From: Escherichia phage a20
Length of the DNA: 64,000 nt
Sequence record: OQ067374.1
Reading direction: 5' to 3' (one strand)
Below are positions 1 to 64,000 of this stretch, piece by piece (within the stretch, counting starts at the first letter, position 1; the number at the start of each line of letters is the position of its first letter). A program made the position numbers and the translations under genes. Below the pieces are notes generated by a model. The model had not been told where the DNA came from, did not search any database, and saw nothing but the letters and a program-made list of their open reading frames with translations.

Positions 1-225
1 GTTCAACGTGATAAGAAAATTCATGAACTCTATAAATTATTCAGTGTTTTAAGTTCTCTTATTGACGCAGAGGTTGCTAATAGAGAAGAAAAACGAAAAT
101 TTAAAGAGCTCAAAAAATTCTTTGCTCTTTTAGAAAAACATGAACATCTTGGCGGCGAATTCCCTAAATTCCCTGACCTTGAAAACAAATCTATTGTCAA
201 AGCGATTATAAATATCTTTAAGTAA
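1..225 (+). CDS. 3' end of an upstream late gene, 5'-truncated by the window edge; position immediately upstream of holin t matches gene 38 (distal tail-fibre assembly/adhesin) in T4 synteny
   Basis: Open frame from nt 1 to TAA at 223-225 (...LGGEFPKFPDLENKSIVKAIINIFK*); synteny only, no motif recognised. Confidence 0.4.
   Translation, partial: VQRDKKIHELYKLFSVLSSLIDAEVANREEKRKFKELKKFFALLEKHEHLGGEFPKFPDLENKSIVKAIINIFK
207..214 (+). promoter_or_regulatory. T4-type late promoter box TATAAATA upstream of holin t
   Basis: Exact TATAAATA on plus strand about 20 nt upstream of the SD (AAGGAGG) and ATG at 235; t is a late gene in T4. Confidence 0.55.
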
Positions 226-234
226 GGAGGTATT

Positions 235-894
235 ATGGCAACACCAAAAGTGTCATTTTCGCCTAGTGATATTCTATTTGGGTTGCTAGATCGTATTTTC
301 AAAGATAACGCTACTGGAAAGGTTTTAATGTCCCGAGTAGCGGTAATTATTCTTTTGTTCCTAATGGCACTAATATGGTACAAAGGAAGTATTTTGCTGG
401 ATTATTATGTAAGAGCTAAGTATGATACTTATACTGAAATAATCCAAAAAGAACGAGCTTTACGTTTTGAATCTGCGGCTCTAGAACAACTGCAAATAGT
501 TCATATCTCATCTGGTGCAGATTTTAGTGCTGTGTATTCTTTCAGACCTAAAAACTTAAATTATTTTGTCGACCTTATAGCTTATGAAGGCAAACTACCT
601 AGCACAATTTCTGAAAAGTCCCTTGGCGGATTCCCGGTGGATAAAACGGCCGATGAATATATAATTCATTTAAGCGGCCGTCATTTCTCATCTAAATCAG
701 AATTTGCATTTTTGCCTACAAAATCTAAGACTGCCGAACTTTCTTATATGTATAGCTGTCCATACTTTAATTTGGATAACATCTATGCCGGAACTGTGAC
801 GATGTATTGGTATAAGGGGAATAATATACTTGAGGAGGACCGCTTAGCGGCTATATGCAACCAAGCGGTCCGAATACTAGGAAGGGCTAAATAA
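235..894 (+). CDS. t: holin (lysis timing protein T)
   Basis: 219 aa; MATPKVSFSPSDILFGLLDRIFKDNATGKVL... with single TM segment VAVIILLFLMALIWY and large periplasmic domain; strong SD; recognised as T4 t-type holin. Confidence 0.9.
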   Translation: MATPKVSFSPSDILFGLLDRIFKDNATGKVLMSRVAVIILLFLMALIWYKGSILLDYYVRAKYDTYTEIIQKERALRFESAALEQLQIVHISSGADFSAVYSFRPKNLNYFVDLIAYEGKLPSTISEKSLGGFPVDKTADEYIIHLSGRHFSSKSEFAFLPTKSKTAELSYMYSCPYFNLDNIYAGTVTMYWYKGNNILEEDRLAAICNQAVRILGRAK

Positions 895-1167
895 TTAGTT
901 GTTAGAATACATCGCTAAATGACGATAAATATTTTCAAAACCTTCATTGAATTCACTAATCAGTGTTTTCTTTTCTTCGGCAGTTAAATTTGTAATTAGT
1001 TTTCTAAAAGAATTCTGATTTAGCTGCCGACCATCTTTTTTAATTCCAATCTCATTCAAGAATCCGATGAAACTTGCTCGGTCTTCAACAATATCTTCCC
1101 TAGAGAATTTAATCAAAATAGAAGCAATAGTAATAATTTCACGTACGATTTCAATGTCTTTATTCAT
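895..1167 (-). CDS. asiA: anti-sigma70 factor AsiA
   Basis: 90 aa; MNKDIEIVREIITIASILIKFSREDIVEDRASF...EFNEGFENIYRHLAMY; length and sequence match T4 AsiA; adjacent to t as in T4. Confidence 0.9.
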   Translation of the reverse strand: MNKDIEIVREIITIASILIKFSREDIVEDRASFIGFLNEIGIKKDGRQLNQNSFRKLITNLTAEEKKTLISEFNEGFENIYRHLAMYSNN

Positions 1168-1213
1168 AACGTTTTATTCATTCCACTTAGTTGATATGGA
1201 TATAGTACCATTA

Positions 1214-1429
1214 TCAGTGTTGATTGTAAACGGCTTTTTCTACGCTTTTAACGTAATCAATGTAGTCTTCCTGTTCGTACGAGTTTAAGGCTAAGAACGA
1301 GGCTAATAGTTCATTATAGACTAAAGCCTCACGCTCACGTTCGGCCTCTACTACGTTCTGAAGATTATGACTCATATTGTTCCTTATAACTATCAATGTA
1401 ATCCTGTATGTCAAAGAATGACATTTCAT
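1214..1429 (-). CDS. hypothetical small protein (arn region); true start may be the internal ATG near 1375
   Basis: ORF track; acidic C-terminal half; overlaps next gene by 65 nt if the longest start is used. Confidence 0.4.
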   Translation of the reverse strand: MKCHSLTYRITLIVIRNNMSHNLQNVVEAEREREALVYNELLASFLALNSYEQEDYIDYVKSVEKAVYNQH

Positions 1430-1751
1430 ATTCTAGGACATTAAGAGCCCGTTCTTCAGTATAGTCAGAACCAAAGACGATAGTGATTTCACCAGGCTTC
1501 ATATGATTGAAATCGACACTAAAAGGAATACGAGAACATACTTCGTCTGCCATATCTACGATAACACTACGACACACTTCTCGGTTAACCTGATAAAGCT
1601 CTGCAAGTTCTTCACATCGAATAACAAGTTCAGTGGCAGGATTTTCTTTGATTTTAGTAAGCATAGTCTTTACCCTTATGTTTTTGTTTACGTTTAGATT
1701 GAAGTTCTGATTTCTTTTTGTCCTTATGGACGGAAGCCTTATTGAAATCAT
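1365..1751 (-). CDS. hypothetical protein
   Basis: ORF track, 128 aa; ATGA-type overlap with upstream gene; N-terminal 29 aa basic/low complexity so start uncertain. Confidence 0.45.
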   Translation of the reverse strand: MISIRLPSIRTKRNQNFNLNVNKNIRVKTMLTKIKENPATELVIRCEELAELYQVNREVCRSVIVDMADEVCSRIPFSVDFNHMKPGEITIVFGSDYTEERALNVLEYEMSFFDIQDYIDSYKEQYES

Positions 1752-1966
1752 GTTTTGCTACAAGATTGTTCATAATGCTTTATAACCTCGTTTAAACATT
1801 TACTAGTGAAAGAAAACTTTTTAGCCACAGAACATTCGATAATGTGCTCTTTCAAATCTTTAGAGTCAGTATAACCCATCTCAGTAATAAAGTGGCGAAT
1901 TAAAGCTTTATTCTTATCATTAACAGAATTAAAATAATCTGCTTTAGAATCAATTATTCTCATCAT
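1748..1966 (-). CDS. hypothetical protein
   Basis: ORF track, 72 aa, tightly packed between neighbours. Confidence 0.45.
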   Translation of the reverse strand: MMRIIDSKADYFNSVNDKNKALIRHFITEMGYTDSKDLKEHIIECSVAKKFSFTSKCLNEVIKHYEQSCSKT

Positions 1967-2231
1967 CTAATTTCCTTAATTGATATTGCAACGAGCTAAT
2001 AATTTCTTCATTCATTTTAATATACATGTCGCGCAAGAAAGGTTTTAACCCATCACGAATAATTGCTAACGTATCACCTTTACATAAATTAACCAAATAA
2101 GGATGGTCTAAAGCATCCCAACCAGGCTGATTAGCATACATACCATAATTTTCTTCCATCATAGCATTCAGGCGTTTGATATGATTAATGTGGGCTTCAA
2201 TAGCATCAATCTGGAGTTGTTTAAGATTCAT
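1950..2231 (-). CDS. hypothetical protein
   Basis: ORF track, 93 aa. Confidence 0.45.
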   Translation of the reverse strand: MNLKQLQIDAIEAHINHIKRLNAMMEENYGMYANQPGWDALDHPYLVNLCKGDTLAIIRDGLKPFLRDMYIKMNEEIISSLQYQLRKLDDENN

Positions 2232-2692
2232 TAGTAAAGGTCCTCAGAGTAAAGTTCTTTTTCATTACCGCCACGTTCAATACGTACCTGTCCAGCATAC
2301 GTTGCAATAATCATTGCTTCTTCACGAGTCCAGTAATTAGAGTATTGATCAATAAAGCCTTGGTCGTCGCCACAAACTTGCTGCGAGACTAATTGAGGAC
2401 CAACTATATCAAGTACTTCAGCCATATCTTTAGAGTAATGACGAGCACCTGGAATAATAAGAGTTCGTCCATCTTTTAATTTAAAACGGTTGGCTGCACA
2501 GACAATTCGTCGTTGGTACTTTTGGTTTTCATCCCAATACAGAGTCTGCCAACATATTTCAGGAACTTCATCTAAAACATTTTGTTCTGTATATTCACCG
2601 CCGTAAGAAGCTAATTTAGCAGCCAGACTTTCCGGAGTCTCACGAGATAAAGCTTTATCTAACAGAGCTAAACGTTCTTTAAAAGTTTTCAT
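2231..2692 (-). CDS. hypothetical protein
   Basis: ORF track, 153 aa; 1-nt overlap with downstream gene. Confidence 0.5.
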
Positions 2693-3018
2693 TTAAACCA
2701 TCCTTTAATACGTTGCCAAATAGATTTTTGTGCTTGTTTATTTACACCAAACGAACGAATAACCGGTTGTGACTGCTGATATTCTTTATAATCTTCTTTA
2801 TAGATTTCGTAAGCTGCATCAACAAATGAACTGATCGCTGCCATGTAGTTTTTACGAAGGCCAAATGGCGCGTCATTATTTTCACGAATAACCGTATATT
2901 GGCCTGCTTTAATCTTTACAATTGTCCCTAAATAAGCCCCGTGGTACCAAATATCCCATCCTTCCTGAGTAGGTTCTGCACATTTACGAAGTTCGTTAAT
3001 AATATTCAGCTTATTCAT
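2689..3018 (-). CDS. hypothetical protein
   Basis: ORF track, 109 aa; ATGA overlap with upstream gene. Confidence 0.5.
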
Positions 3019-3028
3019 TATGTATTCC

Positions 3029-3661
3029 TCACAGTACGTTAGTTACAAGGGTAATGATTTCTTTGGACACATTAGGGAAGTCAATGTAAGTATATTTACC
3101 ACCGATCTTAATCTTAACATCATTTTCAAGAGAAGTAAACAGCTTTGATTCAGTTTCTGACATGTTGTATGCAAAGATTCTAAGAGCGCCATCTCGACGA
3201 ATTTCGATCTGACGAATACCTAGAACTCGTTTTGCAAATCGAACTTCCAAGTTACTACGGTTTTCACCAATTTCTTTAACTTCAACTTTATCTTTAATAT
3301 TTTCAAAAACAAAGTTTGCTAGTTCATGCATTTCAGGAGTAACTCCACGTGCTTTTCTAGTGTTACGTTTCTGAAGAAGTTCTGGAGCATTTTCTTGGGC
3401 AAAGAGGTCTGCAGCTTTTTGGATAATATCCATTGCTTCGCCTGTTGCTATAAGTCCATCACCGGATTTTTCGACTAAACCTTTCTTAATCAATACACCA
3501 ATGTTAGAGTTAACAACCGATGCATTGTATTCCGCTTCTAGAGCTTCACGGACATTGGCAGCAGTGGTGAAGTTGTTCTTAATGATATAAACCATTATTG
3601 CAGCAGTTTTTTCATTCAGAGCGTTTTCAGAAGCTTTGATGATGTAAGTAACTTTAGACAT
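3029..3661 (-). CDS. motA: middle-transcription activator MotA
   Basis: 210 aa; MSKVTYIIKASENALNEKTAAIMVYIIKNNFTTAANVRE...NSNIGVLIKKGLVEKSGDGLI; T4 MotA is 211 aa with the same N-terminus; synteny between asiA and gene 52. Confidence 0.85.
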   Translation of the reverse strand: MSKVTYIIKASENALNEKTAAIMVYIIKNNFTTAANVREALEAEYNASVVNSNIGVLIKKGLVEKSGDGLIATGEAMDIIQKAADLFAQENAPELLQKRNTRKARGVTPEMHELANFVFENIKDKVEVKEIGENRSNLEVRFAKRVLGIRQIEIRRDGALRIFAYNMSETESKLFTSLENDVKIKIGGKYTYIDFPNVSKEIITLVTNVL

Positions 3662-3698
3662 TTTATTTCTCCAATTTGGTTGTTTTGTTTTGATAGGT

Positions 3699-3730
3699 CT
3701 ATAATATCATGTTTGAAGCATATGTAAACT
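3699..3730 (-). promoter_or_regulatory. sigma70-type early promoter for motA (-35 GTTTAC, ~17 nt spacer, -10 TATTAT read on minus strand)
   Basis: Plus-strand text ...ataggtctATAATAtcatgtttgaagcatatGTAAACt...; approx coordinates. Confidence 0.6.
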
Positions 3731-3737
3731 GTTTTGT

Positions 3738-3772
3738 GAGAAAAAAATGCACAAAAGGGAGCCGAAGCTCCC
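3738..3772 (-). terminator. rho-independent terminator after gene 52 (GC stem, UUCG loop, U-tract)
   Basis: gggagc-cgaa-gctccc hairpin preceded on plus strand by A-run (U-tract on minus-strand RNA). Confidence 0.7.
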
Positions 3773-3848
3773 TAATCATGTTTGTCTAACCAATACAGCC
3801 AAATCACTAGTACAGCTATTGCACCGAGAAATCCTAAGGCTAGGGCAC

Positions 3849-5174
3849 TCAAAGTGCCTCCAAGTCTTTAGTGTACTCTGTCACAACATCAGTAGACTTC
3901 CAATACTCATTTTCTTCTTTCTTAGCTTTAGCTTCTTCTGCTAGTTTACGTGCTTCGTCGGAAGTGATATGGAAGATGTTAAGACCTACCAGTTTATCGA
4001 CATGTTCTTTATACATTTCGATTTGTGCTAGCTCTTCAGTCAAAGCTTTACGAGTCTTGTCCTGAATCACAATTTCACCACTGATAACTTTTTTGATGAA
4101 GTGTGCCTTAGCAAAAGCAAGTTTAAATGCTTTTTCAGATTCAAGGATTTTGTTGTCAATACGTTTCTGAACGTAAGTCTTACGGACTTCAACAAAATCT
4201 TTGATTAAGTCCACTACGTTATCGTAGACAGCTAATTTACCCTTTTCATTAATCACTGTGATGTTTTGTGAACGACGTTCGATGAGACTAAAATCTTTCA
4301 TGATTTTTTCATGACGTAGCTCTTCATCATCAGGAAGCGAGTACTCTTTACGGAACTTCACCTTAAACCCAAAGCCGTGTTCACCACAATCATCTTCCCA
4401 AGAGATTAGACCTTTGTCTTCCAACGGGTCAAGAACCTTACTCACATACGTTTCACGGTCGAATTTATATGGGATTTCAGTTATCTGCATTTGAGTGCGA
4501 GATGTGAACTTATATGTTCCGTGAATCTCATAACGCCCATCAACTTCATGTACTTCGCCACGGAATTCCGGGAATTCAACTTTTGGCTTAGTGACATTTT
4601 TACCTTGAAGAGCTTGTAATACAGCCTTTTTTACCGATTTAAAACTATGAGGCAGAATATTTGTTGCGTAACCGGTTGCAATACCAGAAACACCATTCAA
4701 AAGAACTGTCGGAATAATAGGAAGATAGAATTTTGGTGGAATGTGTTCTTTATCTTCATGAGCTGGAGCATATTCAGTATCTTTATATACGTTATAGAAA
4801 TTTTTACTTACACGAGCAAAAATATAACGAGATGCTGCAGCTTTTTGGACTGTTCTAGAACCAAAGTTGCCCTGGCCATCTAACAGTGGATAGTTGTTGT
4901 TCCATGTGTTAGCCATTAATGCACCTGCATCTTGTGCAGAAGATTCACCGTGGTGATAACCTAAATCTGCAACACCGCCTGCAATTGACGCAAGTTTATG
5001 AAATTTTTCTTTATTACCACGAGCCAAATCTAATGCACGATGAACCACAAAACGTTGAACCGGTTTAAATCCATCAATCATGTTTGGGATTGCACGGTTT
5101 TCAACGGTGTACATCGCATATGCTAAGGCTTCGTTATCAATAATACTTTTTAGATTACGAGAATTCAATTGCAT
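3849..5174 (-). CDS. 52: DNA topoisomerase II medium subunit (GyrA-like, gp52)
   Basis: 441 aa; ...AYAMYTVENRAIPNMIDGFKPVQRFVVHRAL...; catalytic-Tyr region typical of type IIA topoisomerase A subunit; T4 gp52 is 442 aa. Confidence 0.93.
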   Translation of the reverse strand: MQLNSRNLKSIIDNEALAYAMYTVENRAIPNMIDGFKPVQRFVVHRALDLARGNKEKFHKLASIAGGVADLGYHHGESSAQDAGALMANTWNNNYPLLDGQGNFGSRTVQKAAASRYIFARVSKNFYNVYKDTEYAPAHEDKEHIPPKFYLPIIPTVLLNGVSGIATGYATNILPHSFKSVKKAVLQALQGKNVTKPKVEFPEFRGEVHEVDGRYEIHGTYKFTSRTQMQITEIPYKFDRETYVSKVLDPLEDKGLISWEDDCGEHGFGFKVKFRKEYSLPDDEELRHEKIMKDFSLIERRSQNITVINEKGKLAVYDNVVDLIKDFVEVRKTYVQKRIDNKILESEKAFKLAFAKAHFIKKVISGEIVIQDKTRKALTEELAQIEMYKEHVDKLVGLNIFHITSDEARKLAEEAKAKKEENEYWKSTDVVTEYTKDLEAL

Positions 5175-5178
5175 ATTT

Positions 5179-5319
5179 TCACCATATTAATGAACGAATA
5201 ATCATTATAACATCTGAAATGAAAAGCACTACTTGGATTAGTCCAAACATCACACCATAGTACAGAACCGTAAGCAACAACAAGAGCCCGAAGGCTCCTG
5301 CTAAGATTTTCTTAATCAT
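5179..5319 (-). CDS. small hydrophobic membrane peptide (46 aa), immediately upstream of gene 52
   Basis: Hand-translated MIKKILAGAFGLLLLLTVLYYGVMFGLIQVVLFISDVIMIIRSLIW; TAATG overlap with upstream peptide; below the 60-aa ORF-track cutoff. Confidence 0.4.
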   Translation of the reverse strand: MIKKILAGAFGLLLLLTVLYYGVMFGLIQVVLFISDVIMIIRSLIW

Positions 5320-5465
5320 TACTCGCCTTTTAATACGTTAAGAAGCGCTAAGACCGCTAAGGTACCTTGTGATACGGCCTGTTGAAATACTGTTGTTTCG
5401 CCTGTAACTAAAGTGCTAACGAATAAAAACGACCAACACAGCAATGCAATAATCCATGCTACCAT
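5319..5465 (-). CDS. small hydrophobic membrane peptide (48 aa; ac/stp-region)
   Basis: Hand-translated MVAWIIALLCWSFLFVSTLVTGETTVFQQAVSQGTLAVLALLNVLKGE; SD GAGGT 9 nt upstream. Confidence 0.4.
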   Translation of the reverse strand: MVAWIIALLCWSFLFVSTLVTGETTVFQQAVSQGTLAVLALLNVLKGE

Positions 5466-5474
5466 TTTAATTAC

Positions 5475-5510
5475 CTCAAAAATAAATTAAAGGCCTATTA
5501 AGCTAGGCCT
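5475..5510 (-). terminator. terminator-like hairpin after ndd
   Basis: aggccta-ttaagc-taggcct hairpin with U-rich tract on minus-strand RNA; approx coordinates. Confidence 0.5.
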
Positions 5511-5517
5511 ATATAAA

Positions 5518-5964
5518 TTAGTAACTCTGCAGAATGAATTTGAAATTATCTGCCAGAAGACGGTTCATTTCAGTGAGTGTTTGATATTCTGATGTATGGT
5601 TGCGAGTGAATGCCAGAGCCAATTGTCCTTTACCGTAACCAGTGGTCAGTGGTTTCATGTTCTTAGCTGCAACAAAGATTACATCATATTCAATATTGTT
5701 AGTGCCCATAGTACGGGCTAGTTGCGAACGGCCTTGACGAATGTGAGAAAGAATTGCATCCAACCCTTGTTTAGAACGTTGACGTCCTACAAAGAATCGT
5801 GCTGCAACTTGACGCCAGTCAGATGAACCTTTAACAAAGAAGTAAAAACCTTCACGAGAACGAAACTCTTTAGAAACTTCAGAACCGTATTCGCCATTAC
5901 GAACTACTGCAACAACTTCACCGCCAACTGCCAGAAGGTCTTTACGAGTTAAATATTTGGACAT
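5518..5964 (-). CDS. ndd: nucleoid disruption protein Ndd
   Basis: 148 aa; ...[29 protein letters not shown]...[45 protein letters not shown]; recognised as T4 Ndd (151 aa). Confidence 0.85.
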
Positions 5965-6006
5965 GCTAATTTCCTCAATTGATTAATGTTTTTGTAATCC
6001 ATGAGA

Positions 6007-6040
6007 GCATTATACTCTGCTCTCAAGAGTTTGTACAATT
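6007..6040 (-). promoter_or_regulatory. early promoter for ndd (-35 TGTACA, 17 nt, -10 TATAAT) with -10 inside a short inverted repeat gagagc...gctctc
   Basis: Plus text gagagcATTATActctgctctcaagagtttGTACAatt. Confidence 0.6.
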
Positions 6041-6241
6041 TTATTCGGTTATATCAGAACGTTCAAAAAGCTCTTCAACAGTTAAACATTCGGTGTCATC
6101 CTCAATAAAGAATCGGGTCCAATACGTTGGGGCGATGCAGTTATGAGTTTGTCCGGCTATAGAAGCTACACGAATAAGCTGCTGACCATTATTCAGGACA
6201 AATTTTTCACCAATTTCAACATCTTTAAAAAGCTTAGCCAT
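6041..6241 (-). CDS. hypothetical small protein (ndd.x)
   Basis: ORF track, 66 aa; own promoter upstream. Confidence 0.5.
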   Translation of the reverse strand: MAKLFKDVEIGEKFVLNNGQQLIRVASIAGQTHNCIAPTYWTRFFIEDDTECLTVEELFERSDITE

Positions 6242-6267
6242 TTTGTGTTCCTCATATTTTGATAGGA

Positions 6268-6300
6268 CTACTATACCATAATCCTACCTTGTTGTAAACA
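6268..6300 (-). promoter_or_regulatory. early promoter (-35 GTTTAC, -10 TATAGT)
   Basis: Plus text gataggactACTATAccataatcctaccttgttGTAAAC. Confidence 0.55.
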
Positions 6301-6491
6301 ATTAAATTACATTAAAATATGTTAAAGCCAACCATGTTCCAGTGAACGAACATGCGATGTAAAAACCCGTATCACAAATTGTTCTTAGTACAATAAGAAG
6401 TGCATTTTTCATAAGTACCTCAATGCAATTGAAAATATTATACAAATCATAGGGATACTAAGCAACCATATTCCAATCCACATTTTAGAGC

Positions 6492-6755
6492 TCATATCTC
6501 AACTTCCGCGAGTTCCATATATCCTTTGTTGATAACCTCTTTAAGGTCTTTAGAAAGAATAACACCAAAATGGTCGTTCATATGTCCGTTAACTAAACGA
6601 GTTATTTCGGCTTCAGATGACATATAAGGCACGTCCGAGTCCCAGTGAGATAGGCCTAAATGGGTATAAATCATCCCTTCGTCATCTGCAGTGTTGTACA
6701 TTGAAACAAATTCGCCTGTTACTTTATGTTTTGCGTAGAAAAATTTAAATTTCAT
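6492..6755 (-). CDS. hypothetical small protein
   Basis: ORF track, 87 aa; own promoter upstream. Confidence 0.5.
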   Translation of the reverse strand: MKFKFFYAKHKVTGEFVSMYNTADDEGMIYTHLGLSHWDSDVPYMSSEAEITRLVNGHMNDHFGVILSKDLKEVINKGYMELAEVEI

Positions 6756-6779
6756 GATGTTATCCTCTTTTAGATAGGA

Positions 6780-6812
6780 CTACTATATCATAGTCCTACT
6801 TAGTTGTAAACA
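6780..6812 (-). promoter_or_regulatory. early promoter (-35 GTTTAC, -10 TATAGT)
   Basis: Plus text tagataggactACTATAtcatagtcctacttagttGTAAAC. Confidence 0.55.
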
Positions 6813-6823
6813 CTTTTATGAAA

Positions 6824-7381
6824 TTAAAGATGAAGATACCACCCGTTGTAGTTGCTCTTGCGGACGATTTTCTTTAGGTCTTCATGGTCTCCCACGAACT
6901 TTATAGAATAAGAGAAGACGTCAGGTGAGGTTTCTTTGACATCTAATATAATAATGCAATCTGCGACTCGATGGTTCAAGAAGGGCCCTATATTGATTCC
7001 ATTACCACCCGGATAATCACCACTGTATCCTGTGGTAACCGAAATCCATTTCGAATCCATCTGATGGGTCTTTACTTCTACGCGTAGACCACAGTACTTA
7101 GGATGAGCTAAAACGTCCCATGCATACGTGTAAGGGTCTTCTACGTCTTCATTACCTTTATTAACATATCCGTCTAGCCAATTTGCTACTACATACTCTG
7201 CAAAGACTGCAACCTTACAACGTCGAACAACGTCTTCTTTTATTTGACCTGGATCTTGTTTCAACGAGTACCGAGCAGTATCAGCGATCTTAACCTTCAT
7301 TTCGCTAGTCAAAAACTCATTCGACAGGATAAATGTCGGAAGACTCTTCAGCCTCAACAGCCCCAAGTTCGTCTTTACCAT
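6824..7381 (-). CDS. candidate endonuclease IV (DenB) by position and size; start chosen at internal ATG with SD GAGG (185 aa), longest ORF would extend to 7444
   Basis: Between ndd and rIIB as in T4; 185 aa matches T4 DenB length; no catalytic motif verified. Confidence 0.4.
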   Translation of the reverse strand: MVKTNLGLLRLKSLPTFILSNEFLTSEMKVKIADTARYSLKQDPGQIKEDVVRRCKVAVFAEYVVANWLDGYVNKGNEDVEDPYTYAWDVLAHPKYCGLRVEVKTHQMDSKWISVTTGYSGDYPGGNGINIGPFLNHRVADCIIILDVKETSPDVFSYSIKFVGDHEDLKKIVRKSNYNGWYLHL

Positions 7382-7604
7382 AGATACCTCTGATGTGTAG
7401 TTCGCCAAAATAAATGCGGTCACCTTCTTCAAGATATTCTGCATCTACAGGCGGAATTTCAATAACAACTTCGTCGCATTCTAACCAGCCGTAGTGTGCA
7501 TCGCCAGGATGTTTTACCAATTTAGCGCAATACACTGATTTACATTTATGATGGCCACGAAGATTAGCGATTTTGGATTCTGATACGTCAAATGGATGAA
7601 TCAT
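7317..7604 (-). CDS. hypothetical acidic protein immediately downstream of rIIB terminator
   Basis: ORF track, 95 aa (...CDEVVIEIPPVDAEYLEEGDRIYFGELH...); overlaps the denB candidate start by about 65 nt. Confidence 0.45.
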   Translation of the reverse strand: MIHPFDVSESKIANLRGHHKCKSVYCAKLVKHPGDAHYGWLECDEVVIEIPPVDAEYLEEGDRIYFGELHIRGIYGKDELGAVEAEESSDIYPVE

Positions 7605-7611
7605 AATTACC

Positions 7612-7640
7612 CCTAAAGAAAAAAGGGGACCGAAGTCCCC
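7612..7640 (-). terminator. rho-independent terminator after rIIB (UUCG-loop hairpin)
   Basis: ggggac-cgaa-gtcccc flanked by A-run on plus strand. Confidence 0.7.
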
Positions 7641-7645
7641 AATTA

Positions 7646-8593
7646 TTATTCTGCAAATAATTCAGTAACGTCTGAAATTACTTCATAACGACATGTACGC
7701 ATCTTAGCATCACCATAGTCAACCGGGATGGATACAACATCACGTGGATGAACTTTAACTTTCACAACTTTATCTGAGCTTGAACCAAAGTGGCGAATAT
7801 AAGATTTAGCACAAACGTGGAGACCGCGAGAACAGGTTTGAGTATCATCGTCGTTAACTCGAGTACGAGGCATTGAAACAACTTTACCAGGCGAGTTATC
7901 AAATGTACCACTATAACAGTCTAAATAGTCCTTACGAACTACTTTCCATGCATAGAAATGTCCGTCTTCAGTGATTTCAATATCATTTGCAACCAAGAAG
8001 TCGAATAAACGTTGTACAGCTTTTTCGCTCGGGTTTTCTAACAGGTTTTCAAGGAACGGCAGATAGAATTTAAAGTCTTCACCTTTTTCCATTGAATCAA
8101 TAATACGGTTAACCAGCCCTGAACGAATCTCTATACCTTGATAAAATAAACTACCACCTTCAATAGTAACATTACCATCAACAAACTTAGTAATAGCTTT
8201 CTTGATGTTAATAAGTTCGACAGCTTTACTAAGGTTTCCTGCGACCAGATTAGCTTTAATTTCTTCAAAATTTGCATGACTTGATGGAGTCGCATTGTAT
8301 GCTACGCGTCCTTCAATAATTGAAATAAATTTAGATGACGCGTTCCATACGATTTCAGGACGATGTCCGCCGATAATAGGTTCATCATTTTCTGGAACTT
8401 CTTCGATTACATAAGAGGCATCGTTTGCTTCAGGGACAACGCCTTCCGCTTTAAAATTCTTAACAATCTTACGAAGAGTATCTGTTGAAATGTCGAAGTA
8501 ATCGGCAATTTCTTTACGGGTCCATTTGCCTGATTCAACCAGGCCGTAAGCTTCTAACTGTTCTTCTTGGGACAAGCATTTGATATTATACAT
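7646..8593 (-). CDS. rIIB: rIIB membrane-associated lysis-inhibition protein
   Basis: 315 aa; MYNIKCLSQEEQ...GSLFYQGIEIRSGLVNRIIDSMEKGEDFKFYLPFLENLLENPSEKAVQRLFDFLVANDIEITEDGHFYAWKVV...; recognised as T4 rIIB (312 aa). Confidence 0.9.
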   Translation of the reverse strand: MYNIKCLSQEEQLEAYGLVESGKWTRKEIADYFDISTDTLRKIVKNFKAEGVVPEANDASYVIEEVPENDEPIIGGHRPEIVWNASSKFISIIEGRVAYNATPSSHANFEEIKANLVAGNLSKAVELINIKKAITKFVDGNVTIEGGSLFYQGIEIRSGLVNRIIDSMEKGEDFKFYLPFLENLLENPSEKAVQRLFDFLVANDIEITEDGHFYAWKVVRKDYLDCYSGTFDNSPGKVVSMPRTRVNDDDTQTCSRGLHVCAKSYIRHFGSSSDKVVKVKVHPRDVVSIPVDYGDAKMRTCRYEVISDVTELFAE

Positions 8594-8602
8594 AATGTTT
8601 CC

Positions 8603-10816
8603 TTATTTGGCCGCTTCCACGGCCTTCATGAATTTAACGATTTGAGCGACCTGTTCTTTTGAAAGAGTACCACGTCGTCCCATGTATTCTGACACAATAT
8701 GATAATTGGTTTCGAATTCAATAACCATTTTATCATCATTATCGTAAGCATTATCTTTAAGCTTATCGAAAATTTTAGCACACAATTCTAACTTCTTATT
8801 CAGTTCTCTGTTAGTAGCACCTGAGAATCGATTCCATCCCCAACGATTATTTACTGTTGAAAGTTTTGCAAAATCTTTACTGATTTCTTTGTTCTTAGAG
8901 CTAAAATACTTACTAAGGAAGTTAAGCTCTTCATTACGAGTAATATGATTCAAATAAGGCTGTGCTCTACGACTTGGTGATACATACTCATCATAATCCA
9001 CTTTATCAATTAGCGTAATATAGTCATTAATTGATTTTTCGAACAAGCATTCTACTTCACCAAGTTTACGAACTTTCTTAGCAATCTGTGGACGGACTAC
9101 AGTGAACTCTTTAATACCTGACAAATCAGCAATACGAGTCAAGAAATTAGAATCATAGTTCAACCAACCTTTATCTGCGTCAAGACATTCAGCGTTAGAA
9201 CGATTACGAATTACAACATAACCTTGAATCTCATCAGCTTTACCGGCCGGAATAAAGAGATCTTCTGATACCCAAACATCGTTTTCATTCTTAAAGAACC
9301 GATGAGCACTTGGGGATTTAGGACGAGGCTGCGATGAACGTTCTTTAACTTCAATCCATGGTTTAACTAATGCAAGAATTTCAGAGGTCTTATAAAATTT
9401 AAGGCTATCACCAGCGAAAATAACCTTTAATCGTTCCAGAAGTTTCATTGCAACTTCATCTTCCGGGTTAATGAATAATACGCTACTACCCCGTCCGGAA
9501 GGAACCTTATCAACGAGTGTTGATGCATCGGTGGAAGTCAAAGCATCGTTCAGAGCACGCATCATTGGTACGCGGCCTTTCACATCGTCAATAACAATAT
9601 CAATATGCTTACGACTAATACCTAGCAGGCTATTAATTGAAATAGTTGCAGACGAGCTTCCGCTTTCACGAATACGACGAAGTCGTGGATCTGAAACGAT
9701 ATCATATACAACGCCAAGGTTGCACCATTCAGGTCCCATTTTAAAACGTTTGTACAACTCAGAATAAGTTAGTTGTTCTTTAGAATATTTCAGTGATTCA
9801 ATATTAGAACCGGCTTTTTCCATGTATTTACGAGCAGAGTAACCAAGAGAATCGATTTCACGGAATACATGACGTGGATATTCACAATCAATCCATTTCT
9901 TAGAATCTTCAGCAAATAATTTTGCATCAATTTCTGCAACACGTTTATGAATATTTGCTACTGTACGTTTATCAAATGACAATGCTTCACGAGACGGGGC
10001 TACATCTAGTTCACCCATAGGGAATTTGATATAAGCTGTAGTGCATCGCGTCATCATCCATGTTTGTTCTTTAATAACACTTCCGATTGGATATACAATA
10101 CCACCATAAACAGCCATGATATTACCACGTTCACCCCATGGAGCTTCCTTGGCCAAATATACATCGTCAAATTCAGGAAAGTATTTAATATCTTTAACAC
10201 CACGAACTTCTGCAATATCGCCGAGAGGACGCATAACATAAGCAATTTCGGATGCGAACTTTTCAAAATCTTCTGGGTTAACCGGTACAACTACTTCTAC
10301 ACCCGTACGGTCATCGGGGCCCATCTTATCTACAAAGGTTGGCTTAATTTGTGGACCTGTGTCATCTTGGTAGATTACGTAACCACGAACTTCACCGTTG
10401 TGATAAGACGTAAGGTTAAACGTATCGGTATATGCTAGTGGAGCTTTAGAGCCGAGTCCGAATCCACCAATGAAATCGTTACTCGATGTTTTAGTTGAAG
10501 CAAAATACGAGTTATAGATTCCTGGCTCTTCGTCATTACCTCGAATGGTGAAATCACTCATACCAGGACCAAAGTCTCGAACTACAAAACGCGGGTCTAA
10601 ACGACCTGGAGCCTGAACAATAAACTTATCAGTGCAACCATTAAGAATTTGTCCATCGATACAGTTTGTGATTAATTCACGTACACAAGCCAATTCTTTG
10701 TTTGTATAAAGGTCATTAGACAAAATCTTATAAACTTTACTATTGCCTTGAATAGTGAATGCTGTGCTCTTACCGCCTGAACCAATAATCGTTTCTTTAG
10801 CCGTTTCAATAATCAT
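8603..10816 (-). CDS. rIIA: rIIA protein (GHKL ATPase-like N-terminal domain)
   Basis: 737 aa; N-terminus ...ELACVRELITNCIDGQ...VVRDFGPGMS...GGFGLGSKAP (histidine-kinase-like ATPase motifs); T4 rIIA is 725 aa; adjacent to rIIB. Confidence 0.9.
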   Translation of the reverse strand: MIIETAKETIIGSGGKSTAFTIQGNSKVYKILSNDLYTNKELACVRELITNCIDGQILNGCTDKFIVQAPGRLDPRFVVRDFGPGMSDFTIRGNDEEPGIYNSYFASTKTSSNDFIGGFGLGSKAPLAYTDTFNLTSYHNGEVRGYVIYQDDTGPQIKPTFVDKMGPDDRTGVEVVVPVNPEDFEKFASEIAYVMRPLGDIAEVRGVKDIKYFPEFDDVYLAKEAPWGERGNIMAVYGGIVYPIGSVIKEQTWMMTRCTTAYIKFPMGELDVAPSREALSFDKRTVANIHKRVAEIDAKLFAEDSKKWIDCEYPRHVFREIDSLGYSARKYMEKAGSNIESLKYSKEQLTYSELYKRFKMGPEWCNLGVVYDIVSDPRLRRIRESGSSSATISINSLLGISRKHIDIVIDDVKGRVPMMRALNDALTSTDASTLVDKVPSGRGSSVLFINPEDEVAMKLLERLKVIFAGDSLKFYKTSEILALVKPWIEVKERSSQPRPKSPSAHRFFKNENDVWVSEDLFIPAGKADEIQGYVVIRNRSNAECLDADKGWLNYDSNFLTRIADLSGIKEFTVVRPQIAKKVRKLGEVECLFEKSINDYITLIDKVDYDEYVSPSRRAQPYLNHITRNEELNFLSKYFSSKNKEISKDFAKLSTVNNRWGWNRFSGATNRELNKKLELCAKIFDKLKDNAYDNDDKMVIEFETNYHIVSEYMGRRGTLSKEQVAQIVKFMKAVEAAK

Positions 10817-10828
10817 ATTTTTCTCTCA

Positions 10829-11029
10829 TCACAAGTTACGTTTAAAAATTTCTGCTACTTCAAGAAGTTCTTCTTTAGTAGCTGTATCGGTTTGTATTTT
10901 ATATCGAATTTCTTTAAAGCGTTCTTTAAAGGACTCTGCCGACTCGATATCAAAAAATCTTTGGATAAGCCGGAATTCCCGGAGCACTGCTTTATCAAAA
11001 AGTTCCAAGTCCACGTTATATGTTCTCAT
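10829..11029 (-). CDS. rIIA.1: small protein in rIIA.1 position
   Basis: ORF track, 66 aa; synteny only. Confidence 0.55.
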   Translation of the reverse strand: MRTYNVDLELFDKAVLREFRLIQRFFDIESAESFKERFKEIRYKIQTDTATKEELLEVAEIFKRNL

Positions 11030-11050
11030 AATATTCTCTTCAGTAGATTC

Positions 11051-11106
11051 CTAGGGCACTATTACTAAAGACCATATAATCTATCATCTTATGTGTAATA
11101 GTGCCT
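11051..11106. repeat. long imperfect inverted repeat (about 14-16 bp arms, ~29-nt AT-rich loop containing TATAAT) between glycosyltransferase gene and rIIA.1
   Basis: cctagggcactattac ... gtaatagtgcctcagg. Confidence 0.6.
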
Positions 11107-11121
11107 CAGGCTATTCAGGAT

Positions 11122-12222
11122 TTACGCTGTGAAGATTTTATCCCACATCGCAACAACTGCATCTCGGTTATACTTCTTCCATACTGCTTCAGCACGTTTA
11201 ACTCGAGCTTCGTATGTGTCAGTGAATTCTAATACAGCTTTTGTGTAAAGCGCAACTACTTCTTTCTTAGGAGTAGAGGAATCAATTTCTACACGCACAG
11301 TATCTGGGTCGTATTCGAATGTCGCATGAGGATAATCCTTAAAAACTAACTGGATTACAGGGACACCTTTAGAGATGGCTTCAATAGAACTATTCTCTAC
11401 CGTACCTGTGTCAGGACACGTATTAATAAGTGCTTTAGCCGTTTTAAGACGTTCCATGATTTCACTGTGTGGAGCATCAATAATAACAGGATATTTAGCT
11501 GGTGGTGCCCATTTACTAGGACAGTATCCTACACCATTTTCGCCTAGTGCTTTAATCGCTTCAAGAGCAACATCAGTACGACGCATTTTAGTGTCATAAC
11601 GTTGTGCACTAATAATCAGATCAGTCGCCGGAAGAACTTCAGGTTTCTCATTCAAACAAATAACCGGATAATCTTCGGCTTCAAACAACGGATTTGCTCG
11701 CCAATAATCATAATCGATTTTGTCAGTCAGACCTGAAGTCATATAACAATATTTGCGTTCAAATTCACGGAAGGCTTTAGTAGGAGCATAACTCTTACCG
11801 CCATTCTTATGAATTTGAATAGTCTGGTCCCAAATTTGAACAATGCCACGAGATACTGGTTCAAATGGTGTTGCCATAAAATTCTTATGAACTTTAGAGA
11901 GACCTGCGTCTTTAATTGCCTGAACGGTTAGTTTAGTCGGTTCCATAGTAACAACAAAATCGTATTCATGGATGCCGGCTAGTTCAACAATCTTACGAGC
12001 CATAGTATAACTCATACCTAGACTGAATTTAGTCAGATGACCAACAGGATGGTGTGTAACTTTCCAGTCACCAAACATGTCATTATCAAAGCCGATATAA
12101 TCAATATCGGCACCGATAGAAACTAAATATTTCAACACGTTCAAATGAACCGCTTCAAGACCACCTTGTACACGGTCAGGATTAAATGGGACTGCACGAG
12201 ATGGGATAAACATAACTTTCAT
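11122..12222 (-). CDS. putative GT-B fold glycosyltransferase (candidate DNA hmC sugar transferase)
   Basis: 366 aa; N-terminal MKVMFIP...GGLEAV...LVSIG and C-terminal ...ENSSIEAISKGVPVIQ motif typical of GT-B (GT4-like) enzymes; sits between rIIA.1 and gene 39 where T4 has gene 60/mobA. Confidence 0.55.
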   Translation of the reverse strand: MKVMFIPSRAVPFNPDRVQGGLEAVHLNVLKYLVSIGADIDYIGFDNDMFGDWKVTHHPVGHLTKFSLGMSYTMARKIVELAGIHEYDFVVTMEPTKLTVQAIKDAGLSKVHKNFMATPFEPVSRGIVQIWDQTIQIHKNGGKSYAPTKAFREFERKYCYMTSGLTDKIDYDYWRANPLFEAEDYPVICLNEKPEVLPATDLIISAQRYDTKMRRTDVALEAIKALGENGVGYCPSKWAPPAKYPVIIDAPHSEIMERLKTAKALINTCPDTGTVENSSIEAISKGVPVIQLVFKDYPHATFEYDPDTVRVEIDSSTPKKEVVALYTKAVLEFTDTYEARVKRAEAVWKKYNRDAVVAMWDKIFTA

Positions 12223-12235
12223 AATTAAGCCTTAT

Positions 12236-12266
12236 TAAAATTAAAATGAAGCTCCCGAAGGAGCTT
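12236..12266 (-). terminator. terminator-like hairpin overlapping the stop of the HNH gene
   Basis: aagctcc-cgaa-ggagctt with downstream U-rich tract on minus-strand RNA. Confidence 0.55.
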
Positions 12267-13062
12267 AGGACATCCAACACATTTTATAACCTTTGCAGGT
12301 TCTGTTAGGATTATTTAATGCTTTCAATATATTAGAAGACCCTATATCTAAATACTCTCTTAATTCATAAAGATAGTTAAAATCAATAGTTTCACCTGTT
12401 TTTACACTTGTGATTCTTATAGGCCTTCTTTCATATTTAGATTTATACAACTCTCTAGTCTTAGCTTTAGTTTCTTCCGACCTAGGAGTGTATGGTTTAA
12501 ATCCTTTTGTTTTAAATGTTTCCATTCTTGATTTAGTTATTTTATCCTGGTGTTCTTTTGTTTTTACAGGTGCTTTTCGCCCATTCTCCCAAGATAACTT
12601 GTTGGCCTGTATTATTTTATCTATTGCTTCTTGCGTATGAGTTTTACCATAAAATGGATTTAATTCGCCTATACGTTGTGAAGCAATATGTGACATTAAT
12701 TCTCTTGTTGCTTTAGTATGTTTTTTACCTTTAAATGGGTTGCCGTTTTTAGCAATCCATTCTTTCATAAATCTAGAGTGCTCTTTAGAGAATTCTTGTT
12801 TAAGCCAATCATAATCTCTAGAATTTCTAGCTCCCATGTAAAAAGCTCTAATAGCCATAAGCATAGAACGGTTCTTATGAATTTTATAAAGCAATAAATG
12901 GGCGATAAAATGCTCTCTAGGGGTCATTTTAACTAGATTTGATTTATCATTACTCCCACCCATAGATTTTGGCAATATATGATGTGTCTCAGTATAATTA
13001 GGAATAATGCTGCGGTTTTTAGCCGCAGCGATAAGTTTATCATAAATTTTACGATAATTCAT
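12265..13062 (-). CDS. HNH-family homing endonuclease (Mob-like) with NUMOD3-type repeats
   Basis: ...ETHHILPKSMGGSNDKSNLVKMTPREHFIAHLLLYKIH... plus repeated NPF(Y/K)GK(T/K)HT; start taken at MNYRKIY giving TAATG overlap with gene 39 stop. Confidence 0.8.
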   Translation of the reverse strand: MNYRKIYDKLIAAAKNRSIIPNYTETHHILPKSMGGSNDKSNLVKMTPREHFIAHLLLYKIHKNRSMLMAIRAFYMGARNSRDYDWLKQEFSKEHSRFMKEWIAKNGNPFKGKKHTKATRELMSHIASQRIGELNPFYGKTHTQEAIDKIIQANKLSWENGRKAPVKTKEHQDKITKSRMETFKTKGFKPYTPRSEETKAKTRELYKSKYERRPIRITSVKTGETIDFNYLYELREYLDIGSSNILKALNNPNRTCKGYKMCWMS

Positions 13063-14882
13063 TATCCTAGCATCCAATCTTTACGGAGTTCAGGGTCGTT
13101 ACCCATGAGCATTTCAAATAGTTCTTTCCAATTTTCAGGAAGTTTAACTACGTCGTACACAGGGTTTTGAATCATTTCTTTATATTCATCTCGCTGAAGT
13201 GAGCCCAATCCCTTGATGTATCGAATACTATGCTTAGGCAGTGTATCTTTAGCTTCTTCATACTCAGCTACAGTATAAAACCATTTTTGAGTTTTGCCAA
13301 TTTGTGCAATAATTACAGGCGTTTTAACAAAGCGAATACGTCCTTGTTCAAACAATTCAGGCCAATTACTAAAGAAAGCAAGCAAAGCTGGATAGATACT
13401 TCCAAGACCGTCATGATCGGCATCGGTCATAATTGCAATATTACGATAGTTCGTATTCTCTGCCTTTTCACCAAGAATAAGACCTGTGATAGCACAGATA
13501 TCAAAGAGCTCTTTGTTCTTCATCATATCAGCATATGACATACCCCAGCTATTCATCACCTTACCACGTAATGGGAATCCGCCGTGTAGTTCACGGTCAC
13601 GAACATCAATGAGATAACCAATTGCCGAATCACCTTCTGTTAAAAACAATGTCGTATCTGCATCTTTACCACATTGGTTAGCTTTAATATGCTTATGAAC
13701 CTTAGCTTTAGTTGCCTTTTTAGCTGCTTTAGTTTCTGCAGCCTTTTCTGCCGCCAATTTACGAGCTAATGCTGCTTCAACAATAGGCATAATCAAGGCT
13801 TCGTTTTTAAGAAGTGCCTGAGCAATTTTCTTAGCATCTAATTGGATATGATTACGAATATCACCATACGTTGACGTTAAACGTTCTTTAGTCTGAGAAT
13901 CAAAACGCATGTTGCTCATGTCTCTAATAAACATCAACATTGTGAGACATTCTTTAACACGAGCTTTAGTGACTTCAATACCCTTATATTTCTTTTTAAT
14001 ACCCGGCAAAAGATGTTCACAGATATCATCCATTACACATTCAACATGATGACCACCGTTTTTAGTATGGATGTTATTCACATAAGTTAAATGACGGAAG
14101 CCATCTGGTGATGTTGTGAATGCTATAGAGACTTTATCATTTTCTTGAATGATGTTATCTTCACCAAATTGTTTAGCAAATCGTTTAAAATTACCATCAA
14201 CCTTTTTACCATTAAATGTGAACTTGATATCAGGATAAACGACTGCCAATGTTTGAAGTCGGTCTAAAGTAATATCTAAATAAATTTGAGATAAATTATG
14301 CTCTTCAAATGAAGAGAAATCAGGAGTGAAGATTACTTTAGTGCCTTTACCTTTAGATTTCTTAGAAGACCATGATTTGTTTTCCATTCCGTTTGAACAG
14401 TTAACAGTGATTTCATTTTCGCCATCTGACGTGATGCCTGTAAACAACGTAGAGAAGATATTAGTTAAACTACTCCCGACGCCGTTCATACCACCAGTCT
14501 TGCGTTCAGAGTCATCACCAAAGTTACCACCAGCCTTTGGAATAGTCCAGGCTGCTACAGGCCCAGGAATTTGTTCACCTGTTTGGTCGGTAACTAAACC
14601 TTGAGGAATACCACGTCCGTTATCTTCCACCGAAACTTGATTATTTTTAATTTGCACATCAATTTTATTTGCAAACTTAAATGATGTACGAATAGCTTCA
14701 TCAACCGAGTTGTCAATAATCTCATCGATTAATTTAACCAGACCAGGAACATATTCAACTTGTTGATATTTACCAAACAAAAAACGCTCGTGTGCTTCTT
14801 TAGCCGAAGAACCAATATACATACCACTACGTTTCTTAATATGTTCTACATCTGACAATACCTTAATTTCATTTTTAATCAT
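13062..14882 (-). CDS. 39: DNA topoisomerase II large subunit, unsplit (gp39 fused with gp60-equivalent C-terminus)
   Basis: 606 aa; GyrB-like ATPase motifs (EIIDNSVDEA, VEDNGRGIP, GGxxGxG region) then TOPRIM region LFLTEGDSA...MTDADHDGLGS; one continuous ORF, no gene 60 split. Confidence 0.92.
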   Translation of the reverse strand: MIKNEIKVLSDVEHIKKRSGMYIGSSAKEAHERFLFGKYQQVEYVPGLVKLIDEIIDNSVDEAIRTSFKFANKIDVQIKNNQVSVEDNGRGIPQGLVTDQTGEQIPGPVAAWTIPKAGGNFGDDSERKTGGMNGVGSSLTNIFSTLFTGITSDGENEITVNCSNGMENKSWSSKKSKGKGTKVIFTPDFSSFEEHNLSQIYLDITLDRLQTLAVVYPDIKFTFNGKKVDGNFKRFAKQFGEDNIIQENDKVSIAFTTSPDGFRHLTYVNNIHTKNGGHHVECVMDDICEHLLPGIKKKYKGIEVTKARVKECLTMLMFIRDMSNMRFDSQTKERLTSTYGDIRNHIQLDAKKIAQALLKNEALIMPIVEAALARKLAAEKAAETKAAKKATKAKVHKHIKANQCGKDADTTLFLTEGDSAIGYLIDVRDRELHGGFPLRGKVMNSWGMSYADMMKNKELFDICAITGLILGEKAENTNYRNIAIMTDADHDGLGSIYPALLAFFSNWPELFEQGRIRFVKTPVIIAQIGKTQKWFYTVAEYEEAKDTLPKHSIRYIKGLGSLQRDEYKEMIQNPVYDVVKLPENWKELFEMLMGNDPELRKDWMLG

Positions 14883-14914
14883 GTTGTCTCCTCGTTATGA
14901 AGGTATTCTATCAT

Positions 14915-14947
14915 CCGAAATCTAAAGCAAAAAGGGCCGAAGCCCTT
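14915..14947 (-). terminator. UUCG-loop hairpin terminator upstream of gene 39 (overlaps stop of preceding gene)
   Basis: aagggc-cgaa-gccctt with A-run on plus strand. Confidence 0.6.
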
Positions 14948-15368
14948 ATTTAAATTTAATTTTCTGAAGTGCATCAATTGCAGCCAAACGCCCTTGTTCA
15001 CTTTTAACTGTAATGACCACATCGCCTGATACGATCACCGAACCATCAACAAATTCTATAGAGCCTTTTTTGAAATCGACAGCTGTATCTGGTTCCGGAA
15101 CTTCTTCAAAGAATTTAAATTCTGCACCATAAAGCAGAATATCACCTTGCATACTAATGATTGTACGTCCAGGTCCATCGGTTTCAGCGGCAATCATTGA
15201 AACACCATAACCAATCATCTCTTCTACAATAAAATCTCTTGATAATAAAACTGTATGCAGAGTAGTGTTAAGACGTTTACCAGTCGTATTAAGAATTCTC
15301 AAGAAATTATCTTCCTGTCCTTTGATAATACGATATTTCTTACCAACTTCAAAACCTTTAAAAGCCAT
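14946..15368 (-). CDS. hypothetical protein (goF/39.x position)
   Basis: ORF track, 140 aa; ...MIGYGVSMIAAETDGPGRTIISMQGDILLYGAEFK... Confidence 0.5.
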   Translation of the reverse strand: MAFKGFEVGKKYRIIKGQEDNFLRILNTTGKRLNTTLHTVLLSRDFIVEEMIGYGVSMIAAETDGPGRTIISMQGDILLYGAEFKFFEEVPEPDTAVDFKKGSIEFVDGSVIVSGDVVITVKSEQGRLAAIDALQKIKFK

Positions 15369-15370
15369 AA

Positions 15371-15550
15371 TTAACCCTTCTTAAGTAAGTCGTAAAAACC
15401 ACCGTTCACATGTTTAGGAGCAGAAACCCGACGAGTAGACAGACGATGACATTCAGGGCAAACATCGTTTTCTCGTTCAGAAATTCTTTTAATTTTTTCA
15501 TATTCATGACCACAATCTTCAGATTGACATTTATAGTCGTATAACGGCAT
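15371..15550 (-). CDS. small zinc-ribbon protein (59 aa)
   Basis: Hand-translated [37 protein letters not shown]...; C-x4-C ... C-x2-C; TAATG overlap with upstream gene; fits exactly between neighbours. Confidence 0.5.
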   Translation of the reverse strand: MPLYDYKCQSEDCGHEYEKIKRISERENDVCPECHRLSTRRVSAPKHVNGGFYDLLKKG

Positions 15551-15981
15551 TATTGTTCCTTAAAGTGAGCTTTCAACATTTGATACAAAGACCATGCCTG
15601 GTCATTATTTTCGATAGTAATAGTCATCACAGGAAATTCAGACAATTCATCAAGTTCACCAGAATCTTGCTCTTCGGACGCTTGATACGGATTTCCAACT
15701 TCGTCAAAGAACTCTGCTTCATTCGTGGAGAGCCAGATAAAGTTTTCATCAAGGATATCACCGCCTGTTGCGTATCCAACCGTGCCAGTAGATGTCACAA
15801 TTTTAGTAGGACGACCAAGATGGTCAACATCTAATACTTTAAATGGTTCCATGCCAAGACGTCGTGCATAAATCCCATTATCAGTGTGGTCTTTAATAAA
15901 CTCTTCTTGGGCACGTTTATCTTTAAATTGGTACCATGAGTTAACGCGGAATTTATTAGCCATTAGTAAGTTTCCTTCCAA
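15550..15981 (-). CDS. hypothetical protein
   Basis: ORF track, 143 aa. Confidence 0.55.
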
Positions 15982-16190
15982 TAAGTTGTACCGTTTTCAG
16001 TGATTTCACGGAAGATACCATAGATAGGCATTTCATCGCCGAGTTTTTCGTAAACGTAAACCACTTCAGTGTAGCATAAAAATTCGGTCCAGTTTTTCTG
16101 TACAACAACTAAATCAGGATTAAACAGAACATCTTCAAACTCATCGATGTTTGAATCAGTAGTTACGTTTTTAATGATTTGACGTTTCAT
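15963..16190 (-). CDS. hypothetical small protein; start moved to internal ATG with SD AGAGGAG because the longer ORF start lies inside the promoter
   Basis: ORF track 15963..16235 trimmed to MKRQIIKNV... (75 aa). Confidence 0.5.
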
Positions 16191-16216
16191 AATATTCTCC
16201 TCTTGTTTTGATAGGT

Positions 16217-16249
16217 CTATAGTATCATAGACCATAGTTGTTGTACATC
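16217..16249 (-). promoter_or_regulatory. early promoter (-35 TGTACA, 17 nt, -10 TACTAT) with -10 embedded in inverted repeat ggtctat...atagacc
   Basis: Plus text gataggtctATAGTAtcatagaccatagttgtTGTACA. Confidence 0.55.
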
Positions 16250-16772
16250 ATTTTAGCAAAATAAAATCAACTTGTTCTGCCAATGAACGTCTAAACATTA
16301 ATTGACAACTTCCGAGGATGAAATCAGGTGCTTCATAGACCGCGATGTAGTATCCTTTAGCTTTCAAGAGTTCAACATCCACCTGGTCATCAAACCATGC
16401 ATAAACCGCGTCAACACTTTCAAATCCAAAATAGAACCCTTGAGCCCAATCTTCACTCAATTCAAATGTGTGCTCAATTCTATAGTATCTTAAGATATTT
16501 TGTTCAAGGAGTTTGTCTTCATTTACTGTAGGACGATTAGGGACATTATAGTTGTCGCCGTGATGGTAGAAGTTACCTGAGAGTATTCCATGCTTATCAA
16601 GGAACTCCCATGTTTCTTCAGAGTTGTCGGTGCCCGACCAACCGTATGGCGAACGAGGTTCTTTATTCCAAGAGGTTTCCCAAATTCTGACGGCTTTACC
16701 GTCTTCGATAGCAATTCCCGGTAATGATTCACGTTGAGTACAAAAACTACGTTCTACGCGGTAAACTAACAT
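16248..16772 (-). CDS. hypothetical protein
   Basis: ORF track, 174 aa; strong SD GAGGAG. Confidence 0.55.
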   Translation of the reverse strand: MLVYRVERSFCTQRESLPGIAIEDGKAVRIWETSWNKEPRSPYGWSGTDNSEETWEFLDKHGILSGNFYHHGDNYNVPNRPTVNEDKLLEQNILRYYRIEHTFELSEDWAQGFYFGFESVDAVYAWFDDQVDVELLKAKGYYIAVYEAPDFILGSCQLMFRRSLAEQVDFILLK

Positions 16773-16796
16773 ATTATTCTCCTCTGGTTGATATGG

Positions 16797-16829
16797 TTAT
16801 AATACCAAAACCAGAGGAGAAGTAAACAA
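16797..16829 (-). promoter_or_regulatory. early promoter (-35 GTTTAC, 17 nt, -10 TATTAT) lying in the loop of an 11-bp perfect inverted repeat that includes the SD of the downstream gene
   Basis: ctcctctggtt gatatggttATAATAcca aaccagaggag aaGTAAAC. Confidence 0.55.
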
Positions 16830-16831
16830 CT

Positions 16832-17251
16832 TTATGCGAAAGCAGCTGGGCTATATTTTTTAATTTGGAATTCAGGAACTACCATGAACTGTCCAGCGAA
16901 AACGATGTTATAAAGCTTAACACCATCTTCTACCCAACGGTCGCTAATAAATCCGGCGATTTGCTTAGTTTTCCACGGTGTTCCATCAGTTGCCGCAGCA
17001 ATAGTGAATTCATGGTCTTTTTCAACAGAAACTGATCTGCATAGTCCCCATTTGAACGCTTTTTCTTCTGGTTCAATGAATTGGCTTTTAACGTAACCAA
17101 TGTTACCATCAGCGTCACGAACTTTAACTTCATTACGTCCAAAAACCGGATCGCTCACAGAAAGAACTTCAACCAACTTCCCGGCAACTTTAGAGCGAGA
17201 AGCAACAGATACATATACGTAATCACCTGTAGAGAGATTTACAATATTCAT
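16832..17251 (-). CDS. paralog A of a three-member tandem family (MotB-position)
   Basis: 139 aa; shares VSVASRSKVAGKLVEV, KAFKWGLC and GFISDRWVEDGVKLYNIVFAGQF with next gene. Confidence 0.6.
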   Translation of the reverse strand: MNIVNLSTGDYVYVSVASRSKVAGKLVEVLSVSDPVFGRNEVKVRDADGNIGYVKSQFIEPEEKAFKWGLCRSVSVEKDHEFTIAAATDGTPWKTKQIAGFISDRWVEDGVKLYNIVFAGQFMVVPEFQIKKYSPAAFA

Positions 17252-17260
17252 AATAATTCC

Positions 17261-17734
17261 TTAAGCTTTACGAGGAGACACATAGCGAGTGATTTCAGAT
17301 TCTTTAACAACTCGGAAGTCACCTAAGAATACGATATTGTATAACTTTTCACCATCTTCAACCCATTGGTCACTAATGAAGCCACACATAGTATCAGTTT
17401 TGCTTGGATAACCGTATTCGTCGATGAAATCAAATTCTTTATCAGTCTGGAATTCAACACCTTTACACAAGGCCCATTTGAACTGTACATTAGGCTCTGT
17501 GGATTCAACTTTTTCTCTTGAAGCAAGAGCACCACTCACAGGAGTTTCCAAAAATTTAGGACTTACGTAAGCGTACTGAGTTTCAGTTTTTCCAGAACTA
17601 GGAATGATTCGAACTTTAACTTCTTTAACACGACCAGTACCATTAGTACGAAGTCCTACCACTTCAACTAGACGACCTGCAGCTTTAGAACGAGATGCAG
17701 ACGATACACGCTTAATTTCACCAATAGTAATCAT
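17261..17734 (-). CDS. paralog B of tandem family (MotB-position)
   Basis: 157 aa; VSSASRSKAAGRLVEV...FKWALC...GFISDQWVEDGEKLYNIVFLGDF. Confidence 0.6.
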   Translation of the reverse strand: MITIGEIKRVSSASRSKAAGRLVEVVGLRTNGTGRVKEVKVRIIPSSGKTETQYAYVSPKFLETPVSGALASREKVESTEPNVQFKWALCKGVEFQTDKEFDFIDEYGYPSKTDTMCGFISDQWVEDGEKLYNIVFLGDFRVVKESEITRYVSPRKA

Positions 17735-17761
17735 AATTTCTCTCTTTGTTTAAATTGAATT

Positions 17762-17792
17762 CACTATACTCCATCCATCCTTGGATGTACAA
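17762..17792 (-). promoter_or_regulatory. early promoter (-35 TGTACA, 17 nt, -10 TATAGT)
   Basis: Plus text tcACTATActccatccatccttggaTGTACAac. Confidence 0.6.
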
Positions 17793-17794
17793 CA

Positions 17795-18289
17795 TTAATT
17801 AAGGATATTAACCACAGCACTACGTGGAACTACACTAAAATCACCTGCATGAACAACGTTCAGAAGTTCAACACCATTTTCAATCCATTGGTCAGTTACC
17901 CATCCATTTACTGGACCGGCGAACGGTCGACGAATTGAAACATATTTACACAACAAATCAGTAGGCTCAATAGGCTTAATCAGAGTACCGTACATACAAG
18001 CGATATCCATATCAATACAGATGTCTTTAACGGGTTCTACTTCTTCAATCAACAGTTCAAAGTCGGTGCTTGGAAGGGCGGTAGTAGAAATTGTACCGTA
18101 TGAATTTTTAATTTCTAAGAATAACCAAGGGCCTTCAGCTTGTTTGATAAAGTTAACAATAGTGAAACTATTACCTTGAGTGGCACCTAAAATTTCACAA
18201 AACTTTTCATAAGCTCGCACTGAAGCACCGTACCAGTTGATTTGTTTTTCGTCTTTCAGGATGTAAGTAGCCGTAGTATTGATATTCAT
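17795..18289 (-). CDS. paralog C of tandem family (shares C-terminal module only)
   Basis: 164 aa; ...GWVTDQWIENGVELLNVVHAGDFSVVPRS. Confidence 0.55.
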   Translation of the reverse strand: MNINTTATYILKDEKQINWYGASVRAYEKFCEILGATQGNSFTIVNFIKQAEGPWLFLEIKNSYGTISTTALPSTDFELLIEEVEPVKDICIDMDIACMYGTLIKPIEPTDLLCKYVSIRRPFAGPVNGWVTDQWIENGVELLNVVHAGDFSVVPRSAVVNILN

Positions 18290-18318
18290 AATGTTTTTCC
18301 TGTTTGGTTAAGATAGAA

Positions 18319-18351
18319 AGATTATACTCCAACCATCCTTGGTTGTAAACT
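18319..18351 (-). promoter_or_regulatory. early promoter; 30-mer attatactccaaccatccttggttgtaaac repeated near-identically at ~60483 and ~61503
   Basis: Plus text gATTATActccaaccatccttggttGTAAAC. Confidence 0.6.
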
Positions 18352-18355
18352 GGTT

Positions 18356-19033
18356 TTATCGCTGTTTTACACTTAACGGGTCAGGATTCTCAGGGACATC
18401 TTCAAGGCCAAGCGCATAACGCTGAGCATATTTTAACATCAAAATATCTTTAGCACAATCATGAATACTATCATGGGCAACGAATCCTTTTAGCGTACCC
18501 ATCGGTAATGGACACATACTTAATCCTCGTGTCAAAGAGTAAGCTTCGATTGCCGTACGAATATCACGTTGAGCCCAGAATTTAACAGGTTCTAATTTAT
18601 CAGTATCAATATCTGGTTCAAGAACACCTTCATCACGATAGAGGTCACGAATCAAATCGACCAAGATCGGGAAGTCAAAGCTCATACCACGGCACCACAT
18701 CTGTGATTTCCATTGGTCAACTTTATTAGCTCGGCAATAGTCTAAAAAGATTTTAATGCCTTCAAGCGTAGTGACATCGTCTTCAGACGGAGCCAAGTTT
18801 TTACGCGCTTCAACCGATTGTTCTTTCCACCATTTCATAGTTGATTTAGCGAAAACTCGCTTCCCTTTCTGAGAAGCTAAATTAAATTTAATTCGCTTAC
18901 CTCGTTGAACAAGTTCTTCAAATGATTCAACAACTTCAGGGTCGGAATTATATGCAATAACCGCAAGGTCAATAACAGCCGCTTTTGATGTATTGCCGAA
19001 TGTTTCAAAGTCTATAATAACATCAGTGCTCAT
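18356..19033 (-). CDS. dexA: exonuclease A (DEDDh 3'-5' exonuclease)
   Basis: 225 aa; VIIDFETFG (Exo I motif) and ...HDSIHDCAKD; T4 DexA 227 aa; synteny next to dda. Confidence 0.85.
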   Translation of the reverse strand: MSTDVIIDFETFGNTSKAAVIDLAVIAYNSDPEVVESFEELVQRGKRIKFNLASQKGKRVFAKSTMKWWKEQSVEARKNLAPSEDDVTTLEGIKIFLDYCRANKVDQWKSQMWCRGMSFDFPILVDLIRDLYRDEGVLEPDIDTDKLEPVKFWAQRDIRTAIEAYSLTRGLSMCPLPMGTLKGFVAHDSIHDCAKDILMLKYAQRYALGLEDVPENPDPLSVKQR

Positions 19034-19042
19034 AATTTTCTC

Positions 19043-20356
19043 TCAAATAAAATGGACGTCAAAACGACCACGAGTCGTGCCGACATACAATAACTGTTTA
19101 GCTAATTCTGAATCAGCATAATGGATACACGGTGTATAAACAAAGGCCGTGTCAACAGACATACCCTGGGCCTTATGGAAGGTTGATACTGGTAGTGCCT
19201 TCACCTTAGTGAACATACGTTTAGCATCCCAGAATTCGCTCCATGGAGCTTTACCACCTTTATTCCAGAATTTGTATGTTTCTGCAGTCTTAGCCAAAAA
19301 CAAATTGAATTTATAAAGCTCTTCTTCAGAAGAAATAACCTTTATATCTTCGCGGATATATTCTTCATCATCCCCATATGTTTCTACTGTAAGATTCCAG
19401 TATCGTATCATATATTCGCCTGAAACACCACGTGCTTTAACGAATGTAGACGTTTCTACAGCATCTCGAATACGAACGAATTGCCCGTTATTGAAAAGCA
19501 TTTCGGTCATATTTTTACCATCTAGCTTATATGTCTTAGTAAATGGCTCTTGTAGAACAATGACTTCGTCTTTAATAAATGGTTTTTCTGTTTCAAGAAG
19601 TTTTCGGCGAATAATTGAATTTAACTTGTCCACCGACTTATTTGTGAATGCCATCATTCGATTTTCGAAAAGGTCTTCAGGAGTTTTAACGACGTTAAAA
19701 TAGTTCATCATATACGATTTAAGGTCTGTATATCCATGAACACCGTGTCCATCAACTACTTTATCGTAAATCCATTTGCCATTACGAATATCAGTCGCAA
19801 CATCAATAATTGGTGCATTGCTACGTTTAACTTCTGTAAGGTTGCATTGCACGAAGTCTTTGTGAGTGAAGAAAGGACTTAGATACGCAGTTGATTCGCC
19901 TGGGTCTACCGGACGAATCTGGCATCGGTCGCCGATTCCAATTACTGTACACCATTTAGGGATACTAGCTAACATTATTTTAAACAGAGAACGGTCACAC
20001 ATTGACGCTTCATCAAATAACAGTACACGGCACAAGGCTAAGTCGGGAACCTTTTTCTGTTCAAACAATACGTTTTCTTCGTATGTAGTTGGGTTGATTT
20101 TAAGAATGCTATGAATAGTCGATGCTTCTTGACCTGCAAGTTTGCTTAGAACCTTTTTAGCAGCATGTGTAGGGGCTGCTAAAATAATACCTGATTCTCC
20201 AGAAGAAATAAGGGCTTCAACGATGAATCTAGTAAGGGTTGTTTTACCTGTACCAGCAGGCCCATTAATAGTTACGTGATGTTTCTTTTCTTTAATAGCG
20301 TTCATAACAACGTTGAAGGCGTTTTTCTGGCCTTCAGTCAAATCATCAAATGTCAT
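19043..20356 (-). CDS. dda: Dda DNA helicase (SF1B)
   Basis: 437 aa; Walker A GPAGTGKTT, ...LLFDEASM (Walker B); T4 Dda 439 aa. Confidence 0.9.
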   Translation of the reverse strand: MTFDDLTEGQKNAFNVVMNAIKEKKHHVTINGPAGTGKTTLTRFIVEALISSGESGIILAAPTHAAKKVLSKLAGQEASTIHSILKINPTTYEENVLFEQKKVPDLALCRVLLFDEASMCDRSLFKIMLASIPKWCTVIGIGDRCQIRPVDPGESTAYLSPFFTHKDFVQCNLTEVKRSNAPIIDVATDIRNGKWIYDKVVDGHGVHGYTDLKSYMMNYFNVVKTPEDLFENRMMAFTNKSVDKLNSIIRRKLLETEKPFIKDEVIVLQEPFTKTYKLDGKNMTEMLFNNGQFVRIRDAVETSTFVKARGVSGEYMIRYWNLTVETYGDDEEYIREDIKVISSEEELYKFNLFLAKTAETYKFWNKGGKAPWSEFWDAKRMFTKVKALPVSTFHKAQGMSVDTAFVYTPCIHYADSELAKQLLYVGTTRGRFDVHFI

Positions 20357-20664
20357 CGTAAAGTCCCTGCAATTGGAATACTAACAATACGGCCTGTGTC
20401 CAGGATTCGTTGATACAATCTTTGCGTCTCCGCATCTAGTTTAACGTGTTTCATTTCAAGCTTATTAAACCAGAACTTACGCGGAGTTTCGACCATTCTT
20501 AGAACTCCCATTTTTAAATCTGTTTTATACTGTGTTTTCAAAGTATCGAAAACTTTATCTGCAATATCCTTTCTAAAAAATACTGCAGGACGATGCTCAT
20601 CAAGTGGAACCGGGACAGTAAATCCTTCCATATCTCGATAAACTATTGCATATACATAAACCAT
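20353..20664 (-). CDS. hypothetical protein (dda.1 position)
   Basis: ORF track, 103 aa; ATGA overlap with dda. Confidence 0.55.
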   Translation of the reverse strand: MVYVYAIVYRDMEGFTVPVPLDEHRPAVFFRKDIADKVFDTLKTQYKTDLKMGVLRMVETPRKFWFNKLEMKHVKLDAETQRLYQRILDTGRIVSIPIAGTLR

Positions 20665-20666
20665 AA

Positions 20667-21413
20667 TTAACCTTTAATCAGTTGGAATAATGATGCGCTA
20701 AGTGGTAAGCCACGTTTCAATTTTAATTTACCAATGAAACCAATCTTTTCAAAACGTTGCAGACCTTGGATAACTTTATCATATGTATCGAAAAGCGATT
20801 CAGCGTCAGTTAATTTAGTTTTAGTTTTCCAGTCAGAGCCTTTAAGAAGAACGTTGAGTTTAGTAAGTTCATGGCCTTCTGCTTGATGTGAGCCATTAAT
20901 GCGTGCTTTCAAAGCAACAATTCTAAGTTTAGATTCGTTAGATAAAGGTTGATTTTTCATCATGTTCGCCATATGCTTAACACGATTTTCACGTTTTGCT
21001 CGGATTTTTAAAATAGTACCATAAACATTTTTAATTTGGGCCCATTTCTTCTCGTCGAGATTAAGTTTCTCTACTTTACGGGCAGAAGGATTAGCAATAC
21101 GTCTTGCAACAGCGTCACGTTTCTCAATAAGTTCTTCTAGTGTTAAATCAGAACGAGCCGTGTTATATTTTTTCTTAACTGGGATAACATTACCTTTAAT
21201 GTAGCCTATATCATTATTAAAACGTTCTAAGGATAATTTCTCACCTTCAACAGAGTTATTAAAAGATTCACCTGAGTAAGCGCAGACCTTTTGATCAAGA
21301 ATGTTTTTAAGGTAATTAAAGTCTAAGTTAAAATCCTTGGAGCGTCTCTTCGCAGAAGCTCTGGTGTGGTCAAGACGACGATTGATTTTGTTAATTTTAT
21401 TATTTGATAACAT
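20667..21413 (-). CDS. basic protein in srd position (sigma-related/transcription modifier candidate)
   Basis: ORF track, 248 aa, Lys/Arg-rich; synteny between dda.1 and modA; no motif verified. Confidence 0.45.
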   Translation of the reverse strand: MLSNNKINKINRRLDHTRASAKRRSKDFNLDFNYLKNILDQKVCAYSGESFNNSVEGEKLSLERFNNDIGYIKGNVIPVKKKYNTARSDLTLEELIEKRDAVARRIANPSARKVEKLNLDEKKWAQIKNVYGTILKIRAKRENRVKHMANMMKNQPLSNESKLRIVALKARINGSHQAEGHELTKLNVLLKGSDWKTKTKLTDAESLFDTYDKVIQGLQRFEKIGFIGKLKLKRGLPLSASLFQLIKG

Positions 21414-21459
21414 AATATTTTCCTCTGTCTTACGGACGTTAAGGTCATTTAGCTGATAA

Positions 21460-21492
21460 GTCTATAATATCATGCCCTCAGGTAGTGTACAC
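21460..21492 (-). promoter_or_regulatory. early promoter (-35 TGTACA, -10 TATTAT/ATTATA)
   Basis: Plus text gataagtctATAATATcatgccctcaggtagTGTACAc. Confidence 0.5.
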
Positions 21493-21566
21493 TCTTTTTT
21501 CGTAAAATGCTTTAATTTTTTATGTGTTATAATGGTTCTGAGTTCCATCCGGTTATTCCAATTCAG

Positions 21567-22175
21567 TCAGTAACTGACAATAGACAGATTCCAGATTGTA
21601 TAACGTCCATCTTGAATAATAGAATCTACACGCAGTGTAGTCCCTATAGGGAGCATAAATTCACATTCGTCAGATATAAGTCTAGCATTAGACCGTCTTG
21701 TCGCTTCAGGGAAAGCTCCATTGAACTCACAAGATGGCGCAGCCAGAATCATGTTAAGCATATGTTCGCGGAAGTTGAAAGCAAATGGTGCATCTTTGAT
21801 GCAGAACATATTAAATGTTCCGTAAAAATTATACGAAGCAAAGTTACGTGCTACACCGAACACTGGGCTGAAGCTCATTACTCTGTCAAATTTAATAATA
21901 CTACCAATGCCTTTATCATCGAGTGTGGCCATAGTTTTCTTAGAGATTCCACGATACATTGTCTCAGGAACAGAAGACGACCAATTTCTACGAACAATTG
22001 CACTTAAATCTTGTTGGATGCTATCGGGCTTGTTTTCCATACACTGCCACAGTACACTTTGTTCAATGTCGCTGAATTGCTCATCGATTTTGTACTGAAG
22101 CATATCTTGATAATCTGGACATTGAGCACGACGAACCATTTCTTCAATTTCACACTCGTTATACGGCATAAACAT
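21567..22175 (-). CDS. modA: ADP-ribosyltransferase ModA-like
   Basis: 202 aa; ...YRGISKKTMATL...SFSPVFGVARNF...; R / S-x-S / E-type layout shared with next gene; T4 ModA 200 aa. Confidence 0.7.
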   Translation of the reverse strand: MFMPYNECEIEEMVRRAQCPDYQDMLQYKIDEQFSDIEQSVLWQCMENKPDSIQQDLSAIVRRNWSSSVPETMYRGISKKTMATLDDKGIGSIIKFDRVMSFSPVFGVARNFASYNFYGTFNMFCIKDAPFAFNFREHMLNMILAAPSCEFNGAFPEATRRSNARLISDECEFMLPIGTTLRVDSIIQDGRYTIWNLSIVSY

Positions 22176-22202
22176 TTAGGTTTCTCCTGTGGTTGATAAA
22201 GG

Positions 22203-22233
22203 TATAGTATCATCGTCTGTAGAGTTTGTACAC
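22203..22233 (-). promoter_or_regulatory. early promoter upstream of modA (-35 TGTACA, -10 TACTAT)
   Basis: Plus text ggtATAGTAtcatcgtctgtagagttTGTACAc. Confidence 0.5.
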
Positions 22234-22814
22234 TAAAAATTCAACATTTTCAAATGAATGATTTTGTATAATCGAGATAAAGGGTCATATTCTAAGTCTT
22301 CAATTTCCACAATCTCAAATCTAGAGATACCTGAGACCATGTACTCTCGTTCAGATTCAATCATATCTAGGACGTCAACACGCTTTTCTTCCATAACATG
22401 CTTAGGGTTCTTTCCGGCGAGTACAATGTTAATCATGTTTTGGTAGTAATCAAAAATGAATGGAGCATTCCTGAGACTAAGAATAGTGTACGTCTGATAT
22501 TCCCATCTCCCGGAGAATTGACGAGCTGTACTGAAATCAGTTGTGAATGATGTTACTCGTCCAGGAGACCAATGGCATCCAACAGAAAGAAGGGAAAGAC
22601 GTTCTACTTCTTCTGGAGTTACACCACGGTAGAGTTCTACTGGTACTGTAGAAGTCATATGCTTACGAACAAGATGGTCTAATTCATAGTGGAAATCCGG
22701 GTCTTCCTTAGAATCAGTGCAAGCCCAGAGAATGTTTTGTTCTTGGCGGGTGAATTTGCTATCAATCAGATTTGTTAGGTATTCACGTTCTTGAAGTTCA
22801 GATTGACATGTCAT
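22233..22814 (-). CDS. modB: ADP-ribosyltransferase ModB-like (paralog of modA)
   Basis: 193 aa; ...YRGVTPEEVERL...HWSPGRVTSFTTDFSTARQF...ESEREYMVS. Confidence 0.7.
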   Translation of the reverse strand: MTCQSELQEREYLTNLIDSKFTRQEQNILWACTDSKEDPDFHYELDHLVRKHMTSTVPVELYRGVTPEEVERLSLLSVGCHWSPGRVTSFTTDFSTARQFSGRWEYQTYTILSLRNAPFIFDYYQNMINIVLAGKNPKHVMEEKRVDVLDMIESEREYMVSGISRFEIVEIEDLEYDPLSRLYKIIHLKMLNF

Positions 22815-22869
22815 GATAGACCTCCATTTAAAGATAAGCCTATCATAACACGAGAGGAGGGAATGTAAA

Positions 22870-23037
22870 CTACTTTTTAAGCTTTCCTACTAAAGGTCCA
22901 TCAGGACCAGGTTGTTCTAACATGAATAAGGACGCTTTAAAAAGCAATGTCAACCCTTTCACCATTCGATACCATGTCTCGAAGTCTTTTTCCTTGATTT
23001 CTAGTAAGAATTTCTCTTTCATTTCCAAGGACTCCAT
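22870..23037 (-). CDS. possible small ORF (55 aa)
   Basis: Hand-translated MESLEMKEKFLLEIKEKDFETWYRMVKGLTLLFKASLFMLEQPGPDGPLVGKLKK; approx coordinates. Confidence 0.3.
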   Translation of the reverse strand: MESLEMKEKFLLEIKEKDFETWYRMVKGLTLLFKASLFMLEQPGPDGPLVGKLKK

Positions 23038-23207
23038 GGTGGAGGGTCATCATAATAAGAGGCAAGGTCTTTCAGGGCTTCAACAGGTAAACTAAAGCCG
23101 TGTCGTTGTATAATACTATCTAGTTCATCAACAAGTTCACTACGATGCACTTTAGGAGCCTCAACTTCAGGCTCGTCAAACATACTCATAAGGTCCATAT
23201 TATTCAC
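23019..23207 (-). CDS. hypothetical small acidic protein
   Basis: ORF track, 62 aa. Confidence 0.45.
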   Translation of the reverse strand: MNNMDLMSMFDEPEVEAPKVHRSELVDELDSIIQRHGFSLPVEALKDLASYYDDPPPWSPWK

Positions 23208-23664
23208 CTAAATAAAAACTAGGCTGCTCGGAGAATGTTTCTAGTGCTACACCTTTTGTCTTAAAAAATTTCCAAATGGCTCGTTGCAAATGGATTAAAT
23301 CTGCTAATGATGTAATAAAGTATTTTTTGGCAAAATACTTATGGTCTCGCTTTTCAAACAAGTCTAAACGCTTTTCAGGATTCACATAAACTGCATTTTC
23401 CGTAGATTCATACCCTAAGTCCTTTATGCCTTCTTCAAGACTAAACGGAGAATTTTTAGAATGAGTAATAGCTCCAACTCGCTCTACACGAATTTTGTAA
23501 CCTTTAGGAATCTGCAATTTGCAGAATTCTTCTACGATATATTGCGGATTATTTAGACTTTTGTTAATGAGAATAGCTATTTCTAGTGGAGTCTTATCTT
23601 CCACTGGTATATGTTTAAATGACTTGGCTTCAAGCAAATACATTTTAAATAACATAGCATCCAT
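23200..23664 (-). CDS. hypothetical protein (mrh position)
   Basis: ORF track, 154 aa. Confidence 0.5.
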   Translation of the reverse strand: MDAMLFKMYLLEAKSFKHIPVEDKTPLEIAILINKSLNNPQYIVEEFCKLQIPKGYKIRVERVGAITHSKNSPFSLEEGIKDLGYESTENAVYVNPEKRLDLFEKRDHKYFAKKYFITSLADLIHLQRAIWKFFKTKGVALETFSEQPSFYLGE

Positions 23665-23870
23665 TATAATTTCCTCGATGGTTCACCCATATAAAGTTTT
23701 ACAATACGTTCGCCTTCATCTTCGACGAGCTTTTCTTCATGTTTCTGGAATTCTTTAGCCATATTCTCTTCAAGAACATCCAGCCAATCTTCTGGACCGA
23801 CACCATCGTCCCAGCTTTTAAACCATTTAACTATCTTGTTCATTCGCAGCTCCCTGAGCTTGAACCACAA
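23664..23870 (-). CDS. hypothetical small protein (srh position)
   Basis: ORF track, 68 aa. Confidence 0.45.
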   Translation of the reverse strand: MWFKLRELRMNKIVKWFKSWDDGVGPEDWLDVLEENMAKEFQKHEEKLVEDEGERIVKLYMGEPSRKL

Positions 23871-24088
23871 TCAGAATAACTTGACCCAGAATCACCAGGC
23901 CAAGACGATACGTATGAATGATTATAACTTGAAGAGCTTGAAGCATTAACATGTTTTGTTTTTGGACGAACAACTTCTTCTATCATGCCGTCACCAATGT
24001 ATTCCCAAGCCTTTTCATGTGTATCAGGAATAGGCATCATACCTTCGCCTGGTTTAACAGCAAACAACTTCTTCAGCATCGTAAGCAT
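23840..24088 (-). CDS. hypothetical Ser-rich small protein; start placed at internal ATG with SD GAGGA
   Basis: ORF track 23840..24160 trimmed; C-terminus ...SSSSSYNHSYVSSWPGDSGSSYSDCGSSSGSCE. Confidence 0.4.
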   Translation of the reverse strand: MLTMLKKLFAVKPGEGMMPIPDTHEKAWEYIGDGMIEEVVRPKTKHVNASSSSSYNHSYVSSWPGDSGSSYSDCGSSSGSCE

Positions 24089-24281
24089 TAATTGTTCCTC
24101 GAACAAAACGAACACCACCATCATCCCAACGGATTTCGGCATTAAATTTGATGTCTTCACCGTCCATCATGAATGAGTGTACGACTACGTCGTCATAATA
24201 TCCAAGACCGTACTTTAATGAAACTTCTTGAGCAATCAAAGCACCTAATGTGTTATTAGGTTTAATCCAACGATTTAACAT
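24054..24281 (-). CDS. hypothetical small protein; start placed at internal ATG with strong SD AGGAG
   Basis: ORF track 24054..24350 trimmed to MLNRWIKPNNTLGALIAQEV... (75 aa). Confidence 0.45.
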   Translation of the reverse strand: MLNRWIKPNNTLGALIAQEVSLKYGLGYYDDVVVHSFMMDGEDIKFNAEIRWDDGGVRFVRGTINAYDAEEVVCC

Positions 24282-24343
24282 ATTGTTCTCCTCTTGAGTA
24301 AGTAAGAATATCTTAACACAGTTTTTAGTGGTTGTAAACTGTA

Positions 24344-24376
24344 GAAACAAAAAAAGGAATCCCGAAGGATTCCTTA
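24344..24376 (-). terminator. rho-independent terminator after soc (UUCG-type loop, long U-tract)
   Basis: ggaatcc-cgaa-ggattcc preceded on plus strand by aaaaaaa. Confidence 0.7.
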
Positions 24377-24382
24377 AATTAT

Positions 24383-24619
24383 TTAACCGCTTACTGGTGT
24401 AGGGGTAAACATTGCAGCGTTCTTAGTTTTCCAAGTTGCTGCATCAGAAACGACATCAGAATAAGCTGCCTTTTCTGATGGAAAGATTTGGTAATGAGAA
24501 TCTGCAATCCGATGTTCGTTTGAATAAATCTCAAACGGTACAGAAACTTCCATACCTTTAACTTCTTTGCCTTCACCAGCCGGATGTGTAAAGGTTTTGA
24601 TATTAACGTAACCACCCAT
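24383..24619 (-). CDS. soc: small outer capsid protein Soc
   Basis: 78 aa; MGGYVNIKTF...HYQIFPSEKAAYS...; recognised as T4 Soc (80 aa). Confidence 0.9.
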   Translation of the reverse strand: MGGYVNIKTFTHPAGEGKEVKGMEVSVPFEIYSNEHRIADSHYQIFPSEKAAYSDVVSDAATWKTKNAAMFTPTPVSG

Positions 24620-24650
24620 AATTAACTCCTTTGTTGTTTAATTACAGGTG

Positions 24651-24658
24651 TATTTATA
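24651..24658 (-). promoter_or_regulatory. late promoter box TATAAATA upstream of soc
   Basis: Plus-strand tatttata about 30 nt upstream of soc ATG; leader contains AAGGAG inside a taattaa...ttaatta inverted repeat; approx coordinates. Confidence 0.5.
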
Positions 24659-24664
24659 ACTTAA

Positions 24665-25186
24665 TCAGTAACCATTATCCTGACGTTCAAAGTTGTGTTG
24701 GTTTTTCAAGTAGTAAAGTTTAAAGATTTCTTCAGCGGAAAGACCCAGACCTTGGAACATATTCAGAACAAAGTGGAGGATATCAATCATCTCGAATTTA
24801 ATTTCAAGCTGGTCTTCAGGAGACAGTTCATCGATACGACGATTTCGATATTCAGCATGTTGTGCTTTCCATGGCTTCCATACAGAGCTAGCGGTTTTCT
24901 CACCATTGCTCATACCACCAAGTGAAGTCAGCAGTTCACGGAATTCATCATCAATATAATCTTTCTGATTACGCAGCCAATCAACAACATCACCAGCAGT
25001 GGCCAATTCATCAGGATGTTTGTTATGTTCAGGCTTGTCATTTGCCAGACGAACCTGTAAAGATTTCTGCATATCAAGCATTACCTGCAGTGGGTCTTTA
25101 TCTTCGTGAATCAGAGCATTAAAATAAGCTTCTTCTGCTTTATCAACACCAGAAATAAGTTGTGAACATTCGTTAAAGTGTGCCAT
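24665..25186 (-). CDS. 56: dCTP/dUTP pyrophosphatase (MazG-like dCTPase, gp56)
   Basis: 173 aa from MAHFNECSQLISGVDKAEEAYF...; longest ORF begins with a non-ATG codon 15 nt upstream; T4 gp56 171 aa. Confidence 0.85.
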   Translation of the reverse strand: MAHFNECSQLISGVDKAEEAYFNALIHEDKDPLQVMLDMQKSLQVRLANDKPEHNKHPDELATAGDVVDWLRNQKDYIDDEFRELLTSLGGMSNGEKTASSVWKPWKAQHAEYRNRRIDELSPEDQLEIKFEMIDILHFVLNMFQGLGLSAEEIFKLYYLKNQHNFERQDNGY

Positions 25187-25274
25187 TATTTTTCCTTTCA
25201 ATTCAGTATAAGAGAGTTAATTCTAACATTAATTTTATAAAGCGTAATAAATAATAGGTAACTAAGGAGATATT

Positions 25275-25463
25275 ATGTTTAAACTTCCATCGTTAATCAA
25301 CGCTATTAAAGGCAATAAAAAGAAAACTGCAATAGTTGTAGGTGGCATTATTTCATGGAACTTCGGGATTGCACCGTTGTTAGTTGCCCATGGTGTTATG
25401 GTTCCTTCTGTTCCATTGGATACTGTAGTTGATTTGGCCTTTGCTATTATAGGGCTTGTTTAA
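25275..25463 (+). CDS. small hydrophobic protein on the plus strand
   Basis: 62 aa; strong SD TAAGGAG 7 nt upstream; two predicted TM segments (AIVVGGIISWNFGIAPLLVAHGV / VDLAFAIIGLV). Confidence 0.55.
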   Translation: MFKLPSLINAIKGNKKKTAIVVGGIISWNFGIAPLLVAHGVMVPSVPLDTVVDLAFAIIGLV

Positions 25464-26482
25464 ATCTTCGAATAACGAGATAATCTCATTTTAGCATGCA
25501 ACCCACTTGAAATATTCTGTTTCATATATTCTAAAATTTCTTGTGGTGTTGCATTTTCTTTCATTACCATATCATTCACATCCTTTGATCTCCATGGAGC
25601 TCGGTCCCAGAACATGACACGTTCGTCTGCATCAACTAATCGCTTCATGCGAGCTATAGTATCCGGATGCCTAGGTTCATTATCCATTACCCATACCCGA
25701 CGTTCTTTAAATGGTACCACATCTAAATCTATTGAGCCGCCTGTAATAGCGATTGCATTGGGTATGAATAAACTATCAATAGGGCCTTCCATTACCCAGA
25801 CGTCTCCTTCCTTAACACGTTCAACACCATAAATTTTTGTTGCAGACTCAAACGCTTTAATAGTGATATATTTCTGAGGAGCATCTTTACGAAGTGCACG
25901 TCCTTGGAATGACTCAGCCTTCCCATCTTTATTAAAAATAGGAATCACTAAACGTGGTTCGTGGATCTCTTTCTTATACGTACCAGGTTGAATCTTGTTG
26001 ACCAATTTGGGCCATTCTAATGTGAACCATAATCTGTTCCATGATTCTTTAGGAATACACCGAGACTTAACATATTTCACAATAGGATGCTCTTCAGGCA
26101 ACTTGTCCAGACGAGAACAAGACGGCAAAGAATTTATAGTCTTTTTCTCTGGCTCCGGCTTAGCTTCAGGAACCTTTTCAATCTTTGGTTCCATTCTAGC
26201 TTTTTCTTTACGAACTTCCATTAGATATTCGCGATAAAGCTCTTCATCATACTCTTTTAAGTATCCGGAAATTGTATTGTGGTATTGACAGTTATAGCAA
26301 TGTACATTACCAGGAGTACCGCCATAATACCAACCGCGAGCTTTCATTGCATCTGTCTGAGAGTCGCCACAAACTGGACAACGAAACGTTAATTTAAATG
26401 TGCTTGAATTATTGATTTGTCTAAAACGAGGGAGGTGAGAAAACGCACGATAAGCAAATTCATTATCTATCCATTCAGCCAT
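25460..26482 (-). CDS. 61: DNA primase (gp61)
   Basis: 340 aa; N-terminal zinc ribbon CPVCGDSQTD...HCYNCQYH followed by TOPRIM-like region; T4 gp61 342 aa. Confidence 0.9.
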   Translation of the reverse strand: MAEWIDNEFAYRAFSHLPRFRQINNSSTFKLTFRCPVCGDSQTDAMKARGWYYGGTPGNVHCYNCQYHNTISGYLKEYDEELYREYLMEVRKEKARMEPKIEKVPEAKPEPEKKTINSLPSCSRLDKLPEEHPIVKYVKSRCIPKESWNRLWFTLEWPKLVNKIQPGTYKKEIHEPRLVIPIFNKDGKAESFQGRALRKDAPQKYITIKAFESATKIYGVERVKEGDVWVMEGPIDSLFIPNAIAITGGSIDLDVVPFKERRVWVMDNEPRHPDTIARMKRLVDADERVMFWDRAPWRSKDVNDMVMKENATPQEILEYMKQNISSGLHAKMRLSRYSKI

Positions 26483-26523
26483 AGTATTCTCCAGAGGCCT
26501 TAAATTAATTTAAGGCCATCATA

Positions 26524-27018
26524 TCACAACTTATTAATATTTACTTTAATTCGCTTTCTTTTCTTGGAAGGAATTTGGTCTGGACCTTTATTTACGACTG
26601 CACCTGTAGTTGTTCCTGATGCAATAGCTTGAGGACTGCCGCCTGAATCACCAGCAACCATATCCTCAAATAAAGGGAGTTCTTTAAATATTTCTTTCTG
26701 TTGTTCTTCCGTAATGTTATAGCGTGAAGCTACAGCACTCCAGGCAGACATCATTGAGGCCATTCCATTAAGACCCGGAACAGTGCTCATCATTCGCTTC
26801 ATTGAACGAACTGAAGCATGAAAAGGTGTATAAGCCGCTTTCTCTTCGGGAGTAGAAGGACGTTTAAGAACACTTCCACGTTCATCGATGATTTTGGCTT
26901 CGTATGCTTTCCATTCGGTAAAAGGTTTTTGCATTAGTCGAATAAACTTATATGCGTAAACAGAATCTATTGCAGTGTTAATAATACCCATAGGTACCTC
27001 CTGAGTATATTTAATCAA
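26524..27018 (-). CDS. hypothetical protein (61.1 position)
   Basis: ORF track, 164 aa. Confidence 0.5.
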   Translation of the reverse strand: MIKYTQEVPMGIINTAIDSVYAYKFIRLMQKPFTEWKAYEAKIIDERGSVLKRPSTPEEKAAYTPFHASVRSMKRMMSTVPGLNGMASMMSAWSAVASRYNITEEQQKEIFKELPLFEDMVAGDSGGSPQAIASGTTTGAVVNKGPDQIPSKKRKRIKVNINKL

Positions 27019-27208
27019 TTACAAAGATTGCTTTGTCACCATTTATATCTGTGACTTCATATGTAGTGCCTTCATACCGTGGAATATTCCAAATTACACC
27101 GTCATTAGCTTTTACGCTAATATGGCATTGGTGTTTTGAAACAACTTCATAATCTTCAAAACTTGTAAAAACACTAATTTTAGAACCAGTGCAAATTGCA
27201 GTAGTCAT
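27011..27208 (-). CDS. hypothetical small protein
   Basis: ORF track, 65 aa. Confidence 0.45.
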   Translation of the reverse strand: MTTAICTGSKISVFTSFEDYEVVSKHQCHISVKANDGVIWNIPRYEGTTYEVTDINGDKAIFVID

Positions 27209-27209
27209 T

Positions 27210-27869
27210 TTAACCTCGATTCATAAATGCATTAAATATTTGGTCATCAACAGAAATTTCTAATTCGACTTCAATTGCTTCGGCCTTTTCTTCAGGTGGT
27301 AATTCGTATCCACACACTACAATTTTTTCATCGATATCAAAATATACAGAAGCAATACGATTAATGTTATTTTCAGTTAAGTCTAAATCAACATCAACAT
27401 CTTTTTGACCTACACTTAAAGGATAACTAATACGGGTTATTTTATTATCTTTAACAAAGAGTCCACCAACATACTCTGTACTACGTTTGAAGTTTACACG
27501 TTTCCGAATTGAAAGATATGATGCATCTTTACCGTGAGCTCGGCTCATAGGACATAATGAATAGCTAGAATAAGAGATGTCAAATCCTACACCTTCAATA
27601 TGAGCCAACGTGTCATGATTAAACCAATTATAATCATATGCCAAATCCATTATATTGTAATATGTGAAAGGCACAGGATTAACATCATATGTTGTACCTT
27701 TAAAATCTGCCCAGGCAACGATTTCGTTATCTTTAACAATTACAAAAATTACACCGAGATGGTATCCGTTATTATTTTCATTCGGCGTTATATTATAACA
27801 TTGTGCATTAGGAAATTTACCATATTTAAATGGCGCATTTTTGTGCATATAATAAATCATATTATTCAC
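27210..27869 (-). CDS. hypothetical protein
   Basis: ORF track, 219 aa. Confidence 0.5.
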   Translation of the reverse strand: MNNMIYYMHKNAPFKYGKFPNAQCYNITPNENNNGYHLGVIFVIVKDNEIVAWADFKGTTYDVNPVPFTYYNIMDLAYDYNWFNHDTLAHIEGVGFDISYSSYSLCPMSRAHGKDASYLSIRKRVNFKRSTEYVGGLFVKDNKITRISYPLSVGQKDVDVDLDLTENNINRIASVYFDIDEKIVVCGYELPPEEKAEAIEVELEISVDDQIFNAFMNRG

Positions 27870-28155
27870 CTGTGATTTCGGTTACGATATCTTTGTTATC
27901 GAAATTAGGGTCACAATACAAAACATAGTTGTACTGCATGATACCGCCAGACTTAAGTTGTTCAACAACTTTATTAACCATATTAGGACGGTCTCGTTTA
28001 GTGATGTTCATGATATCAGAGAAGATTTGTTGTTCAACATCTTCTTGATTTGCAGTCATTGACCACTCACAGAGGTCTTTATCATAACCTGCCGTAACTG
28101 GAGCCGGTGCACATGATACTGCAAGTAAGATTGCTGCCAATGATAACTTTTTCAT
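27862..28155 (-). CDS. sp: periplasmic spackle protein (lysozyme inhibitor / superinfection exclusion)
   Basis: 97 aa; signal peptide MKKLSLAAILLAVSCAPAPVTAGYDKDLCEWSMTA...SGGIMQYNYVLYCD; recognised as T4 Sp (97 aa). Confidence 0.8.
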   Translation of the reverse strand: MKKLSLAAILLAVSCAPAPVTAGYDKDLCEWSMTANQEDVEQQIFSDIMNITKRDRPNMVNKVVEQLKSGGIMQYNYVLYCDPNFDNKDIVTEITGE

Positions 28156-28183
28156 TTTAACTCCTTAGTTGATTTGATAGGAC

Positions 28184-28214
28184 TACTATACTATAGTACA
28201 TCTATAATGTAAAC
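28184..28214 (-). promoter_or_regulatory. early promoter upstream of sp (-35 GTTTAC, -10 TATAGT)
   Basis: Plus text gactACTATActatagtacatctataatGTAAAC. Confidence 0.55.
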
Positions 28215-28218
28215 AAGT

Positions 28219-28467
28219 TTATTCTTTTTCGCGAATAATAATTACTTGTTGAGGCTGCTGAGCAGATTTCTTTTCGGCAACGATAGACCAAATTAAAGTT
28301 CCAATCCAACCAACCATCGTCCAGTTAAAGAGTAAAGATACAAAGAAGATTGCTGTTGTGCTTTTTGTGCCACGAATAAGTGCGATTACCCAAGGCAACA
28401 TGTAAATGATGATTGAACCAATACCTGCGATTAAAACTGCTACTGAACTAGCCACGAGTAATTCCAT
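28219..28467 (-). CDS. small inner-membrane protein (two TM segments)
   Basis: ORF track trimmed to MELLVASSVAVLIAGIGSIIIYMLPWVIALI... (82 aa) with SD AGAGGA. Confidence 0.5.
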   Translation of the reverse strand: MELLVASSVAVLIAGIGSIIIYMLPWVIALIRGTKSTTAIFFVSLLFNWTMVGWIGTLIWSIVAEKKSAQQPQQVIIIREKE

Positions 28468-28493
28468 GTTAATTTCCTCTTGATTTGTTATGT

Positions 28494-28526
28494 TTATAGT
28501 ATCTTGTTTTAACTTTGGTGTAACCA
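28494..28526 (-). promoter_or_regulatory. early promoter (-35 GTTACA, -10 TACTAT)
   Basis: Plus text tgtttATAGTAtcttgttttaactttggTGTAAC. Confidence 0.45.
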
Positions 28527-28527
28527 A

Positions 28528-28896
28528 TTAATTAAATTTGTTTAAACGTTCAATACACTGGACGTAGTTATTCGCGATTTGTTTCTGGGTAGGCTCTTTA
28601 CCAGTTGTTTCAACATAGCGAATGAATGCGATTTCAGTAGCCTGTAAGCAATGTTCTTTAACGCGTTGTTCTTTTGACAATGCTACAGTATCAGAGTCAC
28701 GATAACGTTGAGCATGGGCATCAGCTTGAATCATTCGATTACCTACAGTAACCGGGTCTTCCACTTCAACTTTAGGTTGGTCGTACTGTTTAACATTCGG
28801 ATTGTAAATCAGTTGGCCAACGTTATTAGGGATAAAGCCATGGGCACCACATCCTGTTAATCCAAATACCATTGCTAAAGCGATTAATTTTTTCAT
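28528..28896 (-). CDS. predicted lipoprotein
   Basis: 122 aa; MKKLIALAMVFGLTGCGAHG (signal peptide with lipobox LTGC). Confidence 0.6.
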   Translation of the reverse strand: MKKLIALAMVFGLTGCGAHGFIPNNVGQLIYNPNVKQYDQPKVEVEDPVTVGNRMIQADAHAQRYRDSDTVALSKEQRVKEHCLQATEIAFIRYVETTGKEPTQKQIANNYVQCIERLNKFN

Positions 28897-28922
28897 TTCA
28901 ATTTCCTCTGTAGTTGATAGAA

Positions 28923-28955
28923 AGATAGTAACACAGTATGTGGGGCTTGTAAACA
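28923..28955 (-). promoter_or_regulatory. early promoter upstream of lipoprotein gene
   Basis: Plus text aaagATAGTAacacagtatgtggggcttGTAAAC; approx coordinates. Confidence 0.5.
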
Positions 28956-28967
28956 GTTATTTTAAAA

Positions 28968-29156
28968 TTATCGAAAATCTGCTTCGAAAACTTTCTCGTC
29001 ATTAACAAATGCTTTAACTAATGCTTTGTTCACTTCAGCAAGTTGTACCGTAACCCACTCGATTTCTTCGCGATCACCTGATAACATCATATCTTTAGTG
29101 AACATCTCACCGCTTTTAAACCAACCGATAAAAGTAACTTTAGTTAATTTGCTCAT
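28968..29156 (-). CDS. dmd: Dmd-like antitoxin (discriminator of mRNA degradation; inhibits host RnlA/LsoA-type toxins)
   Basis: 62 aa from MSKLTKVTFIGWFKSGEMFTKDMM...AEVNKALVKAFVNDEKVFEADFR; recognised from T4 Dmd (60 aa); ATGA overlap with upstream gene. Confidence 0.65.
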   Translation of the reverse strand: MSKLTKVTFIGWFKSGEMFTKDMMLSGDREEIEWVTVQLAEVNKALVKAFVNDEKVFEADFR

Positions 29157-29470
29157 ATTTCCTCGCAAAATGCCCATTCAGCGTGATAAACTGTAGCGCC
29201 TTTAGTATCATTCATTTGAACTACATCTACCGGAGAAATTACTCGGTAGAGACGTGGTTCACCTCCATAAGAGCGTGCTGCTCGTCCTGCATAAATCTTT
29301 GCTAAACCGATATCTTCAGTAAAGAATACACGATCCAAGTTTTTCTTACGTCCAGTTTCAGACAGAACTCCTGTTTCTTCAGGAGGACAAAGCATGTTTT
29401 CGATGTTAGCTGAACTACTTGAACCGTGATAAAAAATCTTAAATTCTGCTTTACAATCGATGGTTTTCAT
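29153..29470 (-). CDS. hypothetical protein
   Basis: ORF track, 105 aa. Confidence 0.5.
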   Translation of the reverse strand: MKTIDCKAEFKIFYHGSSSSANIENMLCPPEETGVLSETGRKKNLDRVFFTEDIGLAKIYAGRAARSYGGEPRLYRVISPVDVVQMNDTKGATVYHAEWAFCEEI

Positions 29471-29494
29471 TTTGTTCTCCAGTAGTTGATAGGT

Positions 29495-29526
29495 CTATAA
29501 TAACACAACTACTGGAGAAGTAAACT
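29495..29526 (-). promoter_or_regulatory. early promoter (-35 GTTTAC, 17 nt, -10 TATTAT) within the loop of a 12-bp perfect inverted repeat that contains the downstream SD
   Basis: ctccagtagttg ataggtctATAATAaca caactactggag aaGTAAAC. Confidence 0.6.
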
Positions 29527-29900
29527 TAAAAACGTAATTTAGATATATCTGCGTTGATTTCGTTTTGGTTTGCGTCGTATGCAATTAAACGAACCGCTTT
29601 AGATGGGTCATTCAATGCATAGAAATGATGGAACATTGCTCGAACGATATCACCATTTACGAGTTCTACCTGGATAGGAGAACCTTTTTCGAGTTGGAAA
29701 TGTTCATAAGCTTTGATGGTTCGTAGATAATCAAGTTTTTGATTTCCGGCTCCAACTATTTGTACGATACGTTTGCCCATATTTTCCATACGAGATACAA
29801 TAGTTTTAGGAGCAAGAATAACGTAGGTTGCCAGTGGAGAAACTACTTCAACAGTTGTGTTTTCGGTGATTGCAGTAAAAATTGCTTGAGACATATTCAT
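29526..29900 (-). CDS. hypothetical protein
   Basis: ORF track, 124 aa. Confidence 0.5.
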   Translation of the reverse strand: MNMSQAIFTAITENTTVEVVSPLATYVILAPKTIVSRMENMGKRIVQIVGAGNQKLDYLRTIKAYEHFQLEKGSPIQVELVNGDIVRAMFHHFYALNDPSKAVRLIAYDANQNEINADISKLRF

Positions 29901-29959
29901 AATGTTTTCCTCTTGGTTGGTGTAAGTACATCATATCATGCCTAGAGGAAGATGTAAAC

Positions 29960-29990
29960 CCCGAAAGGAGACCGAAGTCTCCTTTTTATT
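29960..29990. terminator. stable hairpin immediately after gene 41 stop; U-tract is better on the plus-strand side, so orientation is ambiguous
   Basis: aggagac-cgaa-gtctcct followed by ttttt on plus strand. Confidence 0.5.
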
Positions 29991-31431
29991 AAAATTTTAA
30001 CTCATTGGCTAAGCTATCTAGGTCAGCACGTGTTGCTTTGGCTTTACCTACGCGTTCCGTACGATTCACCTCTGCCTGACGCATCTGAGCACCTGCGTTT
30101 TCATTTACTGTGTTAGGTGTGTTCATGCCTTCTTGCTCAATCTCAATCCATTTCTGGTTGCCTTTACGTACACCCATCAGGAATTTATTCCACTTATTCT
30201 TATCACCATATCGTGATTTGATTTGTTTGATAAGTTGTTGTTCAGCTTGTGCAAGTTCTTCGGTTTCAATTACGGCCAACATGAAATCTGCCGTTGCTGG
30301 TAAACCTGCTGATTCTGCAATATCGCTCATGTTCATATCCGAAGCATCCCATGCTGCACGTCCTACTTGAGCTGCAGTCCATAGAACTGTTTCAGATTCT
30401 ACTGCTAATGCACGAAGTTCTTCTGCGATAGCTTTAACTAATGTGTAGCTATTTTCAGTGTAAACTCTGATACGACAAGACCCACAAATACCTAAGTAAT
30501 CAACCATGATTACAGATGGCACAAAGTTCTTCTTAAGTTTTAACTCATTAAGCAATGCACGAAATGTATTAGCATTAGCTCCACCGGTAGGATACTGTTT
30601 AACTACTAAACGTCCTAATGTGGATTTTGAACGCCATTTTTCCATCTTGGCTTTATATTCAGCATAAGATACGTTACCATCATCGATATCATCAAGTGAT
30701 ACGTCAAGCATGTTTGCATCTATACGCTTAGCGCAAACTTCTTCAGCCATTTCCATGGAAATATAAAGAACATTATGACCTGTTTGAAGATAATCTGCAG
30801 CAAGTGAACAAAGGCCTAAAGATTTACCAACGTTAACACCGGCCATTAAAACATTCAGTGTACCGGTTTCAGCACCACCTTTAGTGATTTTATTCAGAAT
30901 GTTTAATTTGAACGGGACCTTACGTGCTTTATTTAGATAAGAAAGCCAGCGTGCTTCGTAGTCTTCCATCCAGTCATGTCCAACATAACTATCAAACGAA
31001 ATTGAAAGTGCTTGACGCATAATATCAGGAATAGCTCCTACATCAGGCATTTTCTTGTTACGTTGTTCTGGAGGTAGTTCAGCATTAGACTGAATCTCAA
31101 TGATTTTGGATGTAGCATTATACATCGCTTTTTGCTGGACATATTTCTCAGTTTCTTTAACCAACCATTCGTGGTCTTCAGGAGTATCAGCCAATTTTTC
31201 AATTAGGTCTGAAGTTCCTTTATATTCGGCTTCAGTTAAAGAACTGTTATCTAAAGCCACCTTTAATGCATTGATAGATGGCATTGCATTATATTCGTTA
31301 ACGTGGCTCTTTATAATTTTAAAGACATTTTTTGCCGGTCCACGCTCAAAATACTCAGAATCCATATAAGGCCAGACCTTAGAAAAATAAGCCTGGTCGT
31401 ATACTAGATGAGACAAAATAATTTCTACCAC
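29989..31431 (-). CDS. 41: replicative DNA helicase (DnaB-like, gp41); GTG start
   Basis: 480 aa; MVEIILSHLVYDQAYFSKVWPYMDSEYF...; Walker A GVNVGKS; T4 gp41 475 aa. Confidence 0.92.
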   Translation of the reverse strand: MVEIILSHLVYDQAYFSKVWPYMDSEYFERGPAKNVFKIIKSHVNEYNAMPSINALKVALDNSSLTEAEYKGTSDLIEKLADTPEDHEWLVKETEKYVQQKAMYNATSKIIEIQSNAELPPEQRNKKMPDVGAIPDIMRQALSISFDSYVGHDWMEDYEARWLSYLNKARKVPFKLNILNKITKGGAETGTLNVLMAGVNVGKSLGLCSLAADYLQTGHNVLYISMEMAEEVCAKRIDANMLDVSLDDIDDGNVSYAEYKAKMEKWRSKSTLGRLVVKQYPTGGANANTFRALLNELKLKKNFVPSVIMVDYLGICGSCRIRVYTENSYTLVKAIAEELRALAVESETVLWTAAQVGRAAWDASDMNMSDIAESAGLPATADFMLAVIETEELAQAEQQLIKQIKSRYGDKNKWNKFLMGVRKGNQKWIEIEQEGMNTPNTVNENAGAQMRQAEVNRTERVGKAKATRADLDSLANELKF

Positions 31432-31440
31432 GATAACTCC

Positions 31441-31803
31441 TTAAAAGAATTTAAATTTTTTCTTGGTTCGTTCATTAAAAGCTTGTTGTACTTGCATTGT
31501 AACACATTTTTCAACATGTGGTGCAAGTTCTGCTTTTCTGTCCTGGTCAAGAACTGCAAAGTCCATTACGATTTTACCATCAACCCAGTCTAGTTTTGTA
31601 ATATAGACTATATGATGGGAACCGTCTTCAAGTGTAATCAGAATCTCTTGAATGACATTTTCCATTGCTGAACGGATAATTTTAAGAGATTCATTAAACA
31701 CTCGTTCTTTGCGAATGTCTTCCCCTTCCGAAGAAGGGGATTCATCAACGATTTCTAGATTTAAATCATCGAGATTATTCATCGAAATCTTCCATTTCGT
31801 CAA
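31441..31803 (-). CDS. 40: gp40-position protein (head vertex assembly chaperone in T4)
   Basis: 120 aa; synteny between uvsX and 41; no motif verified. Confidence 0.55.
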   Translation of the reverse strand: MTKWKISMNNLDDLNLEIVDESPSSEGEDIRKERVFNESLKIIRSAMENVIQEILITLEDGSHHIVYITKLDWVDGKIVMDFAVLDQDRKAELAPHVEKCVTMQVQQAFNERTKKKFKFF

Positions 31804-32947
31804 GGTCGTTTTCTATATCTGCTGCAGACGGAGCATCAGAAGTTTTAACCGGAACTTTAGTTGTTGCTTTGCAATTAATAAGGTCATTAACAGCGTCATC
31901 AACTTCTTTAATAGAAGAGATAGCACCTAGTTTATATTTAGTTTCAATTGCATCTCGGAAAGGTTTGTGTTTAAACAAAGGTCCCCAGAATTCTACACAA
32001 TCAGTAGCTTTAGCACGCCATGATTTCTCTTCACGAATCATTTCACCTGTTTCTTCGTCAAGGAATTCGCGAGCATACCAACCGGCTTTAGGCTTAACTA
32101 CAAAACCAATTTCAGTTGCCATTTCTAACAAGCCACTGAATGGGTCAATACCGCCATCAAAATTAACCGTGATCGGGAAAGTAGATTTCTCTTTAACTGT
32201 GCGAGATTTTTCTGCTTTCAACGTGAAGTCATAACCGGTCAATTCTGTACCTTCTTTAACCTGACGTTTAGAGATAAAAAATACCGTGTTGGCAGAATAA
32301 AGAATACCTGTACCACCGCCCATAATCTCTTTAGGATACAATCCGCCAATTTCCATTGCTGTATGGTTAATTGCAACACACGGAATATCTTTAATAGTCA
32401 GATACGGGGTCACAATGCGGAACAGAGATTTAAGTGCCTTAGCACGAGACATATCACCTACAACTTTCTCGTTCAATGCATCTTCGGTTTCTTTCTTAGA
32501 TGCAGTATTACCAATCGAGTCAATAAAGATAATAACTTTATCACCGCGTTCAATAGCGTCAAGCTGATTAGTCATATCGACTTTAAGTTGTTCGACAGAT
32601 TGAATCGGAGTATGAACTACACGGTCTAAATCAACACCCATTGAACGAAAATAAGATTCTGAAGCACCGAATTCTGAGTCATAAAACAAACAGATTGCAT
32701 CTTTATATTTCTTCATATACGCTGCAACCATAGTCAGCCCAAACAACGTTTTAAAGTGTTTAGAAGGAGCAGCAAAAATAGTTAAGCCTGATTGCAACCC
32801 TGCATTCAGTGCACCACCTAATGCAATATTCAACATCGGAATACGAGTAGGGACTTCATCACGATTATTAAACAGCTTAGACTTAGTCAAGTCTGCAGTC
32901 ATTTTAGAAGTAGAAGCTTTAATCAGACGAGATTTTAAATCAGACAT
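31775..32947 (-). CDS. uvsX: UvsX recombinase (RecA/Rad51 family)
   Basis: 390 aa; ...GLTIFAAPSKHFKT (Walker A-like) ...; T4 UvsX 391 aa. Confidence 0.92.
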   Translation of the reverse strand: MSDLKSRLIKASTSKMTADLTKSKLFNNRDEVPTRIPMLNIALGGALNAGLQSGLTIFAAPSKHFKTLFGLTMVAAYMKKYKDAICLFYDSEFGASESYFRSMGVDLDRVVHTPIQSVEQLKVDMTNQLDAIERGDKVIIFIDSIGNTASKKETEDALNEKVVGDMSRAKALKSLFRIVTPYLTIKDIPCVAINHTAMEIGGLYPKEIMGGGTGILYSANTVFFISKRQVKEGTELTGYDFTLKAEKSRTVKEKSTFPITVNFDGGIDPFSGLLEMATEIGFVVKPKAGWYAREFLDEETGEMIREEKSWRAKATDCVEFWGPLFKHKPFRDAIETKYKLGAISSIKEVDDAVNDLINCKATTKVPVKTSDAPSAADIENDLDEMEDFDE

Positions 32948-32998
32948 TGTATTTTTCCATAGGCATCATTATATTTTACTCATGTTTAAAAGATAAGA

Positions 32999-33030
32999 TG
33001 ATTATATACTAAGGGTTATACAGCATTTAA
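32999..33030 (-). promoter_or_regulatory. MotA-dependent middle promoter candidate for uvsX (MotA box TGCTGTA, 12-nt spacer, -10 TATAAT)
   Basis: Plus text ATTATAtactaagggttaTACAGCAttt; uvsX is a middle gene in T4. Confidence 0.5.
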
Positions 33031-33045
33031 AACTTTAAATGGCTC

Positions 33046-33594
33046 TTAACGAGCCCATTTGATGATTTCTGTAATCAAAACATTACGTTCGCTTGCATTA
33101 AATCCTATAACTTTGTTAGCACCATCATGATTAAGTAATTGATACGTTTGGATTTTGTTATGAATTGCAAACTCTTCAAAATGTGAAATGACTGTATTAA
33201 AACCGAATGAAGACAAAGTAATAAGGTCGTCTTCAAAACTTTCAGTCATTTCGTTACGTGTTAAAATAATTGTGAACACATCATGGTTTTGGCAAAGACG
33301 AACATAATCCTGTTCATAAACGTCAAGAACCGAGTCCGCATCTTGTCGAATACGTCCATAAACCCAGTTACTAATATATCCACGGTCTAACAGATAAATC
33401 TTAGTAGGGTCTAAATAATTCAACATCGTTTCGAAACAGCCAACTTCATTTCGAGACTTAACATCGAAACGTCCATCAACTGTTCGTTTAGGGAAATCAA
33501 TCTTTACATATCTTTCACTAATTTCCATTATGTCATTAATGAAAGTTGTTTTACCAGCATTATCCGGGCCATCTACTAAAATAATTTTAGCCAT
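33046..33594 (-). CDS. P-loop nucleotide/nucleoside monophosphate kinase-like protein (thymidylate-kinase-like)
   Basis: 182 aa; Walker A LVDGPDNAGKTT and LLDRGYIS (DR-Y motif) as in dNMP/thymidylate kinases. Confidence 0.55.
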   Translation of the reverse strand: MAKIILVDGPDNAGKTTFINDIMEISERYVKIDFPKRTVDGRFDVKSRNEVGCFETMLNYLDPTKIYLLDRGYISNWVYGRIRQDADSVLDVYEQDYVRLCQNHDVFTIILTRNEMTESFEDDLITLSSFGFNTVISHFEEFAIHNKIQTYQLLNHDGANKVIGFNASERNVLITEIIKWAR

Positions 33595-33595
33595 T

Positions 33596-34495
33596 TTATT
33601 CCTCGATTACGACATCTTCATATTTAGGTATATTATACGGTGAAGAAATTAAAGCATTAAAGTAGATGAACTCACCAAGACCTGGATGAAATACTTCTTC
33701 AGGATTTTCGAAATATTGAATCTTCGGACGTCCTTTAAGAATTTGATAGTATTCAGTTTTAGTTGGTTTAAAAATTCGAATCAACGCTTCTTCAGGATAC
33801 TTATTTCTGTCGAAGCTATTATTTGGATCGGTTATATAAAGCGGTTGGCCTAATTGAATTGCACATTCAACCACTTGTTCAAAACGATAGCATGGGTCAC
33901 TAATTCGAAATGGATGAAAAATACCATCTAGATGAATAGGAGCCAAATCACCTACAAGACGCTGCATGATGGAAGGACGTATAACTTTCTGCGTTACGAT
34001 AATCTTATTACCATCTGCACCTGCGTTAACCAGCACTTCTTTTTGACGTTCATTCAACACAGTAGTTTGAAGTGAACGATTAACCGACAACATATCGGTT
34101 TTTAAGAATTCGTCAATATAAAAACGTGGTTTATTAGGGTCTGCAGTGATATTGAAATTGAATTCTACATCAAAAGCGCCGTCATATCCGGTGATATCTG
34201 TGATTAGAAAATCACAATCATAATAAGCAATTAATGAATCAACCACAAATTCATTTTCAGTCCAGAAATATTTACGAGTGTTATACGCGTTATCTTTATA
34301 CCATAATGGAACAAACTTAAATTCTGGGAAAAGACGTTCACATTCTTTAATATCAGATGCATTACGTGGATATGTAATCACATCACCTGGATTAGCACGG
34401 TGCAAATGAAGTTGGAAGTTGCCATCCTTAAGGATAGCATACTGCCCAGTTTCATAAGACCGCATACTCAAAATAGGTACGCGGAAAATAGCCAT
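33596..34495 (-). CDS. protein of unassigned family occupying the T4 beta-glucosyltransferase position (candidate DNA-modifying transferase)
   Basis: 299 aa; no motif recognised; adjacent to the hydroxymethylase; T4 has bgt between uvsX and 42. Confidence 0.5.
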   Translation of the reverse strand: MAIFRVPILSMRSYETGQYAILKDGNFQLHLHRANPGDVITYPRNASDIKECERLFPEFKFVPLWYKDNAYNTRKYFWTENEFVVDSLIAYYDCDFLITDITGYDGAFDVEFNFNITADPNKPRFYIDEFLKTDMLSVNRSLQTTVLNERQKEVLVNAGADGNKIIVTQKVIRPSIMQRLVGDLAPIHLDGIFHPFRISDPCYRFEQVVECAIQLGQPLYITDPNNSFDRNKYPEEALIRIFKPTKTEYYQILKGRPKIQYFENPEEVFHPGLGEFIYFNALISSPYNIPKYEDVVIEE

Positions 34496-35211
34496 TAGTC
34501 AAGGAATCCTTTAACATAATCAAAATCACGTTCAAACACATGGGCACTTACCATGGTATGAGTATAATCACCAACTTCTACACCACATTCGTTAGCGATA
34601 TAATGAAGTAATTTTCCTTGGAGATAAAAATCCAACTGCATAACAACAGCACAGTTCTGAGAACGCATATGACAGTGGGTATAAAGCTTACCATCACGAA
34701 TATAATAAGTCACTGAGTCAGTACATGGATATTCAAGAGTTTCGTCCGAATCAAGCAAAGCCTGATCAGAACTTTCTAGAATTTGGAACACAACTCTTCG
34801 AGAGTTAGGCTTCTCTTTAAGTTCTTTTAGAAGAGCTGGTAATTGGGCCGCAATGCGAGGACCATAGAAAGTGTTGAAGTTCGCCGGCAAAACATCTGAT
34901 TTTGGTTTAGAAATAAATTTAGCGACATTAGGATATGCCTTAAACGCTTCTTCTGCGTTGGTACCACCAGAAATCATAAACTTCCAGAAGTCTTCGGCAT
35001 ATTCATAAGAGATGCGGTTAATACGTGGGTCAGTCATTTTGAATGATGATGGAGTGTCAACAACTACTGTCATAGACCCAATTTCATTACAACGTCCAAT
35101 ACGAGAATCAGTTACGAATTCCGGGTTTTCTAAAATTTCACGATTGACTGCTTTAAATGCGGTTTGAAAATCTGCGGCTTTGATATATTTCATTGTGTTA
35201 TGTTTTCCCAT
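34495..35211 (-). CDS. 42: thymidylate-synthase-superfamily pyrimidine hydroxymethylase (gp42-like, divergent)
   Basis: 238 aa; ...KPNSRRVVFQI...EYPCTDSVTYYIRDGKLYTHCHMRSQN... (catalytic Cys context and R-S-x-N/D region of TS/dCMP-HMase fold); position of T4 gene 42. Confidence 0.7.
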   Translation of the reverse strand: MGKHNTMKYIKAADFQTAFKAVNREILENPEFVTDSRIGRCNEIGSMTVVVDTPSSFKMTDPRINRISYEYAEDFWKFMISGGTNAEEAFKAYPNVAKFISKPKSDVLPANFNTFYGPRIAAQLPALLKELKEKPNSRRVVFQILESSDQALLDSDETLEYPCTDSVTYYIRDGKLYTHCHMRSQNCAVVMQLDFYLQGKLLHYIANECGVEVGDYTHTMVSAHVFERDFDYVKGFLD

Positions 35212-35253
35212 GTTTACCTCAATACAATTTATTATATACTCAATTCATAAAGC

Positions 35254-35493
35254 TTATTTGAATTTCTTAGCGATGTTGATATAACGTAAAGCTTCAGCAT
35301 CGATACTTCCAAGAACACTATGAAGAAATGCATCAGCGTAGTATTCCAATTGAACAGGTTCTTTAATCACTTTAGCCGCTTTGGTTCCAAACAGGCCCAT
35401 AAGGGCCTTTTTAAGAATTTGTTCATTAGTGTTCAGTTTCATAGTCAAAATCTCTTCATTAAGTTGGTGGTTAAAAGTTTTTCTAGAAATCAT
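35254..35493 (-). CDS. hypothetical small protein
   Basis: ORF track, 79 aa. Confidence 0.45.
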   Translation of the reverse strand: MISRKTFNHQLNEEILTMKLNTNEQILKKALMGLFGTKAAKVIKEPVQLEYYADAFLHSVLGSIDAEALRYINIAKKFK

Positions 35494-36650
35494 TCTGGGT
35501 ACCTCAAAGCGTCATCAGAGTTAGTTATATCAATAATAGATATAGAATTTTCTGATAACCCATTTTTAGATAACTGACGTTTATAATATCTTTCACAATA
35601 TGTACACGTCGTCCCGCAGATTTCATTAGCACAATCGAAATCTGGATGTCTGAACCACCTTTTTTCTAAAAAGCCATCTAACAAAGAGGTTTCAATATTT
35701 ACTGTATGTGAAAACTCAGTTTCGTTTTCAAGAGTGAAAATAGTCTCTAAAGGCTTCCACAGTTCTAACAAATTACCTTCAAACTTTTCAGAAGCGTATG
35801 CTTCAAGAACTTTCAAAATGTAGTCTGTGCTACCTGTACGTCCTGAAACTTTGAATTGAGTGATACCAATATCATTATAAAGTTTCAAATCTTGAGGACG
35901 AACAAAACGAGTTCTCAACCAGTTAAATGGGTCTGTATCACGAGCTTTAATGCAGTGTTGCATTGGATATCCGTTTAAGGATTTAGCATCATCAGCTGTA
36001 ACATCAGTACTATGGAAAATATAGCAAGAGTCACGATAGCTACAATGTGTTGTATACCCTTTACCAGCATTAGAACAGAACTCATTTACAAGAACTTCAA
36101 ATATTATATTGTTCTTATTGCAAAACTCTGCTGCACGCTTCAGGAAAGAAACTGAACGGTTCTTATGAATTCCACAGCAGACCTTTTTGATATTATATTG
36201 GTCATGCAAGTATTTGATTTGAGTTACAGCATCGACATGTAGAATTGTTGAAACTTCAATCTCAATGTCTTTATTGACTTCACGAACAATTTCCATAACA
36301 ACAGGGTTAGCGATAGTAATACGCCATACGCCTATTGACCAAAGATACTGAACATAATCCTGAATAGCTTTCTTCTTCCACTCAACTAGTTCTCTTTTTG
36401 AACCAGGATTTATCGTGTTGAGTGTATAGTTAAAGCAAATACCTAATTCGTTACAACGTTTAACGTAATCTTCTAACATCTTTTTGTCAACGTCAGGAAG
36501 CCTAAAATCAGGTCTGGCTGCTACAAAAGCCATTTCTCTTGTAGAGCCGTATACTTCGTTTATCAAGCTATTAGGATAAGTTTTATTGAGCTCTACGATT
36601 TTATCAAGAAGAGCTAAATCAAAATTCGTTCCAATTTTAAAAGTATTCAT
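35490..36650 (-). CDS. Cys-rich putative Fe-S enzyme of unassigned family
   Basis: 386 aa; clusters KKVCCGIH, EFCSNAGKGYTTHCSYRDSCY and C-terminal DCANEICGTTCTYCERYY (contains a CxxxCxxC spacing). Confidence 0.5.
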   Translation of the reverse strand: MNTFKIGTNFDLALLDKIVELNKTYPNSLINEVYGSTREMAFVAARPDFRLPDVDKKMLEDYVKRCNELGICFNYTLNTINPGSKRELVEWKKKAIQDYVQYLWSIGVWRITIANPVVMEIVREVNKDIEIEVSTILHVDAVTQIKYLHDQYNIKKVCCGIHKNRSVSFLKRAAEFCNKNNIIFEVLVNEFCSNAGKGYTTHCSYRDSCYIFHSTDVTADDAKSLNGYPMQHCIKARDTDPFNWLRTRFVRPQDLKLYNDIGITQFKVSGRTGSTDYILKVLEAYASEKFEGNLLELWKPLETIFTLENETEFSHTVNIETSLLDGFLEKRWFRHPDFDCANEICGTTCTYCERYYKRQLSKNGLSENSISIIDITNSDDALRYPE

Positions 36651-36707
36651 TTTTTTTGCATCTCACGTTAATTGATGCGATGGTTTTTGCAGGTCTTACT
36701 TAAATTA

Positions 36708-37097
36708 TTATAGATTCGGTTTATATGATTTAAATGTTTCGAATTCGCCTTTATTCATAAGAGCTTTGAATTCGTCAGGACGCATAGCTTTGTCGTCGAT
36801 AATCCAATCATATACTGGTTTATGTGTTAGCAAATTATGGTACTTCAAACCAATGTTTTCCAAGTTCTGAATCAGACTTGGGAGAATGTCAATTGCTATA
36901 CGTCCAGGACCTACTGACTTCATACCGCGAGCAGTGTAAAGCGTTATGGTATGCCCTGCATCATACAGAGCATTAATAGCAGTCACCATTTCGACGTCTG
37001 GTTTGAAGTTCACGTAATCACGATTGTTATTCCACTCTGTTATACAATCATCGACGTCCACGCAAAGATGTAATGGTTTCATAGCAATATCCTTCAA
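36708..37097 (-). CDS. small HAD-superfamily phosphatase
   Basis: 129 aa; motif I LCVDVDDCIT (DxDx[T/V]), ITLYTAR, and K...IIDD; start may be the ATG 15 nt downstream. Confidence 0.6.
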   Translation of the reverse strand: MKDIAMKPLHLCVDVDDCITEWNNNRDYVNFKPDVEMVTAINALYDAGHTITLYTARGMKSVGPGRIAIDILPSLIQNLENIGLKYHNLLTHKPVYDWIIDDKAMRPDEFKALMNKGEFETFKSYKPNL

Positions 37098-37809
37098 TAG
37101 AATTTTTAATATTATCAGCTATACGCTTTCTAGGAATACCCGTTTTCTTTTCAGCTATCCTAAGAGATTCATAGTAATTTTCGTTTATTTTAACAAATTT
37201 TTGAGACTTGTGAGCATTTTTGCTTTCGTCCTGATATCGATAATTAAGATATTTAGGCGATTTTACTCTCTTTTGAATCGTGGCAGAAGATATACCCAAA
37301 TCTTTAGCCGCTTCCCGACAGGATTCATAATATTTGCCATCTACATTAATCTTTAGACCATGTAATGCAGGTTTACCATACCTCCTGTGCTTTTCTTTAC
37401 CCCTAGCTATAGATTCAGCTGACAAAGTTTTACCCCATCTTGGGTTTTTATCACCAACTAAACGTCCTTTATTTGCCTTAGAAATTTTATCCTTGGACCT
37501 TTGGGATAACCCGTCAGAACCGCCTTCGCCACCAGTTTTAAGATTGTAATAATTTGGGTCTTTAACTATGTCTAATGTTATTAGAGCCTTTTCAGCTATT
37601 TTTAATTCTTCTCTCGAGCTATGGTAGGAAATGATTTCTTTAAGAAAATTTTCCTTCCCGTATTTCCTTTCAGCCTTTTTATATAATTTACCAGAACCTT
37701 TATATAAATCTAAAGGCTCGGCTTCTTCAGCCGAGTGCATTCCTAAATAAACTTTACCGTTTATAAGATTAGTAGTTTTGTAGAGATAATGTATCAAATT
37801 CGTTCCCAT
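37048..37809 (-). CDS. GIY-YIG homing endonuclease (Seg-like)
   Basis: 253 aa; N-terminal HYLYKTTNLINGKVYLGMHS...YKGSG (GIY-YIG module), basic DNA-binding C-terminal region; overlaps both neighbours. Confidence 0.8.
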   Translation of the reverse strand: MGTNLIHYLYKTTNLINGKVYLGMHSAEEAEPLDLYKGSGKLYKKAERKYGKENFLKEIISYHSSREELKIAEKALITLDIVKDPNYYNLKTGGEGGSDGLSQRSKDKISKANKGRLVGDKNPRWGKTLSAESIARGKEKHRRYGKPALHGLKINVDGKYYESCREAAKDLGISSATIQKRVKSPKYLNYRYQDESKNAHKSQKFVKINENYYESLRIAEKKTGIPRKRIADNIKNSIEGYCYETITSLRGRR

Positions 37810-39479
37810 TGATGAGTGATATCGCCACCGATTGGACGATAGGAAACACCAGTTTCTTTATCAGTTAGTACCCATTTACCAGGATTTTTTGTAATCAGAG
37901 TAGCCGTTACAGGTTCTGCTACGTCATAACTAATAGAGCCGTCTTGAAGTACACGGCCCATATTACGTAATTGCTTAGTCAGAAGTTCCATACCTTTATA
38001 ATATGCGGCTACCGCTTTAAGTGGATTATTCTTGAAATAACCACCTAATGCAATCCAGATAATTGCCACTGCCAAATGATGATACTCGTTAAACGAACTC
38101 ATCTTTCCATATTTGTAAACTAATGGATTGATGTTAATAGTCACATTACAAGTTGTTTCATCAATAGTAAACTGTCCCCAGGTCGGATTAGCATTGAATT
38201 CATCATAACCTGAAACAGCATAAAGCACTTTAGCTTCATCATACAATTTTGGCCCGTAAATCTTGGTTTCGCCAAAATATCCACGAGGGTCGATAAACTT
38301 AACTTCGCCGTTATCAGTAATCATAGTATTACTGAAGTTCGGGTCACCATGAATAACAGAGTACTGTCCCTGAGAACGGTTATGATAACGAATAAGATGT
38401 TCTAAAGCTTGTTTCAGCATTGGCTTCAGACGTCCAATCTTAGTGTAGTTCACATGTGTGATTTTACCAAATGAATCAATCAATGGTTGAATGCTTTCAC
38501 AACGATCAATAACTTTCGTATAGAATTCTTTAGTGAAATCACGACGAACAGTTTCAGGACTTACAAAATAAGTGTCTGTGCTGAATTTCAGTGCATCTAA
38601 AATTGTATCAACAATTTGTGGACGAGCAAGACTTGATTTGGATTTAATATATTCAAATGCCGGCTTACCTTTAATGCGTTCCATTTCAAAGTTATTTTCA
38701 TTAACAGAAACTAACTGAGGGACTGAATCTGATTTCACTTTCAAATACCACGAAATCTCATCTTTCTGAAGAGCTCGGCCCTGTTCGGTTAATGCGAATT
38801 TAGTTACAGTTTCTTCACCGATTTCAACTGCATTAAAACTACGATTAAGTTCACGAACTTCATGAGCTTTTTCAAGTTTAGGCATATCACCTAAATCAAT
38901 TAGATTCATAAGCTCTGATTTATTGAATGCGCCGCTGTAAAGGAATTCTACGAAATCACGTCCTTTGCAGTATTCATGAATTTCTTCATCAGTAGAACCC
39001 ATATAGAATTCCCAGTCTTTGAACTGATAAATTCCTACAACATTACCACCTGTTGAACCTACGTTAGTGATATTTTCACCGTCGAAATTATATCGACATT
39101 CGTCGCCCTTAACATAGATTGCGTTAACATTCCAAGACCATGAACCAAAATCGGGAATAATATCACACCAGTTAACAATTACATTATGGCCGTCTAAATC
39201 TTTGTGTAATTTAGCAAGAGCATAAGCAGATCCATACGCTTCATCAACTGTACGAATAGTCACATTGAACCCTTCTTGCTCACAATAAGCTCGAACAGTT
39301 TCAGCAAATTTTGAATGAACTACTACAATAATTTCATCTGCGCCTAGGTCAGAATAAATTGTATACAAATTGCTCAGAATAGTGTCTTGTTTATAGTTAA
39401 CAAGCACCTTAGGAATATGGTGAGTAATTGGATATAAACGAGTTGCCAGTCCAGCACCAAGAATAACAGCTTTTTTCAT
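37794..39479 (-). CDS. bifunctional sugar-1-phosphate nucleotidyltransferase (N-terminal) / APH-ChoK-type kinase (C-terminal)
   Basis: 561 aa; N-term MKKAVILGAGLATRLYPIT...PKVLV (G-x-G-x-x-R-L nucleotidyltransferase signature, LicC/RmlA-like); C-term HGDPNFSNTMIT...VKFIDPRGY (Brenner HxDxxxxN and DxxG of aminoglycoside/choline kinase fold). Confidence 0.7.
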   Translation of the reverse strand: MKKAVILGAGLATRLYPITHHIPKVLVNYKQDTILSNLYTIYSDLGADEIIVVVHSKFAETVRAYCEQEGFNVTIRTVDEAYGSAYALAKLHKDLDGHNVIVNWCDIIPDFGSWSWNVNAIYVKGDECRYNFDGENITNVGSTGGNVVGIYQFKDWEFYMGSTDEEIHEYCKGRDFVEFLYSGAFNKSELMNLIDLGDMPKLEKAHEVRELNRSFNAVEIGEETVTKFALTEQGRALQKDEISWYLKVKSDSVPQLVSVNENNFEMERIKGKPAFEYIKSKSSLARPQIVDTILDALKFSTDTYFVSPETVRRDFTKEFYTKVIDRCESIQPLIDSFGKITHVNYTKIGRLKPMLKQALEHLIRYHNRSQGQYSVIHGDPNFSNTMITDNGEVKFIDPRGYFGETKIYGPKLYDEAKVLYAVSGYDEFNANPTWGQFTIDETTCNVTININPLVYKYGKMSSFNEYHHLAVAIIWIALGGYFKNNPLKAVAAYYKGMELLTKQLRNMGRVLQDGSISYDVAEPVTATLITKNPGKWVLTDKETGVSYRPIGGDITHQWERI

Positions 39480-39520
39480 GTTGTGGTCCTCATTGGTAAG
39501 TAGGAGTATTGTACACTATT

Positions 39521-39664
39521 CTAGTTAAAGCATTCATACTTTGCTTGTAGTCCAATCATAATCCATCCAATTACAAGTGTTGGAATCATTACCGGAGCCG
39601 TTAAGCTCCAGTAGATAGTCATGACAAGCATCAATAGTAAAAGTCCTATTGCTATTGCTTTCAT
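39521..39664 (-). CDS. small hydrophobic membrane peptide (47 aa) between the sugar-isomerase gene and the fused kinase gene
   Basis: Hand-translated MKAIAIGLLLLMLVMTIYWSLTAPVMIPTLVIGWIMIGLQAKYECFN; TAATG overlap with SIS gene stop; imm-like position. Confidence 0.4.
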   Translation of the reverse strand: MKAIAIGLLLLMLVMTIYWSLTAPVMIPTLVIGWIMIGLQAKYECFN

Positions 39665-40296
39665 TATTCGCCTCGTAACATGGCACCTAGTGCACCACCA
39701 GGGTGGAACTTAAGGAAATCATTAGAGGTAAATCCACGTTCAGACGAAAGGTTGATAGCAAACGTATCGATAAGCGCTAACAACAATGTAGTGGACATAG
39801 TCGGAGCCAGAGAATTCTCATCAACCTCTACTGCGATGCCTGTACAGAAAGAGTAATCAAAAAGGGCTTCATTTTCTTGTGGAATGTCTGGGTTACAATG
39901 CAACAGAATCTGTTTGACGTTCGGACGAATCATTTTAAGATGCTTAGCCACGCCTATCATTTCTTCAGTTTTACCAGAACGACTAATATGAATCAACACA
40001 TCATTAGGCGCAATGAATCCTGCATCACCGTGAGAATAATGCCCAGTGTTCAAGTACATACTCGGGATACCTAGTGAAGCAAAAGTCTCGGAAGCTTTAG
40101 TTGCGATATTAGCATTCTTACCAACACCTGTAATAATTACTCGGCTTTCATAATTACTAAGTCCCGGGCGTCGAAGAGTTTCTAGAATAGCATTATAACG
40201 AGCAGGGTTTTGACTAATTACTTTGGCCATAGCGGCCAAAGAAGAAGCTTGTTTTATGATTGCGTCAATAGCGATAGTAATAGGAGTAGTTTTCAT
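39664..40296 (-). CDS. single-domain SIS sugar-phosphate isomerase, KdsD/GutQ-type (arabinose-5-phosphate isomerase-like)
   Basis: 210 aa; VIITGVGKNANIATKASETFASLGIPSMYLN...SHGDAGFIAPNDVLIHISRSGKTEE...LAPTMSTTLLLAL...GFTSNDFLKFHPGGALG closely parallels KdsD core motifs; lacks CBS domains. Confidence 0.8.
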   Translation of the reverse strand: MKTTPITIAIDAIIKQASSLAAMAKVISQNPARYNAILETLRRPGLSNYESRVIITGVGKNANIATKASETFASLGIPSMYLNTGHYSHGDAGFIAPNDVLIHISRSGKTEEMIGVAKHLKMIRPNVKQILLHCNPDIPQENEALFDYSFCTGIAVEVDENSLAPTMSTTLLLALIDTFAINLSSERGFTSNDFLKFHPGGALGAMLRGE

Positions 40297-40336
40297 ATTT
40301 CTCTCATTTAATTAGTTTACCGTCCATGGCATTATA

Positions 40337-43048
40337 TCAAAAATCGAACATATCGAACAGAGATGCTTTCTTCTCGTAATCGAGTTTCGCTGCTGATGTG
40401 AATCCTTCAAGTGGTTTAATAAATGTCTTCTCAAGGAGAACAGTGTAGTCCATCCAATGAAGTACGTCGTCTTTAATTAAATCTGTGATTTCAGTGCCAG
40501 AAGGCCATGCGATACATTTATCACCGAATGGGTTTCCTTCACGTAAAGGCAGAACATATACTTTTTCACCTTCTACAACTTGCGGTGCATCGATATTACC
40601 TTTGATAGCCCGGTTATATGTCAGAATTCCACGAATATGGAACGGACATTTGGGACCAGGGAATCCACCTACGTCATATTTAGCAATGTTATTCGCAGAA
40701 GATACCGACGCGATGCTAATATAATTCAATTGGCGGAATTCTTTTTCAAACTCTTTAAAATATTCTTGTAATGATTCTTCACCTTCTTGAAGCATACGAC
40801 GAATACATTCTTTAAGAGCTTTCTGTACTGCTTTAGGAGTCGAAGATTTCTGTGTTTCGAGACCCATGATTTTAAGCTTAGGTTCAGCGTATCTGGTTCC
40901 TTCCATATCCCACACGTTTAATGCATAACGTTTCTTACCAGTCCAGAATCCACCAATACCTTTAGAACCGAGCGGAGGACCAGCGATAGCTTCTCGGTCC
41001 ATGAACATCAAATGTTGCTTATTATTCATGTATTCGCACATTTCACGGAAACCTCTATCAATAGCAGGTTCCATACGTTCACGAGCGAACTTATCTAAGA
41101 AGTCTACCCAATGGTTGGTATCACGGAATTTAGATTCACCAACCTTATCGATAATTTTATCAGCAGATACGTAAATAGAGTCTGTATCACCATATAGAAC
41201 GAAAGCTTCACCTTCTGTACCACAAACTTCATTCAGATATTCATTAACTTTACGTTCAATCCACTGTAAAGCCATTTGACCAAATGTTGTGATTGCAGTA
41301 GCATTACGCAAATCATAATAACGGAACCAAACGTTGCCAAGTGCACCATAAAGTGAGTTGATAAGCAATTTACGGTTAATCTGTGCAGTCATACCTGCAA
41401 CTTCAGTACGTTGAGCTCTAAACAACATTTCATTAAGAGATTTAGCAGACAACTTTTTAATCTTTTCTTTAATCTCATCACTGAAGTCGAAACGATAATC
41501 AACATCTAATGGTTCGTCAACAGAAAGATTAGGATTATGCAATGCCTCTTTAATTATTTCACCATTACGTTGAGCTGCAAGCATGTAACCTTTATGTTCT
41601 TTACGTTGATTAAAGACCTTAGTGATTTCAGTTGGAACTACACCATCACGGTCTTTATAATACATCATGCCGTTAGGAGAGCAACTGTACACATCTGAAG
41701 GACGTTCAGCGATTGCGTTAATATAATCATGCAGTGGAGCTACTTTAAACGTTCCTGCTATTGTTTCCGGGCTAATATTCACTTGGCGAATAATACTTGG
41801 ATACAGAGATGTAAGGTCGAAACTCATTACATATTTGTATCGATTTGGAATAGGTTCCTTAACAAAAGCGCCAGGATAAGGTTGAACCGGGTGAGAACGA
41901 CCTTGTGGAATCACCTTGTTCTGCTCTTTAAGGCTATTAAAAATAATAGCATCCCATGTTTTAATTGGACTGAACACAGATTGAATCTGAATTTTAGCAT
42001 AATAACCCATGTCCAAGCTCAAGTTAATGAACTGGCGTTTAGCATCAATTTGCAATACACGATATACGTCGATGATGTTATAGCTTATATATCGTTGATG
42101 ATTACTTTCGCGAAGTTTAGAAATAGGACCGTCATATTTCAGTTTACCAACGTTCAATTCAAATTCTGAAATGTAATCCAGAGAATACGACGGTTGATTG
42201 GTAAAAGAGAATTTTTTGTAAAGGTCAATGTAATCAAGAACAGAGATACCGAACAATGTAATGATTTCACGAGAACCATACATGTTTTCGATAACTTTAA
42301 CACGAGTTTTACGATGCGGTGATAAACGTTTCGCAGTAGATTCGCCAAAAATATTCTTGATTCGGTTATACACATATGGAATATCAAATGACTCAACGTT
42401 CCATCCAGTCAAAATGACAGGAGTTTTCTGTTGCCAGAAGTTGAGATATTCCATCAACAATTCTTTTTCGTTATCGAACGGCATATAAATGATTTTATCG
42501 ATAATTTCAGATGGAACTTCATCACCGCCTTGTTCTTGAAGCTTAGCAGCGATTTCAATAGACCATTCTTCTACATTACCATACGGAGAATTCAATAGAT
42601 CAAATACGTAGAACCTGTCGTCAATTGAGTCATAATGGGTGATAGCATCAATCGGATGTTTTGCTTGTGACGGCTCAGGGAACCCATCCGGAGATGTTAC
42701 TTCGATGTCGAAGTTAGCCACACGAATTTTTGTATGGTCGTATTTGATTTCATAGTTATAAGTGTCAGACAAATACGCCAATTTGAAATCGTCCATGCCA
42801 AGTGCTTCAAGTCCGATATCTTCCATGCGTTTAATCCATTGGGAGGCATCACGCATATTAGCGAACAACTTACGAGTACACGGTTTACCGTAGATATCGA
42901 AATATTTCGTAGCCTGACTTTCTGGACAATGAGCAAACAGTGATGGTTTATATTCTACTTCACGAGTACGTTCACGGCCATTAGAATCGATGTAACGTTC
43001 AAAAATTGAATCACCAATCTGTTCAACCGTTAAGTAAAATTCTTTCAT
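40337..43048 (-). CDS. 43: family-B DNA polymerase with 3'-5' exonuclease (gp43), RB69-type
   Basis: 903 aa; exo motifs FDIEV / YNIIDV, polymerase motifs DxxSLYPS, K(x3)NSxYG, YGDTDS; N-terminus MKEFYLTVEQIGDSIFERYIDSNGRERTREV. Confidence 0.97.
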   Translation of the reverse strand: MKEFYLTVEQIGDSIFERYIDSNGRERTREVEYKPSLFAHCPESQATKYFDIYGKPCTRKLFANMRDASQWIKRMEDIGLEALGMDDFKLAYLSDTYNYEIKYDHTKIRVANFDIEVTSPDGFPEPSQAKHPIDAITHYDSIDDRFYVFDLLNSPYGNVEEWSIEIAAKLQEQGGDEVPSEIIDKIIYMPFDNEKELLMEYLNFWQQKTPVILTGWNVESFDIPYVYNRIKNIFGESTAKRLSPHRKTRVKVIENMYGSREIITLFGISVLDYIDLYKKFSFTNQPSYSLDYISEFELNVGKLKYDGPISKLRESNHQRYISYNIIDVYRVLQIDAKRQFINLSLDMGYYAKIQIQSVFSPIKTWDAIIFNSLKEQNKVIPQGRSHPVQPYPGAFVKEPIPNRYKYVMSFDLTSLYPSIIRQVNISPETIAGTFKVAPLHDYINAIAERPSDVYSCSPNGMMYYKDRDGVVPTEITKVFNQRKEHKGYMLAAQRNGEIIKEALHNPNLSVDEPLDVDYRFDFSDEIKEKIKKLSAKSLNEMLFRAQRTEVAGMTAQINRKLLINSLYGALGNVWFRYYDLRNATAITTFGQMALQWIERKVNEYLNEVCGTEGEAFVLYGDTDSIYVSADKIIDKVGESKFRDTNHWVDFLDKFARERMEPAIDRGFREMCEYMNNKQHLMFMDREAIAGPPLGSKGIGGFWTGKKRYALNVWDMEGTRYAEPKLKIMGLETQKSSTPKAVQKALKECIRRMLQEGEESLQEYFKEFEKEFRQLNYISIASVSSANNIAKYDVGGFPGPKCPFHIRGILTYNRAIKGNIDAPQVVEGEKVYVLPLREGNPFGDKCIAWPSGTEITDLIKDDVLHWMDYTVLLEKTFIKPLEGFTSAAKLDYEKKASLFDMFDF

Positions 43049-43078
43049 TTAATTTCCTTTAGACGAGTTATTGTCTTT
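43049..43078 (-). promoter_or_regulatory. candidate gp43 translational operator: small hairpin with 8-nt loop AAUAACUC immediately 5' of the gene 43 SD
   Basis: mRNA sense agac-aauaacuc-gucu then aaaGGAaauuaa AUG; T4-type gp43 autogenously represses translation via such a hairpin. Confidence 0.5.
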
Positions 43079-43094
43079 TGTTTGTTGATGAACT

Positions 43095-43125
43095 TATTAT
43101 ACTCCAAATGGGACCGAAGTCCCAT
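43095..43125 (-). terminator. UUCG-loop hairpin between regA and gene 43, overlapping a TATAAT -10-like element
   Basis: atgggac-cgaa-gtcccat; adjacent plus-strand attata. Confidence 0.5.
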
Positions 43126-43129
43126 TGCT

Positions 43130-43498
43130 TTAATTACCAATTGTATATTTTGCTTTCAAAGTCCAGTCATCTTTCTGTTTAAAAGAGATAACACGAAAGT
43201 TATTAGTCAGGCCAAACAGATCTTCACGAGCAGAGTCTTCAATAACAATCAAGCCCCAGTCTTCAAGCAACTGGGCAATCGAATCACGTCGCTGATAGTC
43301 TTCACCGTCAATATCAACCTGACGTCCATCCATACGCAACATTTCTTTAAAGTGGACGATGTAATATTTACCTTGCTTTTGGAGTATATGACAGGACTGA
43401 TAAAGGACTTTATCCTTGTTATTAGCGATGCCCATACGGGTCAAAGTCTCTTTGACTTTCAGAAAATCTTCAGGGTTCTTCAATTTAATTTCGATCAT
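43130..43498 (-). CDS. regA: translational repressor RegA
   Basis: 122 aa from MIEIKLKNPEDFLKVKETLTRMGIANNKDKVLYQSCHILQKQGKYYIVHFKEMLRMDGRQV...; recognised as T4 RegA. Confidence 0.9.
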   Translation of the reverse strand: MIEIKLKNPEDFLKVKETLTRMGIANNKDKVLYQSCHILQKQGKYYIVHFKEMLRMDGRQVDIDGEDYQRRDSIAQLLEDWGLIVIEDSAREDLFGLTNNFRVISFKQKDDWTLKAKYTIGN

Positions 43499-43500
43499 TT

Positions 43501-44064
43501 TTACCATTCCAATGCTAATTTTTTAAATTGTTTTTGTTCTTTCACATTTTTTGTAACTTCTTTGAGAAACTCATCAGTGACCATGGCCTTCAGTTCTTTA
43601 AGGACTATTGGCAACTTGTTATTTTTTTCAAGGAGCCGCTTATACTCGGTAGCATCATTCATGTTGATTGTGTAATGTTTCATCAACAGTTTGATAACTA
43701 GTAACTCTGAAGTGTCTTCAACTAGTTTAGCCCATTTAGAGAATCGACGACCACGCGGAATTGCCGCCATCATATAGTTGAAGTGTGCTTCATCACTTAA
43801 TTCAGAACCGACTAAGTTCATCATGTAAACAGCTGGCATACATTCCGGGAACTGGGATAATGAGTTCTCAACCATAAATTTTGAGTAGTCGACCTGAGCA
43901 ATTGACATAGATTTCTTTTCATTAATAGCATTAATGATTTTAAAGAATTCATTCTCAGGTTTTTCTTTAAACATATCAGCACATTTTTGAATCGCATCAG
44001 CGTCATTAGACTTCCATGCAATTTGGTGCTCGTTAAGCCGGACGTCATCATCGAATAAGTTCAT
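43501..44064 (-). CDS. 62: clamp-loader small subunit (gp62)
   Basis: 187 aa, same length as T4 gp62; synteny between regA and 44. Confidence 0.8.
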
Positions 44065-44065
44065 A

Positions 44066-45028
44066 TTATTTCCAAGTCAGTTCACAAGTCAATTGAAGAA
44101 GCATATACATAACATGTAATTCAATATTACTAGCTAGTCCATGAAACTTATTATTTTCGCCTGCAATTTCGTAAAGCGAAATAATACTTTTACCAGGTGC
44201 AACTTGGTCATAACATTCTGAAACTAATTTATCGATGAACCATGAATAATCTGCAGCATATTTTGGAGCTAATGCACGAAGTTGTTTGATATCTTTGTTC
44301 TTCATTGCTTCGATAACATCAGAGACTGTGCCACGGTCATTAGTTACGATAGACAGAATACCTGCATCGAGAACACCTTTAGACGAGTACTGGTCTAATT
44401 GTCCAATTGTACGACGAAAGTCCGGGAAGTTCTTTTTAACCAGAGCTGCAACAACTTTCATATCAGCGATTTCGATATTTTCGTTCTTACAGATTTCAAC
44501 CATACGATGAATCATTTTCTTCATCATCGAGATTTTATCTTCTTCGGTTGGACGTCCGAATTCGATAACTCGACAACGACTACGTAATGGTTCAATAATT
44601 CCATCGATGTTGTTAGCAGTAATAATAATAGAACAGTTACTAGAGAATTCTTCCATGAATGTACGAAGGTGCCGTTGTGATTCAGCAAGGCCACTACGGT
44701 CAAATTCATCGATAACGATAACTTTCGGCTTGCCTTCCATTGAGACTGAACGAGCGAATGCAGTTAACGGACCACGCACAAAATCAATCTTACAATCAGA
44801 ACCGTTGACGAACATCATTTCAGCGTTGATATCGTTACATAATGCTTTTGCTACGGTTGTTTTACCTGTACCAGGAGAAGGAGAGTGCAAAATAATATGA
44901 GGAAGTTTTCCTTTAGATACTAAAGACTTGAATGTTTCATGGTCATACGCAGGCAGAATACATTCGTCAATGGAAGAAGGACGATATTTCTGTTCTAGAA
45001 TGTGTTCTTTGGAATTGATAGTAATCAT
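44066..45028 (-). CDS. 44: clamp-loader ATPase subunit (gp44, AAA+)
   Basis: 320 aa; Walker [11 protein letters not shown], Walker [12 protein letters not shown] motif (LRSRC). Confidence 0.92.
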
Positions 45029-45103
45029 GTAATTTTCCTCATTATCATTAAACTGGAGGATTTCTCCTCCATAATCGTACTACATTAAACGTAAAGCTTT
45101 GAC

Positions 45104-45790
45104 TTAGAAGTCGTGAGTAGAATCGGCTTCCATCGCAATAACATAACTTACTTGAGAGCTTTCAAACTTGGCTGCAACTTTATCACCAGCTCCCCACAAC
45201 ATTACTTTATAGTTACCTGGCTGGATTTTCATATTAGCCATATTGATTACGAAGTTAAAGTTGTTAGAACCATCATAATCGGTAAGAGTCAAAGAATACT
45301 TAGGACGAGTTAGTCCAGAATCTTCAACTTTATTATAGCCGTTGATAACAATTTTACCATCTTTATTTGTAATAGCAATTGTATCAATCTGAAGACCACG
45401 TGAAACTCGAAGCAATTGTTGAAGGTCTTCGGCTTTAATTTCAGTAATCACAGAAGCCACTGGGAATTGAATTGGCTTATTAGGAAAAACAATGGTGCTC
45501 TTGTCAGCGGCAGGCCAATAAACTGTGGAACGTGTGTCTGCAATTTTAATATTGCCATCAGTGTGCATTGAAATTTCAGCATCATCAGACACTAGACTCA
45601 AAATGCTTAAGAAGCTATTCAAATCATAAAGTGCTACGTCAAAATCAATTTCATCGGAGATATTTGCTTCCGCATAAGTGGTGCCATTAACTGCACGAGT
45701 CATAATAAATTTACCTTGACTCAGCAGAATGCCGGAGTTAATAGAGGCAAAGTTTTTCAGAATAGCGATAGTATCTTTAGACAGTTTCAT
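45104..45790 (-). CDS. 45: sliding clamp (gp45)
   Basis: 228 aa from MKLSKDTIAILKNFASINSGILLSQGKFIMTRAVNGTTYAEANISDEIDFDVALYDLN...; recognised as T4/RB69 gp45. Confidence 0.92.
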   Translation of the reverse strand: MKLSKDTIAILKNFASINSGILLSQGKFIMTRAVNGTTYAEANISDEIDFDVALYDLNSFLSILSLVSDDAEISMHTDGNIKIADTRSTVYWPAADKSTIVFPNKPIQFPVASVITEIKAEDLQQLLRVSRGLQIDTIAITNKDGKIVINGYNKVEDSGLTRPKYSLTLTDYDGSNNFNFVINMANMKIQPGNYKVMLWGAGDKVAAKFESSQVSYVIAMEADSTHDF

Positions 45791-45832
45791 TTTATTTCCT
45801 TTCAAGACAATTCAAAGTTTATAACAAATTTA

Positions 45833-46249
45833 TTATGCAGCAACCATCTGCTTTTTAATAGCTTCAGGCAGTGATTCAATATATTCTGGAATTTTAGAAG
45901 CAACAATTTCGCCAGCTGCAATTAGTTGTTCGTCGGCATCAACACAATAGAAATCTTCCAGACGCTCAGAACCGTCTTTATCAAGAACGATTTTTCCGCC
46001 AGCTTCAATAGAATCTTTATAGTGCTTACGCATCAGATGAATCCACATATCAGATACATCGTTATCAATAAAACCATAAATCATAAAACGAGTTTCTTGT
46101 GGCAAAGATTGGAGTTTTTTAGCACTTGCGTCATCACAATGCAGGACCCATGCTTTACGAACACGATTATGGTTATGTGGGTTAGCGTCAGTACGGATAG
46201 AAGTAACTTTCAGATCAGCAGCAGTGAAACCTTTAGCAGTAGTAAACAT
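45833..46249 (-). CDS. rpbA: RNA polymerase-binding protein RpbA-position protein
   Basis: 138 aa; synteny immediately downstream of gene 45. Confidence 0.5.
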   Translation of the reverse strand: MFTTAKGFTAADLKVTSIRTDANPHNHNRVRKAWVLHCDDASAKKLQSLPQETRFMIYGFIDNDVSDMWIHLMRKHYKDSIEAGGKIVLDKDGSERLEDFYCVDADEQLIAAGEIVASKIPEYIESLPEAIKKQMVAA

Positions 46250-46261
46250 ATTATTTCTCTC

Positions 46262-46453
46262 TTATTCGTAGAAGTCGGTAACTGTCCATGCGGAATTGCG
46301 ATTAGACATTATTTTATTATACTCATCTTTAAAAGCAGATTTGAGCATTTGTTCAGTAACAATATGTTCTTCACCTGAAAACGTATTGGTCAAAACATAT
46401 CTTTTAATTTCAGGGACAACGAGAAGATGTTGTCCGGTTGAATACTCCGCCAT
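46262..46453 (-). CDS. hypothetical small protein (45.2 position)
   Basis: ORF track, 63 aa. Confidence 0.45.
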   Translation of the reverse strand: MAEYSTGQHLLVVPEIKRYVLTNTFSGEEHIVTEQMLKSAFKDEYNKIMSNRNSAWTVTDFYE

Positions 46454-46530
46454 TATAAATCTCCGTGATTAAAGCAATATAAATAGGTTTATCAATTTAT
46501 CTGTTGCTGTATCAAATAAGGATTTAGTAA

Positions 46531-47247
46531 ATGAATTATAACTCAATATACGAAAAGCTTATCACCAATGCTAAATCAAGAAGTTTAGATGGTTATACAG
46601 AACGTCATCACATTATACCACAATGTTTAGGTGGAAGTGATGATGCTTTAAACTTAGTAGACTTAACACCGGAAGAACATTATTTGGCACATCAACTGTT
46701 GGTAAAAATCCATCCAGATAATGCCTCTTTAATATATGCCGCTCGTATGATGACCATATCATCTCCTAAAGCAGATAGAAGCAAAAACAAATTATTTGGA
46801 TGGCTTCGACGTAAGAATCAAGAAGTTCAAAAGAATAAAGAATTCACTGCTGAAACCCGTAAGAAAATGTCCGAGTCTGCAAAAAATAAACCAAAGATTA
46901 CCTGTCCACATTGTGGTTTAACTGGAACTGAAGGAAACATGCGACGTTGGCATTTTGATAATTGTAAACAAGGTCCAACGCCTAAAATAGTAAAACTTGA
47001 TCAAGAAACAAAAGATAAAATAATTAAAACCATGGCCACGAAAATTTGGAAAGAAGATTCTTGCCCGTTTTGTGGCTTAACTACTAAGTTATCGGCGTTA
47101 AAGCCACATATAAAATTCTGTAAATCAAATCCTAACAGAAAGAAAAAAGAGGACAAGAAAATTAAATGTCCTCATTGCGATAAAATAGGGATCCCTGCTA
47201 ATATGCATCGTTGGCATTTCGATAATTGTAAATATAAGCCTCATTAA
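46531..47247 (+). CDS. HNH-family homing endonuclease with three C-terminal CxxC...C zinc-finger repeats, plus strand
   Basis: 238 aa; ...YTERHHIIPQCLGGSDDALNLVDLTPEEHYLAHQLLVKIH...; repeats CPHCGLTGTEGNMRRWHFDNCK / CPFCGLTTK / CPHCDKIGIPANMHRWHFDNCK; SD AAGGA; convergent with gene 46. Confidence 0.8.
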   Translation: MNYNSIYEKLITNAKSRSLDGYTERHHIIPQCLGGSDDALNLVDLTPEEHYLAHQLLVKIHPDNASLIYAARMMTISSPKADRSKNKLFGWLRRKNQEVQKNKEFTAETRKKMSESAKNKPKITCPHCGLTGTEGNMRRWHFDNCKQGPTPKIVKLDQETKDKIIKTMATKIWKEDSCPFCGLTTKLSALKPHIKFCKSNPNRKKKEDKKIKCPHCDKIGIPANMHRWHFDNCKYKPH

Positions 47248-48932
47248 GAGGCTTTCATTACAGTAAATCGTCCAACTTTGCTCATTTGAAGATGTTGTCC
47301 ATAAGCTTGTGGGTCATGGTCTCTGTGACTAATTATAAACACGTTTGCATCGGTTAGAGAGTTAAGAATTGTTGAAATAGCTTTAATACCTTCAGAATCA
47401 GTCGCGGAATCCATGACTTCGTCCATAATTAATGTATTGATTCTAACGCCAGAGACCTTTTCAGCGATATCTCGCCATGTAAACAACAATGCGATATCGA
47501 TACGTGCCTTTTCACCTTGACTAAACGAAGCATAACTGAATTCTTCACGTCCACGTGATTTTATAGATTCATTGAATTCTTCGTCAATAGAAAACACATA
47601 ATCAGCTTCCATGATTTTAAGATAATGGTTAATCTGCTTGTTGAACAGAGGCACATATTTTTTAATGATAGCACCTTTAATACCAGAATCTTTTAACATA
47701 TCTGTGATAATACCGCGATGGTATTTTTCAAGAACGATATCCGATTTTGTTTTAATGATTTTATCAAGTTCTTTTTGAAGCAAAGCTATCTCATCGGCAT
47801 GGTCGATAAATTCCGCCGAGGCTTGTTCTATTGCAGCTTTAACTTTCTTAGCTTTATCAATAGTGGCAATCATTGCTTGTTTCTTGGTACGAATATCAGA
47901 TGCAAGGTCCTGTTTAGTCTTAACATTAGCTCTATATTCGTCCACTAGGACACTCAGATTATCTCTGTGACATGTAAGTTGCTCGAATGAGTGATTACAT
48001 TCGTGAAGCTTATCGGTAATCTTAGAGACAATAGGATCACCCTGGTGCAACTGTGATGCACAAGTAGGACATGTACCGCCATCATGATACATCTTAATAA
48101 CTTTGTTATATGAGTCAATTTTAGATTTAATCAAGAATGCTTCTTGTCCTATCTTGTTGAATGCCTCAGTAGGGTCTTCGTCAAGAACGATATTAAGTAG
48201 ACGCTCGTTAGCTTCTTCGATTTCTGCTTTTAATGAACGAGCTTCTTTGGCTAGGTCGTCATACATATTCTGTAGACGCGCTACATTATCACCAGATAAT
48301 TTCTTTTGGCGTTCGATATTCTCGTTATAAATCTTAATTTGTTGGATAACACCATCTTTCTTGGCATCGAGAACTTGTCCCTGGGAATTAAGTTCTCGAA
48401 CTTGAGACTTATTGATTTTATCCATTTCAGCGAGTGTGCCGACTTCTAAAAGGTCTTCGACAAGTTTTCTACGAGCAGGGGTGCTAAGAGCCATGAAAGG
48501 GGTATACCCTGCCGTCCCAAGCACAACGATTTGTTTAAAAGACGCGTATGACATTCCGATGCTACGTTCAAATTCTTCTTGGAAGTCACGACTGCTGGCA
48601 GATTCATCAAGACGAACACCGTCAACGGAGATTTCGAAAATATTGGGCTTTTGGCCACGTCTAATGAAGTATTTTTTATCATCGAATTCCATCCAAAGCT
48701 CAACTAAGAGCTCTTTCTTGTTCGTGCTATTAATGATTTGTCCTTTCTTAACATCACGAAATGGTTTACCGAAAAGTCCGAAAGTAATGGCTTCTAACAT
48801 CGTAGATTTACCACCGCCATTTTTACCAGTGATTAATGTCTTTTGGACTTTATCTAATTGGATATCAATAGGATTCCCACCTACCGACATGATGTTTTGA
48901 TAACGAACACGATTTAATTTAAATGATTTCAT
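47244..48932 (-). CDS. 46: recombination endonuclease subunit gp46 (Rad50/SbcC-like ATPase)
   Basis: 562 aa; Walker A GKNGGGKST, long coiled-coil middle, zinc hook CPTC, signature SGGE-like and Walker B LIMDEV. Confidence 0.9.
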   Translation of the reverse strand: MKSFKLNRVRYQNIMSVGGNPIDIQLDKVQKTLITGKNGGGKSTMLEAITFGLFGKPFRDVKKGQIINSTNKKELLVELWMEFDDKKYFIRRGQKPNIFEISVDGVRLDESASSRDFQEEFERSIGMSYASFKQIVVLGTAGYTPFMALSTPARRKLVEDLLEVGTLAEMDKINKSQVRELNSQGQVLDAKKDGVIQQIKIYNENIERQKKLSGDNVARLQNMYDDLAKEARSLKAEIEEANERLLNIVLDEDPTEAFNKIGQEAFLIKSKIDSYNKVIKMYHDGGTCPTCASQLHQGDPIVSKITDKLHECNHSFEQLTCHRDNLSVLVDEYRANVKTKQDLASDIRTKKQAMIATIDKAKKVKAAIEQASAEFIDHADEIALLQKELDKIIKTKSDIVLEKYHRGIITDMLKDSGIKGAIIKKYVPLFNKQINHYLKIMEADYVFSIDEEFNESIKSRGREEFSYASFSQGEKARIDIALLFTWRDIAEKVSGVRINTLIMDEVMDSATDSEGIKAISTILNSLTDANVFIISHRDHDPQAYGQHLQMSKVGRFTVMKAS

Positions 48933-49183
48933 ATGTATTCTCTTCGAATGAAGTCCTCTACATATTTTAACATGTCATCCCTATCAGCAAAATATTCATC
49001 TAGTTCTGCATACATAACAACACCTGGTGCGTACTCACAGGTAACATACATTGTTCCAAAGAAACGAGGAGTTGATTCCTCGTAATTCTCAGTCCATTCA
49101 ACGATACCAATATAACCGTCACCAATACTAAATTCATGACGATGGATTTCATAATCAGTCTTCGTCATTATACGCATCCTCAA
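48929..49183 (-). CDS. hypothetical small protein (46.1)
   Basis: ORF track, 84 aa. Confidence 0.45.
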   Translation of the reverse strand: MRMRIMTKTDYEIHRHEFSIGDGYIGIVEWTENYEESTPRFFGTMYVTCEYAPGVVMYAELDEYFADRDDMLKYVEDFIRREYI

Positions 49184-49412
49184 TACACGCTTCAGCCATT
49201 TTAAGAATAGAGCCAGGAGTATCGTTGTCCATTATATTAAAGCTAAATTCAATAGCCCAGTCGGTGCAGACATGAACTGCTTTAACTTCATTGCCTTCAA
49301 CGCGTAATGGCTCAATCCAATACTTGATAGTGTTCTCGAATCCATCATCATCTTTAACGTCCATTTCAACTTCAAGCCTGAGTCCAGCATTGTTAAATTC
49401 ATCTAAAGTCAT
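49155..49412 (-). CDS. hypothetical small protein (46.2)
   Basis: ORF track, 85 aa. Confidence 0.45.
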   Translation of the reverse strand: MTLDEFNNAGLRLEVEMDVKDDDGFENTIKYWIEPLRVEGNEVKAVHVCTDWAIEFSFNIMDNDTPGSILKMAEACIEDAYNDED

Positions 49413-50428
49413 TGTGTTGCCTCAATATAAAGTTCGTTGGAATATTTGACCAGCGCTTCTCTGTCTTCGTCTGAGATATCTGGAATCGCGTCAATATATT
49501 CTTTAATGATATCTTGAAGTGATTTAATCTCGATTTCCTGGTCGTCATCAGATTCAACACTGTTATCAACTTTAGAAACCATACGAAGAGAGTGAACTAC
49601 TTTTTCAAGTTCAGATTCAAACTTAGTCAACTCTGAATCAATTTCTGATACTATAACACGTACAGCTAGATTAGTATAATCAGAATAATTGATTTTGCCT
49701 TTAAACGGATAAGTGATTCGTCGATGCCATGTTGTTTCATTAGGAATAAATTCCATACGTTCAACATCAGTGTCAAATACCCAGAATCCGCGCGGGTCGT
49801 TCTCATCACCTGCAGTAAGGGTCCATGGTGTCCCAATATATTTGACGTTAGCAGCTTCAGAGATTGTGTGGAAGTGGCCAGACCAGACTTGTTTATAAGT
49901 CTTTAAGAAATCAGGTTCAAGCCCATGAGACTTCATCCCTTTATAGAAATAAAAGCCATTCAGTTCCCAGTGCCCAACACAATACGCTGCAGAAGAAGTC
50001 TTGATGTGCTCTAAGATTTCACCTGTATTTTCTTCACACATCCATGGAACGATATCAATCAGACATCCGTCAAAATCTACAGTAGTTGGATGCTCGTAAA
50101 TAGTAAAGTTTTCAAATTGAGTTAACAATTCAGAAACAGTGTTAGGTGTTATTGTATTCTTAAACGCCATGTCATGGTTTCCTATCGTGACATGAACGTG
50201 AATGCCTGCTTTAGAAATCATATCAACGATTTCACGATTGAATTCCATTGTACGATGTGTTATTGCTTTACGGACGTCGAACCAATCACCGTACTGAATC
50301 CAAGTTTTAATCCCGTGTTTCTTAGAGTATTCAATTGCTTGACGAATACCATCACGTTGAATATCTTGAACCCATGGGTCGTCTTGTTTGACTCCGATAT
50401 GGAAGTCGCCTAAGTGCAAAATTTTCAT
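49409..50428 (-). CDS. 47: recombination nuclease subunit gp47 (Mre11/SbcD-like phosphoesterase)
   Basis: 339 aa; MKILHLGDFHIG..., GDWFD, GNHD, calcineurin-like phosphoesterase motifs. Confidence 0.9.
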   Translation of the reverse strand: MKILHLGDFHIGVKQDDPWVQDIQRDGIRQAIEYSKKHGIKTWIQYGDWFDVRKAITHRTMEFNREIVDMISKAGIHVHVTIGNHDMAFKNTITPNTVSELLTQFENFTIYEHPTTVDFDGCLIDIVPWMCEENTGEILEHIKTSSAAYCVGHWELNGFYFYKGMKSHGLEPDFLKTYKQVWSGHFHTISEAANVKYIGTPWTLTAGDENDPRGFWVFDTDVERMEFIPNETTWHRRITYPFKGKINYSDYTNLAVRVIVSEIDSELTKFESELEKVVHSLRMVSKVDNSVESDDDQEIEIKSLQDIIKEYIDAIPDISDEDREALVKYSNELYIEATQ

Positions 50429-50466
50429 ATTATTTCCTCATTAGTTAATTCATTTTATCATCCGTT

Positions 50467-50499
50467 TATAAAGCAAAAAAGGAACTCCGAAGAGTTCCT
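50467..50499 (-). terminator. rho-independent terminator upstream of gene 47
   Basis: aggaactc-cgaa-gagttcct with aaaaaa on plus strand (U-tract on RNA). Confidence 0.65.
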
Positions 50500-50671
50500 A
50501 TCCACATAGTACACCGTACAGAGGCTCATTTGAACTTTTAAATCGAATGGGCTTGTACGTAATAGTTCCTTCGGCTTTAGCTTTATCATAAGACTCTTTA
50601 AAACGTCTCGTTCTTTCTGCTTTGCCTTTACGGATTTTATCGAAATTTTCAGAAGTCGGGATGTTCGTCAT
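50498..50671 (-). CDS. possible small basic protein (57 aa)
   Basis: Hand-translated MTNIPTSENFDKIRKGKAERTRRFKESYDKAKAEG...; SD GAGAGGTG; approx coordinates. Confidence 0.35.
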   Translation of the reverse strand: MTNIPTSENFDKIRKGKAERTRRFKESYDKAKAEGTITYKPIRFKSSNEPLYGVLCG

Positions 50672-50710
50672 GCATAAGCACCTCTCAGAAAATGCCTAAA
50701 TCAATTTCTC

Positions 50711-50932
50711 TCATCGTTTCCACCATTTCTTAACTTGAAATGAATCGACCCACACGAGTTGTTTTGGGTCTGCCTTTACAATAGGCGGACAAATTTCTGT
50801 AATAGAACCGTCGTGATATTCCTTTTCAGAAATTTTAACACAAAGAGGACCTCCCAATTTAAGGGTGAACCCTGCGTTCAGCTTCAGACGTTTAAACTTT
50901 GTTTGAACTAGCGCCATTAATGATGTCCTCAA
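50711..50932 (-). CDS. hypothetical small protein
   Basis: ORF track, 73 aa. Confidence 0.45.
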   Translation of the reverse strand: MRTSLMALVQTKFKRLKLNAGFTLKLGGPLCVKISEKEYHDGSITEICPPIVKADPKQLVWVDSFQVKKWWKR

Positions 50933-51215
50933 TAGCCTGACGAGTAGTAACCCACTGGATTTTAATTAACTTGTCATTATATGGTTGTCGTAGAATATCC
51001 CGAGATTTCTTAATAGCATATTCGTAAGCTTCGAAGTTGTTTTGAATTGCTGCTTCTTGAGCATGAGCATAAAGACGGTTTAGTTCAAAACGATTCTTTT
51101 TAAGAATCTTTTCGGATTTTTTACGTGCTTCAGCTTCATTTTTCTTTTGGATTTCTTGTAGCATTTTAGCTACTGCATCTTCTGCTTCTTTATTTTCAAT
51201 AATCTCGGTAGTCAT
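50892..51215 (-). CDS. hypothetical protein (coiled-coil, Lys/Glu-rich)
   Basis: ORF track, 107 aa. Confidence 0.45.
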   Translation of the reverse strand: MTTEIIENKEAEDAVAKMLQEIQKKNEAEARKKSEKILKKNRFELNRLYAHAQEAAIQNNFEAYEYAIKKSRDILRQPYNDKLIKIQWVTTRQAIEDIINGASSNKV

Positions 51216-51216
51216 A

Positions 51217-51510
51217 TTATCTCATTAAATTAAAATAAAAACGTCCATCCTCTTCAATACAGAACTCATACTCAACCGGAGTCCCATTTATCGAAAATGA
51301 CACGTCATGTGGGTTCAAAGGGTCGATGTCAAAATTAATTTTAAATTCACGACCCAACAGTTTTACCAAATAAGGGATTGCTTCGTCAAAAGGTTCTTCT
51401 AAGTAGTTAGAGATGTCAATTGTCATCCTCATATAAAAAATCCAAACTAGGCGAATCGCTAACAACTTCCTTCTTTTCAGCCCCAGGAGCTTTATAAGCG
51501 GATTCTTCAT
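51217..51510 (-). CDS. hypothetical small protein; start uncertain, overlaps 3' end of gene 55 in every candidate frame start
   Basis: ORF track, 97 aa; internal ATGs at about 51432/51426. Confidence 0.35.
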
Positions 51511-51973
51511 AATGCGTCATTTTATCGTAGATGTCTTGAATAAACGTTTCATCTACCAACGCTACCATATCATCGTCATGACTGTCGTAGACATTATGAA
51601 CGAAGTAACTATATTTCTTTGCAACTTCCTTACGTTCTTTTTTGATACGTTGGACAAAAGCATTAAAACAAGCTCGAGTTATGTATGCATGTGGGTTATT
51701 GTACTTAGTTTCGTCGAAATTATGAAGTCCCTTAATAGAGGCTTCAATCCCATCTGCAATCATCTCCTGCTTCCAAGACTGGGTATATCCTGAAAAGTTG
51801 AAACGTTTGGACAGGCCTTCGGCGATAAGCATAATTGCTAAACCGATGGTATCATTCTGACGAATAATTTTGTTTGGGTCTTTATTATTTAAGAGCTCCT
51901 TTTTCCACTCGATTATAGCGGCGAGAAGCTCTTTATTATTCACATAGTTATTTTTAGGTTTTTGTTCAGTCAT
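51416..51973 (-). CDS. 55: late-transcription sigma factor gp55
   Basis: 185 aa; [26 protein letters not shown]...; same length as T4 gp55; strong SD. Confidence 0.9.
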
Positions 51974-52045
51974 AAGTACCTCTTAGCTCAATTCATAGGT
52001 CTATTATATCATAATATTTAGAGACCTATCTTAAAGCACGAGATA

Positions 52046-52315
52046 CTATCGGAGCAAACAATAAGCCTGAAACACTTTTTCCATTAAACGTTTGAACTCA
52101 TGGATATCGATATAAAGCTCAGTAAGACCGGCATTATAAAGAAAATCTAAAAAGTTCTCATGTGTTTCGTTATAGTCGCCTTCGTTTAATTGAGATACAT
52201 GAGTTTCCCAAAAACCAACACCTTTAACGAATGGAAAATACGTGACTTTCATGTATTCGTCAACATAAAATTCGCCCAGCTTTTCTTCAGTTATACTGAT
52301 TCGAGTTAATTTCAT
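52046..52315 (-). CDS. hypothetical protein
   Basis: ORF track, 89 aa. Confidence 0.45.
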   Translation of the reverse strand: MKLTRISITEEKLGEFYVDEYMKVTYFPFVKGVGFWETHVSQLNEGDYNETHENFLDFLYNAGLTELYIDIHEFKRLMEKVFQAYCLLR

Positions 52316-52539
52316 TCTAGTTCCTTTGCTGCTTCAAGAGCAGCATCCAGCGAATCAAATTGGTCAACGAAATCAATATTCAACGCATCGTCAACCGTAG
52401 CATATAACCACCATTGTTTGAATTCATATTCTAGGATAAATCCAGGCCCTTCAATCTGAGGAAGACCTAGGCTATTTGTACCAACTTCGTAACCAGCTAG
52501 ACGCAGGTCATTAATCAAAGTTTCTGTTAATACGCTCAT
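52312..52539 (-). CDS. hypothetical protein
   Basis: ORF track, 75 aa; ATGA overlaps on both sides. Confidence 0.45.
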   Translation of the reverse strand: MSVLTETLINDLRLAGYEVGTNSLGLPQIEGPGFILEYEFKQWWLYATVDDALNIDFVDQFDSLDAALEAAKELE

Positions 52540-52868
52540 TTTACCGCCTTAACAATTTTCAGGTCAACGAATTTTTTCTTACGTTGATTTTTCATACGAC
52601 GGATAGTCTTTTCAGAGATTTCATGTTTCTGATAAGCTTTAGATTCAACACCAAATGCAGTAACGTCAAATTCAGAAAGAATATATTGTACTAGAATTTC
52701 ACGAATAGAATTACGTCCAATTTTCTGGTCGTGTTTTTGCATGATTTCATAAAGACGGAATTCCCACGCGTCAAGAACTTGAGGAGTAACAATATTGCCG
52801 GATTCCAGAAGAGCAACAACTTTATCGAAAGCGAAAGAATTAACTACGTTTTTGATTTTAGTAGACAT
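52536..52868 (-). CDS. hypothetical protein; start moved to internal ATG with SD GAGGA because longer start lies inside the promoter
   Basis: ORF track 52536..52916 trimmed to MSTKIKNVVNSF... (110 aa). Confidence 0.45.
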   Translation of the reverse strand: MSTKIKNVVNSFAFDKVVALLESGNIVTPQVLDAWEFRLYEIMQKHDQKIGRNSIREILVQYILSEFDVTAFGVESKAYQKHEISEKTIRRMKNQRKKKFVDLKIVKAVK

Positions 52869-52903
52869 ATTATTTTCCTCGGTTATTTTATTATCCAACG
52901 AGA

Positions 52904-52936
52904 GAATTATACTCATCTCTCAAGAGTTTGTATACT
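52904..52936 (-). promoter_or_regulatory. early promoter (-35 TATACA/TGTATA, 17 nt, -10 TATAAT) with -10 inside inverted repeat gagag...ctctc
   Basis: Plus text gagagaATTATActcatctctcaagagttTGTATAc. Confidence 0.5.
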
Positions 52937-53174
52937 ATTTTTTAAGCATGAAAAGTAAGTAATTTGTATCACGTGGAGTAATATCAACACCCATATCAAA
53001 GATGCCTTTATAGATTGGGTATTTGTTTTCGGTTGTATCGAAGCTGAAACTATTTCCATCACAACTAACAGTAATAGCATCTGTTAAAATGTCATACTCA
53101 ATCCTAACAATTGAATCCCCAATTTTAACGTCGAGGTGTTTTTTGAATTTGATAAAATCTAATTCTTGGGCCAT
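52935..53174 (-). CDS. hypothetical protein
   Basis: ORF track, 79 aa. Confidence 0.45.
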   Translation of the reverse strand: MAQELDFIKFKKHLDVKIGDSIVRIEYDILTDAITVSCDGNSFSFDTTENKYPIYKGIFDMGVDITPRDTNYLLFMLKK

Positions 53175-53203
53175 GATATTTTCCTCATTTTAAGACGATA
53201 GGA

Positions 53204-53236
53204 AGATAATAACATGACTTCCTATCGTTGTACATT
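53204..53236 (-). promoter_or_regulatory. early promoter (-35 TGTACA, 17 nt, -10 TATTAT) inside inverted repeat gataggaag...cttcctatc
   Basis: Plus text gataggaagATAATAacatgacttcctatcgtTGTACA. Confidence 0.55.
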
Positions 53237-53237
53237 A

Positions 53238-53438
53238 TTAACCGAACTTTTTAGCGCCTTTCCAGCCTTCGTACATAACTGCACAAGTCAGTAGTACAGC
53301 GTGCTGGCATTCTTTGTATTTGTAAATCCAGAACCAGCGTAAGAAGTCTTCATCCTCAACGCCGTTGAGTTTCATATTGGCAAAGAATTCGGCACGTTCT
53401 TCACGAAGTTTTTGAGATAACATAGATTCAGGATTCAT
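53238..53438 (-). CDS. hypothetical small protein
   Basis: ORF track, 66 aa. Confidence 0.45.
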   Translation of the reverse strand: MNPESMLSQKLREERAEFFANMKLNGVEDEDFLRWFWIYKYKECQHAVLLTCAVMYEGWKGAKKFG

Positions 53439-53569
53439 TTTATATTCCAGACCCCATTTTCATCGATGAACTTAATCCAGTCATTTACAGACCATTTAGT
53501 TGTATCACCCTTTGGATTAACATTTAAAGTGTAGAACCCTTGCTTAAAAAGCCAGCGTTTGATATTCAT
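53435..53569 (-). CDS. hypothetical small protein; start moved to internal ATG with strong SD GAGGA
   Basis: ORF track 53435..53662 trimmed to MNIKRWLFKQGFYTLNVNPKGD... (44 aa). Confidence 0.35.
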   Translation of the reverse strand: MNIKRWLFKQGFYTLNVNPKGDTTKWSVNDWIKFIDENGVWNIK

Positions 53570-53576
53570 AATTTCC

Positions 53577-53897
53577 TCAACTGTAACGATAACATTCGTT
53601 AGCTTTACGTTTGGCTTCAGTATGAGAAGTATTATAATCATAATCTTCTTTACTGTAAACATCTTTTTTCAACTTACGAACTTCTTTGCGGAGTTGTCGA
53701 TTCATTTCATTCTTGACTTCAGAATCAACGCCTTTCATACGTTTCCATTTATCTGAGCGGAAAATGTTTTCAACCATGTCTTTGTGGCTAACACCGTCAG
53801 GAGCTTTACGCTTACCAAAATAGTCGTAATCGCGAACTTTCAAATCTTTACGACGATATGTTTTACCCATAAGTACCTCAGAGGTTGATTGATACAA
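53577..53897 (-). CDS. hypothetical basic protein
   Basis: ORF track, 106 aa, Lys/Arg-rich. Confidence 0.45.
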   Translation of the reverse strand: MYQSTSEVLMGKTYRRKDLKVRDYDYFGKRKAPDGVSHKDMVENIFRSDKWKRMKGVDSEVKNEMNRQLRKEVRKLKKDVYSKEDYDYNTSHTEAKRKANECYRYS

Positions 53898-54126
53898 TGC
53901 GTTTGATAAAATTCACTTCACTTACTGAAAGGTCTTTAAGGCCAATTGCTTCTAAACGCTGAGTAAGCGTCAACATCGGGATATAATCCCATTGAGTTTT
54001 ATTTGCTTGATAAGTACGAACGCCATTAGCAATTTCAACATGCAAATCGGAAATGGTAACGAATACCGGTCGCTCGTCATTAACTTTAAGGGTTAGAACA
54101 ACTTTCTTTGAATCTAAACTAATCAT
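53878..54126 (-). CDS. hypothetical protein
   Basis: ORF track, 82 aa. Confidence 0.45.
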   Translation of the reverse strand: MISLDSKKVVLTLKVNDERPVFVTISDLHVEIANGVRTYQANKTQWDYIPMLTLTQRLEAIGLKDLSVSEVNFIKRIVSINL

Positions 54127-54305
54127 GGCTTAATTTCCTTCGCAATTGAACAGAAGATACCACGGTCACAAAGCATTTCGCCAATTTCTGGATATTTGAT
54201 TGAACGGTACCAAACATCCAGGCTTGAAACTCTGGTTATCTGTACTGCATTACCGTTGACGGAATAGTACTGGTCAACCTTAATTTCTTTATCTTCAATT
54301 GTCAT
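54123..54305 (-). CDS. hypothetical small protein; start moved to internal ATG with strong SD AGAGGAAA
   Basis: ORF track 54123..54425 trimmed to MTIEDKEIKVDQYYSVNGNAVQ... (60 aa). Confidence 0.4.
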   Translation of the reverse strand: MTIEDKEIKVDQYYSVNGNAVQITRVSSLDVWYRSIKYPEIGEMLCDRGIFCSIAKEIKP

Positions 54306-54470
54306 TTTATTTTCCTCTATAGTAGATGGTTTAATCTTAACACGTCTATTGAGGATGTAAACTGTTTTATGAAAATATTTTCGATTTGAGAGGGGCACAA
54401 GGAGATAGTGAAGTGAAGATTCCAATGGATTATATTAGAAATGAGATAAAGAAGACCAGGCGGCACCTGG

Positions 54471-54779
54471 TCAATCTTCTATGATATCAGAGTCATATCC
54501 TAATGAAATCAAGGACTTTTTAAACTCTGCAATATTCTTTTGTTTCTTATCATTTAAAAATATGACAGGATAACGAATATTAAGTGAAGTGAATCCTGCA
54601 CGTTTAGCAAGAGATACGATTAAAGGACGGTCATATTCAATCTTACCATTATTAGTGAGGACTTTATAAAATGTATAAGGAGCATTGAGCTCCTTTAAAA
54701 GTTTTGTAACAGTATAACATCCTGGACAACGTCCTACTTCTTCAGGGATGCCATAAATTTCAATCTTGTTGTGTTCCAC
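54471..54779 (-). CDS. nrdH: glutaredoxin-like protein NrdH
   Basis: 102 aa; redox motif CPGC near N-terminus; adjacent to nrdG/nrdD. Confidence 0.75.
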   Translation of the reverse strand: MEHNKIEIYGIPEEVGRCPGCYTVTKLLKELNAPYTFYKVLTNNGKIEYDRPLIVSLAKRAGFTSLNIRYPVIFLNDKKQKNIAEFKKSLISLGYDSDIIED

Positions 54780-54781
54780 AA

Positions 54782-54994
54782 TTATTCCTTGCCAAGAACA
54801 GAATTCAGTTTATTAGTAATTTTGTCCAAACGTTCATTGAATTCGCTGGAGGATAAACCCTTTTCCGGAGAAATTAAACTAATCACGAAAAATACAACAG
54901 TAAAAGGAATAAGAAAAATAGCTCCAACTGCCATAAACAAAAAGAATGTTACAGTTGTAAGAAAATCAGCTAAACCTTTACGAAATTTATACAT
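54782..54994 (-). CDS. small membrane protein
   Basis: ORF track, 70 aa; two hydrophobic segments. Confidence 0.45.
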   Translation of the reverse strand: MYKFRKGLADFLTTVTFFLFMAVGAIFLIPFTVVFFVISLISPEKGLSSSEFNERLDKITNKLNSVLGKE

Positions 54995-55104
54995 ATTTAC
55001 CCTTAATTAACTAAGCATTGATAAGCACTAAACTATATTGGGAATAAAATTCTGGACCAAAATGAAAAATCATATCATTTATAGTATCCATAATATAATT
55101 CAAT

Positions 55105-55575
55105 TTAATCATGTTTCCACACCCCATCGGTATTTGTCCAAAGTCGCTGATTATCTGATCCTCGCCACAGCTTTTTAGTCGGAAGATTTTTCTCATACTT
55201 CCCATCAATAATAACATCAACATATTTAAGCATTTCTAGCTGTTTAATATCTTCAAACTTATATCCTGTCCACAACCAAATGCTTTTATTTGGATAAAGA
55301 TTTTTTACTGTTTGAGCAATGCAATGAATAACATCTCGATTGTCAGGATAGAGAGGGTCTCCTCCAGTTATAGTCAATCCTTCTATATAATCATTATTCA
55401 AACATTCAATTAATTGTTCTAGTGTTTCACCGGTGAATGGAATACCATTTCTAGCATTCCATGTTGATTTATTATAACACCCTTCGCATTTATGCAAACA
55501 ACCTGTAACGAAAAGAACGACCCTGCAACCAGGGCCATTCACAAAATCGCAAGGATAAAATCTATCATAATTCAT
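55105..55575 (-). CDS. nrdG: anaerobic ribonucleotide reductase activating protein (radical SAM)
   Basis: 156 aa; CDFVNGPGCRVVLFVTGCLHKCEGCYN (radical-SAM-type Cys cluster of NrdG); ATGA overlap with nrdD. Confidence 0.9.
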   Translation of the reverse strand: MNYDRFYPCDFVNGPGCRVVLFVTGCLHKCEGCYNKSTWNARNGIPFTGETLEQLIECLNNDYIEGLTITGGDPLYPDNRDVIHCIAQTVKNLYPNKSIWLWTGYKFEDIKQLEMLKYVDVIIDGKYEKNLPTKKLWRGSDNQRLWTNTDGVWKHD

Positions 55576-57389
55576 TGGTGTTTAACCCTATGCATGATTT
55601 CTTTATTTTTGCCTAGATTAAATCCGCGTTCGTTCGGATTTCCAAGATAACCGCATGTTCTTCTTATGGTGTTCATCTTTTTAGGATCAGTTTCTCCACA
55701 AACTGAACAAACAAATCCGTTTTCAGTAGGAGTCATTTCATGGGTACTTCCGCATGTAAAACATTTATCTACTGGCATATTAACACCAAAATAATCTAAA
55801 TGTTGTGCAGCATAATCCCATACAGCCTCAAGTCCTTTTAAGTTATTTTTCATATCAGGAAGTTCAACATAAGAAATATGACCGCCGGTCGCTATGAAAT
55901 GATATGGCGCTTCACGAGAAATCTTTTCAAACGGAGTAATATTTTCTTCTACTGAAACATGGAAACTATTAGTGTACCAGCCTTTATCAGTGACATCCTT
56001 TACACTTCCATATTTTTCTGTGTCGAGTTTACAGAAACGATAACACAAGTTTTCGGCAGGAGTAGAATATAAACTAAAAGCAAAACCGGTTCTTTCGGTC
56101 CACTGCTTAAGACGAGCATTCATTTTAGTTAAAATTTCCTGTCCAATATCACGACCGACAAGAATATTCAATTCGTGAATACCAATGTATCCTAGGGACA
56201 CTGAACTTCTACCGTTTTTAAATAACTCAATTATATCGTCATCAGGTTTAAGACGAACCCCGAATGCACCTTCTTGGTAAAGAATAGGAGCAACAGTCGC
56301 TTTAACTCCTTTTAAGGAACTAATTCTACACATCAAGGCTTCAAAACACAGGTCCATTCGTTCGTTAAATAGCTCAACAAATTTCTGTTCATTGAACTGT
56401 GTTCCAATATAAGAATCTAATGCTATACGAGGAAGATTCAGTGTTACAACGCCAAGATTATTACGACCGTCAAGAATTTCATTTCCAGTTGAATCTTTCC
56501 ATACACTCAAGAAACTACGGCAGCCCATTGGAGAAACAGGAACAGATGAACCGGTAATAGCTTTATTATTCTTAACCGAAATAACGTCAGGATACATTCT
56601 TTTGCTTGCACATTCTAACGCAAGTTGTTTAATATCATAGTTTGGATCGTCTTTATAAAGATTAACACCTTCTTCAATGAACATAACAAGCTTAGGGAAA
56701 ATAGGAGTTATCCCATCACGACCAAGACCTTTAATACGATTTTTCAGAATTGCTTTCTGAATCATTCGTTCAGTCCAGTCAGTTCCCGTACCAAATGTAA
56801 TTGTTACAAAAGGCGTTTGTCCGTTTGAACTAAAGAGAGTGTTTACTTCATATTCATAAGCTTGGAATGCGTCATAGACATCTTTTTCTGTTTTGGATTG
56901 AGCATAATTCAACGCATCAGCGATTTGCCATTTTTCTGCATCTTCAATATGTTTTGCATAGGTGCGTTTAACATAAGGAGAAAGTACTTTATCTACATTA
57001 GCAAAAGTCGTTCCGCCGTATTGGTGAGAAGCAACCTGTGCAGTAATTTGTGCCATAATTGCAGTAGCAACGCCAATTGATTTAGGAGTTTCAATCTGCG
57101 CATTACCTAGCTTAAATCCGTTTTCAAGCATTCCTTTTAAATCTACTAAACAACAATTAGTAAATGGAAGAGCAGGGGAATAATCAATATCATGGAAATG
57201 GATAATTCCGCTTTCATGTGCTTTCATAATAAAAGACGGGACCATATTTTTGGCAATGTGTTTAGACACAATACCAGCCATAAGGTCCCGTTGAGTTGGA
57301 AAAACACGAGAATCTTTATTAGCATTCTCGTTTAAAAGGTCTTTATTAGTTTTATGAATCAATCCTTCAATTTCTTTTTCAATTGTCAT
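55572..57389 (-). CDS. nrdD: anaerobic ribonucleoside-triphosphate reductase (glycyl radical enzyme), uninterrupted
   Basis: 605 aa; C-terminal Zn site CxxC...CxxC and glycyl-radical motif RTCGYLG; no intron. Confidence 0.95.
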   Translation of the reverse strand: MTIEKEIEGLIHKTNKDLLNENANKDSRVFPTQRDLMAGIVSKHIAKNMVPSFIMKAHESGIIHFHDIDYSPALPFTNCCLVDLKGMLENGFKLGNAQIETPKSIGVATAIMAQITAQVASHQYGGTTFANVDKVLSPYVKRTYAKHIEDAEKWQIADALNYAQSKTEKDVYDAFQAYEYEVNTLFSSNGQTPFVTITFGTGTDWTERMIQKAILKNRIKGLGRDGITPIFPKLVMFIEEGVNLYKDDPNYDIKQLALECASKRMYPDVISVKNNKAITGSSVPVSPMGCRSFLSVWKDSTGNEILDGRNNLGVVTLNLPRIALDSYIGTQFNEQKFVELFNERMDLCFEALMCRISSLKGVKATVAPILYQEGAFGVRLKPDDDIIELFKNGRSSVSLGYIGIHELNILVGRDIGQEILTKMNARLKQWTERTGFAFSLYSTPAENLCYRFCKLDTEKYGSVKDVTDKGWYTNSFHVSVEENITPFEKISREAPYHFIATGGHISYVELPDMKNNLKGLEAVWDYAAQHLDYFGVNMPVDKCFTCGSTHEMTPTENGFVCSVCGETDPKKMNTIRRTCGYLGNPNERGFNLGKNKEIMHRVKHQ

Positions 57390-57859
57390 TTTAAACTCTT
57401 TCTAAGTTGCTTCTTAAATGAAGCTATTAACTGTGTTTTGGTGTCAGATTCATTATATTCAAATCCTCTTTGAAGCATCTCAGCCATCATTTCCTCTTTA
57501 CCTAGTCTTGAGAACTCTTTAGTTTTGTCTGGAACAAAATTAGGATGGATATTATTATAAGAATAATCTTGTTTCAAATAAGCAAGAAGAGCTTCAAGCC
57601 ATTCGAGGTAGTCAACATCACGTCCTTTAAGACCGGAACGGTTGAACTTATGCTTCATTTGACCTTCTGCTGCGTTGCACAGATTACAGAGTAATCCACG
57701 AACTCTACCGGCTTTTGGCCCGTTTAATTCGTGGTCGTGGTCAAGATGGTTACCTTGAACATCAGGGTCTAATTCACGGTGGCAAATAGGACACTTACCA
57801 TTCTGTGCATCATAAAATTTTTGTTTTTCTTCTTTATATTTTGCGCCTGATAATAACAT
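57386..57859 (-). CDS. 49: endonuclease VII (Holliday junction resolvase, gp49)
   Basis: 157 aa; ...KFYDAQNGKCPICHRELDPDVQGNHLDHDHELNGPKAGRVRGLLCNLCNAAEGQ...; recognised as T4 EndoVII. Confidence 0.92.
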   Translation of the reverse strand: MLLSGAKYKEEKQKFYDAQNGKCPICHRELDPDVQGNHLDHDHELNGPKAGRVRGLLCNLCNAAEGQMKHKFNRSGLKGRDVDYLEWLEALLAYLKQDYSYNNIHPNFVPDKTKEFSRLGKEEMMAEMLQRGFEYNESDTKTQLIASFKKQLRKSLK

Positions 57860-57888
57860 GATAAACCCTTACCTTAAATAGATAAGGG

Positions 57889-57896
57889 TATTTATA
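57889..57896 (-). promoter_or_regulatory. late promoter box TATAAATA upstream of gene 49, positioned at the 5' arm of a hairpin that contains the gene 49 SD
   Basis: Plus-strand tatttata; hairpin accctta-(11 nt)-taagggt between box and ATG. Confidence 0.55.
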
Positions 57897-57898
57897 AT

Positions 57899-58069
57899 TT
57901 AGTAAACGTTATAAAAGTTACGATGAGAACGTTTAGCTTTGCGAAGCTGACGTTTAGTAGGACGAACTGTAAATGGTTGTCCGGAGAAAAAATTCGGATC
58001 GGTTTTAATAAGCAAATACCAATCATGCTTGCCATTTTTTAATAAACGGTACAATAATTTAACTTGCAT
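57899..58069 (-). CDS. possible small basic protein (56 aa)
   Basis: Hand-translated MQVKLLYRLLKNGKHDWYLLIKTDPNFFSGQPFTVRPTKRQLRKAKRSHRNFYNVY. Confidence 0.3.
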   Translation of the reverse strand: MQVKLLYRLLKNGKHDWYLLIKTDPNFFSGQPFTVRPTKRQLRKAKRSHRNFYNVY

Positions 58070-58197
58070 AATAATCTCTTCCCATTTCCATATTAATTAA
58101 TTCATTTATTGAAGGTTCATCATAACACGTTTCTTCGTCGTTGTAAACTGTTTCGACGTCTGGCTCGACTGTCTCCCATCGAGCCGAATACCACGGT

Positions 58198-58533
58198 TTA
58201 ACCGCGGAGCTTATCGAGCTCTTCATAATCAATCCAGGATTCTAGTCCGGACGGCAAATCAGATTCAACATTCCACAGAAGCTCTTCGATGGCTTGTAGG
58301 CGATTATATTCTTCAACAGTAATAGTAACCATTGTTTCAGGCTTTTTAACCATCATGTCATTCATCAGAATGTACAGGTCTTCACAAACAGCTGGGTCGT
58401 CCCATGTCCATATTTCAGCATCTCGAACCAATGAAGCCGGAATCAAATTTAAAACTTCAAGCTTAGTAGGAGCGTCAGGGCCGAGAAGAGTTGCTACAAA
58501 TTTATATGCTTTGGCGAAATCAATATTGTTCAT
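58198..58533 (-). CDS. hypothetical acidic protein
   Basis: ORF track, 111 aa. Confidence 0.45.
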   Translation of the reverse strand: MNNIDFAKAYKFVATLLGPDAPTKLEVLNLIPASLVRDAEIWTWDDPAVCEDLYILMNDMMVKKPETMVTITVEEYNRLQAIEELLWNVESDLPSGLESWIDYEELDKLRG

Positions 58534-58793
58534 TTAAAATATTCTCGCAGTTGGTCAAATCCACCAATGTGACTTCCGTCAGGAGCAAACACTTGAGGCA
58601 TAGTCAATCCGACTTGTGATTCACGACCAAGCTTAACCAGAAGCTCAGCAATTTTCTCATCATCGAACACACCTTTTTCTGGCATAACATTAATGAATTC
58701 GAATGGCTGTTTCTTAACAGTCAGCAATCTTTTCGCATTATCACAGAAAACACAACGGTGAATAGTAGAGTCATACCCGTACACTTTAAACAT
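58530..58793 (-). CDS. nrdC: thioredoxin/glutaredoxin NrdC
   Basis: 87 aa from MFKVYGYDSTIHRCVFCDNAKRLLTVKKQPFEFINVMPEKGVFDDEKIAELL...; CxxC active site; recognised as T4 NrdC. Confidence 0.88.
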   Translation of the reverse strand: MFKVYGYDSTIHRCVFCDNAKRLLTVKKQPFEFINVMPEKGVFDDEKIAELLVKLGRESQVGLTMPQVFAPDGSHIGGFDQLREYFK

Positions 58794-59199
58794 TATTTTT
58801 CCTTTCATCGATTAAATATGCAACACCAAATACAATACATGTAATAAAACCTGTGATACCGATAGAGAACATCAACACTGTACCAAAGAACCAAATCAGG
58901 TTATCTTTAGTAGTTTGTTTGATATCCATCTCACGAATTTCTATAGCTATCGTATCACCTTTATTCAGAAGCGTATAAAACGACGGTGATACACGCCTGT
59001 CAAAAACTCGTCCTTGCTCATCTTTATAGACGGCAATAAATTCTAATTTAGAATATTTTCCTGTAGATTGACCTGAAATTAATTCCACTACCTCCACAGG
59101 AATTACTTTAGTTTCCATGTAAGTATTCTGGCTGTTCCAAATGAATGGAATGATGGCAAAAACTAAAGCTGCAATAAAACAACGAAGGCTATATCTCAT
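58786..59199 (-). CDS. membrane protein (N-terminal and C-terminal TM segments)
   Basis: ORF track, 137 aa. Confidence 0.5.
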   Translation of the reverse strand: MRYSLRCFIAALVFAIIPFIWNSQNTYMETKVIPVEVVELISGQSTGKYSKLEFIAVYKDEQGRVFDRRVSPSFYTLLNKGDTIAIEIREMDIKQTTKDNLIWFFGTVLMFSIGITGFITCIVFGVAYLIDERKNNV

Positions 59200-59504
59200 T
59201 ATAATGTTCTCTCAAATTTGTGGAAGCATTTACGGCATTTCAATTTCAAGTTATCAGTGGTCCAGTTAACCAGTTGGACTTGGATAGTTCCACATTCTGG
59301 GCATGGATGTTTTGCTGCCGATTTGGCAGCATTTTCACGTCGTTCAACCATTTTCATGATTTCGTTCCATGCCGGAGGAACGAACTCTTCTTCACCGTGG
59401 ATTTTATCTCGCTGAACAAATTCAATCTTTGAACTATCATCAATAAACTTAACCAAGTCATGATTAGTGCTCATATCAATATCCTCTAAAAGACGTAGTT
59501 TCAT
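59199..59504 (-). CDS. zinc-ribbon protein
   Basis: 101 aa; CPECG...CRKC. Confidence 0.5.
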   Translation of the reverse strand: MKLRLLEDIDMSTNHDLVKFIDDSSKIEFVQRDKIHGEEEFVPPAWNEIMKMVERRENAAKSAAKHPCPECGTIQVQLVNWTTDNLKLKCRKCFHKFERTL

Positions 59505-60454
59505 TATAAAACCTCAATGGCATTTCGTAAACCATCCGCTTTCGCATTCAGAGCTTTTAACGATTTAGTTTGTTCTGCAATCTGGGCTTCGACTTCTTTC
59601 AGACGAGATTTGAGATATTCGCGTTCTTCTCTTAAGTTATCAACTTTTTCTGCTTTAGGCTCTTTAATAGGCTTAGGTTTATACGTATTAGGGTTCTTCA
59701 GTTTAATTTGAATTCGAGAACTGAATAACATTGAACCGTTATCTTCGGTTTCACTGTGTATTTCTACCACGTCCATGATTCTTAACATCATGCGAAGTTT
59801 ATAAGACAGCGAACGAACGGTTTTATTGTGCTTCTTAATTTCTTCAGCTTTCATGGTGCCGAGATTACGTGAGTAGTAATAAGGAACCTGAATATCAATT
59901 GATAATGATGCGGTACCATTACCGGTTGGTTTGAACACTGCAGTAACCCAATCTTTAGCATGAACTGTATTTGTACGATCATCGCCGCCTGTGAATAATT
60001 TACGAGAATGTTTAAAAAGCATATTCACTTGGTTATTGAATTCACAAGCAAATTTATCAGCAAATTTAGTTTCAGGAATGGTAGTTAACCAATCAGCCAA
60101 ATGAGTCTTTTTAACATCATTAACAATAGTGAATTCAACCAAATCGGTTTTAGATGTCACAGATTTAATAAAGCTCGGCTTCATAAAGTTTTTAATGTTA
60201 TCGCGAGCTACAGTAGAAGATAATAAACGAGAACGTTTGAACCATTGAAGCAACGTCCCTAACGAATGAGAATACGCATTTTGAGTATCTTTACAGATAT
60301 GATTTTCTTGGCCTATGTATGTACCAAAATCGCGAAGAATACCACTTACTACATCTCGGTGTGGAACATCAAATCCTAGTGCACCAGAAGCACGTTGGGC
60401 ATGAACGTTAGCGATAAGACCTGCAAAGTATTCAATGTAATGTGAACGTGTCAT
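59504..60454 (-). CDS. hypothetical protein with C-terminal coiled-coil (member 1 of three adjacent ~320-aa proteins)
   Basis: 316 aa; C-terminus ...EEREYLKSRLKEVEAQIAEQTKSLKALNAKADGLRNAIEVL. Confidence 0.55.
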   Translation of the reverse strand: MTRSHYIEYFAGLIANVHAQRASGALGFDVPHRDVVSGILRDFGTYIGQENHICKDTQNAYSHSLGTLLQWFKRSRLLSSTVARDNIKNFMKPSFIKSVTSKTDLVEFTIVNDVKKTHLADWLTTIPETKFADKFACEFNNQVNMLFKHSRKLFTGGDDRTNTVHAKDWVTAVFKPTGNGTASLSIDIQVPYYYSRNLGTMKAEEIKKHNKTVRSLSYKLRMMLRIMDVVEIHSETEDNGSMLFSSRIQIKLKNPNTYKPKPIKEPKAEKVDNLREEREYLKSRLKEVEAQIAEQTKSLKALNAKADGLRNAIEVL

Positions 60455-60480
60455 AATATTTTCCTCTCGTTAAGATAGAT

Positions 60481-60513
60481 TCATTATACTCCAACCATCC
60501 TTGGTTGTAAACT
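60481..60513 (-). promoter_or_regulatory. early promoter; near-identical copy of the 18319 promoter 30-mer
   Basis: Plus text tcATTATActccaaccatccttggttGTAAAC. Confidence 0.6.
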
Positions 60514-60516
60514 ATT

Positions 60517-61476
60517 TTATGATTTTAACGCATTCATTGCGTTAAAAAGTTTAGAATACTGCAACTGGAGATTCGTTACAACACTTTGAGCATCACGAAG
60601 CTTAGCTTGTGCTTTGTCAAGTTCAACAGACAGTTGGTCCATAGTGGCCTTGATTTGATTGTAACGGTAATCTTCGGCCGGAAGAAGGTCATTAGAAACA
60701 TTTAGTTTTACTGCAGACAGTTTGCACACATTTGGCAAACCTTTAAACATTGATTTACCCGAAGTAGAATAAGCACTTAGGACTTCGGCCTGTTCAATTG
60801 GGGTCCCAGTAAGCGATGCTTCAAACAATGCATTTTCCTTTTTAAGATTTTGATAATATTCGGAGTCTTTGTGCCACCATGGCGCAGGAACCTTTTTACC
60901 AATAGATACACGAGCCTGGATAGCGATATGGCCCTTATTCTTGATAGGGTCGATAATATTAAGCTCACGAGAATAAATTGCTTTAATCTGGTGGATATTA
61001 TCACCTAAAACTTCCAACGCTTGGTGGAATACACGAGCAACGTTATCATTCTTAGGTTTATACGTAAGAGTGAACTCGTTCTCACTGATAACCATGATTT
61101 CTAACTTATCGTAAGTATATTTCAAATGTTTCATGTTAATTGCTTGAGGACGAATACGAGAAGCAATGGCCATCAGATTGTTAAGGTTATTCCGGAACTG
61201 CTTAGCGAAATATTGTCCTTCACCACCAATACAAAAATTACGAAGTTTCTGTTTGGCTAATAAACGGCTGAACTCACCATTTTTAATGAACTCTTTAACG
61301 GGTGTGTTAGTAACGCATTCAAATTGAGTAAACTTACGAGAAGTAATCCCATAATATGAACAGATTTCCTCAATCTCTTCAGGAGTCTTTACAGGCATAC
61401 GGATAGGATTAGGTCCTGGAGTATATGCGTTCGAGGTAAATTCTTTGATAAGTTCTCTACGTGTAATAAAAGCCAT
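60517..61476 (-). CDS. hypothetical protein with C-terminal coiled-coil (member 2)
   Basis: 319 aa; C-terminus ...MDQLSVELDKAQAKLRDAQSVVTNLQLQYSKLFNAMNALKS. Confidence 0.55.
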   Translation of the reverse strand: MAFITRRELIKEFTSNAYTPGPNPIRMPVKTPEEIEEICSYYGITSRKFTQFECVTNTPVKEFIKNGEFSRLLAKQKLRNFCIGGEGQYFAKQFRNNLNNLMAIASRIRPQAINMKHLKYTYDKLEIMVISENEFTLTYKPKNDNVARVFHQALEVLGDNIHQIKAIYSRELNIIDPIKNKGHIAIQARVSIGKKVPAPWWHKDSEYYQNLKKENALFEASLTGTPIEQAEVLSAYSTSGKSMFKGLPNVCKLSAVKLNVSNDLLPAEDYRYNQIKATMDQLSVELDKAQAKLRDAQSVVTNLQLQYSKLFNAMNALKS

Positions 61477-61500
61477 TTTATATTCCTCATGTTGAAAAAT

Positions 61501-61533
61501 TTATTATACTCCAACCATCCTTGGTTGTACATC
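61501..61533 (-). promoter_or_regulatory. early promoter; third copy of the repeated promoter (one substitution in -35: TGTACA)
   Basis: Plus text ttATTATActccaaccatccttggttGTACAtc. Confidence 0.6.
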
Positions 61534-62527
61534 ATTCCTTAAGAAGTTTTACTACTTGAATAAGATTAGCTCGTTCTGTTTTATTTTTACCGTTTAAGCC
61601 TGCTAATCGTGAGATTTCATCGTCAGTCTGTTGAATAGTTACATTAAGTTCGTTAATCAAAGCTTCAAAGTATTTGATTTGCTCAGCATGTTTTGATTCA
61701 AATTTCTGAACCGGAATAACGTCTTGATTCAGTTCATCAATAAGGTCTTTAAGAGCATCTTCTTGGTTGATATCATATTCAACTTCTTTTATTTCTTCAA
61801 CGAGCTCGTCTTTATATCTAACGTCTTTTAGTCCTGGAGCTGGTCCTAAAATCTCTTCTTTAAGAGTACAAACATATCCAATACGATATCCAGTGCCGTC
61901 TCGCTTGATATCAACTTCGTCGATAAATCCACAATGTTTAAGACCAGAGCCGATTAGGTTAAAATATCCTTGACGTCGTCCTTCAAACGTTACACGAACT
62001 ACTAAGACGGTTTTGCCACTGACCTTTTGAAGCTCACATTTATAAAAGTCTGTTGAACCTGAATAACATGGATGAGTTTTAAAGTTCATCTGACGATCTA
62101 GACCCATTTGTAAGCGTGCTGATACGGCCATAAAACGTGTTTGGTTCTCGTTAAGATGAGCAACAATCCATTTCAAAGGCATTTTACACTGTTCACGACC
62201 GAACAAATCAGTACGTCCTAGATTACGCAGGATGTTGTTAGAGTTAATCATCGACAGAACGTTAAGTTTATTCAGCGCGCTGAAGATTCCATCAGCCATT
62301 GATTTTCCGTAACCTTTACACGCTTTAATAAGCGCTCGCGGCAGATTAGTATAGATTTCAGACGGCATATGAAAATCAAATTTACTAGTCAGTAATTGAT
62401 GAACTTGGATAGCAATTTGCTCATAATTAAGTGCTCTGCGATCATTATGGTCTTTAAACCACACTTTAATCTGTGAAGCACATAAACCGTTAATTTCATG
62501 TTTTACCGCATCAGATGTAATGCTCAT
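61532..62527 (-). CDS. hypothetical protein with C-terminal coiled-coil (member 3)
   Basis: 331 aa; C-terminus ...EALINELNVTIQQTDDEISRLAGLNGKNKTERANLIQVVKLLKE. Confidence 0.55.
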   Translation of the reverse strand: MSITSDAVKHEINGLCASQIKVWFKDHNDRRALNYEQIAIQVHQLLTSKFDFHMPSEIYTNLPRALIKACKGYGKSMADGIFSALNKLNVLSMINSNNILRNLGRTDLFGREQCKMPLKWIVAHLNENQTRFMAVSARLQMGLDRQMNFKTHPCYSGSTDFYKCELQKVSGKTVLVVRVTFEGRRQGYFNLIGSGLKHCGFIDEVDIKRDGTGYRIGYVCTLKEEILGPAPGLKDVRYKDELVEEIKEVEYDINQEDALKDLIDELNQDVIPVQKFESKHAEQIKYFEALINELNVTIQQTDDEISRLAGLNGKNKTERANLIQVVKLLKE

Positions 62528-62589
62528 AACTATTTCCTCAGATTGAATTGGAACTCAAAACCATTATAACCCGTCCTTGGGTAAAGCGT

Positions 62590-63117
62590 TTATGCGTGAA
62601 CCGTCTTTAAACGTTCTTCAAATTTCCGAAGAGTACTAATACGTTCTGCTTTCTGTTTTGTATAGTTTGCAATACGTTCTGAAGTGAGAGCGTATCGTTC
62701 GTTTACTGTTTCTTTCATGAAGTCAGGGATTTCACGAGAAGCTTTAATTTCATCAAACTTATCGAGTACTGCCTGGTCTTCAGCGATTAAATTTTCGTAC
62801 ATCTCGATATCTTTCTTGATAAACTCGATATCTTCCTGGGTTACTTTGGATAAACGAGACGCTTTATCCTTTTTGTACTGCTCGTTAGTTTCACGAGACC
62901 AGAATAATGTACGTTTTTTGTTAGTGTTTTTGTAGACTTCCACAATTCCAACTGAATCGATGATAGCAATCCAATTCCAGCGAGATTTGAAAATCTGACC
63001 TCCATCCACGGTAATCTCGTTACCATAAGCAACGTCATTAAAGAACTTGCTTTGTGCTTCAGATTTAAATTTACCGTCGTTATAATTTACCAGGTTGAAA
63101 ATATCTTTAGCGTTCAT
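62590..63117 (-). CDS. hypothetical protein
   Basis: ORF track, 175 aa; SD GGAGGT. Confidence 0.5.
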   Translation of the reverse strand: MNAKDIFNLVNYNDGKFKSEAQSKFFNDVAYGNEITVDGGQIFKSRWNWIAIIDSVGIVEVYKNTNKKRTLFWSRETNEQYKKDKASRLSKVTQEDIEFIKKDIEMYENLIAEDQAVLDKFDEIKASREIPDFMKETVNERYALTSERIANYTKQKAERISTLRKFEERLKTVHA

Positions 63118-63142
63118 GTTTTACCTCCAGTAGTTGATAGGT

Positions 63143-63174
63143 CTATAATAACATAACCATAGACCTTGTAAACA
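63143..63174 (-). promoter_or_regulatory. early promoter (-35 GTTTAC, 17 nt, -10 TATTAT); 5' leader shares ~27 nt with the 29495 promoter region
   Basis: Plus text ctccagtagttgataggtctATAATAacataaccatagaccttGTAAAC. Confidence 0.6.
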
Positions 63175-63175
63175 A

Positions 63176-63463
63176 CTAAAAGAAACTTTTTTCGGTATTT
63201 TTTCCACTGAACCAAACAGACTTCGGTATTTTTTGTAATTTTTCAGATTTAAGTTTCTCTTCCTGTTCTTTCTTATATGCATCCTTGTCGTACTGGAACA
63301 ACTCTAGGGCATTCTTTTGTAGACGGTCTAAGGTAATTAAGGCTTTAGTTTTTCCTTTCAAGGAAGAGTCCTGGCGAACCTCCTCGCTATATTGCATCGT
63401 AGAACTAACCATACGATGAGCATACAGTTCGACTGCGGCTTTAATTTTTTGCATAAAATCCAT
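63176..63463 (-). CDS. hypothetical Lys/Glu-rich protein
   Basis: ORF track, 95 aa; SD AGAGGA. Confidence 0.5.
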   Translation of the reverse strand: MDFMQKIKAAVELYAHRMVSSTMQYSEEVRQDSSLKGKTKALITLDRLQKNALELFQYDKDAYKKEQEEKLKSEKLQKIPKSVWFSGKNTEKSFF

Positions 63464-63601
63464 AACATATCCTCTTTGATTTGTACACCATTATTTTTAA
63501 ATATTTCTATGCCCTCAGTAAGTTCCTGGTGTCCTTCTTTGAGGTAAGCCATATGATTATTCATCTTTATGGCTTTTGTTACCTCAGAACTTCCTATAAG
63601 C

Positions 63602-64000
63602 TTATTTCAGTAAAGTTACTTCAGAGATTTCCTCCCAACCATCTTTATCAGTTGAAATAAAATCCGCTACATAAAGAGCCGTACGTAATGATACATTGCG
63701 AAGACGAGATACGTTAGCCTTCATCCAGGACAATGCTTTATACGTTTCTGCATCCGTCAGGCCACGTTTCTGCATCATGTCAGTAGATAATATTACATCT
63801 TCAACTCGAACCATAATCTCTTCATTAGAGTGTACTCCAAGGTCCAAATACACTGAACGAGATACTAAAGCTTGAAGGTGCGGAGCAAGTTTCGAACCGC
63901 GTTCTAACTCTTTATCGATATCAACGTTTGTAATGAAAACGATAGTACCTTCAAACTCAAATTCTTTATCAATACCCTTATCATCGAGATAAGATGACGC
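63602..64000 (-). CDS. 3' portion of a gene whose 5' end lies beyond the right window edge (hypothetical protein)
   Basis: Open frame continues in-frame from nt 64000 through the 63602..63853 ORF (...FEGTIVFITNVDIDKELERGSKLAPHLQALVSRSVYLDLGVHSNEE...); the ORF-track start at 63853 is an internal GTG. Confidence 0.55.
   Translation of the reverse strand, partial: ASSYLDDKGIDKEFEFEGTIVFITNVDIDKELERGSKLAPHLQALVSRSVYLDLGVHSNEEIMVRVEDVILSTDMMQKRGLTDAETYKALSWMKANVSRLRNVSLRTALYVADFISTDKDGWEEISEVTLLK

Follow-up and report, generated by a model that had tools for sequence, protein, structure and literature searches.

Genomic context of the gene

The window analyzed here, a 64,000-nucleotide (64-kb) stretch of the genome of Escherichia phage a20 (OQ067374.1), contains on its minus strand an open reading frame at 34495-35211 whose ATG start and length of 238 aa were confirmed by the ORF listing. 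Its neighbors and the other features discussed below are collected in Table 1. The 6.5 kb around this gene are 98–99% identical to about 150 genomes of Mosigvirus (RB69-like) coliphages, the best match being NRG-P0074 (99.1%), and the gene order is that of RB69 and AlbertHofmann (Bas47): uvsX, a thymidylate-kinase-like gene, a 299-aa gene, the gene under study, a 79-aa ORF, a U32-family gene, a HAD phosphatase, a nucleotidyltransferase/kinase, an isomerase and DNA polymerase. At the same place T4 has the order uvsX - segA - beta-gt - 42 - imm - imm.1 - 43. The placement "at the gene 42 position" in the first-pass annotation, which was made from the sequence alone and proposed a divergent hydroxymethylase, is therefore a fair description of a syntenic locus.

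Table 1. Features of the a20 window discussed in the text, with the basis of each assignment
Feature	Coordinates	Strand	Basis
Second DNA arabinosyltransferase (RB69 gp3 ortholog), between rIIA and topoisomerase large subunit	11125-12222	-	Homology; PMC13326640 Table 1
dCTPase/dCDPase (gp56 ortholog), expected to remove dCTP and supply dCMP	24668-25186	-	Homology
Thymidylate-kinase-like nucleotide kinase (RB69 gp45 ortholog)	33046-33594	-	Homology; PMC13326640 Table 1; weak NCBIfam dTMP-kinase P-loop match
DNA arabinosyltransferase 1 (RB69 gp46:47 ortholog)	33596-34495	-	Homology; PMC13326640 Table 1
Predicted dCMP 5-hydroxylase (5hodCMP synthase; AfhB; RB69 gp48 ortholog), TS fold, 238 aa	34495-35211	-	ORF listing, Pfam, homology, PMC13326640
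Upstream region of the predicted hydroxylase gene	35212-35253	-	Sequence inspection
79-aa ORF (RB69 ORF049c ortholog), confined to Mosigvirus	35254-35493	-	Start overlaps U32 stop (ATGA)
Peptidase-U32-family protein (RB69 gp50 ortholog), nine invariant Cys	35490-36650	-	Pfam, alignment
HAD-type sugar phosphatase (AfhF / RB69 gp51 ortholog), DVDDC motif intact	36708-37097	-	Homology, family models; PMC13326640
Bifunctional sugar kinase / UDP-arabinose pyrophosphorylase (AfhE / RB69 gp52:53 ortholog)	37794-39479	-	Pfam, NCBIfam; PMC13326640
Arabinose-5-phosphate isomerase (KpsF/GutQ family; RB69 gp55 ortholog)	39664-40296	-	Homology, NCBIfam

The dCTPase, the genes for UDP-arabinose synthesis and both arabinosyltransferases all lie in the window and encode proteins 97–100% identical to those of Bas47, the family assignments of the isomerase, the phosphatase and the nucleotidyltransferase being confirmed by domain models (Pfam, NCBIfam). 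Phosphorylation of 5hodCMP is the task of a dNMP kinase (RB69 gp159) whose gene is not within the window. No second gene of the thymidylate synthase (TS) family was found in the 64 kb, which leaves 34495-35211 as the sole one.

The TAA stop of this gene overlaps the ATG of the downstream arabinosyltransferase 1 gene (TAATG), an arrangement suggestive of translational coupling. Upstream, a GAGG ribosome-binding site (35220-35217) precedes the ATG by 6 nt, and a TATAAT element (35236-35231) is preceded by GCTTTA (35253-35248) at a distance of 11 nt, a putative pair that resembles a T4 MotA-type middle promoter. This putative promoter (35253-35231) was not among the sites listed by a generic sigma-70 scan, and the numbers of sites returned by generic promoter and terminator scans of the window did not exceed those in shuffled sequences.

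Identity of the encoded enzyme

The translated product contains the segments Y161-P162-C163-T164-D165-S166 and R183-S184-Q185-N186, and Pfam recognizes only its C-terminal half as thymidylate synthase (PF00303, E 2.3e-15, residues 122-235). The TS-fold hallmarks named in the first-pass annotation, with the catalytic Cys in a YPCTDS context, are thus present. An ordinary thymidylate synthase converting dUMP to dTMP would be the most literal interpretation of these matches, as TS models of Pfam and NCBIfam are the only sequence-family matches obtained and the same label is attached to many GenBank records and to the molecule name in the PDB. All NCBIfam matches, nevertheless, fall far under their cut-offs (e.g., 68 vs. 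174.6 bits), and the replacements at the positions of ThyA Asn177 (by Asp, which excludes dUMP), Leu143 (by Glu) and Asp169 (by Asn), described in the next section along with the fate of the folate-stacking tryptophans, leave this interpretation with practically no probability.

A much closer relationship is found with recently characterized phage enzymes. The a20 protein is identical to RB69 gp48 at 236 of 238 positions (99%), the two substitutions being N85D and V107A, and about 97% identical over its full length to AfhB of phage HY126 (PDB 9IQC/9IR2, 238 aa; 9IQU), with an E value of 8e-161 against 9IQC and five substitutions (T17S, E31Q, N85D, E87K, V107A); neither set touches a signature position of the active site. 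Besides the catalytic Cys and Glu143, Asn169 and Asp177 (ThyA numbering), the three share their gene neighborhood and phage genus. PDB titles retrieved with the Foldseek library describe the HY126 enzyme as "Monooxygenase dependent on riboflavin with dCMP and FAD" and as "phage HY126 dCMP hydroxylase-AfhB with substrate dCMP".

The chemistry of these proteins has been established experimentally. Expression of RB69 gp48 in E. coli leads to 5hodC in DNA, as seen upon its co-expression with the dNMP kinase, whereas T4 gp42 yields 5hmdC instead; labeling with 18O2 places 18O in the product of RB69 gp48, and preparations of the purified protein are yellow in color and give off FMN (Lee et al., NAR 2026, PMC13326640). 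A flavin-containing crystal structure and an in vitro reconstitution of the HY126 enzyme are attributed to He et al. (Nat Chem Biol 2026) in the citing paper (PMC13326640). At the level of DNA, arabinosylated 5-hydroxycytosine, its sugar attached via an ether bond, was demonstrated in RB69 and in Acinetobacter phage DLP3 (Lee et al., PMC13326640), and chemical analysis of DNA of NicPhage, a Mosigvirus with 98.1% identity to the window at the hydroxylase region, revealed 5-arabinosyl-dC and 5-ara-ara-dC without a methylene group, the hydroxymethyl assignment made earlier for RB69 being called erroneous (PMC13390438).

Overall, we assign the a20 gene, with a probability of about 93%, to the Mosigvirus dCMP 5-hydroxylases (RB69 5hodCMP synthase gp48; HY126 AfhB), in which a TS scaffold has had its folate site turned into a flavin site. 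Judging from the 99%- and 97%-identical proteins, the a20 protein is predicted to use flavin and O2 to produce 5-hydroxy-dCMP. In the DNA, the final modified base is arabinosylated 5-hydroxycytosine and not a derivative of hydroxymethylcytosine. Thus, of the "divergent hydroxymethylase" proposed in the first-pass annotation, the fold, the divergence from T4 gp42 and the cytosine substrate hold, whereas the hydroxymethylase chemistry does not, given what the near-identical RB69 gp48 makes with flavin and O2 (PMC13326640) and the description of HY126 AfhB as a dCMP hydroxylase in the PDB titles. Since the chemistry of the family was published in 2025–2026 and a crystal structure exists, this finding on the a20 gene is already known, and the a20 copy is one more, nearly identical member.

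Active-site residues and substrate

Residue correspondences (Table 2) were obtained from a MAFFT alignment of the a20 protein with E. coli ThyA (a reference that matches the PDB chains exactly), T4 gp42 and 120 homologs of 53–100% identity. Pairwise BLASTP against T4 gp42, which involves no multiple alignment, gave the same correspondences, with N186 opposite D171, D194 opposite D179 and Cys163 opposite Cys148.

Table 2. Residues aligned with functional positions of E. coli ThyA
ThyA	a20 protein	T4 gp42
C146	Cys163 (nucleophile)	Cys
L143	Glu160	Asp
D169	Asn186	Asp
N177	Asp194	Asp
G173	Val190	Gly
R126/R127/R166/S167 (phosphate binding)	Arg138/Arg139/Arg183/Ser184	Arg, Arg, Arg, Ser
H207	His224	His

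The published signature of the hydroxylases comprises C146, L143E, D169N and N177D, and Asn at the position of ThyA Asp169 has been proposed as diagnostic against hydroxymethylases (Lee et al., PMC13326640). The a20 protein carries the signature residue at each of these four positions, and Glu, Cys, Asn and Asp occupy them in all 120 homologs of the alignment. The R-S-Q-N segment singled out in the first-pass annotation itself holds the diagnostic Asp169-to-Asn change (Asn186).

With an Asp at the position of ThyA N177, dCMP is accepted as substrate and dUMP is not (Hardy and Nalivaika, 1992; Liu and Santi, 1992, as represented in a citing paper). The importance that had been attached to an Asp/Asn specificity residue was therefore well placed: the residue is Asp194, aligned with Asp179 of T4 gp42 and with ThyA Asn177, so that the substrate of the a20 enzyme would be dCMP and not dUMP. 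The alignment likewise shows that the TS-family residues for dCMP binding and nucleophilic attack (Cys163, Arg138/139, Arg183, Ser184 and His224) are retained. We also considered that another pyrimidine nucleotide (dUMP, CMP or dCTP) could be hydroxylated in vivo instead of dCMP, as MilA, the closest folate-dependent structural relative, acts on CMP; the selection of cytosine by Asp194, the presence of dCMP in crystal structures of the HY126 enzyme, the appearance of 5hodC in DNA upon co-expression of RB69 gp48 with the dNMP kinase (PMC13326640) and the gp56 dCTPase gene in the window, which supplies dCMP, together make this very improbable.

With respect to ThyA, the a20 protein shares the fold, the Cys nucleophile, the phosphate-binding arginines and His207, and differs by N177D, L143E, D169N, G173V and the absence of Trp at 80/83. 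The latter follows from the presence of a single Trp (W76), due to which neither of the folate-stacking residues W80 and W83 can be conserved as Trp; the residues opposite them were Ala/Ile in one MAFFT run vs. Val/Phe in another, the alignment of the N-terminal half to ThyA being unstable. In addition, the a20 protein is about 30 residues shorter than ThyA and is without the C-terminal tail that closes over folate.

Comparison with T4 gp42 and related branches

T4 gp42, the dCMP hydroxymethylase (PDB 1B5E, 6L18), has in common with the a20 protein the TS fold, the catalytic Cys, the Asp at the specificity position (the gp42-type pair Cys148 and Asp179, in T4 numbering, being present as Cys163 and Asp194), an acidic residue at L143, the dCMP substrate and a genomic position beside a DNA glycosyltransferase, between uvsX and gene 43. 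These shared features, along with the "dCMP hydroxymethylase" label in many GenBank records, would suit a divergent folate-dependent dCMP hydroxymethylase, i.e., a fast-evolving gp42 ortholog whose hydroxymethylcytosine product is subsequently arabinosylated, which was the 2018 view of RB69. For RB69 gp48 this view was refuted by product analysis (PMC13326640), and for the a20 protein we give it very little credence. The two proteins differ in that gp42 has Asp171 and a Gly at the 173 position where the a20 protein has Asn and Val, and in that gp42 uses methylene-tetrahydrofolate to form a 5-CH2OH product whereas hydroxylases of the a20 type use flavin and O2 to form a 5-OH product.

Direct BLASTP yielded 25% identity between the two, which bears out the strong divergence from gp42 noticed earlier and is far from the straightforward high identity that would have spoken against it. 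In phmmer comparisons the a20 protein scored 46–50 bits against MilA and ThyA, and T4 gp42 scored about 30 bits against 9IQC; a closer relationship of the a20 protein to gp42 than to other TS-family branches was not borne out by phmmer or BLASTP. These scores, combined with the 25% identity, indicate that rapid divergence from gp42 does not by itself account for the a20 protein.

When 1.84 billion representatives were searched exhaustively, 2724 relatives of the a20 protein were returned. Among the best 150 of these, 69 have Glu143/Asn169/non-Gly173/Asp177 and 42 have the Asp/Asp/Gly/Asp combination of the MilA/gp42 type, the first of the latter being found at rank 76. The folate-using combination of Asp at ThyA 169 and Gly at 173 is absent from the a20 protein (Asn186, Val190), which thereby differs from all 42 of these representatives. 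The class counts and this rank point to the hydroxylase class as a coherent clade, down to about 30% identity, and the class takes in a member from Pootjesviridae (Agrobacterium phage Atu_ph04). MilA itself (CMP 5-hydroxymethylase of mildiomycin biosynthesis; PDB 5JNH, 5B6D) is a folate-using protein of about 320 aa with a ribonucleotide substrate and, going by its Asp/Asp/Gly/Asp class, keeps the Asp at the 169 position where the a20 protein has Asn.

The enzyme represents a cofactor switch, from a folate-dependent methyl-transfer scaffold to a flavin monooxygenase, and the published chemistry corrects a long-held view of hydroxymethylcytosine in RB69-type phages. As most GenBank records and the PDB molecule name still say thymidylate synthase or dCMP hydroxymethylase, the assignment is also of value for annotation, for which the last residue of RSQN, an Asn aligned with ThyA position 169, provides a simple marker telling hydroxylases from hydroxymethylases.

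Proposed mechanism and pathway

In the mechanism that we envisage, the first step, common to all TS-family enzymes, would be the addition of Cys163 to C6 of dCMP. Reduced flavin and O2 would form a flavin C4a-hydroperoxide, which the activated C5 would then attack, and elimination of the thiol would release 5hodCMP. According to the literature on related phages, 5hodCMP would be converted to 5hodCTP by the phage dNMP kinase and the host NDP kinase, with the gp56 dCTPase (assigned in a20 by homology) expected to remove dCTP and supply dCMP, and the polymerase would incorporate 5hoC in place of every C. UDP-arabinose would be made by the isomerase, the kinase/pyrophosphorylase and the HAD phosphatase, and the two arabinosyltransferases would attach one or two arabinoses via an ether bond, protecting the DNA from restriction; these steps, too, are described in the literature and extended to a20 through homology of the respective genes.

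The adjacent U32-family gene

It is conceivable, although we regard it as rather doubtful, that the U32 protein encoded next to this module belongs with RlhA, TrhP and UbiUV among the Fe-S hydroxylation factors that depend on prephenate and do without O2. In that case it could supply 5-hydroxycytosine by a second route under anaerobic conditions, or add a further hydroxylation, where the gut does not allow the O2-dependent flavin enzyme to operate. T4-like phages carry both aerobic and anaerobic ribonucleotide reductases, which offers a parallel to two hydroxylation routes. If the U32/chorismate-mutase module described below does constitute such an O2-independent branch, DNA modification would gain its first case of hydroxylation dependent on prephenate, and the full modification of gut-phage DNA without O2 would be explained. 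In the table of Lee et al. (PMC13326640) the U32 protein is labeled "sugar or heterocycle reductase" without discussion, and no role is assigned to the phage protein in the literature searched, a body that does not cover He et al. (2026).

Among the observations favoring the O2-independent branch is the known chemistry of the family: RlhA is needed for 5-hydroxycytidine in 23S rRNA, TrhP for 5-hydroxyuridine in tRNA and UbiU/UbiV for O2-independent hydroxylations, all of them with Fe-S clusters and with prephenate as the oxygen donor, according to the literature. The Peptidase_U32 domain is clearly present in the phage protein (PF01136, 42.2 bits vs. a cut-off of 22.4), and nine Cys, a further point in favor, are invariant in the phage subfamily (121 sequences). 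Its C203-x5-C209-YIFHS segment aligns with C-x6-C-YISHA of RlhA and, in UbiV, with Cys180, a ligand of the Fe-S cluster; relative to the CX6CX15CX3/4C 4Fe-4S motif the later spacing differs (x23 to a single Cys233), and the C-terminus has an additional CX4CX3CX2C. Weak similarity to E. coli proteins, on the other hand, argues against this reading: the UbiU equivalog model gives 18.5 vs. 440 bits, and an HMM of the phage U32 family reaches 13 bits or less against E. coli reference proteins. A search of the U32 protein against solved structures gave no sequence match, and the family profile returned only a spurious match to BIM1.

The phylogenetic distribution speaks in both directions. By tblastn, the phage U32 protein occurs in 221 records at an identity of at least 82%, and all organisms named among the matches listed infect Enterobacterales or Shewanella. 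Of the Acinetobacter phage records, about 91 contain the hydroxylase and none of these is among the U32 matches listed, the cluster of Acinetobacter phage Morttis being collinear but without the U32 gene and the small ORF; Acinetobacter is a strict aerobe, and this absence is counted in favor of an O2-independent role. Against it, the hydroxylase cluster of Dhakaviruses infecting E. coli and Salmonella contains no U32 gene. A strict form of the idea, in which U32 would occur only in phages of facultative anaerobes, is weakened by these Dhakaviruses and by the fact that the absence from Acinetobacter phages is essentially one phylogenetic event.

The slot between the U32 and hydroxylase genes hints, indirectly, at a possible link to prephenate. 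In Klebsiella phage PWKp16 the small ORF located there is a type II chorismate mutase (Pfam, 39.5 bits vs. a cut-off of 27), and homologs fill the same slot in 51 phage records from about a dozen other genera, which supports the O2-independent reading; the lack of a recognizable chorismate mutase in the a20 window weighs against it. The idea that the 79-aa ORF of a20 is a diverged chorismate mutase found no support, with no BLASTP similarity, no Pfam match at E 10 and an hhalign probability of 0.15%; its AF2 model is all-helical, at a poor pLDDT of 57.

Finally, the contexts of distant U32 members (50–58% identity) are also counted in favor of an O2-independent branch, since no TS-fold gene was found within 8–10 kb of any of them. 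The neighbors of these members, on phage-like contigs, are either dCMP deaminase, nucleotide kinases, UDG and DNA polymerase or a TAGT-like DNA glycosyltransferase, dUTPase and UDP-galactopyranose mutase.

U32 family proteins associated with the dCMP hydroxylase gene

Judged by its sequence, the U32 "peptidase" encoded beside the flavin-dependent dCMP 5-hydroxylase gene is a predicted member of the family to which RlhA, TrhP and UbiU/V belong, hydroxylation factors that depend on prephenate and do not require O2. A chorismate mutase gene, confirmed by a Pfam match, lies between the U32 and hydroxylase genes in 51 phage records from genera other than that of a20, and no published explanation of this U32 plus chorismate mutase module was found in the accessible literature. 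The corresponding slot in the window is occupied by a 79-aa ORF, for which we found neither a match among protein family models nor similarity to chorismate mutase; its homologs, at least 78% identical, are confined to Mosigvirus (RB69-like phages), and its predicted model is all-helical and of low confidence. The spaced motif that precedes the hydroxylase gene is a candidate promoter, which we take to resemble a MotA-dependent middle promoter of T4.

Features of the U32/hydroxylase region and of the neighboring insertion
Feature	Location	Strand	Remark
Promoter-like sequence, GCTTTA-11 nt-TATAAT	window 35231-35253	-	immediately upstream of hydroxylase gene
79-aa ORF	window 35254-35493	-	start overlaps U32 stop codon (ATGA)
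U32 "peptidase" gene	window 35490-36650	-	adjoins hydroxylase gene
GIY-YIG homing-endonuclease gene	window 37048-37809	-	253 aa
U32/hydroxylase region, other locus	L006 3501-4903		

Two Dhakavirus loci and Acinetobacter phage Morttis (L016, L017 and L012, respectively) retain a collinear hydroxylase/arabinosylation cluster that contains neither the U32 gene nor the small ORF, the kinase-like gene in Dhakavirus being located upstream of the hydroxylase gene rather than downstream of it. Distant U32 homologs (~50–58% identity) are found on four phage-like metagenomic contigs with no TS-fold gene within 8–10 kb. The U32 homolog directly follows a dCMP deaminase gene on two of these (L007, L010), adjoins NT5C and deoxynucleoside kinase genes on another (L009), and overlaps a gene for a TAGT-like DNA glycosyltransferase on the last (L011), where dUTPase and UDP-galactopyranose mutase are also encoded. 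These four loci may represent DNA-modification systems with the U32 protein as the sole candidate hydroxylase.

Variation within the hydroxylase-like class

Among the best 150 of 2724 hydroxylase relatives, 92 full-length representatives were assigned to a hydroxylase-like class defined by Glu143, a residue other than Gly at 173, and Asp177 (E. coli ThyA numbering). Position 169 is not Asn in 23 of these 92 (Ser in 11, Cys in 5, Asp in 5 and His in 2; variants within P0140–P0252), so the D169N criterion, as published, does not hold throughout the clade; such variants may form a different product. In four representatives of 427–463 aa (P0124, P0126, P0127, P0131), the hydroxylase-like domain is fused to a C-terminal histidine-phosphatase domain (His_Phos_1), and a separate His_Phos_1 gene occurs near a distant U32 homolog at another locus (L008).

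Insertion and annotation of the cluster

The GIY-YIG gene is inserted between the kinase/pyrophosphorylase and HAD phosphatase genes, overlapping the 5' end of the HAD phosphatase ORF, whose product differs from that of Bas47 in its first 12 residues and has an intact DVDDC motif. Only 3 of the 25 records among the matches listed cover the insert, the others aligning in two pieces with 89% coverage.

Database labels for the cluster, including those in GenBank records and a PDB molecule name, do not agree with one another and are for the most part incorrect. Names given to the hydroxylase are thymidylate synthase, dCMP hydroxymethylase, deoxycytidylate 5-hydroxymethyltransferase and hypothetical protein; the HAD phosphatase appears as phosphoheptose isomerase, and the kinase/pyrophosphorylase as GlmU.

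Follow-up and report, generated by a model that had tools for sequence, protein, structure and literature searches.

The window analysed here is a stretch of 64,000 nucleotides from Escherichia phage a20 (OQ067374.1). A single minus-strand open reading frame (ORF) with an ATG start fills exactly positions 35490 to 36650 and encodes 386 amino acids; coordinates and length are those of the original prediction. The gene belongs to the peptidase U32 family and lies in a block of DNA-modification genes. A role in this block, also part of that prediction, is backed by conserved synteny. The following features are relevant.

33046..33594, minus strand: thymidylate-kinase-like nucleotide kinase, RB69 gp45 ortholog (synteny; PMC13326640 Table 1)
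33596..34495, minus strand: DNA arabinosyltransferase 1, RB69 gp46:47 ortholog, acceptor 5-hydroxyl (RB69 synteny; PMC13326640 Table 1)
34495..35211, minus strand: thymidylate-synthase homolog (Pfam Thymidylat_synt), RB69 gp48 ortholog, flavin- and O2-dependent 5-hydroxy-dCMP synthase
35254..35493, minus strand: 79-residue ORF (phrog_8601), its start overlapping the U32 stop codon (ATGA), with a GAGGT Shine-Dalgarno sequence
35490..36650, minus strand: U32-family putative Fe-S protein, 386 residues, ortholog of RB69 gp50 (NP_861740.1)
35595..35633, minus strand: CX4CX3CX2C motif (residues 340-352) of the U32 protein, a candidate for a second site that binds a metal or Fe-S cluster
35952..36077, minus strand: core cysteine segment of the U32 protein, CX10CX5CX23C, residues 192-233; C192/C203/C209/C233 are candidate [4Fe-4S] ligands
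36708..37097, minus strand: HAD-type phosphatase, RB69 gp51/AfhF-like, UDP-arabinose branch (PMC13326640)
37794..39479, minus strand: bifunctional nucleotidyltransferase and kinase, RB69 gp52:53/AfhE-like, UDP-arabinose branch (Pfam NTP_transferase and kinase-like matches; PMC13326640)

The U32 gene had been placed directly upstream of a hydroxymethylase gene. Neither part of this description holds. The 79-residue ORF separates it from the thymidylate-synthase-like gene, and the product of the latter is identical to RB69 gp48 at 236 of 238 residues. RB69 gp48 is experimentally a flavin-dependent 5-hydroxy-dCMP synthase that takes its oxygen from O2 (18O2 labelling; PMC13326640, Lee et al. 2026). 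The modified base in this phage carries a 5-hydroxy rather than a 5-hydroxymethyl group. RB69 gp48 and its counterpart DLP3 gp80 belong to the thymidylate-synthase superfamily, use flavin and O2, and have a fold unrelated to U32. The synthase and the U32 protein are encoded in the same cluster and, we propose, lead to the same product. The synthase role is experimental, whereas we infer that of the U32 protein.

The 386-residue protein had been regarded as a member of an unknown family. It matches Pfam PF01136 (Peptidase_U32) with 42.2 bits, above the cutoff of 22.4, over residues 94-286 and profile positions 2-192 of 233. In PHROGs it matches phrog_5757, ‘peptidase’, with an E value of 6e-267, and the label ‘peptidase U32’ is already found in Pfam, PHROGs and many GenBank records. 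No nucleic-acid-binding, NAD(P)H-binding or flavin-binding domain is found among its Pfam matches. The protein has the TIM-barrel fold of 5d88, the only solved U32 structure. This structure is of Mk0906, a Methanopyrus kandleri U32 ‘peptidase’. The two proteins are 14% identical over 247 residues, which comprise the barrel only, and the C-terminal four-cysteine region of the phage protein has no counterpart in Mk0906. Searching PDB sequences with the protein and its profile gave no real relative; the sole match, BIM1 (E 0.009), was rejected as spurious. The phage protein defines its own U32 subfamily, with at least 481 clusters at 50% identity (E ≤ 1e-30). We found no experimental report in the literature on this protein or any ortholog.

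The protein contains 13 cysteines, at positions 66, 72, 158, 159, 177, 192, 203, 209, 233, 340, 345, 349 and 352. The predicted clusters are present, including the C-terminal CxxxCxxC spacing, which is formed by C345-x3-C349-x2-C352 in DCANEICGTTCTYCERYY (residues 339-356). Together with C340 it makes up CX4CX3CX2C, a sequence signature of this U32 subfamily. Loss of the cysteines in orthologs had been named as evidence against a metal site. In 120 homologs, down to 47% identity, nine are invariant: C158, C192, C203, C209, C233, C340, C345, C349 and C352. In a further set of 126 full-length representatives that are more distant, Cys is kept at positions 192, 203 and 233 in 98-100% and at the C-terminal four in about 95% (94% or more). 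Position 209 has Cys in 59% and His in 40%. As judged from these alignments, the observed conservation is more than chance.

The segment with C192, C203, C209 and C233 is homologous to that carrying C169/C176/C193/C232 in UbiU, C169/C176 in RlhA and the ligands in UbiV. This homology backs the earlier suggestion of an Fe-S protein, as the invariant cysteines fall in the [4Fe-4S]-ligand segment of UbiU, UbiV and RlhA, and the cluster is best regarded as putative. Four conserved cysteines are found past the U32 core, as expected of a U32 Fe-S hydroxylase, in an ambiguous register in which C209 is replaced by His in 40% of distant members. Their spacing, CX10CX5CX23C, differs from the canonical CX6CX15CX3/4C. 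The phage ‘GYPxxxC’ around the fourth cysteine resembles ‘GYPTLC232’ in UbiU. The residue-by-residue register differs between MAFFT and hhalign, and a one-to-one mapping onto the UbiU and RlhA ligands is ambiguous because these alignments disagree. The C-terminal CX4CX3CX2C is absent from E. coli UbiU, UbiV and TrhP in a multiple alignment. RlhA function also requires C-terminal cysteines (PMC5727448). A radical SAM reading of CxxxCxxC was rejected. No Radical_SAM Pfam match was found at E ≤ 0.01. A radical SAM site has three cysteines and is located near the N-terminus in a partial TIM barrel, whereas the motif here is found at the C-terminal end, beyond the matched U32 core, and includes C340 as a fourth invariant cysteine.

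The characterised U32 pathways, those of RlhA, TrhP and UbiU/UbiV, are O2-independent and require prephenate and Fe-S clusters (PMC5727448, PMC10990095, PMC6747719). As of 2024, hydroxylation in vitro had been shown for no U32 protein (PMC10990095). RlhA (YdcP) is the best profile match among the E. coli paralogs (hhalign probability 82.5%, E 1e-5, 205 columns). It synthesizes 5-hydroxycytidine at C2501 of 23S rRNA, a C5-hydroxylated cytosine like phage 5-hydroxycytosine, and depends on prephenate and Fe-S biogenesis (PMC5727448). Like the phage protein it contains a U32 domain, and its essential cysteines are located in both the U32 motif and the C-terminal region. RlhA differs in having 653 residues in a duplicated or extended architecture and in modifying one rRNA residue. 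The phage protein, about 21% identical to RlhA in the multiple alignment, has a different C-terminal four-cysteine motif, and its gene, unlike that of RlhA, is set among deoxynucleotide and DNA-glycosylation genes.

TrhP (YegQ) and UbiU/UbiV are less similar, with weak hhalign matches (6-12% for UbiU and TrhP; 12% for TrhP). TrhP is a U32 protein that forms ho5U34 in tRNA without O2, via prephenate; TrhO is the O2-dependent alternative. The same dual-route logic is proposed here for the U32 protein and gp48. UbiU and UbiV are U32 proteins that each bind a [4Fe-4S] cluster through four cysteines and use prephenate as oxygen donor (PMC6747719, PMC10990095). They too are paired with flavin- and O2-dependent hydroxylases. 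They differ in acting as a heterodimer that needs UbiT, on a lipid-soluble aromatic substrate, whereas the phage protein consists of one polypeptide that contains two cysteine clusters. Specific orthology with UbiU, TrhP or RlhA was rejected, as no score exceeded an NCBIfam equivalog cutoff. The UbiU model gave the top NCBIfam match, a weak one (18.5 bits, cutoff 440). The window protein did not match the TrhP model, and a homolog scored 11.8 bits against a cutoff of 534.

T4-like phages encode their own tRNAs, and RNA is the substrate in two of the three characterised U32 activities. The phage protein could on these grounds be a TrhP- or RlhA-like RNA hydroxylase that tunes translation through host or phage tRNA or rRNA, with no relation to DNA modification. 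We consider this the least probable of the readings. The C-terminal domains of TrhP and RlhA are missing from the phage protein in the alignment, the TrhP equivalog model failed, and E. coli already has TrhP, TrhO and RlhA. Across very distant phages, moreover, the U32 gene travels with DNA-modification genes.

The product of chorismate mutase is prephenate. In 48 records of cultured phages, a chorismate mutase gene (Pfam CM_2, 38.5 bits) separates U32 from the thymidylate-synthase-like gene, and a chorismate mutase is found in 13 of 15 T4-like IMG/VR loci. The cluster of Shewanella phage Thanatos-2 is rearranged, and chorismate mutase still directly follows U32; the proteins encoded in the slot after U32 in KLB31 and Thanatos-2 both passed CM_2. 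Within the cultured-phage database, chorismate mutase matches occur essentially only next to this U32 gene. In distant uncultured lineages, at 40-55% identity, U32 adjoins a stand-alone chorismate mutase, a DAHP synthase or a fusion of the two, several of the DAHP-synthase-like neighbours being fused to CM_2. These neighbours were also considered as KDO8P synthases, which would link them to arabinose 5-phosphate. This was rejected, as they score 160-220 bits with DAHP models and 50-67 with KDO8P models.

The phage of the window, a Mosigvirus, has no chorismate mutase within the 64 kb. The slot taken by the chorismate mutase gene in related genera is filled here by the 79-residue ORF. A diverged chorismate mutase was rejected for this ORF: it has no CM_2 match at E ≤ 10, no BLASTP match to the phage chorismate mutases and an hhalign probability of 0.1% against them. 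A single-sequence AF2 model predicts a helical hairpin at low confidence (pLDDT 61.6).

Other phages use CmoA, which draws on prephenate to make carboxy-SAM (PMC12783734). The chorismate mutase linkage alone is therefore no proof of a hydroxyl-donor role. The carboxymethylcytosine system of Synechococcus phage S-B43, CmoA/CmoX, is a parallel in that a bacterial tRNA toolkit, that for cmo5U, is borrowed and prephenate is consumed for DNA modification. It differs in using carboxy-SAM and a methyltransferase-fold enzyme, and no U32 or chorismate mutase is reported there. A full-text literature search returned nothing relevant that ties U32, chorismate mutase or prephenate to phage 5-hydroxycytosine.

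The original prediction offered a redox or isomerising step in the sugar pathway as one possible role. On a reading of this kind, the enzyme would modify or reduce the pentose precursor before its transfer to DNA. The U32 gene does lie inside the arabinosylation block, with the HAD phosphatase on one side and the base-modifying genes on the other, and sugar-activating genes and glycosyltransferases accompany its distant homologs. Its entry in Table 1 of Lee et al. reads ‘sugar or heterocycle reductase’ (PMC13326640), and the BASEL GenBank records MZ501047 and MZ501056 carry ‘putative enzyme involved in UDP-arabinose biosynthesis’. Against this, UDP-arabinofuranose synthesis is accounted for by A5P isomerase, AfhE and AfhF according to Lee et al., who cite He et al. 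for it (PMC13326640). Acinetobacter phages DLP3 and Maestro make arabinosyl-5-hydroxycytosine (PMC13326640). They do so with the same sugar genes and without a U32 gene, and the Dhakavirus cluster has these genes without U32 as well. None of the characterised U32 proteins uses a sugar as substrate, and pentose chemistry offers no obvious reason for the repeated linkage to chorismate mutase and DAHP synthase. We regard the sugar step as the weaker possibility and as improbable.

The distribution of the gene is consistent with a role in the absence of O2. All hosts of U32-bearing cultured phages that we saw are facultative anaerobes. U32 is carried by none of 57 Acinetobacter and none of 22 Rhizobium phage records with a thymidylate-synthase-like enzyme. 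This correlation with aerobic or anaerobic hosts comes from a few clades and lacks phylogenetic independence. Most genome-derived U32 relatives are from MAGs of obligate anaerobes. In E. coli Dhakavirus phages, the sugar genes and the thymidylate-synthase-like enzyme are present but U32 is not; some niches at least can therefore be occupied without the U32 gene.

In 25 distant viral lineages, U32 is flanked by arabinosyltransferase homologs in 26 of 35 loci, and AfhE-like sugar activator homologs are found nearby in 16 of 35. SIS isomerase, MazG and dUTPase also flank it. A thymidylate-synthase homolog was found within ±10 kb of U32 in only one of these lineages; it appears to be an ordinary ThyA, and no gp48-like gene was found within this distance. 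Neighbours of about 250 residues were considered as hidden thymidylate-synthase homologs and rejected. Distant phages with a glycosyltransferase must have some source of the hydroxyl acceptor. The gene neighbourhoods point to a base-hydroxylating step as the probable role of U32. In anaerobic bacteria, the same subfamily occurs in cassettes beside kinase-methyltransferase fusions, which hints at further hydroxy- or methoxy-pyrimidine modifications.

These lineages also bear on two further readings, in which the protein is either a true peptidase or an auxiliary factor in redox or electron transfer that might serve, for instance, the flavoenzyme gp48. An electron relay is conceivable from the two cysteine clusters, and many records carry the historical U32 ‘collagenase’ annotation. 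But gp48 and a dNMP kinase alone suffice for 5-hydroxy-dC in E. coli (PMC13326640), and U32 is kept in distant phages with no gp48-like gene in the DNA examined. The Pfam matches include no NAD(P)H- or flavin-binding domain, and the characterised U32 members lend a peptidase activity no support. We find either role highly improbable.

Other U32 neighbours include dCMP deaminase, thymidylate kinase, dNK, NT5C and a guanylate-kinase-methyltransferase fusion. These neighbours point to a nucleotide as the likely U32 substrate. The alternative is a hydroxylase that acts on cytosine in replicated phage DNA, a polymer substrate as for RlhA. The substrates of RlhA and TrhP are polynucleotides, RlhA is the closest E. 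coli paralog, and in cellular cassettes U32 adjoins a protein weakly similar to AGOG, a DNA glycosylase. Phages that replace every cytosine, on the other hand, normally work through the nucleotide pool, and the window phage and its relatives have dCTPase and dNMP kinase functions. Apart from the fusion, the neighbours listed above, with MazG and dUTPase, are nucleotide-pool enzymes, and the Pfam search gave no nucleic-acid-binding domain. A DNA substrate is unlikely, though we give it some weight.

From the family, context and distribution we infer the substrate, oxygen donor and anaerobic role of the U32 protein. We think it somewhat probable that it provides an anaerobic, prephenate-dependent route to 5-hydroxycytosine nucleotides as a pyrimidine C5 hydroxylase. 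The likeliest conversion would be dCMP to 5-hydroxy-dCMP, with dCTP or DNA as other possible substrates. In the first step, chorismate would be converted to prephenate, here by the chorismate mutase domains of host PheA and TyrA and in sister genera by the phage chorismate mutase encoded beside the U32 gene. The U32 protein would then oxidise the C5=C6 bond; C192, C203, C209 and C233 would bind its [4Fe-4S] cluster, and the C-terminal four cysteines may hold a second metal. Prephenate would donate the hydroxyl and decarboxylate to phenylpyruvate. Finally, 5-hydroxy-dCMP would be phosphorylated and polymerised, and the DNA arabinosylated. The U32 protein would in this way supply the arabinosylation acceptor, 5-hydroxycytosine, without O2, parallel to the neighbouring flavin- and O2-dependent thymidylate-synthase homolog. 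This design is similar to the E. coli pairs UbiI/H/F and UbiU/V, and TrhO and TrhP.

The proposal may extend to the subfamily. Whether this large, previously unrecognised group, marked by CX4CX3CX2C, consists of prephenate-dependent, O2-independent C5 hydroxylases of deoxypyrimidines (or DNA) seems to us evenly balanced. If it does, phages that infect facultative anaerobes would have the U32 protein as a backup to the O2-dependent 5-hydroxy-dCMP synthase. Those of strict anaerobes would rely on it alone for the hydroxyl handle, which is then glycosylated or methylated. Supply of the oxygen donor would be boosted by phage-encoded chorismate mutase or DAHP synthase-chorismate mutase, and their linkage to U32 would amount to a novel type of auxiliary metabolic gene, one that supplies an organic oxygen donor.

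U32 hydroxylases are widespread, but as of 2024 reconstitution in vitro had been achieved for none of them. Under our proposal, DNA modification would be a new role for a U32 enzyme, and the substrate, possibly for the first time in the family, would be small, soluble and suitable for reconstitution in vitro. The mechanism could become testable with a single-chain member of 386 residues that acts on a nucleotide. Glycosylation of 5-hydroxycytosine has been described only recently, and the hydroxylase published for it depends on O2. The gut, where coliphages replicate too, is largely anoxic. Maintenance of the 5-hydroxycytosine modification there would be explained by a second route that works without O2, and such a route would matter when phage resistance to restriction and CRISPR is predicted for therapy-relevant conditions.

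The cysteine-rich ORF of the original prediction is real. It fills positions 35490-36650 of the minus strand exactly and encodes 386 residues, 13 of them cysteines, with a C-terminal string DCANEICGTTCTYCERYY that contains the CxxxCxxC spacing (C345-x3-C349-x2-C352). The protein had been placed in no known family, which is wrong: it matches Pfam Peptidase_U32 at 42.2 bits (cutoff 22.4). It is identical to RB69 gp50 (NP_861740.1) at 385 of 386 positions. A PDB sequence search with this U32 protein found no relative. AlphaFold2, given 72 homologs, produced a high-confidence model (pLDDT 92.6). According to the NCBIfam models UbiU and TrhP, it is an ortholog of neither. Profile comparison placed RlhA closest (82.5%, E 1e-5), followed by TrhP (12%) and UbiU (6%). 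The protein belongs to a sizeable subfamily of its own: a representative library contains 1699 50%-identity clusters that match it with E<=1e-3, and 481 of them reach E<=1e-30.

The U32 gene is located in a block with every gene on the minus strand:

33046-33594, minus strand, thymidylate-kinase-like kinase
33596-34495, minus strand, glycosyltransferase
34495-35211, minus strand, thymidylate-synthase homolog (236/238 identical to RB69 gp48)
35254-35493, minus strand, 79-aa ORF (phrog_8601)
35490-36650, minus strand, U32 gene (Pfam Peptidase_U32)
36708-37097, minus strand, HAD phosphatase
37048-37809, minus strand, GIY-YIG homing endonuclease (I-TevI-like)
37794-39479, minus strand, nucleotidyltransferase/kinase
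about 39661-40296, minus strand, arabinose-5-P isomerase
about 40337-43048, minus strand, DNA polymerase

The block is 98-99% identical to Mosigvirus coliphages such as NRG-P0074, and G+C is 34-39% across the whole window. For most Mosigvirus relatives, the match to a 6.5-kb query covers only 89% and falls into two pieces, apparently owing to the absence of the GIY-YIG insert. The GIY-YIG gene separates the HAD phosphatase gene from the nucleotidyltransferase/kinase gene and overlaps each of them. The 79-aa ORF has no cysteine and is predicted to be helical. Its ATG start codon and the stop codon of U32 overlap as ATGA, and a GAGGT Shine-Dalgarno sequence lies upstream. Homologs are found in Yersinia phages and at L025, another U32-bearing locus, where they adjoin a true chorismate mutase. 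The ORF might encode a partner of the U32 protein.

RB69 DNA contains arabinosylated 5-hydroxycytosine, not hydroxymethylcytosine, and RB69 gp48, which binds flavin, converts dCMP to 5-hydroxy-dCMP with incorporation of oxygen from 18O2 (Lee et al. 2026, PMC13326640). That paper credits He et al. with confirming in vitro that the oxygen comes from O2. Given its near identity to gp48, the neighbor originally called a hydroxymethylase is instead a hydroxylase, a flavin- and O2-dependent 5-hydroxy-dCMP synthase, and the phage DNA base is therefore arabinosyl-5-hydroxycytosine. The first committed step of the pathway around the U32 gene is cytosine C5 hydroxylation by this O2-dependent flavoenzyme. 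PMC13326640 names gp50 nowhere but in Table 1, which lists fold hits to 5d88 and labels the protein a “sugar or heterocycle reductase”; no experiment on it is given. Its discussion mentions two RNA pyrimidine-hydroxylation pathways, citing RlhA and ho5U papers, with no connection to gp50. The authors of the Thanatos phage paper had no hypothesis for attachment of the hydroxyl. Our full-text literature search found no paper joining U32, chorismate mutase or prephenate to phage 5-hydroxycytosine modification.

Conservation of the cysteines among orthologs had been named as a check. Across 120 homologs, with identities as low as 47%, nine cysteines never vary: C158, C192, C203, C209, C233, C340, C345, C349 and C352. 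Among 126 more distant full-length representatives, C192, C203 and C233 are 98-100% conserved and C340, C345, C349 and C352 about 95%; position 209 is Cys in 59% and His in 40%. UbiU binds a [4Fe-4S] cluster via C169, C176, C193 and C232, and such a motif is kept in most U32 subfamilies (Pelosi et al., PMC6747719). RlhA requires C169 and C176, and also C-terminal C580 and C611 (Kimura et al., PMC5727448). Alignment places the C192-C233 segment of the phage protein in the same place as the UbiU/RlhA ligand segment. MAFFT pairs its cysteines one-to-one with the UbiU ligands, and the GYP...C context of the fourth is common to both. With hhalign, C203 and C209 pair with RlhA C169 and C176, and a CYIxH string is shared. 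Because these pairings differ, we claim the segment and not the exact residue pairing. Homology supports the predicted Fe-S protein. The C-terminal Cys4 (C340/C345/C349/C352) is a subfamily signature, and may be a site for a second cluster or zinc. A radical SAM site at CxxxCxxC was rejected, as no domain test supports radical SAM.

Among cultured phages, 221 records carry the U32 gene; all are T4-like, with enterobacterial (Proteus, Yersinia and Serratia included) and Shewanella hosts. In Klebsiella phage KLB31, U32 and the thymidylate-synthase homolog flank a 79-aa gene for a chorismate mutase (Pfam CM_2, 38.5 bits, cutoff 27). By tblastn it occurs in 48 phage records, in the same slot every time, and HMM searches detected chorismate mutase at 13 of 15 T4-like IMG/VR loci. 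The cluster of Shewanella phage Thanatos-2 is rearranged, with a CM_2 gene directly after U32 and overlapping its end. Its order (L074 574-6391: nucleotidyltransferase/kinase, unknown gene, thymidylate-synthase-like gene, glycosyltransferase, kinase, U32, chorismate mutase) is unlike that of enterobacterial phages, and the U32-chorismate mutase pair is intact. The 79-aa ORF of the window was rejected as a chorismate mutase; it differs from the CM_2 proteins of this slot, and some phages carry both. Mosigviruses have U32 and no detectable chorismate mutase, and none was detected in the window.

With host genus taken from the record name, U32 accompanies the thymidylate-synthase-like gene in all Klebsiella (26), Proteus (7) and Yersinia (6) records, in 136 of 176 Escherichia records, and in none from Acinetobacter (57) or Rhizobium (22); as a correlation with host lifestyle, this covers few independent clades. 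Dhakavirus coliphages and Acinetobacter phages have the thymidylate-synthase-like, glycosyltransferase and sugar genes without U32 or chorismate mutase. It follows that the U32 module is an insertion, and an optional one.

U32 homologs at 40-58% identity turn up in uncultured viral contigs, many of them 150-466 kb long. Genome-derived homologs are mostly from metagenome-assembled genomes (MAGs) of obligate anaerobes (Erysipelotrichales, Oscillospiraceae, Gastranaerophilaceae, Romboutsia, Tannerella, Clostridia, Angelakisella), plus one Phocaeicola faecalis isolate. We surveyed neighbors at 35 distant loci (25 lineages at 80% identity). DNA arabinosyltransferase 1 homologs are found at 26, often directly upstream, an AfhE-like nucleotidyltransferase/kinase at 16 and a SIS-domain isomerase at 9. 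MazG and dUTPase genes are among the commonest neighbors; dCMP deaminase, thymidylate kinase, deoxynucleoside kinase and 5'-nucleotidase occur at other loci. At 12 loci, grouped by blast, the next gene downstream of U32 encodes a member of the DAHP synthase family; a stricter HMM confirmed six of these (L024, L035, L037, L038, L039, L049). A stand-alone CM_2 or a DAHP synthase-CM_2 fusion is present at 11 loci of 4 lineages, and genome loci add L059, L062, L064 and L065. Fusions adjoin U32 at L035 8411-9430, L038 7302-8354, L062 6922-7956 and in GenBank MT837090.1. Many distant U32 genes keep company with glycosyltransferases or methyltransferases, enzymes that require a hydroxyl acceptor. Within +/-10 kb of distant U32 genes, a thymidylate-synthase homolog was found in one lineage only, where it resembles a standard ThyA (243.6 bits).

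Eight loci share a four-gene cassette of GP88 (PF17338), a guanylate-kinase-methyltransferase fusion, a ~267-aa protein with weak likeness to the archaeal 8-oxoguanine glycosylase AGOG, and U32. These are 7 of the 13 genome-derived loci (L060 and L066-L071, e.g. L069 3044-7137 in the P. faecalis isolate) and L002 (5132-9098); at a ninth, L063, the AGOG-like protein is present only as a fragment. The cassette's carriers, both genomes and MAGs, span several phyla and include many anaerobes. It may serve to modify nucleotides or DNA by hydroxylation followed by methylation. The stretch 12160-15428 of L002 contains a second, very divergent U32 paralog (377 aa; Pfam 21.7 bits, slightly below cutoff) 4 kb from the first, after a radical SAM/SPASM gene and before a nucleoside 2-deoxyribosyltransferase. 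Two jumbo-phage-like contigs, one of 466 kb, share a row of radical SAM/SPASM, a GT4-like 402-aa protein, thymidylate kinase, UDG, either fused to DNA polymerase III alpha or followed by it, and U32 (L001 1-9086, L004 335-9083). In addition, a MazG-like gene opens the L004 stretch, and in L001 a dCMP deaminase immediately precedes U32. The row looks like a further, uncharacterised hypermodification block.

Every characterised U32 protein acts in a hydroxylation pathway that runs without O2 and depends on prephenate and Fe-S clusters (PMC6747719, PMC10990095, PMC5727448). Two of these pathways run parallel to an O2-dependent enzyme with the same product (PMC6747719, PMC10990095, PMC12783734, PMC5727448). 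The product of RlhA is 5-hydroxycytidine, in 23S rRNA. In phages, U32 is tied to the prephenate-making chorismate mutase in independent lineages. Prephenate is also known to be consumed in phage DNA modification by way of CmoA (PMC12783734). Family chemistry, the chorismate mutase tie and gene context together make an anaerobic, prephenate-dependent hydroxylase the most economical reading, although the window phage lacks chorismate mutase and some coliphages do without U32. Such a hydroxylase would make the same product as the gp48 homolog, or an equivalent one. Judging from sequence, we lean modestly towards an O2-independent hydroxylase of the base rather than a sugar enzyme. Family and gene context favor this role, and the sugar-pathway step originally suggested is less likely.

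The numbers involved are compatible with this reading, as a ~168-kb genome of ~37% G+C contains roughly 60,000 cytosines, each of which would cost one prephenate. We infer that this cost would explain the chorismate mutase, or even DAHP synthase, of some phages. Phage-borne DAHP synthase-chorismate mutase fusions would be auxiliary metabolic genes, driving the shikimate pathway toward prephenate.

Follow-up and report, generated by a model that had tools for sequence, protein, structure and literature searches.

What is a homing endonuclease gene (HEG) doing inside a DNA-modification block, where it overlaps the genes on both of its sides, and does it take those genes with it when it moves? 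We address this question in Escherichia phage a20, a Mosigvirus (RB69-like), for which a stretch of 64,000 nucleotides from record OQ067374.1 was analysed (hereafter the window, to which all coordinates refer); all features located below are on the minus strand. Upstream of the HEG lies a bifunctional nucleotidyltransferase/kinase gene (37794-39479), homologous to RB69 gp52:53 and to AfhE, and downstream lies a HAD-type phosphatase gene (36708-37082, with its ATG at 37082), homologous to RB69 gp51 and to AfhF. The function of AfhF is as given in PMC13326640, and that of AfhE as given in PMC6024577 and PMC13326640. The modification block was first reported as making arabinosyl-hydroxymethylcytosine (PMC6024577), and is now described as making arabinosyl-5-hydroxycytosine (PMC13326640).

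The longest ORF of the HEG (37048-37809; 253 aa) runs from an ATG at 37809 to a TGA stop at 37048-37050. Its product is 100% identical to a 'homing endonuclease' annotated in NRG-P0074 and JM17, and an identical-protein search found the exact protein only in NRG-P0074, JM17 and BEU50; the gene is already annotated in GenBank, while its protein is uncharacterised. A sequence-only reading of the window had described a Seg-like GIY-YIG HEG, free-standing within the DNA-modification block and overlapping both neighbours, a description borne out by the ORF and its domain matches. All three overlap lengths that it gave are exact from the ORF coordinates, namely 16 nt with the kinase gene (stop codon 37794-37796) and, with the phosphatase gene, 35 nt from the ATG at 37082 or 50 nt from a TTG at 37097, the ATG being the phosphatase start annotated in GenBank relatives. 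The real HEG start is probably the TTG at 37795-37797, which overlaps the kinase TGA by 2 nt (as TTGA) and would yield a protein of 249 aa, because homologues begin at the equivalent of window codon 5 (GTG, as GTGA, in contig L015; ATG in L016 and L017; TTG in Acinetobacter phage Ac42). This TTG is created by changes at 37797, 37795 and 37792 that are specific to HEG-carrying genomes. Discrepancies in the annotation of the region, where the phosphatase has been called as 375, 387 or 402 nt and the HEG start is uncertain, are thereby accounted for.

The HEG product consists of a GIY-YIG catalytic domain, a NUMOD3 linker and two helix-turn-helix modules of the I-TevI type. That the ORF is not a chance one follows from its match to PHROG_314 'homing endonuclease' (E = 3.4e-43), from its Pfam matches to I-TevI_DNA-bd (PF20987; 33.6 bits, cutoff 27), NUMOD1 (PF07453; 24.6 bits, cutoff 22.8) and NUMOD3 (PF07460; 20.4 bits, exactly at the cutoff of 20.4), and from an AlphaFold2 model (mean pLDDT 86.7, with block values of 86-98 over residues 1-90, the region of the GIY-YIG fold) that has structural matches to I-TevI. 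Among PDB entries, Foldseek pairs this model best with the two domains of I-TevI, DNA-binding and catalytic, the top match being 1i3j_A (probability 1.00), and 1ln0_B superposes with a probability of 0.99, TM 0.68 and rmsd 3.3 over 95 columns, at an E-value of only 0.14. A single-sequence phmmer search against the PDB found nothing but the I-TevI DNA-binding domain, and this weakly; a family profile was needed to align the HEG with the I-TevI catalytic domain (1ln0/1mk0).

Aligned in this way, the catalytic domain spans residues 5-97 (37519-37797). The GIY and YIG tyrosines are Y10 and Y21, in HYLY(10)KTTNLINGKVY(21)LG, with the 10-11-residue spacing of this motif; both are invariant in a 32-sequence family alignment and align with Y6 and Y17 of I-TevI, while E73 and N89, also family-invariant, are profile-aligned to I-TevI E75 and N90 (1ln0). 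All family-invariant columns are present in the HEG, with the catalytic Tyr/Tyr/Glu/Asn set intact. The region around I-TevI Arg27 (helix alpha-1) is an insertion relative to the HEG family and has no alignable counterpart in the window HEG; because T4 SegA and SegF, which are experimentally active, have the same gap, its absence is best read as a subfamily trait and not as a lesion of the window copy. The generic Pfam GIY-YIG model PF01541 does not match the HEG protein, and PF19835 (SegE_GIY-YIG) scores 18.6 bits, below its cutoff of 25; members of the same clade, P0007 among them, carry precomputed matches to PF01541 or PF19835. We considered the PF01541 miss as a sign of decay and rejected it, since profile, structure and Seg alignments agree.

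The remainder of the protein begins with the NUMOD3-type linker (residues 102-135; 37405-37506; PF07460), over which pLDDT is lower (61-74). The first helix-turn-helix module (residues 152-192; 37234-37356) is delimited by PF20987, NUMOD1 and the Foldseek match 1i3j_A, and the second, repeated module (residues 203-246; 37072-37203) by the model and local alignment. In the AlphaFold2 model the second module repeats the beta-beta-alpha-alpha-beta order of the first, and the Smith-Waterman score between the two is 54, where shuffled sequences give 24.3 +/- 5.4 and reach 54 once in 2000; BLASTP of one module against the other is not significant.

These features place the window HEG beside several known systems. 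With T4 SegA and SegF, to which it is 35% and 26% identical in alignment, it shares the motifs Y.YK..N..NGK.Y.G.H, Y.GSG, KYGK.NF, AE and YN.K.GGEGG. T4 SegF and SegG bring about intronless homing and marker exclusion, and for T4 Seg enzymes cleavage sites hundreds of bp away from the gene are common. Like the window HEG, the T4 Seg genes are free-standing between conserved genes, segF overlapping gene 56 by 11 nt, and segA occupies an equivalent plastic region, from uvsX to the DNA-modification genes (PMC6024577). The window HEG differs from SegA, SegF and SegG in its two tandem helix-turn-helix modules and its target gene, and from T4 Seg genes in the coupling of its start to the upstream stop (TTGA) and in a 3' end that holds the ribosome-binding site and first codons of the downstream gene. 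I-TevI has a comparable two-domain architecture, with Tyr6, Tyr17, Glu75 and Asn90 represented in the window HEG, yet it is encoded in an intron (T4 td), whereas the window HEG lies outside any intron, and the Foldseek matches between the two have sequence identities of only 19-30%. Binding by I-TevI spans the insertion site, and cleavage occurs about 25 bp away.

The comparison with HEG-less relatives that the sequence-only reading had proposed reveals an empty allele with 42 nt where the occupied one has a cassette of 742 nt (37056-37797). Across four HEG-carrying and seven HEG-less Mosigvirus genomes, the substitutions specific to HEG carriers all fall at the cassette ends (37785-37797 and 37056-37062), and no carrier-specific SNP was found outside 37056-37797 within 35500-39600. 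At the left end, a TTG start overlapping the kinase stop is gained (the stop being TGA in the window and TAA in HEG-less genomes) and the TAATG start of the phosphatase is lost; at the right end, there is a new Shine-Dalgarno sequence, an ATG and a replacement N-terminus, MKPLHLCV, as far as HAD motif I. This cassette-borne phosphatase start (37080-37095), made up of the Shine-Dalgarno sequence GAAGGA (37090-37095), a 7-nt spacer and the ATG (37080-37082), is located inside the last codons of the HEG; the sequence GAAGGAT(A/G)TTG(C/T)TATG is kept in contigs L014 and L016, and L015 has TAAAGGATATTGCTATG, with the AAGGA core retained. In all, the cassette brings 7-8 N-terminal codons of the phosphatase and meets the resident gene in motif I, at its first Asp codon (DVDD, 37047-37058; the stop of the HEG falls within this motif), the codons before motif I changing from TGT TTT GAT in HEG-less to TGC GTG GAC in HEG-carrying genomes. 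The junction sequences of the occupied allele are TGCGTGGAC and TTGATA, and the phosphatase N-terminal forms at the junction are MKPLHLCV- and MHRVENMLNLCF-. Empty alleles encode an intact phosphatase, to which that of the window is 97% identical, with all differences N-terminal. Judged from these junctions, the cassette rewires translation.

A parallel is provided by mobE in nrdA of Aeromonas phage Aeh1, an endonuclease insertion that splits the gene with its function kept. Both are endonuclease genes inside the coding region of a metabolic gene that is still functional, but mobE is of the HNH type and the window HEG of the GIY-YIG type, and the host gene in the window is not split into two polypeptides, the phosphatase only having its first 10-15 codons replaced by cassette-encoded ones.

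No T4-type late promoter (TATAAATA) occurs within 12 kb of the gene (the window has four, the nearest at 24651 and 46478), sigma-70-like and terminator-like matches show no excess over shuffles, and RNA structure that would hide the ribosome-binding site around the start is not significant (MFE -31.5 kcal/mol, z = -1.42). A 7-bp GC hairpin is present at 37717-37735. HEG-less alleles have Phe just ahead of motif I, where all cassettes have Val, Ile or Leu. As a marker of the HEG this difference holds in enterobacterial phages (4/4 versus 0/17); the correlation is broken by the HEG-less Acinetobacter-type loci L023 and L033, and it is confounded, the codon being within the cassette, and we discarded it.

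Among Mosigviruses the HEG is rare, being covered by 3 of 180 matching records, which corresponds to 3 of about 153 Mosigvirus-level records (~2%). All seven polymorphic sites among the four HEG copies are synonymous third positions (P ~2e-5 over all changes; 5e-4 for transitions only), a pattern that points to purifying selection. The sequence-only reading had named, as findings that would speak against it, an inactive HEG with missing catalytic residues and its presence at an identical position in all relatives; given the sporadic presence, the synonymous polymorphism and the intact catalytic residues, neither describes this gene, which about 150 of 153 close relatives lack. The four copies differ at 0-5 positions in 742 nt (0/742 between the window and NRG-P0074), and their diversity is not clearly below that of their flanks, the window/NRG-P0074 pair being the exception (Fisher p = 0.01); HEG and flank diversity thus being similar, the spread of the HEG would not be very recent.

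The flanks of HEG-carrying Mosigviruses do not group as a clade in these comparisons. On the kinase side, 22 listed HEG-less records, near-identical isolates included, are closer to the window (98.0-98.5% identity) than is HEG-carrying JM17, which falls outside the 25 best matches; within the 500 nt to either side, the smallest difference is that to HEG-less AV118 (0.4%), the other HEG-carrying genomes differing from the window by 1.1-1.6%. Since the window carries the AV118 alleles by 36903 and by 37944, the exchanged tract would measure at most ~1 kb (~135-145 nt of each neighbour), and the sequence that always travels with the HEG does not extend beyond 12 nt before the TTG start on one side and 9 nt of motif I on the other. 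The window HEG thus appears in different flanking haplotypes, and general recombination among Mosigviruses could also shuffle its flanks. That HEGs in general may mobilise their flanks has been voiced earlier (PMC8056088), and the sequence-only reading had suggested that this element could mobilise the sugar-pathway genes beside it. An exchanged tract this short makes such mobilisation doubtful. As every Mosigvirus has the sugar genes in any case, the exchange would involve no more than short patches of alleles, and not genes. Long co-conversion that drags the sugar genes along was rejected, there being no carrier-specific SNPs in 35500-39600 beyond the junction.

Relatives of the HEG in other phages point to the phosphatase as its constant partner. 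Five members of its clade, L014, L015, L016, L017 and Ac42, with amino acid identities to the window HEG of 70%, 62%, 61%, 53% and 50% (range 50-71%), come from a Dhakavirus contig (L016), Acinetobacter phage Ac42 and three other contigs, and in all five the HEG is directly 5' of a phosphatase homologue. All six clade lineages examined, the window included, are accordingly placed at the start of the same, homologous phosphatase gene, and the constant neighbour is the phosphatase because three other genes part the HEG from the kinase in Ac42. The members Ac42 p079 and the metagenomic proteins P0002-P0008 are annotated only as putative GIY-YIG endonucleases. Details of the junction vary: L014, L015 and L016 have in common with the window a 32-35-nt overlap with the phosphatase and the Shine-Dalgarno/ATG arrangement, while in Ac42 and L017, unlike the window, the HEG ends 1 nt before the phosphatase ATG with no overlap, and L016, again unlike the window, has its own 57-nt intergenic leader with an AGGAG ribosome site. 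The rarity seen in Mosigviruses recurs in Dhakavirus, since the flanks of L016 are 94-96% identical to 52 Dhakavirus records, in which the HEG is found in 0/52. In IMG/VR, 21 loci have kinase and phosphatase adjacent (0-330 nt apart) with no HEG match between them, and Ac42 is the one locus where this HEG precedes the phosphatase. In L016 a further 45 nt looked at first like a HEG-specific tract, a reading that was rejected, as HEG-less L027 has the same sequence. The target gene is common to at least four phage groups of Enterobacteria and Acinetobacter.

We consider it likely, on this evidence, that the HEG encodes a functional, free-standing, Seg-like homing endonuclease, belonging to a clade specialised on the 5' end of the HAD phosphatase gene. 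In a mixed infection the predicted enzyme would bind a HEG-less allele and cut it at or next to the kinase-stop/phosphatase-start junction that the cassette replaces, and recombinational repair would then copy the cassette from the HEG-carrying genome with only short co-converted flanks. HEG-carrying genomes would be immune through the changed junction and the changed codons before motif I; self-immunity is assigned to the junction because no carrier-specific substitution lies outside 37056-37797 within 35500-39600. Cleavage, homing and target site are in each case those that we infer for a predicted enzyme.

A different history, which we regard as rather unlikely, would make the common HEG-less Mosigvirus allele the fossil of an earlier HEG copy, left by a 700-nt deletion between direct repeats. 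The occupied allele does equal the HEG-less one plus exactly 700 nt between two 5-nt copies of ATCTT, at 37765-37769 (left) and 37065-37069 (right, in phosphatase codons 5-6), and this arithmetic agrees with the record lengths (1801 versus about 1100 nt). The first 11 HEG codons would then have been fused in frame to the phosphatase as a dispensable N-terminal extension, MHRVENMLNL, a step that we hold to be similarly doubtful. Consistent with it, the 30 nt on the left side match the HEG-less extension in register at 18-19/30 positions (rank 1-2 of ~720 offsets), and the 19/33 identity of a slightly longer stretch is reached by 10 of 20000 shuffles, although the matching stretch is short and was noticed post hoc, and Dhakavirus and L021 show little or none of this similarity. 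The extension is missing from the 'short' alleles found in other lineages (M-x-LCFD; L024-27, L035 and L039) and so is not needed by the enzyme, and the Dhakavirus long allele has KPHLC, resembling the cassette-borne start MKPLHLC. Against this history, HRVEN has been kept in genera whose kinases share only ~43% identity, which suggests selection and not a decaying relic, and the codon before motif I, for Phe in HEG-less alleles, is for Val, Ile or Leu in every cassette. Were this history correct, the junction would record a full HEG life cycle with the rare occupied allele as a re-invasion, and the clade would have followed HAD motif I, in the arabinosyl-5-hydroxycytosine pathway, through several genera of phages; that the present polymorphism is one stage in such a cycle of gain, decay, loss and regain seems to us no more probable than the deletion itself.

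The main pay-off of the HEG might instead lie in competition between phages and not in selfish spread, the carrier gaining through marker exclusion when HEG-less co-infecting genomes are cut. We think this quite improbable. T4 Seg and intron endonucleases are known to cause marker exclusion, and the target gene occurs in at least four phage groups; nothing in the sequence, however, sets competition apart from ordinary homing, and a frequency of ~2% in Mosigviruses speaks against a strong competitive benefit.

Finally, it is very unlikely that the HEG is an immobile or domesticated resident, acquired once by the ancestor of a small sub-lineage, inherited vertically and set in flanks shuffled by recombination, and just as unlikely that its protein has been retained for some different function (regulation, for example, or general nuclease activity): the closeness of the window, NRG-P0074 and BEU50 over a 13.8-kb region (1.15-1.37%), the placing of NRG-P0074 and a further isolate in one species (PMC13600099), the similar HEG and flank diversity of most pairs, and a window-L014 divergence alike in HEG (69.8%) and kinase (69.6% aa), which fits long co-residence, are set against the same protein in JM17 with flanks no closer to the window than those of many HEG-less phages, the match of the immediate window flanks to HEG-less AV118, the recurrence of rarity in Dhakavirus, and purifying selection with intact catalytic residues, which fit an active nuclease.

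The case for homing at the phosphatase start leaves knowledge of how homing endonucleases work unchanged. It would show how an element can settle inside an operon without harm, by taking over the stop/start coupling upstream and replacing the ribosome-binding site and N-terminus downstream. Moreover, it offers a testable case of intronless homing in phages with arabinosylated 5-hydroxycytosine DNA, the predicted target being the motif I codons of an AfhF-type gene, and the occupied allele, together with some 150 empty ones, could provide natural markers for measuring recombination and co-conversion among therapy phages of the Mosigvirus genus.

The homing endonuclease gene (HEG) of Escherichia phage a20, a T4-type phage of the genus Mosigvirus (RB69-like), lies in a block between the genes for DNA polymerase gp43 (40337-43048) and uvsX, all of which is on the minus strand. 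In order, the block comprises a SIS-domain arabinose-5-phosphate isomerase (39664-40296), a fused nucleotidyltransferase/kinase (37794-39479), the HEG (37048-37809), a small HAD-type phosphatase (36708-37082), and then U32-peptidase-like, thymidylate-synthase-like, glycosyltransferase-like and thymidylate-kinase-like genes. RB69 DNA was first reported to contain arabinosylated hydroxymethylcytosine, with the block genes proposed as makers of UDP-arabinose (PMC6024577); according to a 2026 study, the base is arabinosyl-5-hydroxycytosine, and the counterparts of RB69 gp52:53 and gp51 in phage HY126 are the bifunctional kinase/pyrophosphorylase AfhE and the Mg-dependent phosphatase AfhF, respectively (PMC13326640), which places the HEG between afhE-like and afhF-like genes. 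In several GenBank records the phosphatase gene carries the label "phosphoheptose isomerase", and in one the kinase is called "dCMP deaminase", unlike the pathway work, which assigns a phosphatase and a kinase/nucleotidyltransferase (PMC13326640). A 47-aa ORF between the kinase and isomerase genes (39521-39664) and a 31-aa ORF between gp43 and regA (43045-43140 region; cf. 12446-12541 in comparison loci L005 and L011) are annotated in part of the relatives only, and the modification block of Acinetobacter phage Ac42 includes an HNH-family homing endonuclease gene, positioned between uvsX and the thymidylate-kinase-like gene (6791-7324 of locus L007).

The HEG ORF is a real gene, and the coordinates and overlaps given in the sequence-only reading are all correct: the ORF is 762 nt long (253 aa) from ATG 37809, overlapping the kinase gene by 16 nt and the phosphatase gene by 35 nt (ATG 37082) or 50 nt (TTG 37097). 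Its identification there as a homing endonuclease gene, already the GenBank annotation in phages NRG-P0074, JM17 and Ac42, also stands. The protein matches PHROG_314 "homing endonuclease" (E = 3.4e-43), and Pfam detects I-TevI_DNA-bd and NUMOD1 above thresholds, with NUMOD3 exactly at threshold (20.4 bits). With a 32-sequence family profile, its first 90 residues align to the I-TevI catalytic domain 1ln0 (E = 9.8e-5), placing Y10, Y21, E73 and N89 opposite I-TevI Y6, Y17, E75 and N90. An AlphaFold2 model (mean pLDDT 86.7) has the I-TevI DNA-binding and catalytic domains as its best two PDB matches, and its C-terminal half forms two tandem beta-beta-alpha-alpha-beta helix-turn-helix modules. 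The motif set is common to T4 SegA (35% identity) and SegF (26%), and, as in these proteins, I-TevI Arg27 has no alignable counterpart. Within the coding region, ~75 nt past the start, lies a 7-bp GC-rich hairpin, CTCGGCT-GAAGA-AGCCGAG, followed by CCTTTAGATT (37717-37735, minus strand); the surrounding 151 nt fold no better than shuffles (z = -1.42).

Comparison with HEG-less ("empty") genomes reveals how the gene is accommodated. In these, the kinase ends ...CAA TGG GAA CGA ATC TAA, and the phosphatase starts either at the overlapping TAATG or at an upstream in-frame ATG within the kinase QWERI codons, giving an N-terminus of (MGTNL)MHRVENMLNLCFDVDDCITEW. Carriers replace 42 nt of this allele with a 742-nt cassette (37056-37797). 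At its left end CTAATG becomes TTGATA: the kinase now stops at TGA in place of TAA, the phosphatase loses its ATG, and a TTG appears overlapping the new stop as TTGA. This TTG (37795-37797) is likely the HEG start, judging from homologues, which begin at exactly the equivalent codon (GTGA in L015, ATG in L016 and L017, annotated TTG in Ac42); the ATG upstream is found in empty genomes too, and is a by-product of the conserved kinase C-terminus. At the right end, GAAGGA, a 7-nt spacer and an ATG fall within the last 11 HEG codons, and the HEG 3' end encodes a new phosphatase N-terminus, MKPLHLCV. Where cassette and resident gene join, at the codon for the first Asp of HAD motif I, TGT TTT GAT has become TGC GTG GAC; the HEG stop TGA lies inside the phosphatase DVDD codons, and the remainder of the phosphatase shares 97% identity with its empty-allele form. 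GenBank records differ in the phosphatase start, giving 375 nt in HEG+ and 387 or 402 nt in HEG-less genomes (36708-37097 in the window; ~6108-6511 in L008-L013). Outside the junction we found no carrier-specific substitution between 35500 and 39600, and consequently any protection of carriers from their own enzyme must lie at the junction.

Carriers are rare. The HEG is present in 3 of 180 phage records matching a 1.8-kb region (NRG-P0074, BEU50 and JM17, all Escherichia phages, 98.7-99.4% identical here), while in ~150 Mosigvirus records the match is broken in two by the absence of 700 nt, and the adjoining 2.5 kb is found in 153 records. By tblastn the exact protein occurs in these three only, the next relative being 51% identical. 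All seven polymorphic sites among the four HEG copies are third-position and synonymous (P ~2e-5 considering all single-nucleotide changes, 5e-4 for transitions only), so that the protein evolves under purifying selection. The flanks of carriers form no clade: JM17 is as distant from the window as are HEG-less phages, and over 500 nt on each side the window's closest match is HEG-less AV118 (0.4%), whereas its HEG shows 0/742 differences from that of NRG-P0074. As the flanking haplotype has switched by 36903 on one side and by 37944 on the other, the exchanged tract is bounded to ~1 kb, including the 762-nt gene. The earlier suggestion that the HEG could mobilise flanking sugar-pathway genes thus holds at best for ~100-150 nt per side, and is moot for whole genes, which all Mosigviruses possess. 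Nikulin and Zimin had already speculated on gene transfer in this region, and noted that close relatives differ here mostly in whether they carry putative homing endonuclease genes (PMC8056088).

A rather improbable alternative is that the common empty allele is itself the scar of an earlier HEG copy removed by deletion. Relative to the empty allele, that of carriers has exactly 700 additional nt, which lie between two ATCTT direct repeats (37765-37769 and 37065-37069), and the 30 nt left of the first repeat, encoding the conserved HEG residues IHYLYKTTNL, match the empty-allele phosphatase extension MHRVENMLNL in register at 18-19 of 30 nt (37765-37797 against codons 1-10 in HEG-less L001 and L018). 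This is the best or second-best of ~720 possible offsets, and 19/33 identity over a slightly longer stretch was reached by 10 of 20000 shuffles. The extension is moreover absent from the short phosphatase alleles of other lineages, and is dispensable. However, the matching stretch is short and was recognised post hoc, and HRVEN is conserved across genera. HEG-less phosphatases occur in "long" (MHRVEN... or MSHRVENKPH...) and "short" (M-x-LCFD) forms (L024-L031, L035, L039, ~2950-3010). As Dhakavirus has both (L026/L027 versus L028-L031), the exact point of HEG insertion is also the site of an indel polymorphism.

In a large protein database search, HEG relatives formed a tight group (71, 67, 62, 61, 57, 54 and 53% identity), separated from all further matches by a steep drop in score, from 244 to at most 98 bits. 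In every genomic context inspected, namely those of four tight-group relatives (L014-L017) and Ac42, the HEG lies directly 5' of a phosphatase homologue. The kinase is the upstream neighbour in L014-L017, whereas three unrelated genes intervene in Ac42, so that the one neighbour common to all is the phosphatase 5' end. L014, L015 and L016 have in common a 32-35-nt HEG/phosphatase overlap with its Shine-Dalgarno/ATG arrangement (AAGGA in L015, versus GAAGGA). For L016, a Dhakavirus contig, 52 Dhakavirus records match the flanks at 94-96% identity and all lack the HEG; the L016 junctions fall at the same places as the window's (kinase QW codons and motif I). In IMG/VR, kinase and phosphatase are adjacent (0-330 nt apart) at 21 loci, with no HEG match between them, and Ac42 is the only locus with the HEG. 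Serratia CHI14-type phages carry another Seg-like GIY-YIG gene (32% aa identity to the HEG) directly 3' of the phosphatase (L020 3363-3992, L022 3363-3989), so that endonuclease genes flank the phosphatase on either side in different lineages. The DNA polymerase calls in L016 (1-1260, Dhakavirus-like) and L017 (1-1283, Ac42-like) cover only a 390-aa C-terminal piece, and another GIY-YIG or NUMOD3 gene precedes it, suggesting that a further endonuclease insertion has split the polymerase gene.

Intronless homing is established for T4 SegF and SegG, and ordinary homing of this kind is the best-supported reading for the HEG. On this model, the enzyme would bind the empty kinase-stop/phosphatase-start junction, a sequence that the phosphatase catalytic motif keeps conserved, through its I-TevI-like DNA-binding half. 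Its GIY-YIG domain would cleave close by, and the cassette would be copied in when the break is repaired from a carrier genome. The analysis shows intact domains, selection on the protein, rarity, occurrence in different haplotypes and allele differences restricted to the junction; its cleavage activity, the cleavage position and super-Mendelian inheritance we infer. We consider the HEG quite probably functional and mobile, with this locus as its target, and put the chances that the target lies at the junction or motif I at roughly even. The HEG is an uncharacterised member of the Seg-like GIY-YIG homing endonucleases, an ordinary class of element; the structure of its cassette preserves the operon, and its association with a single target gene is conserved.
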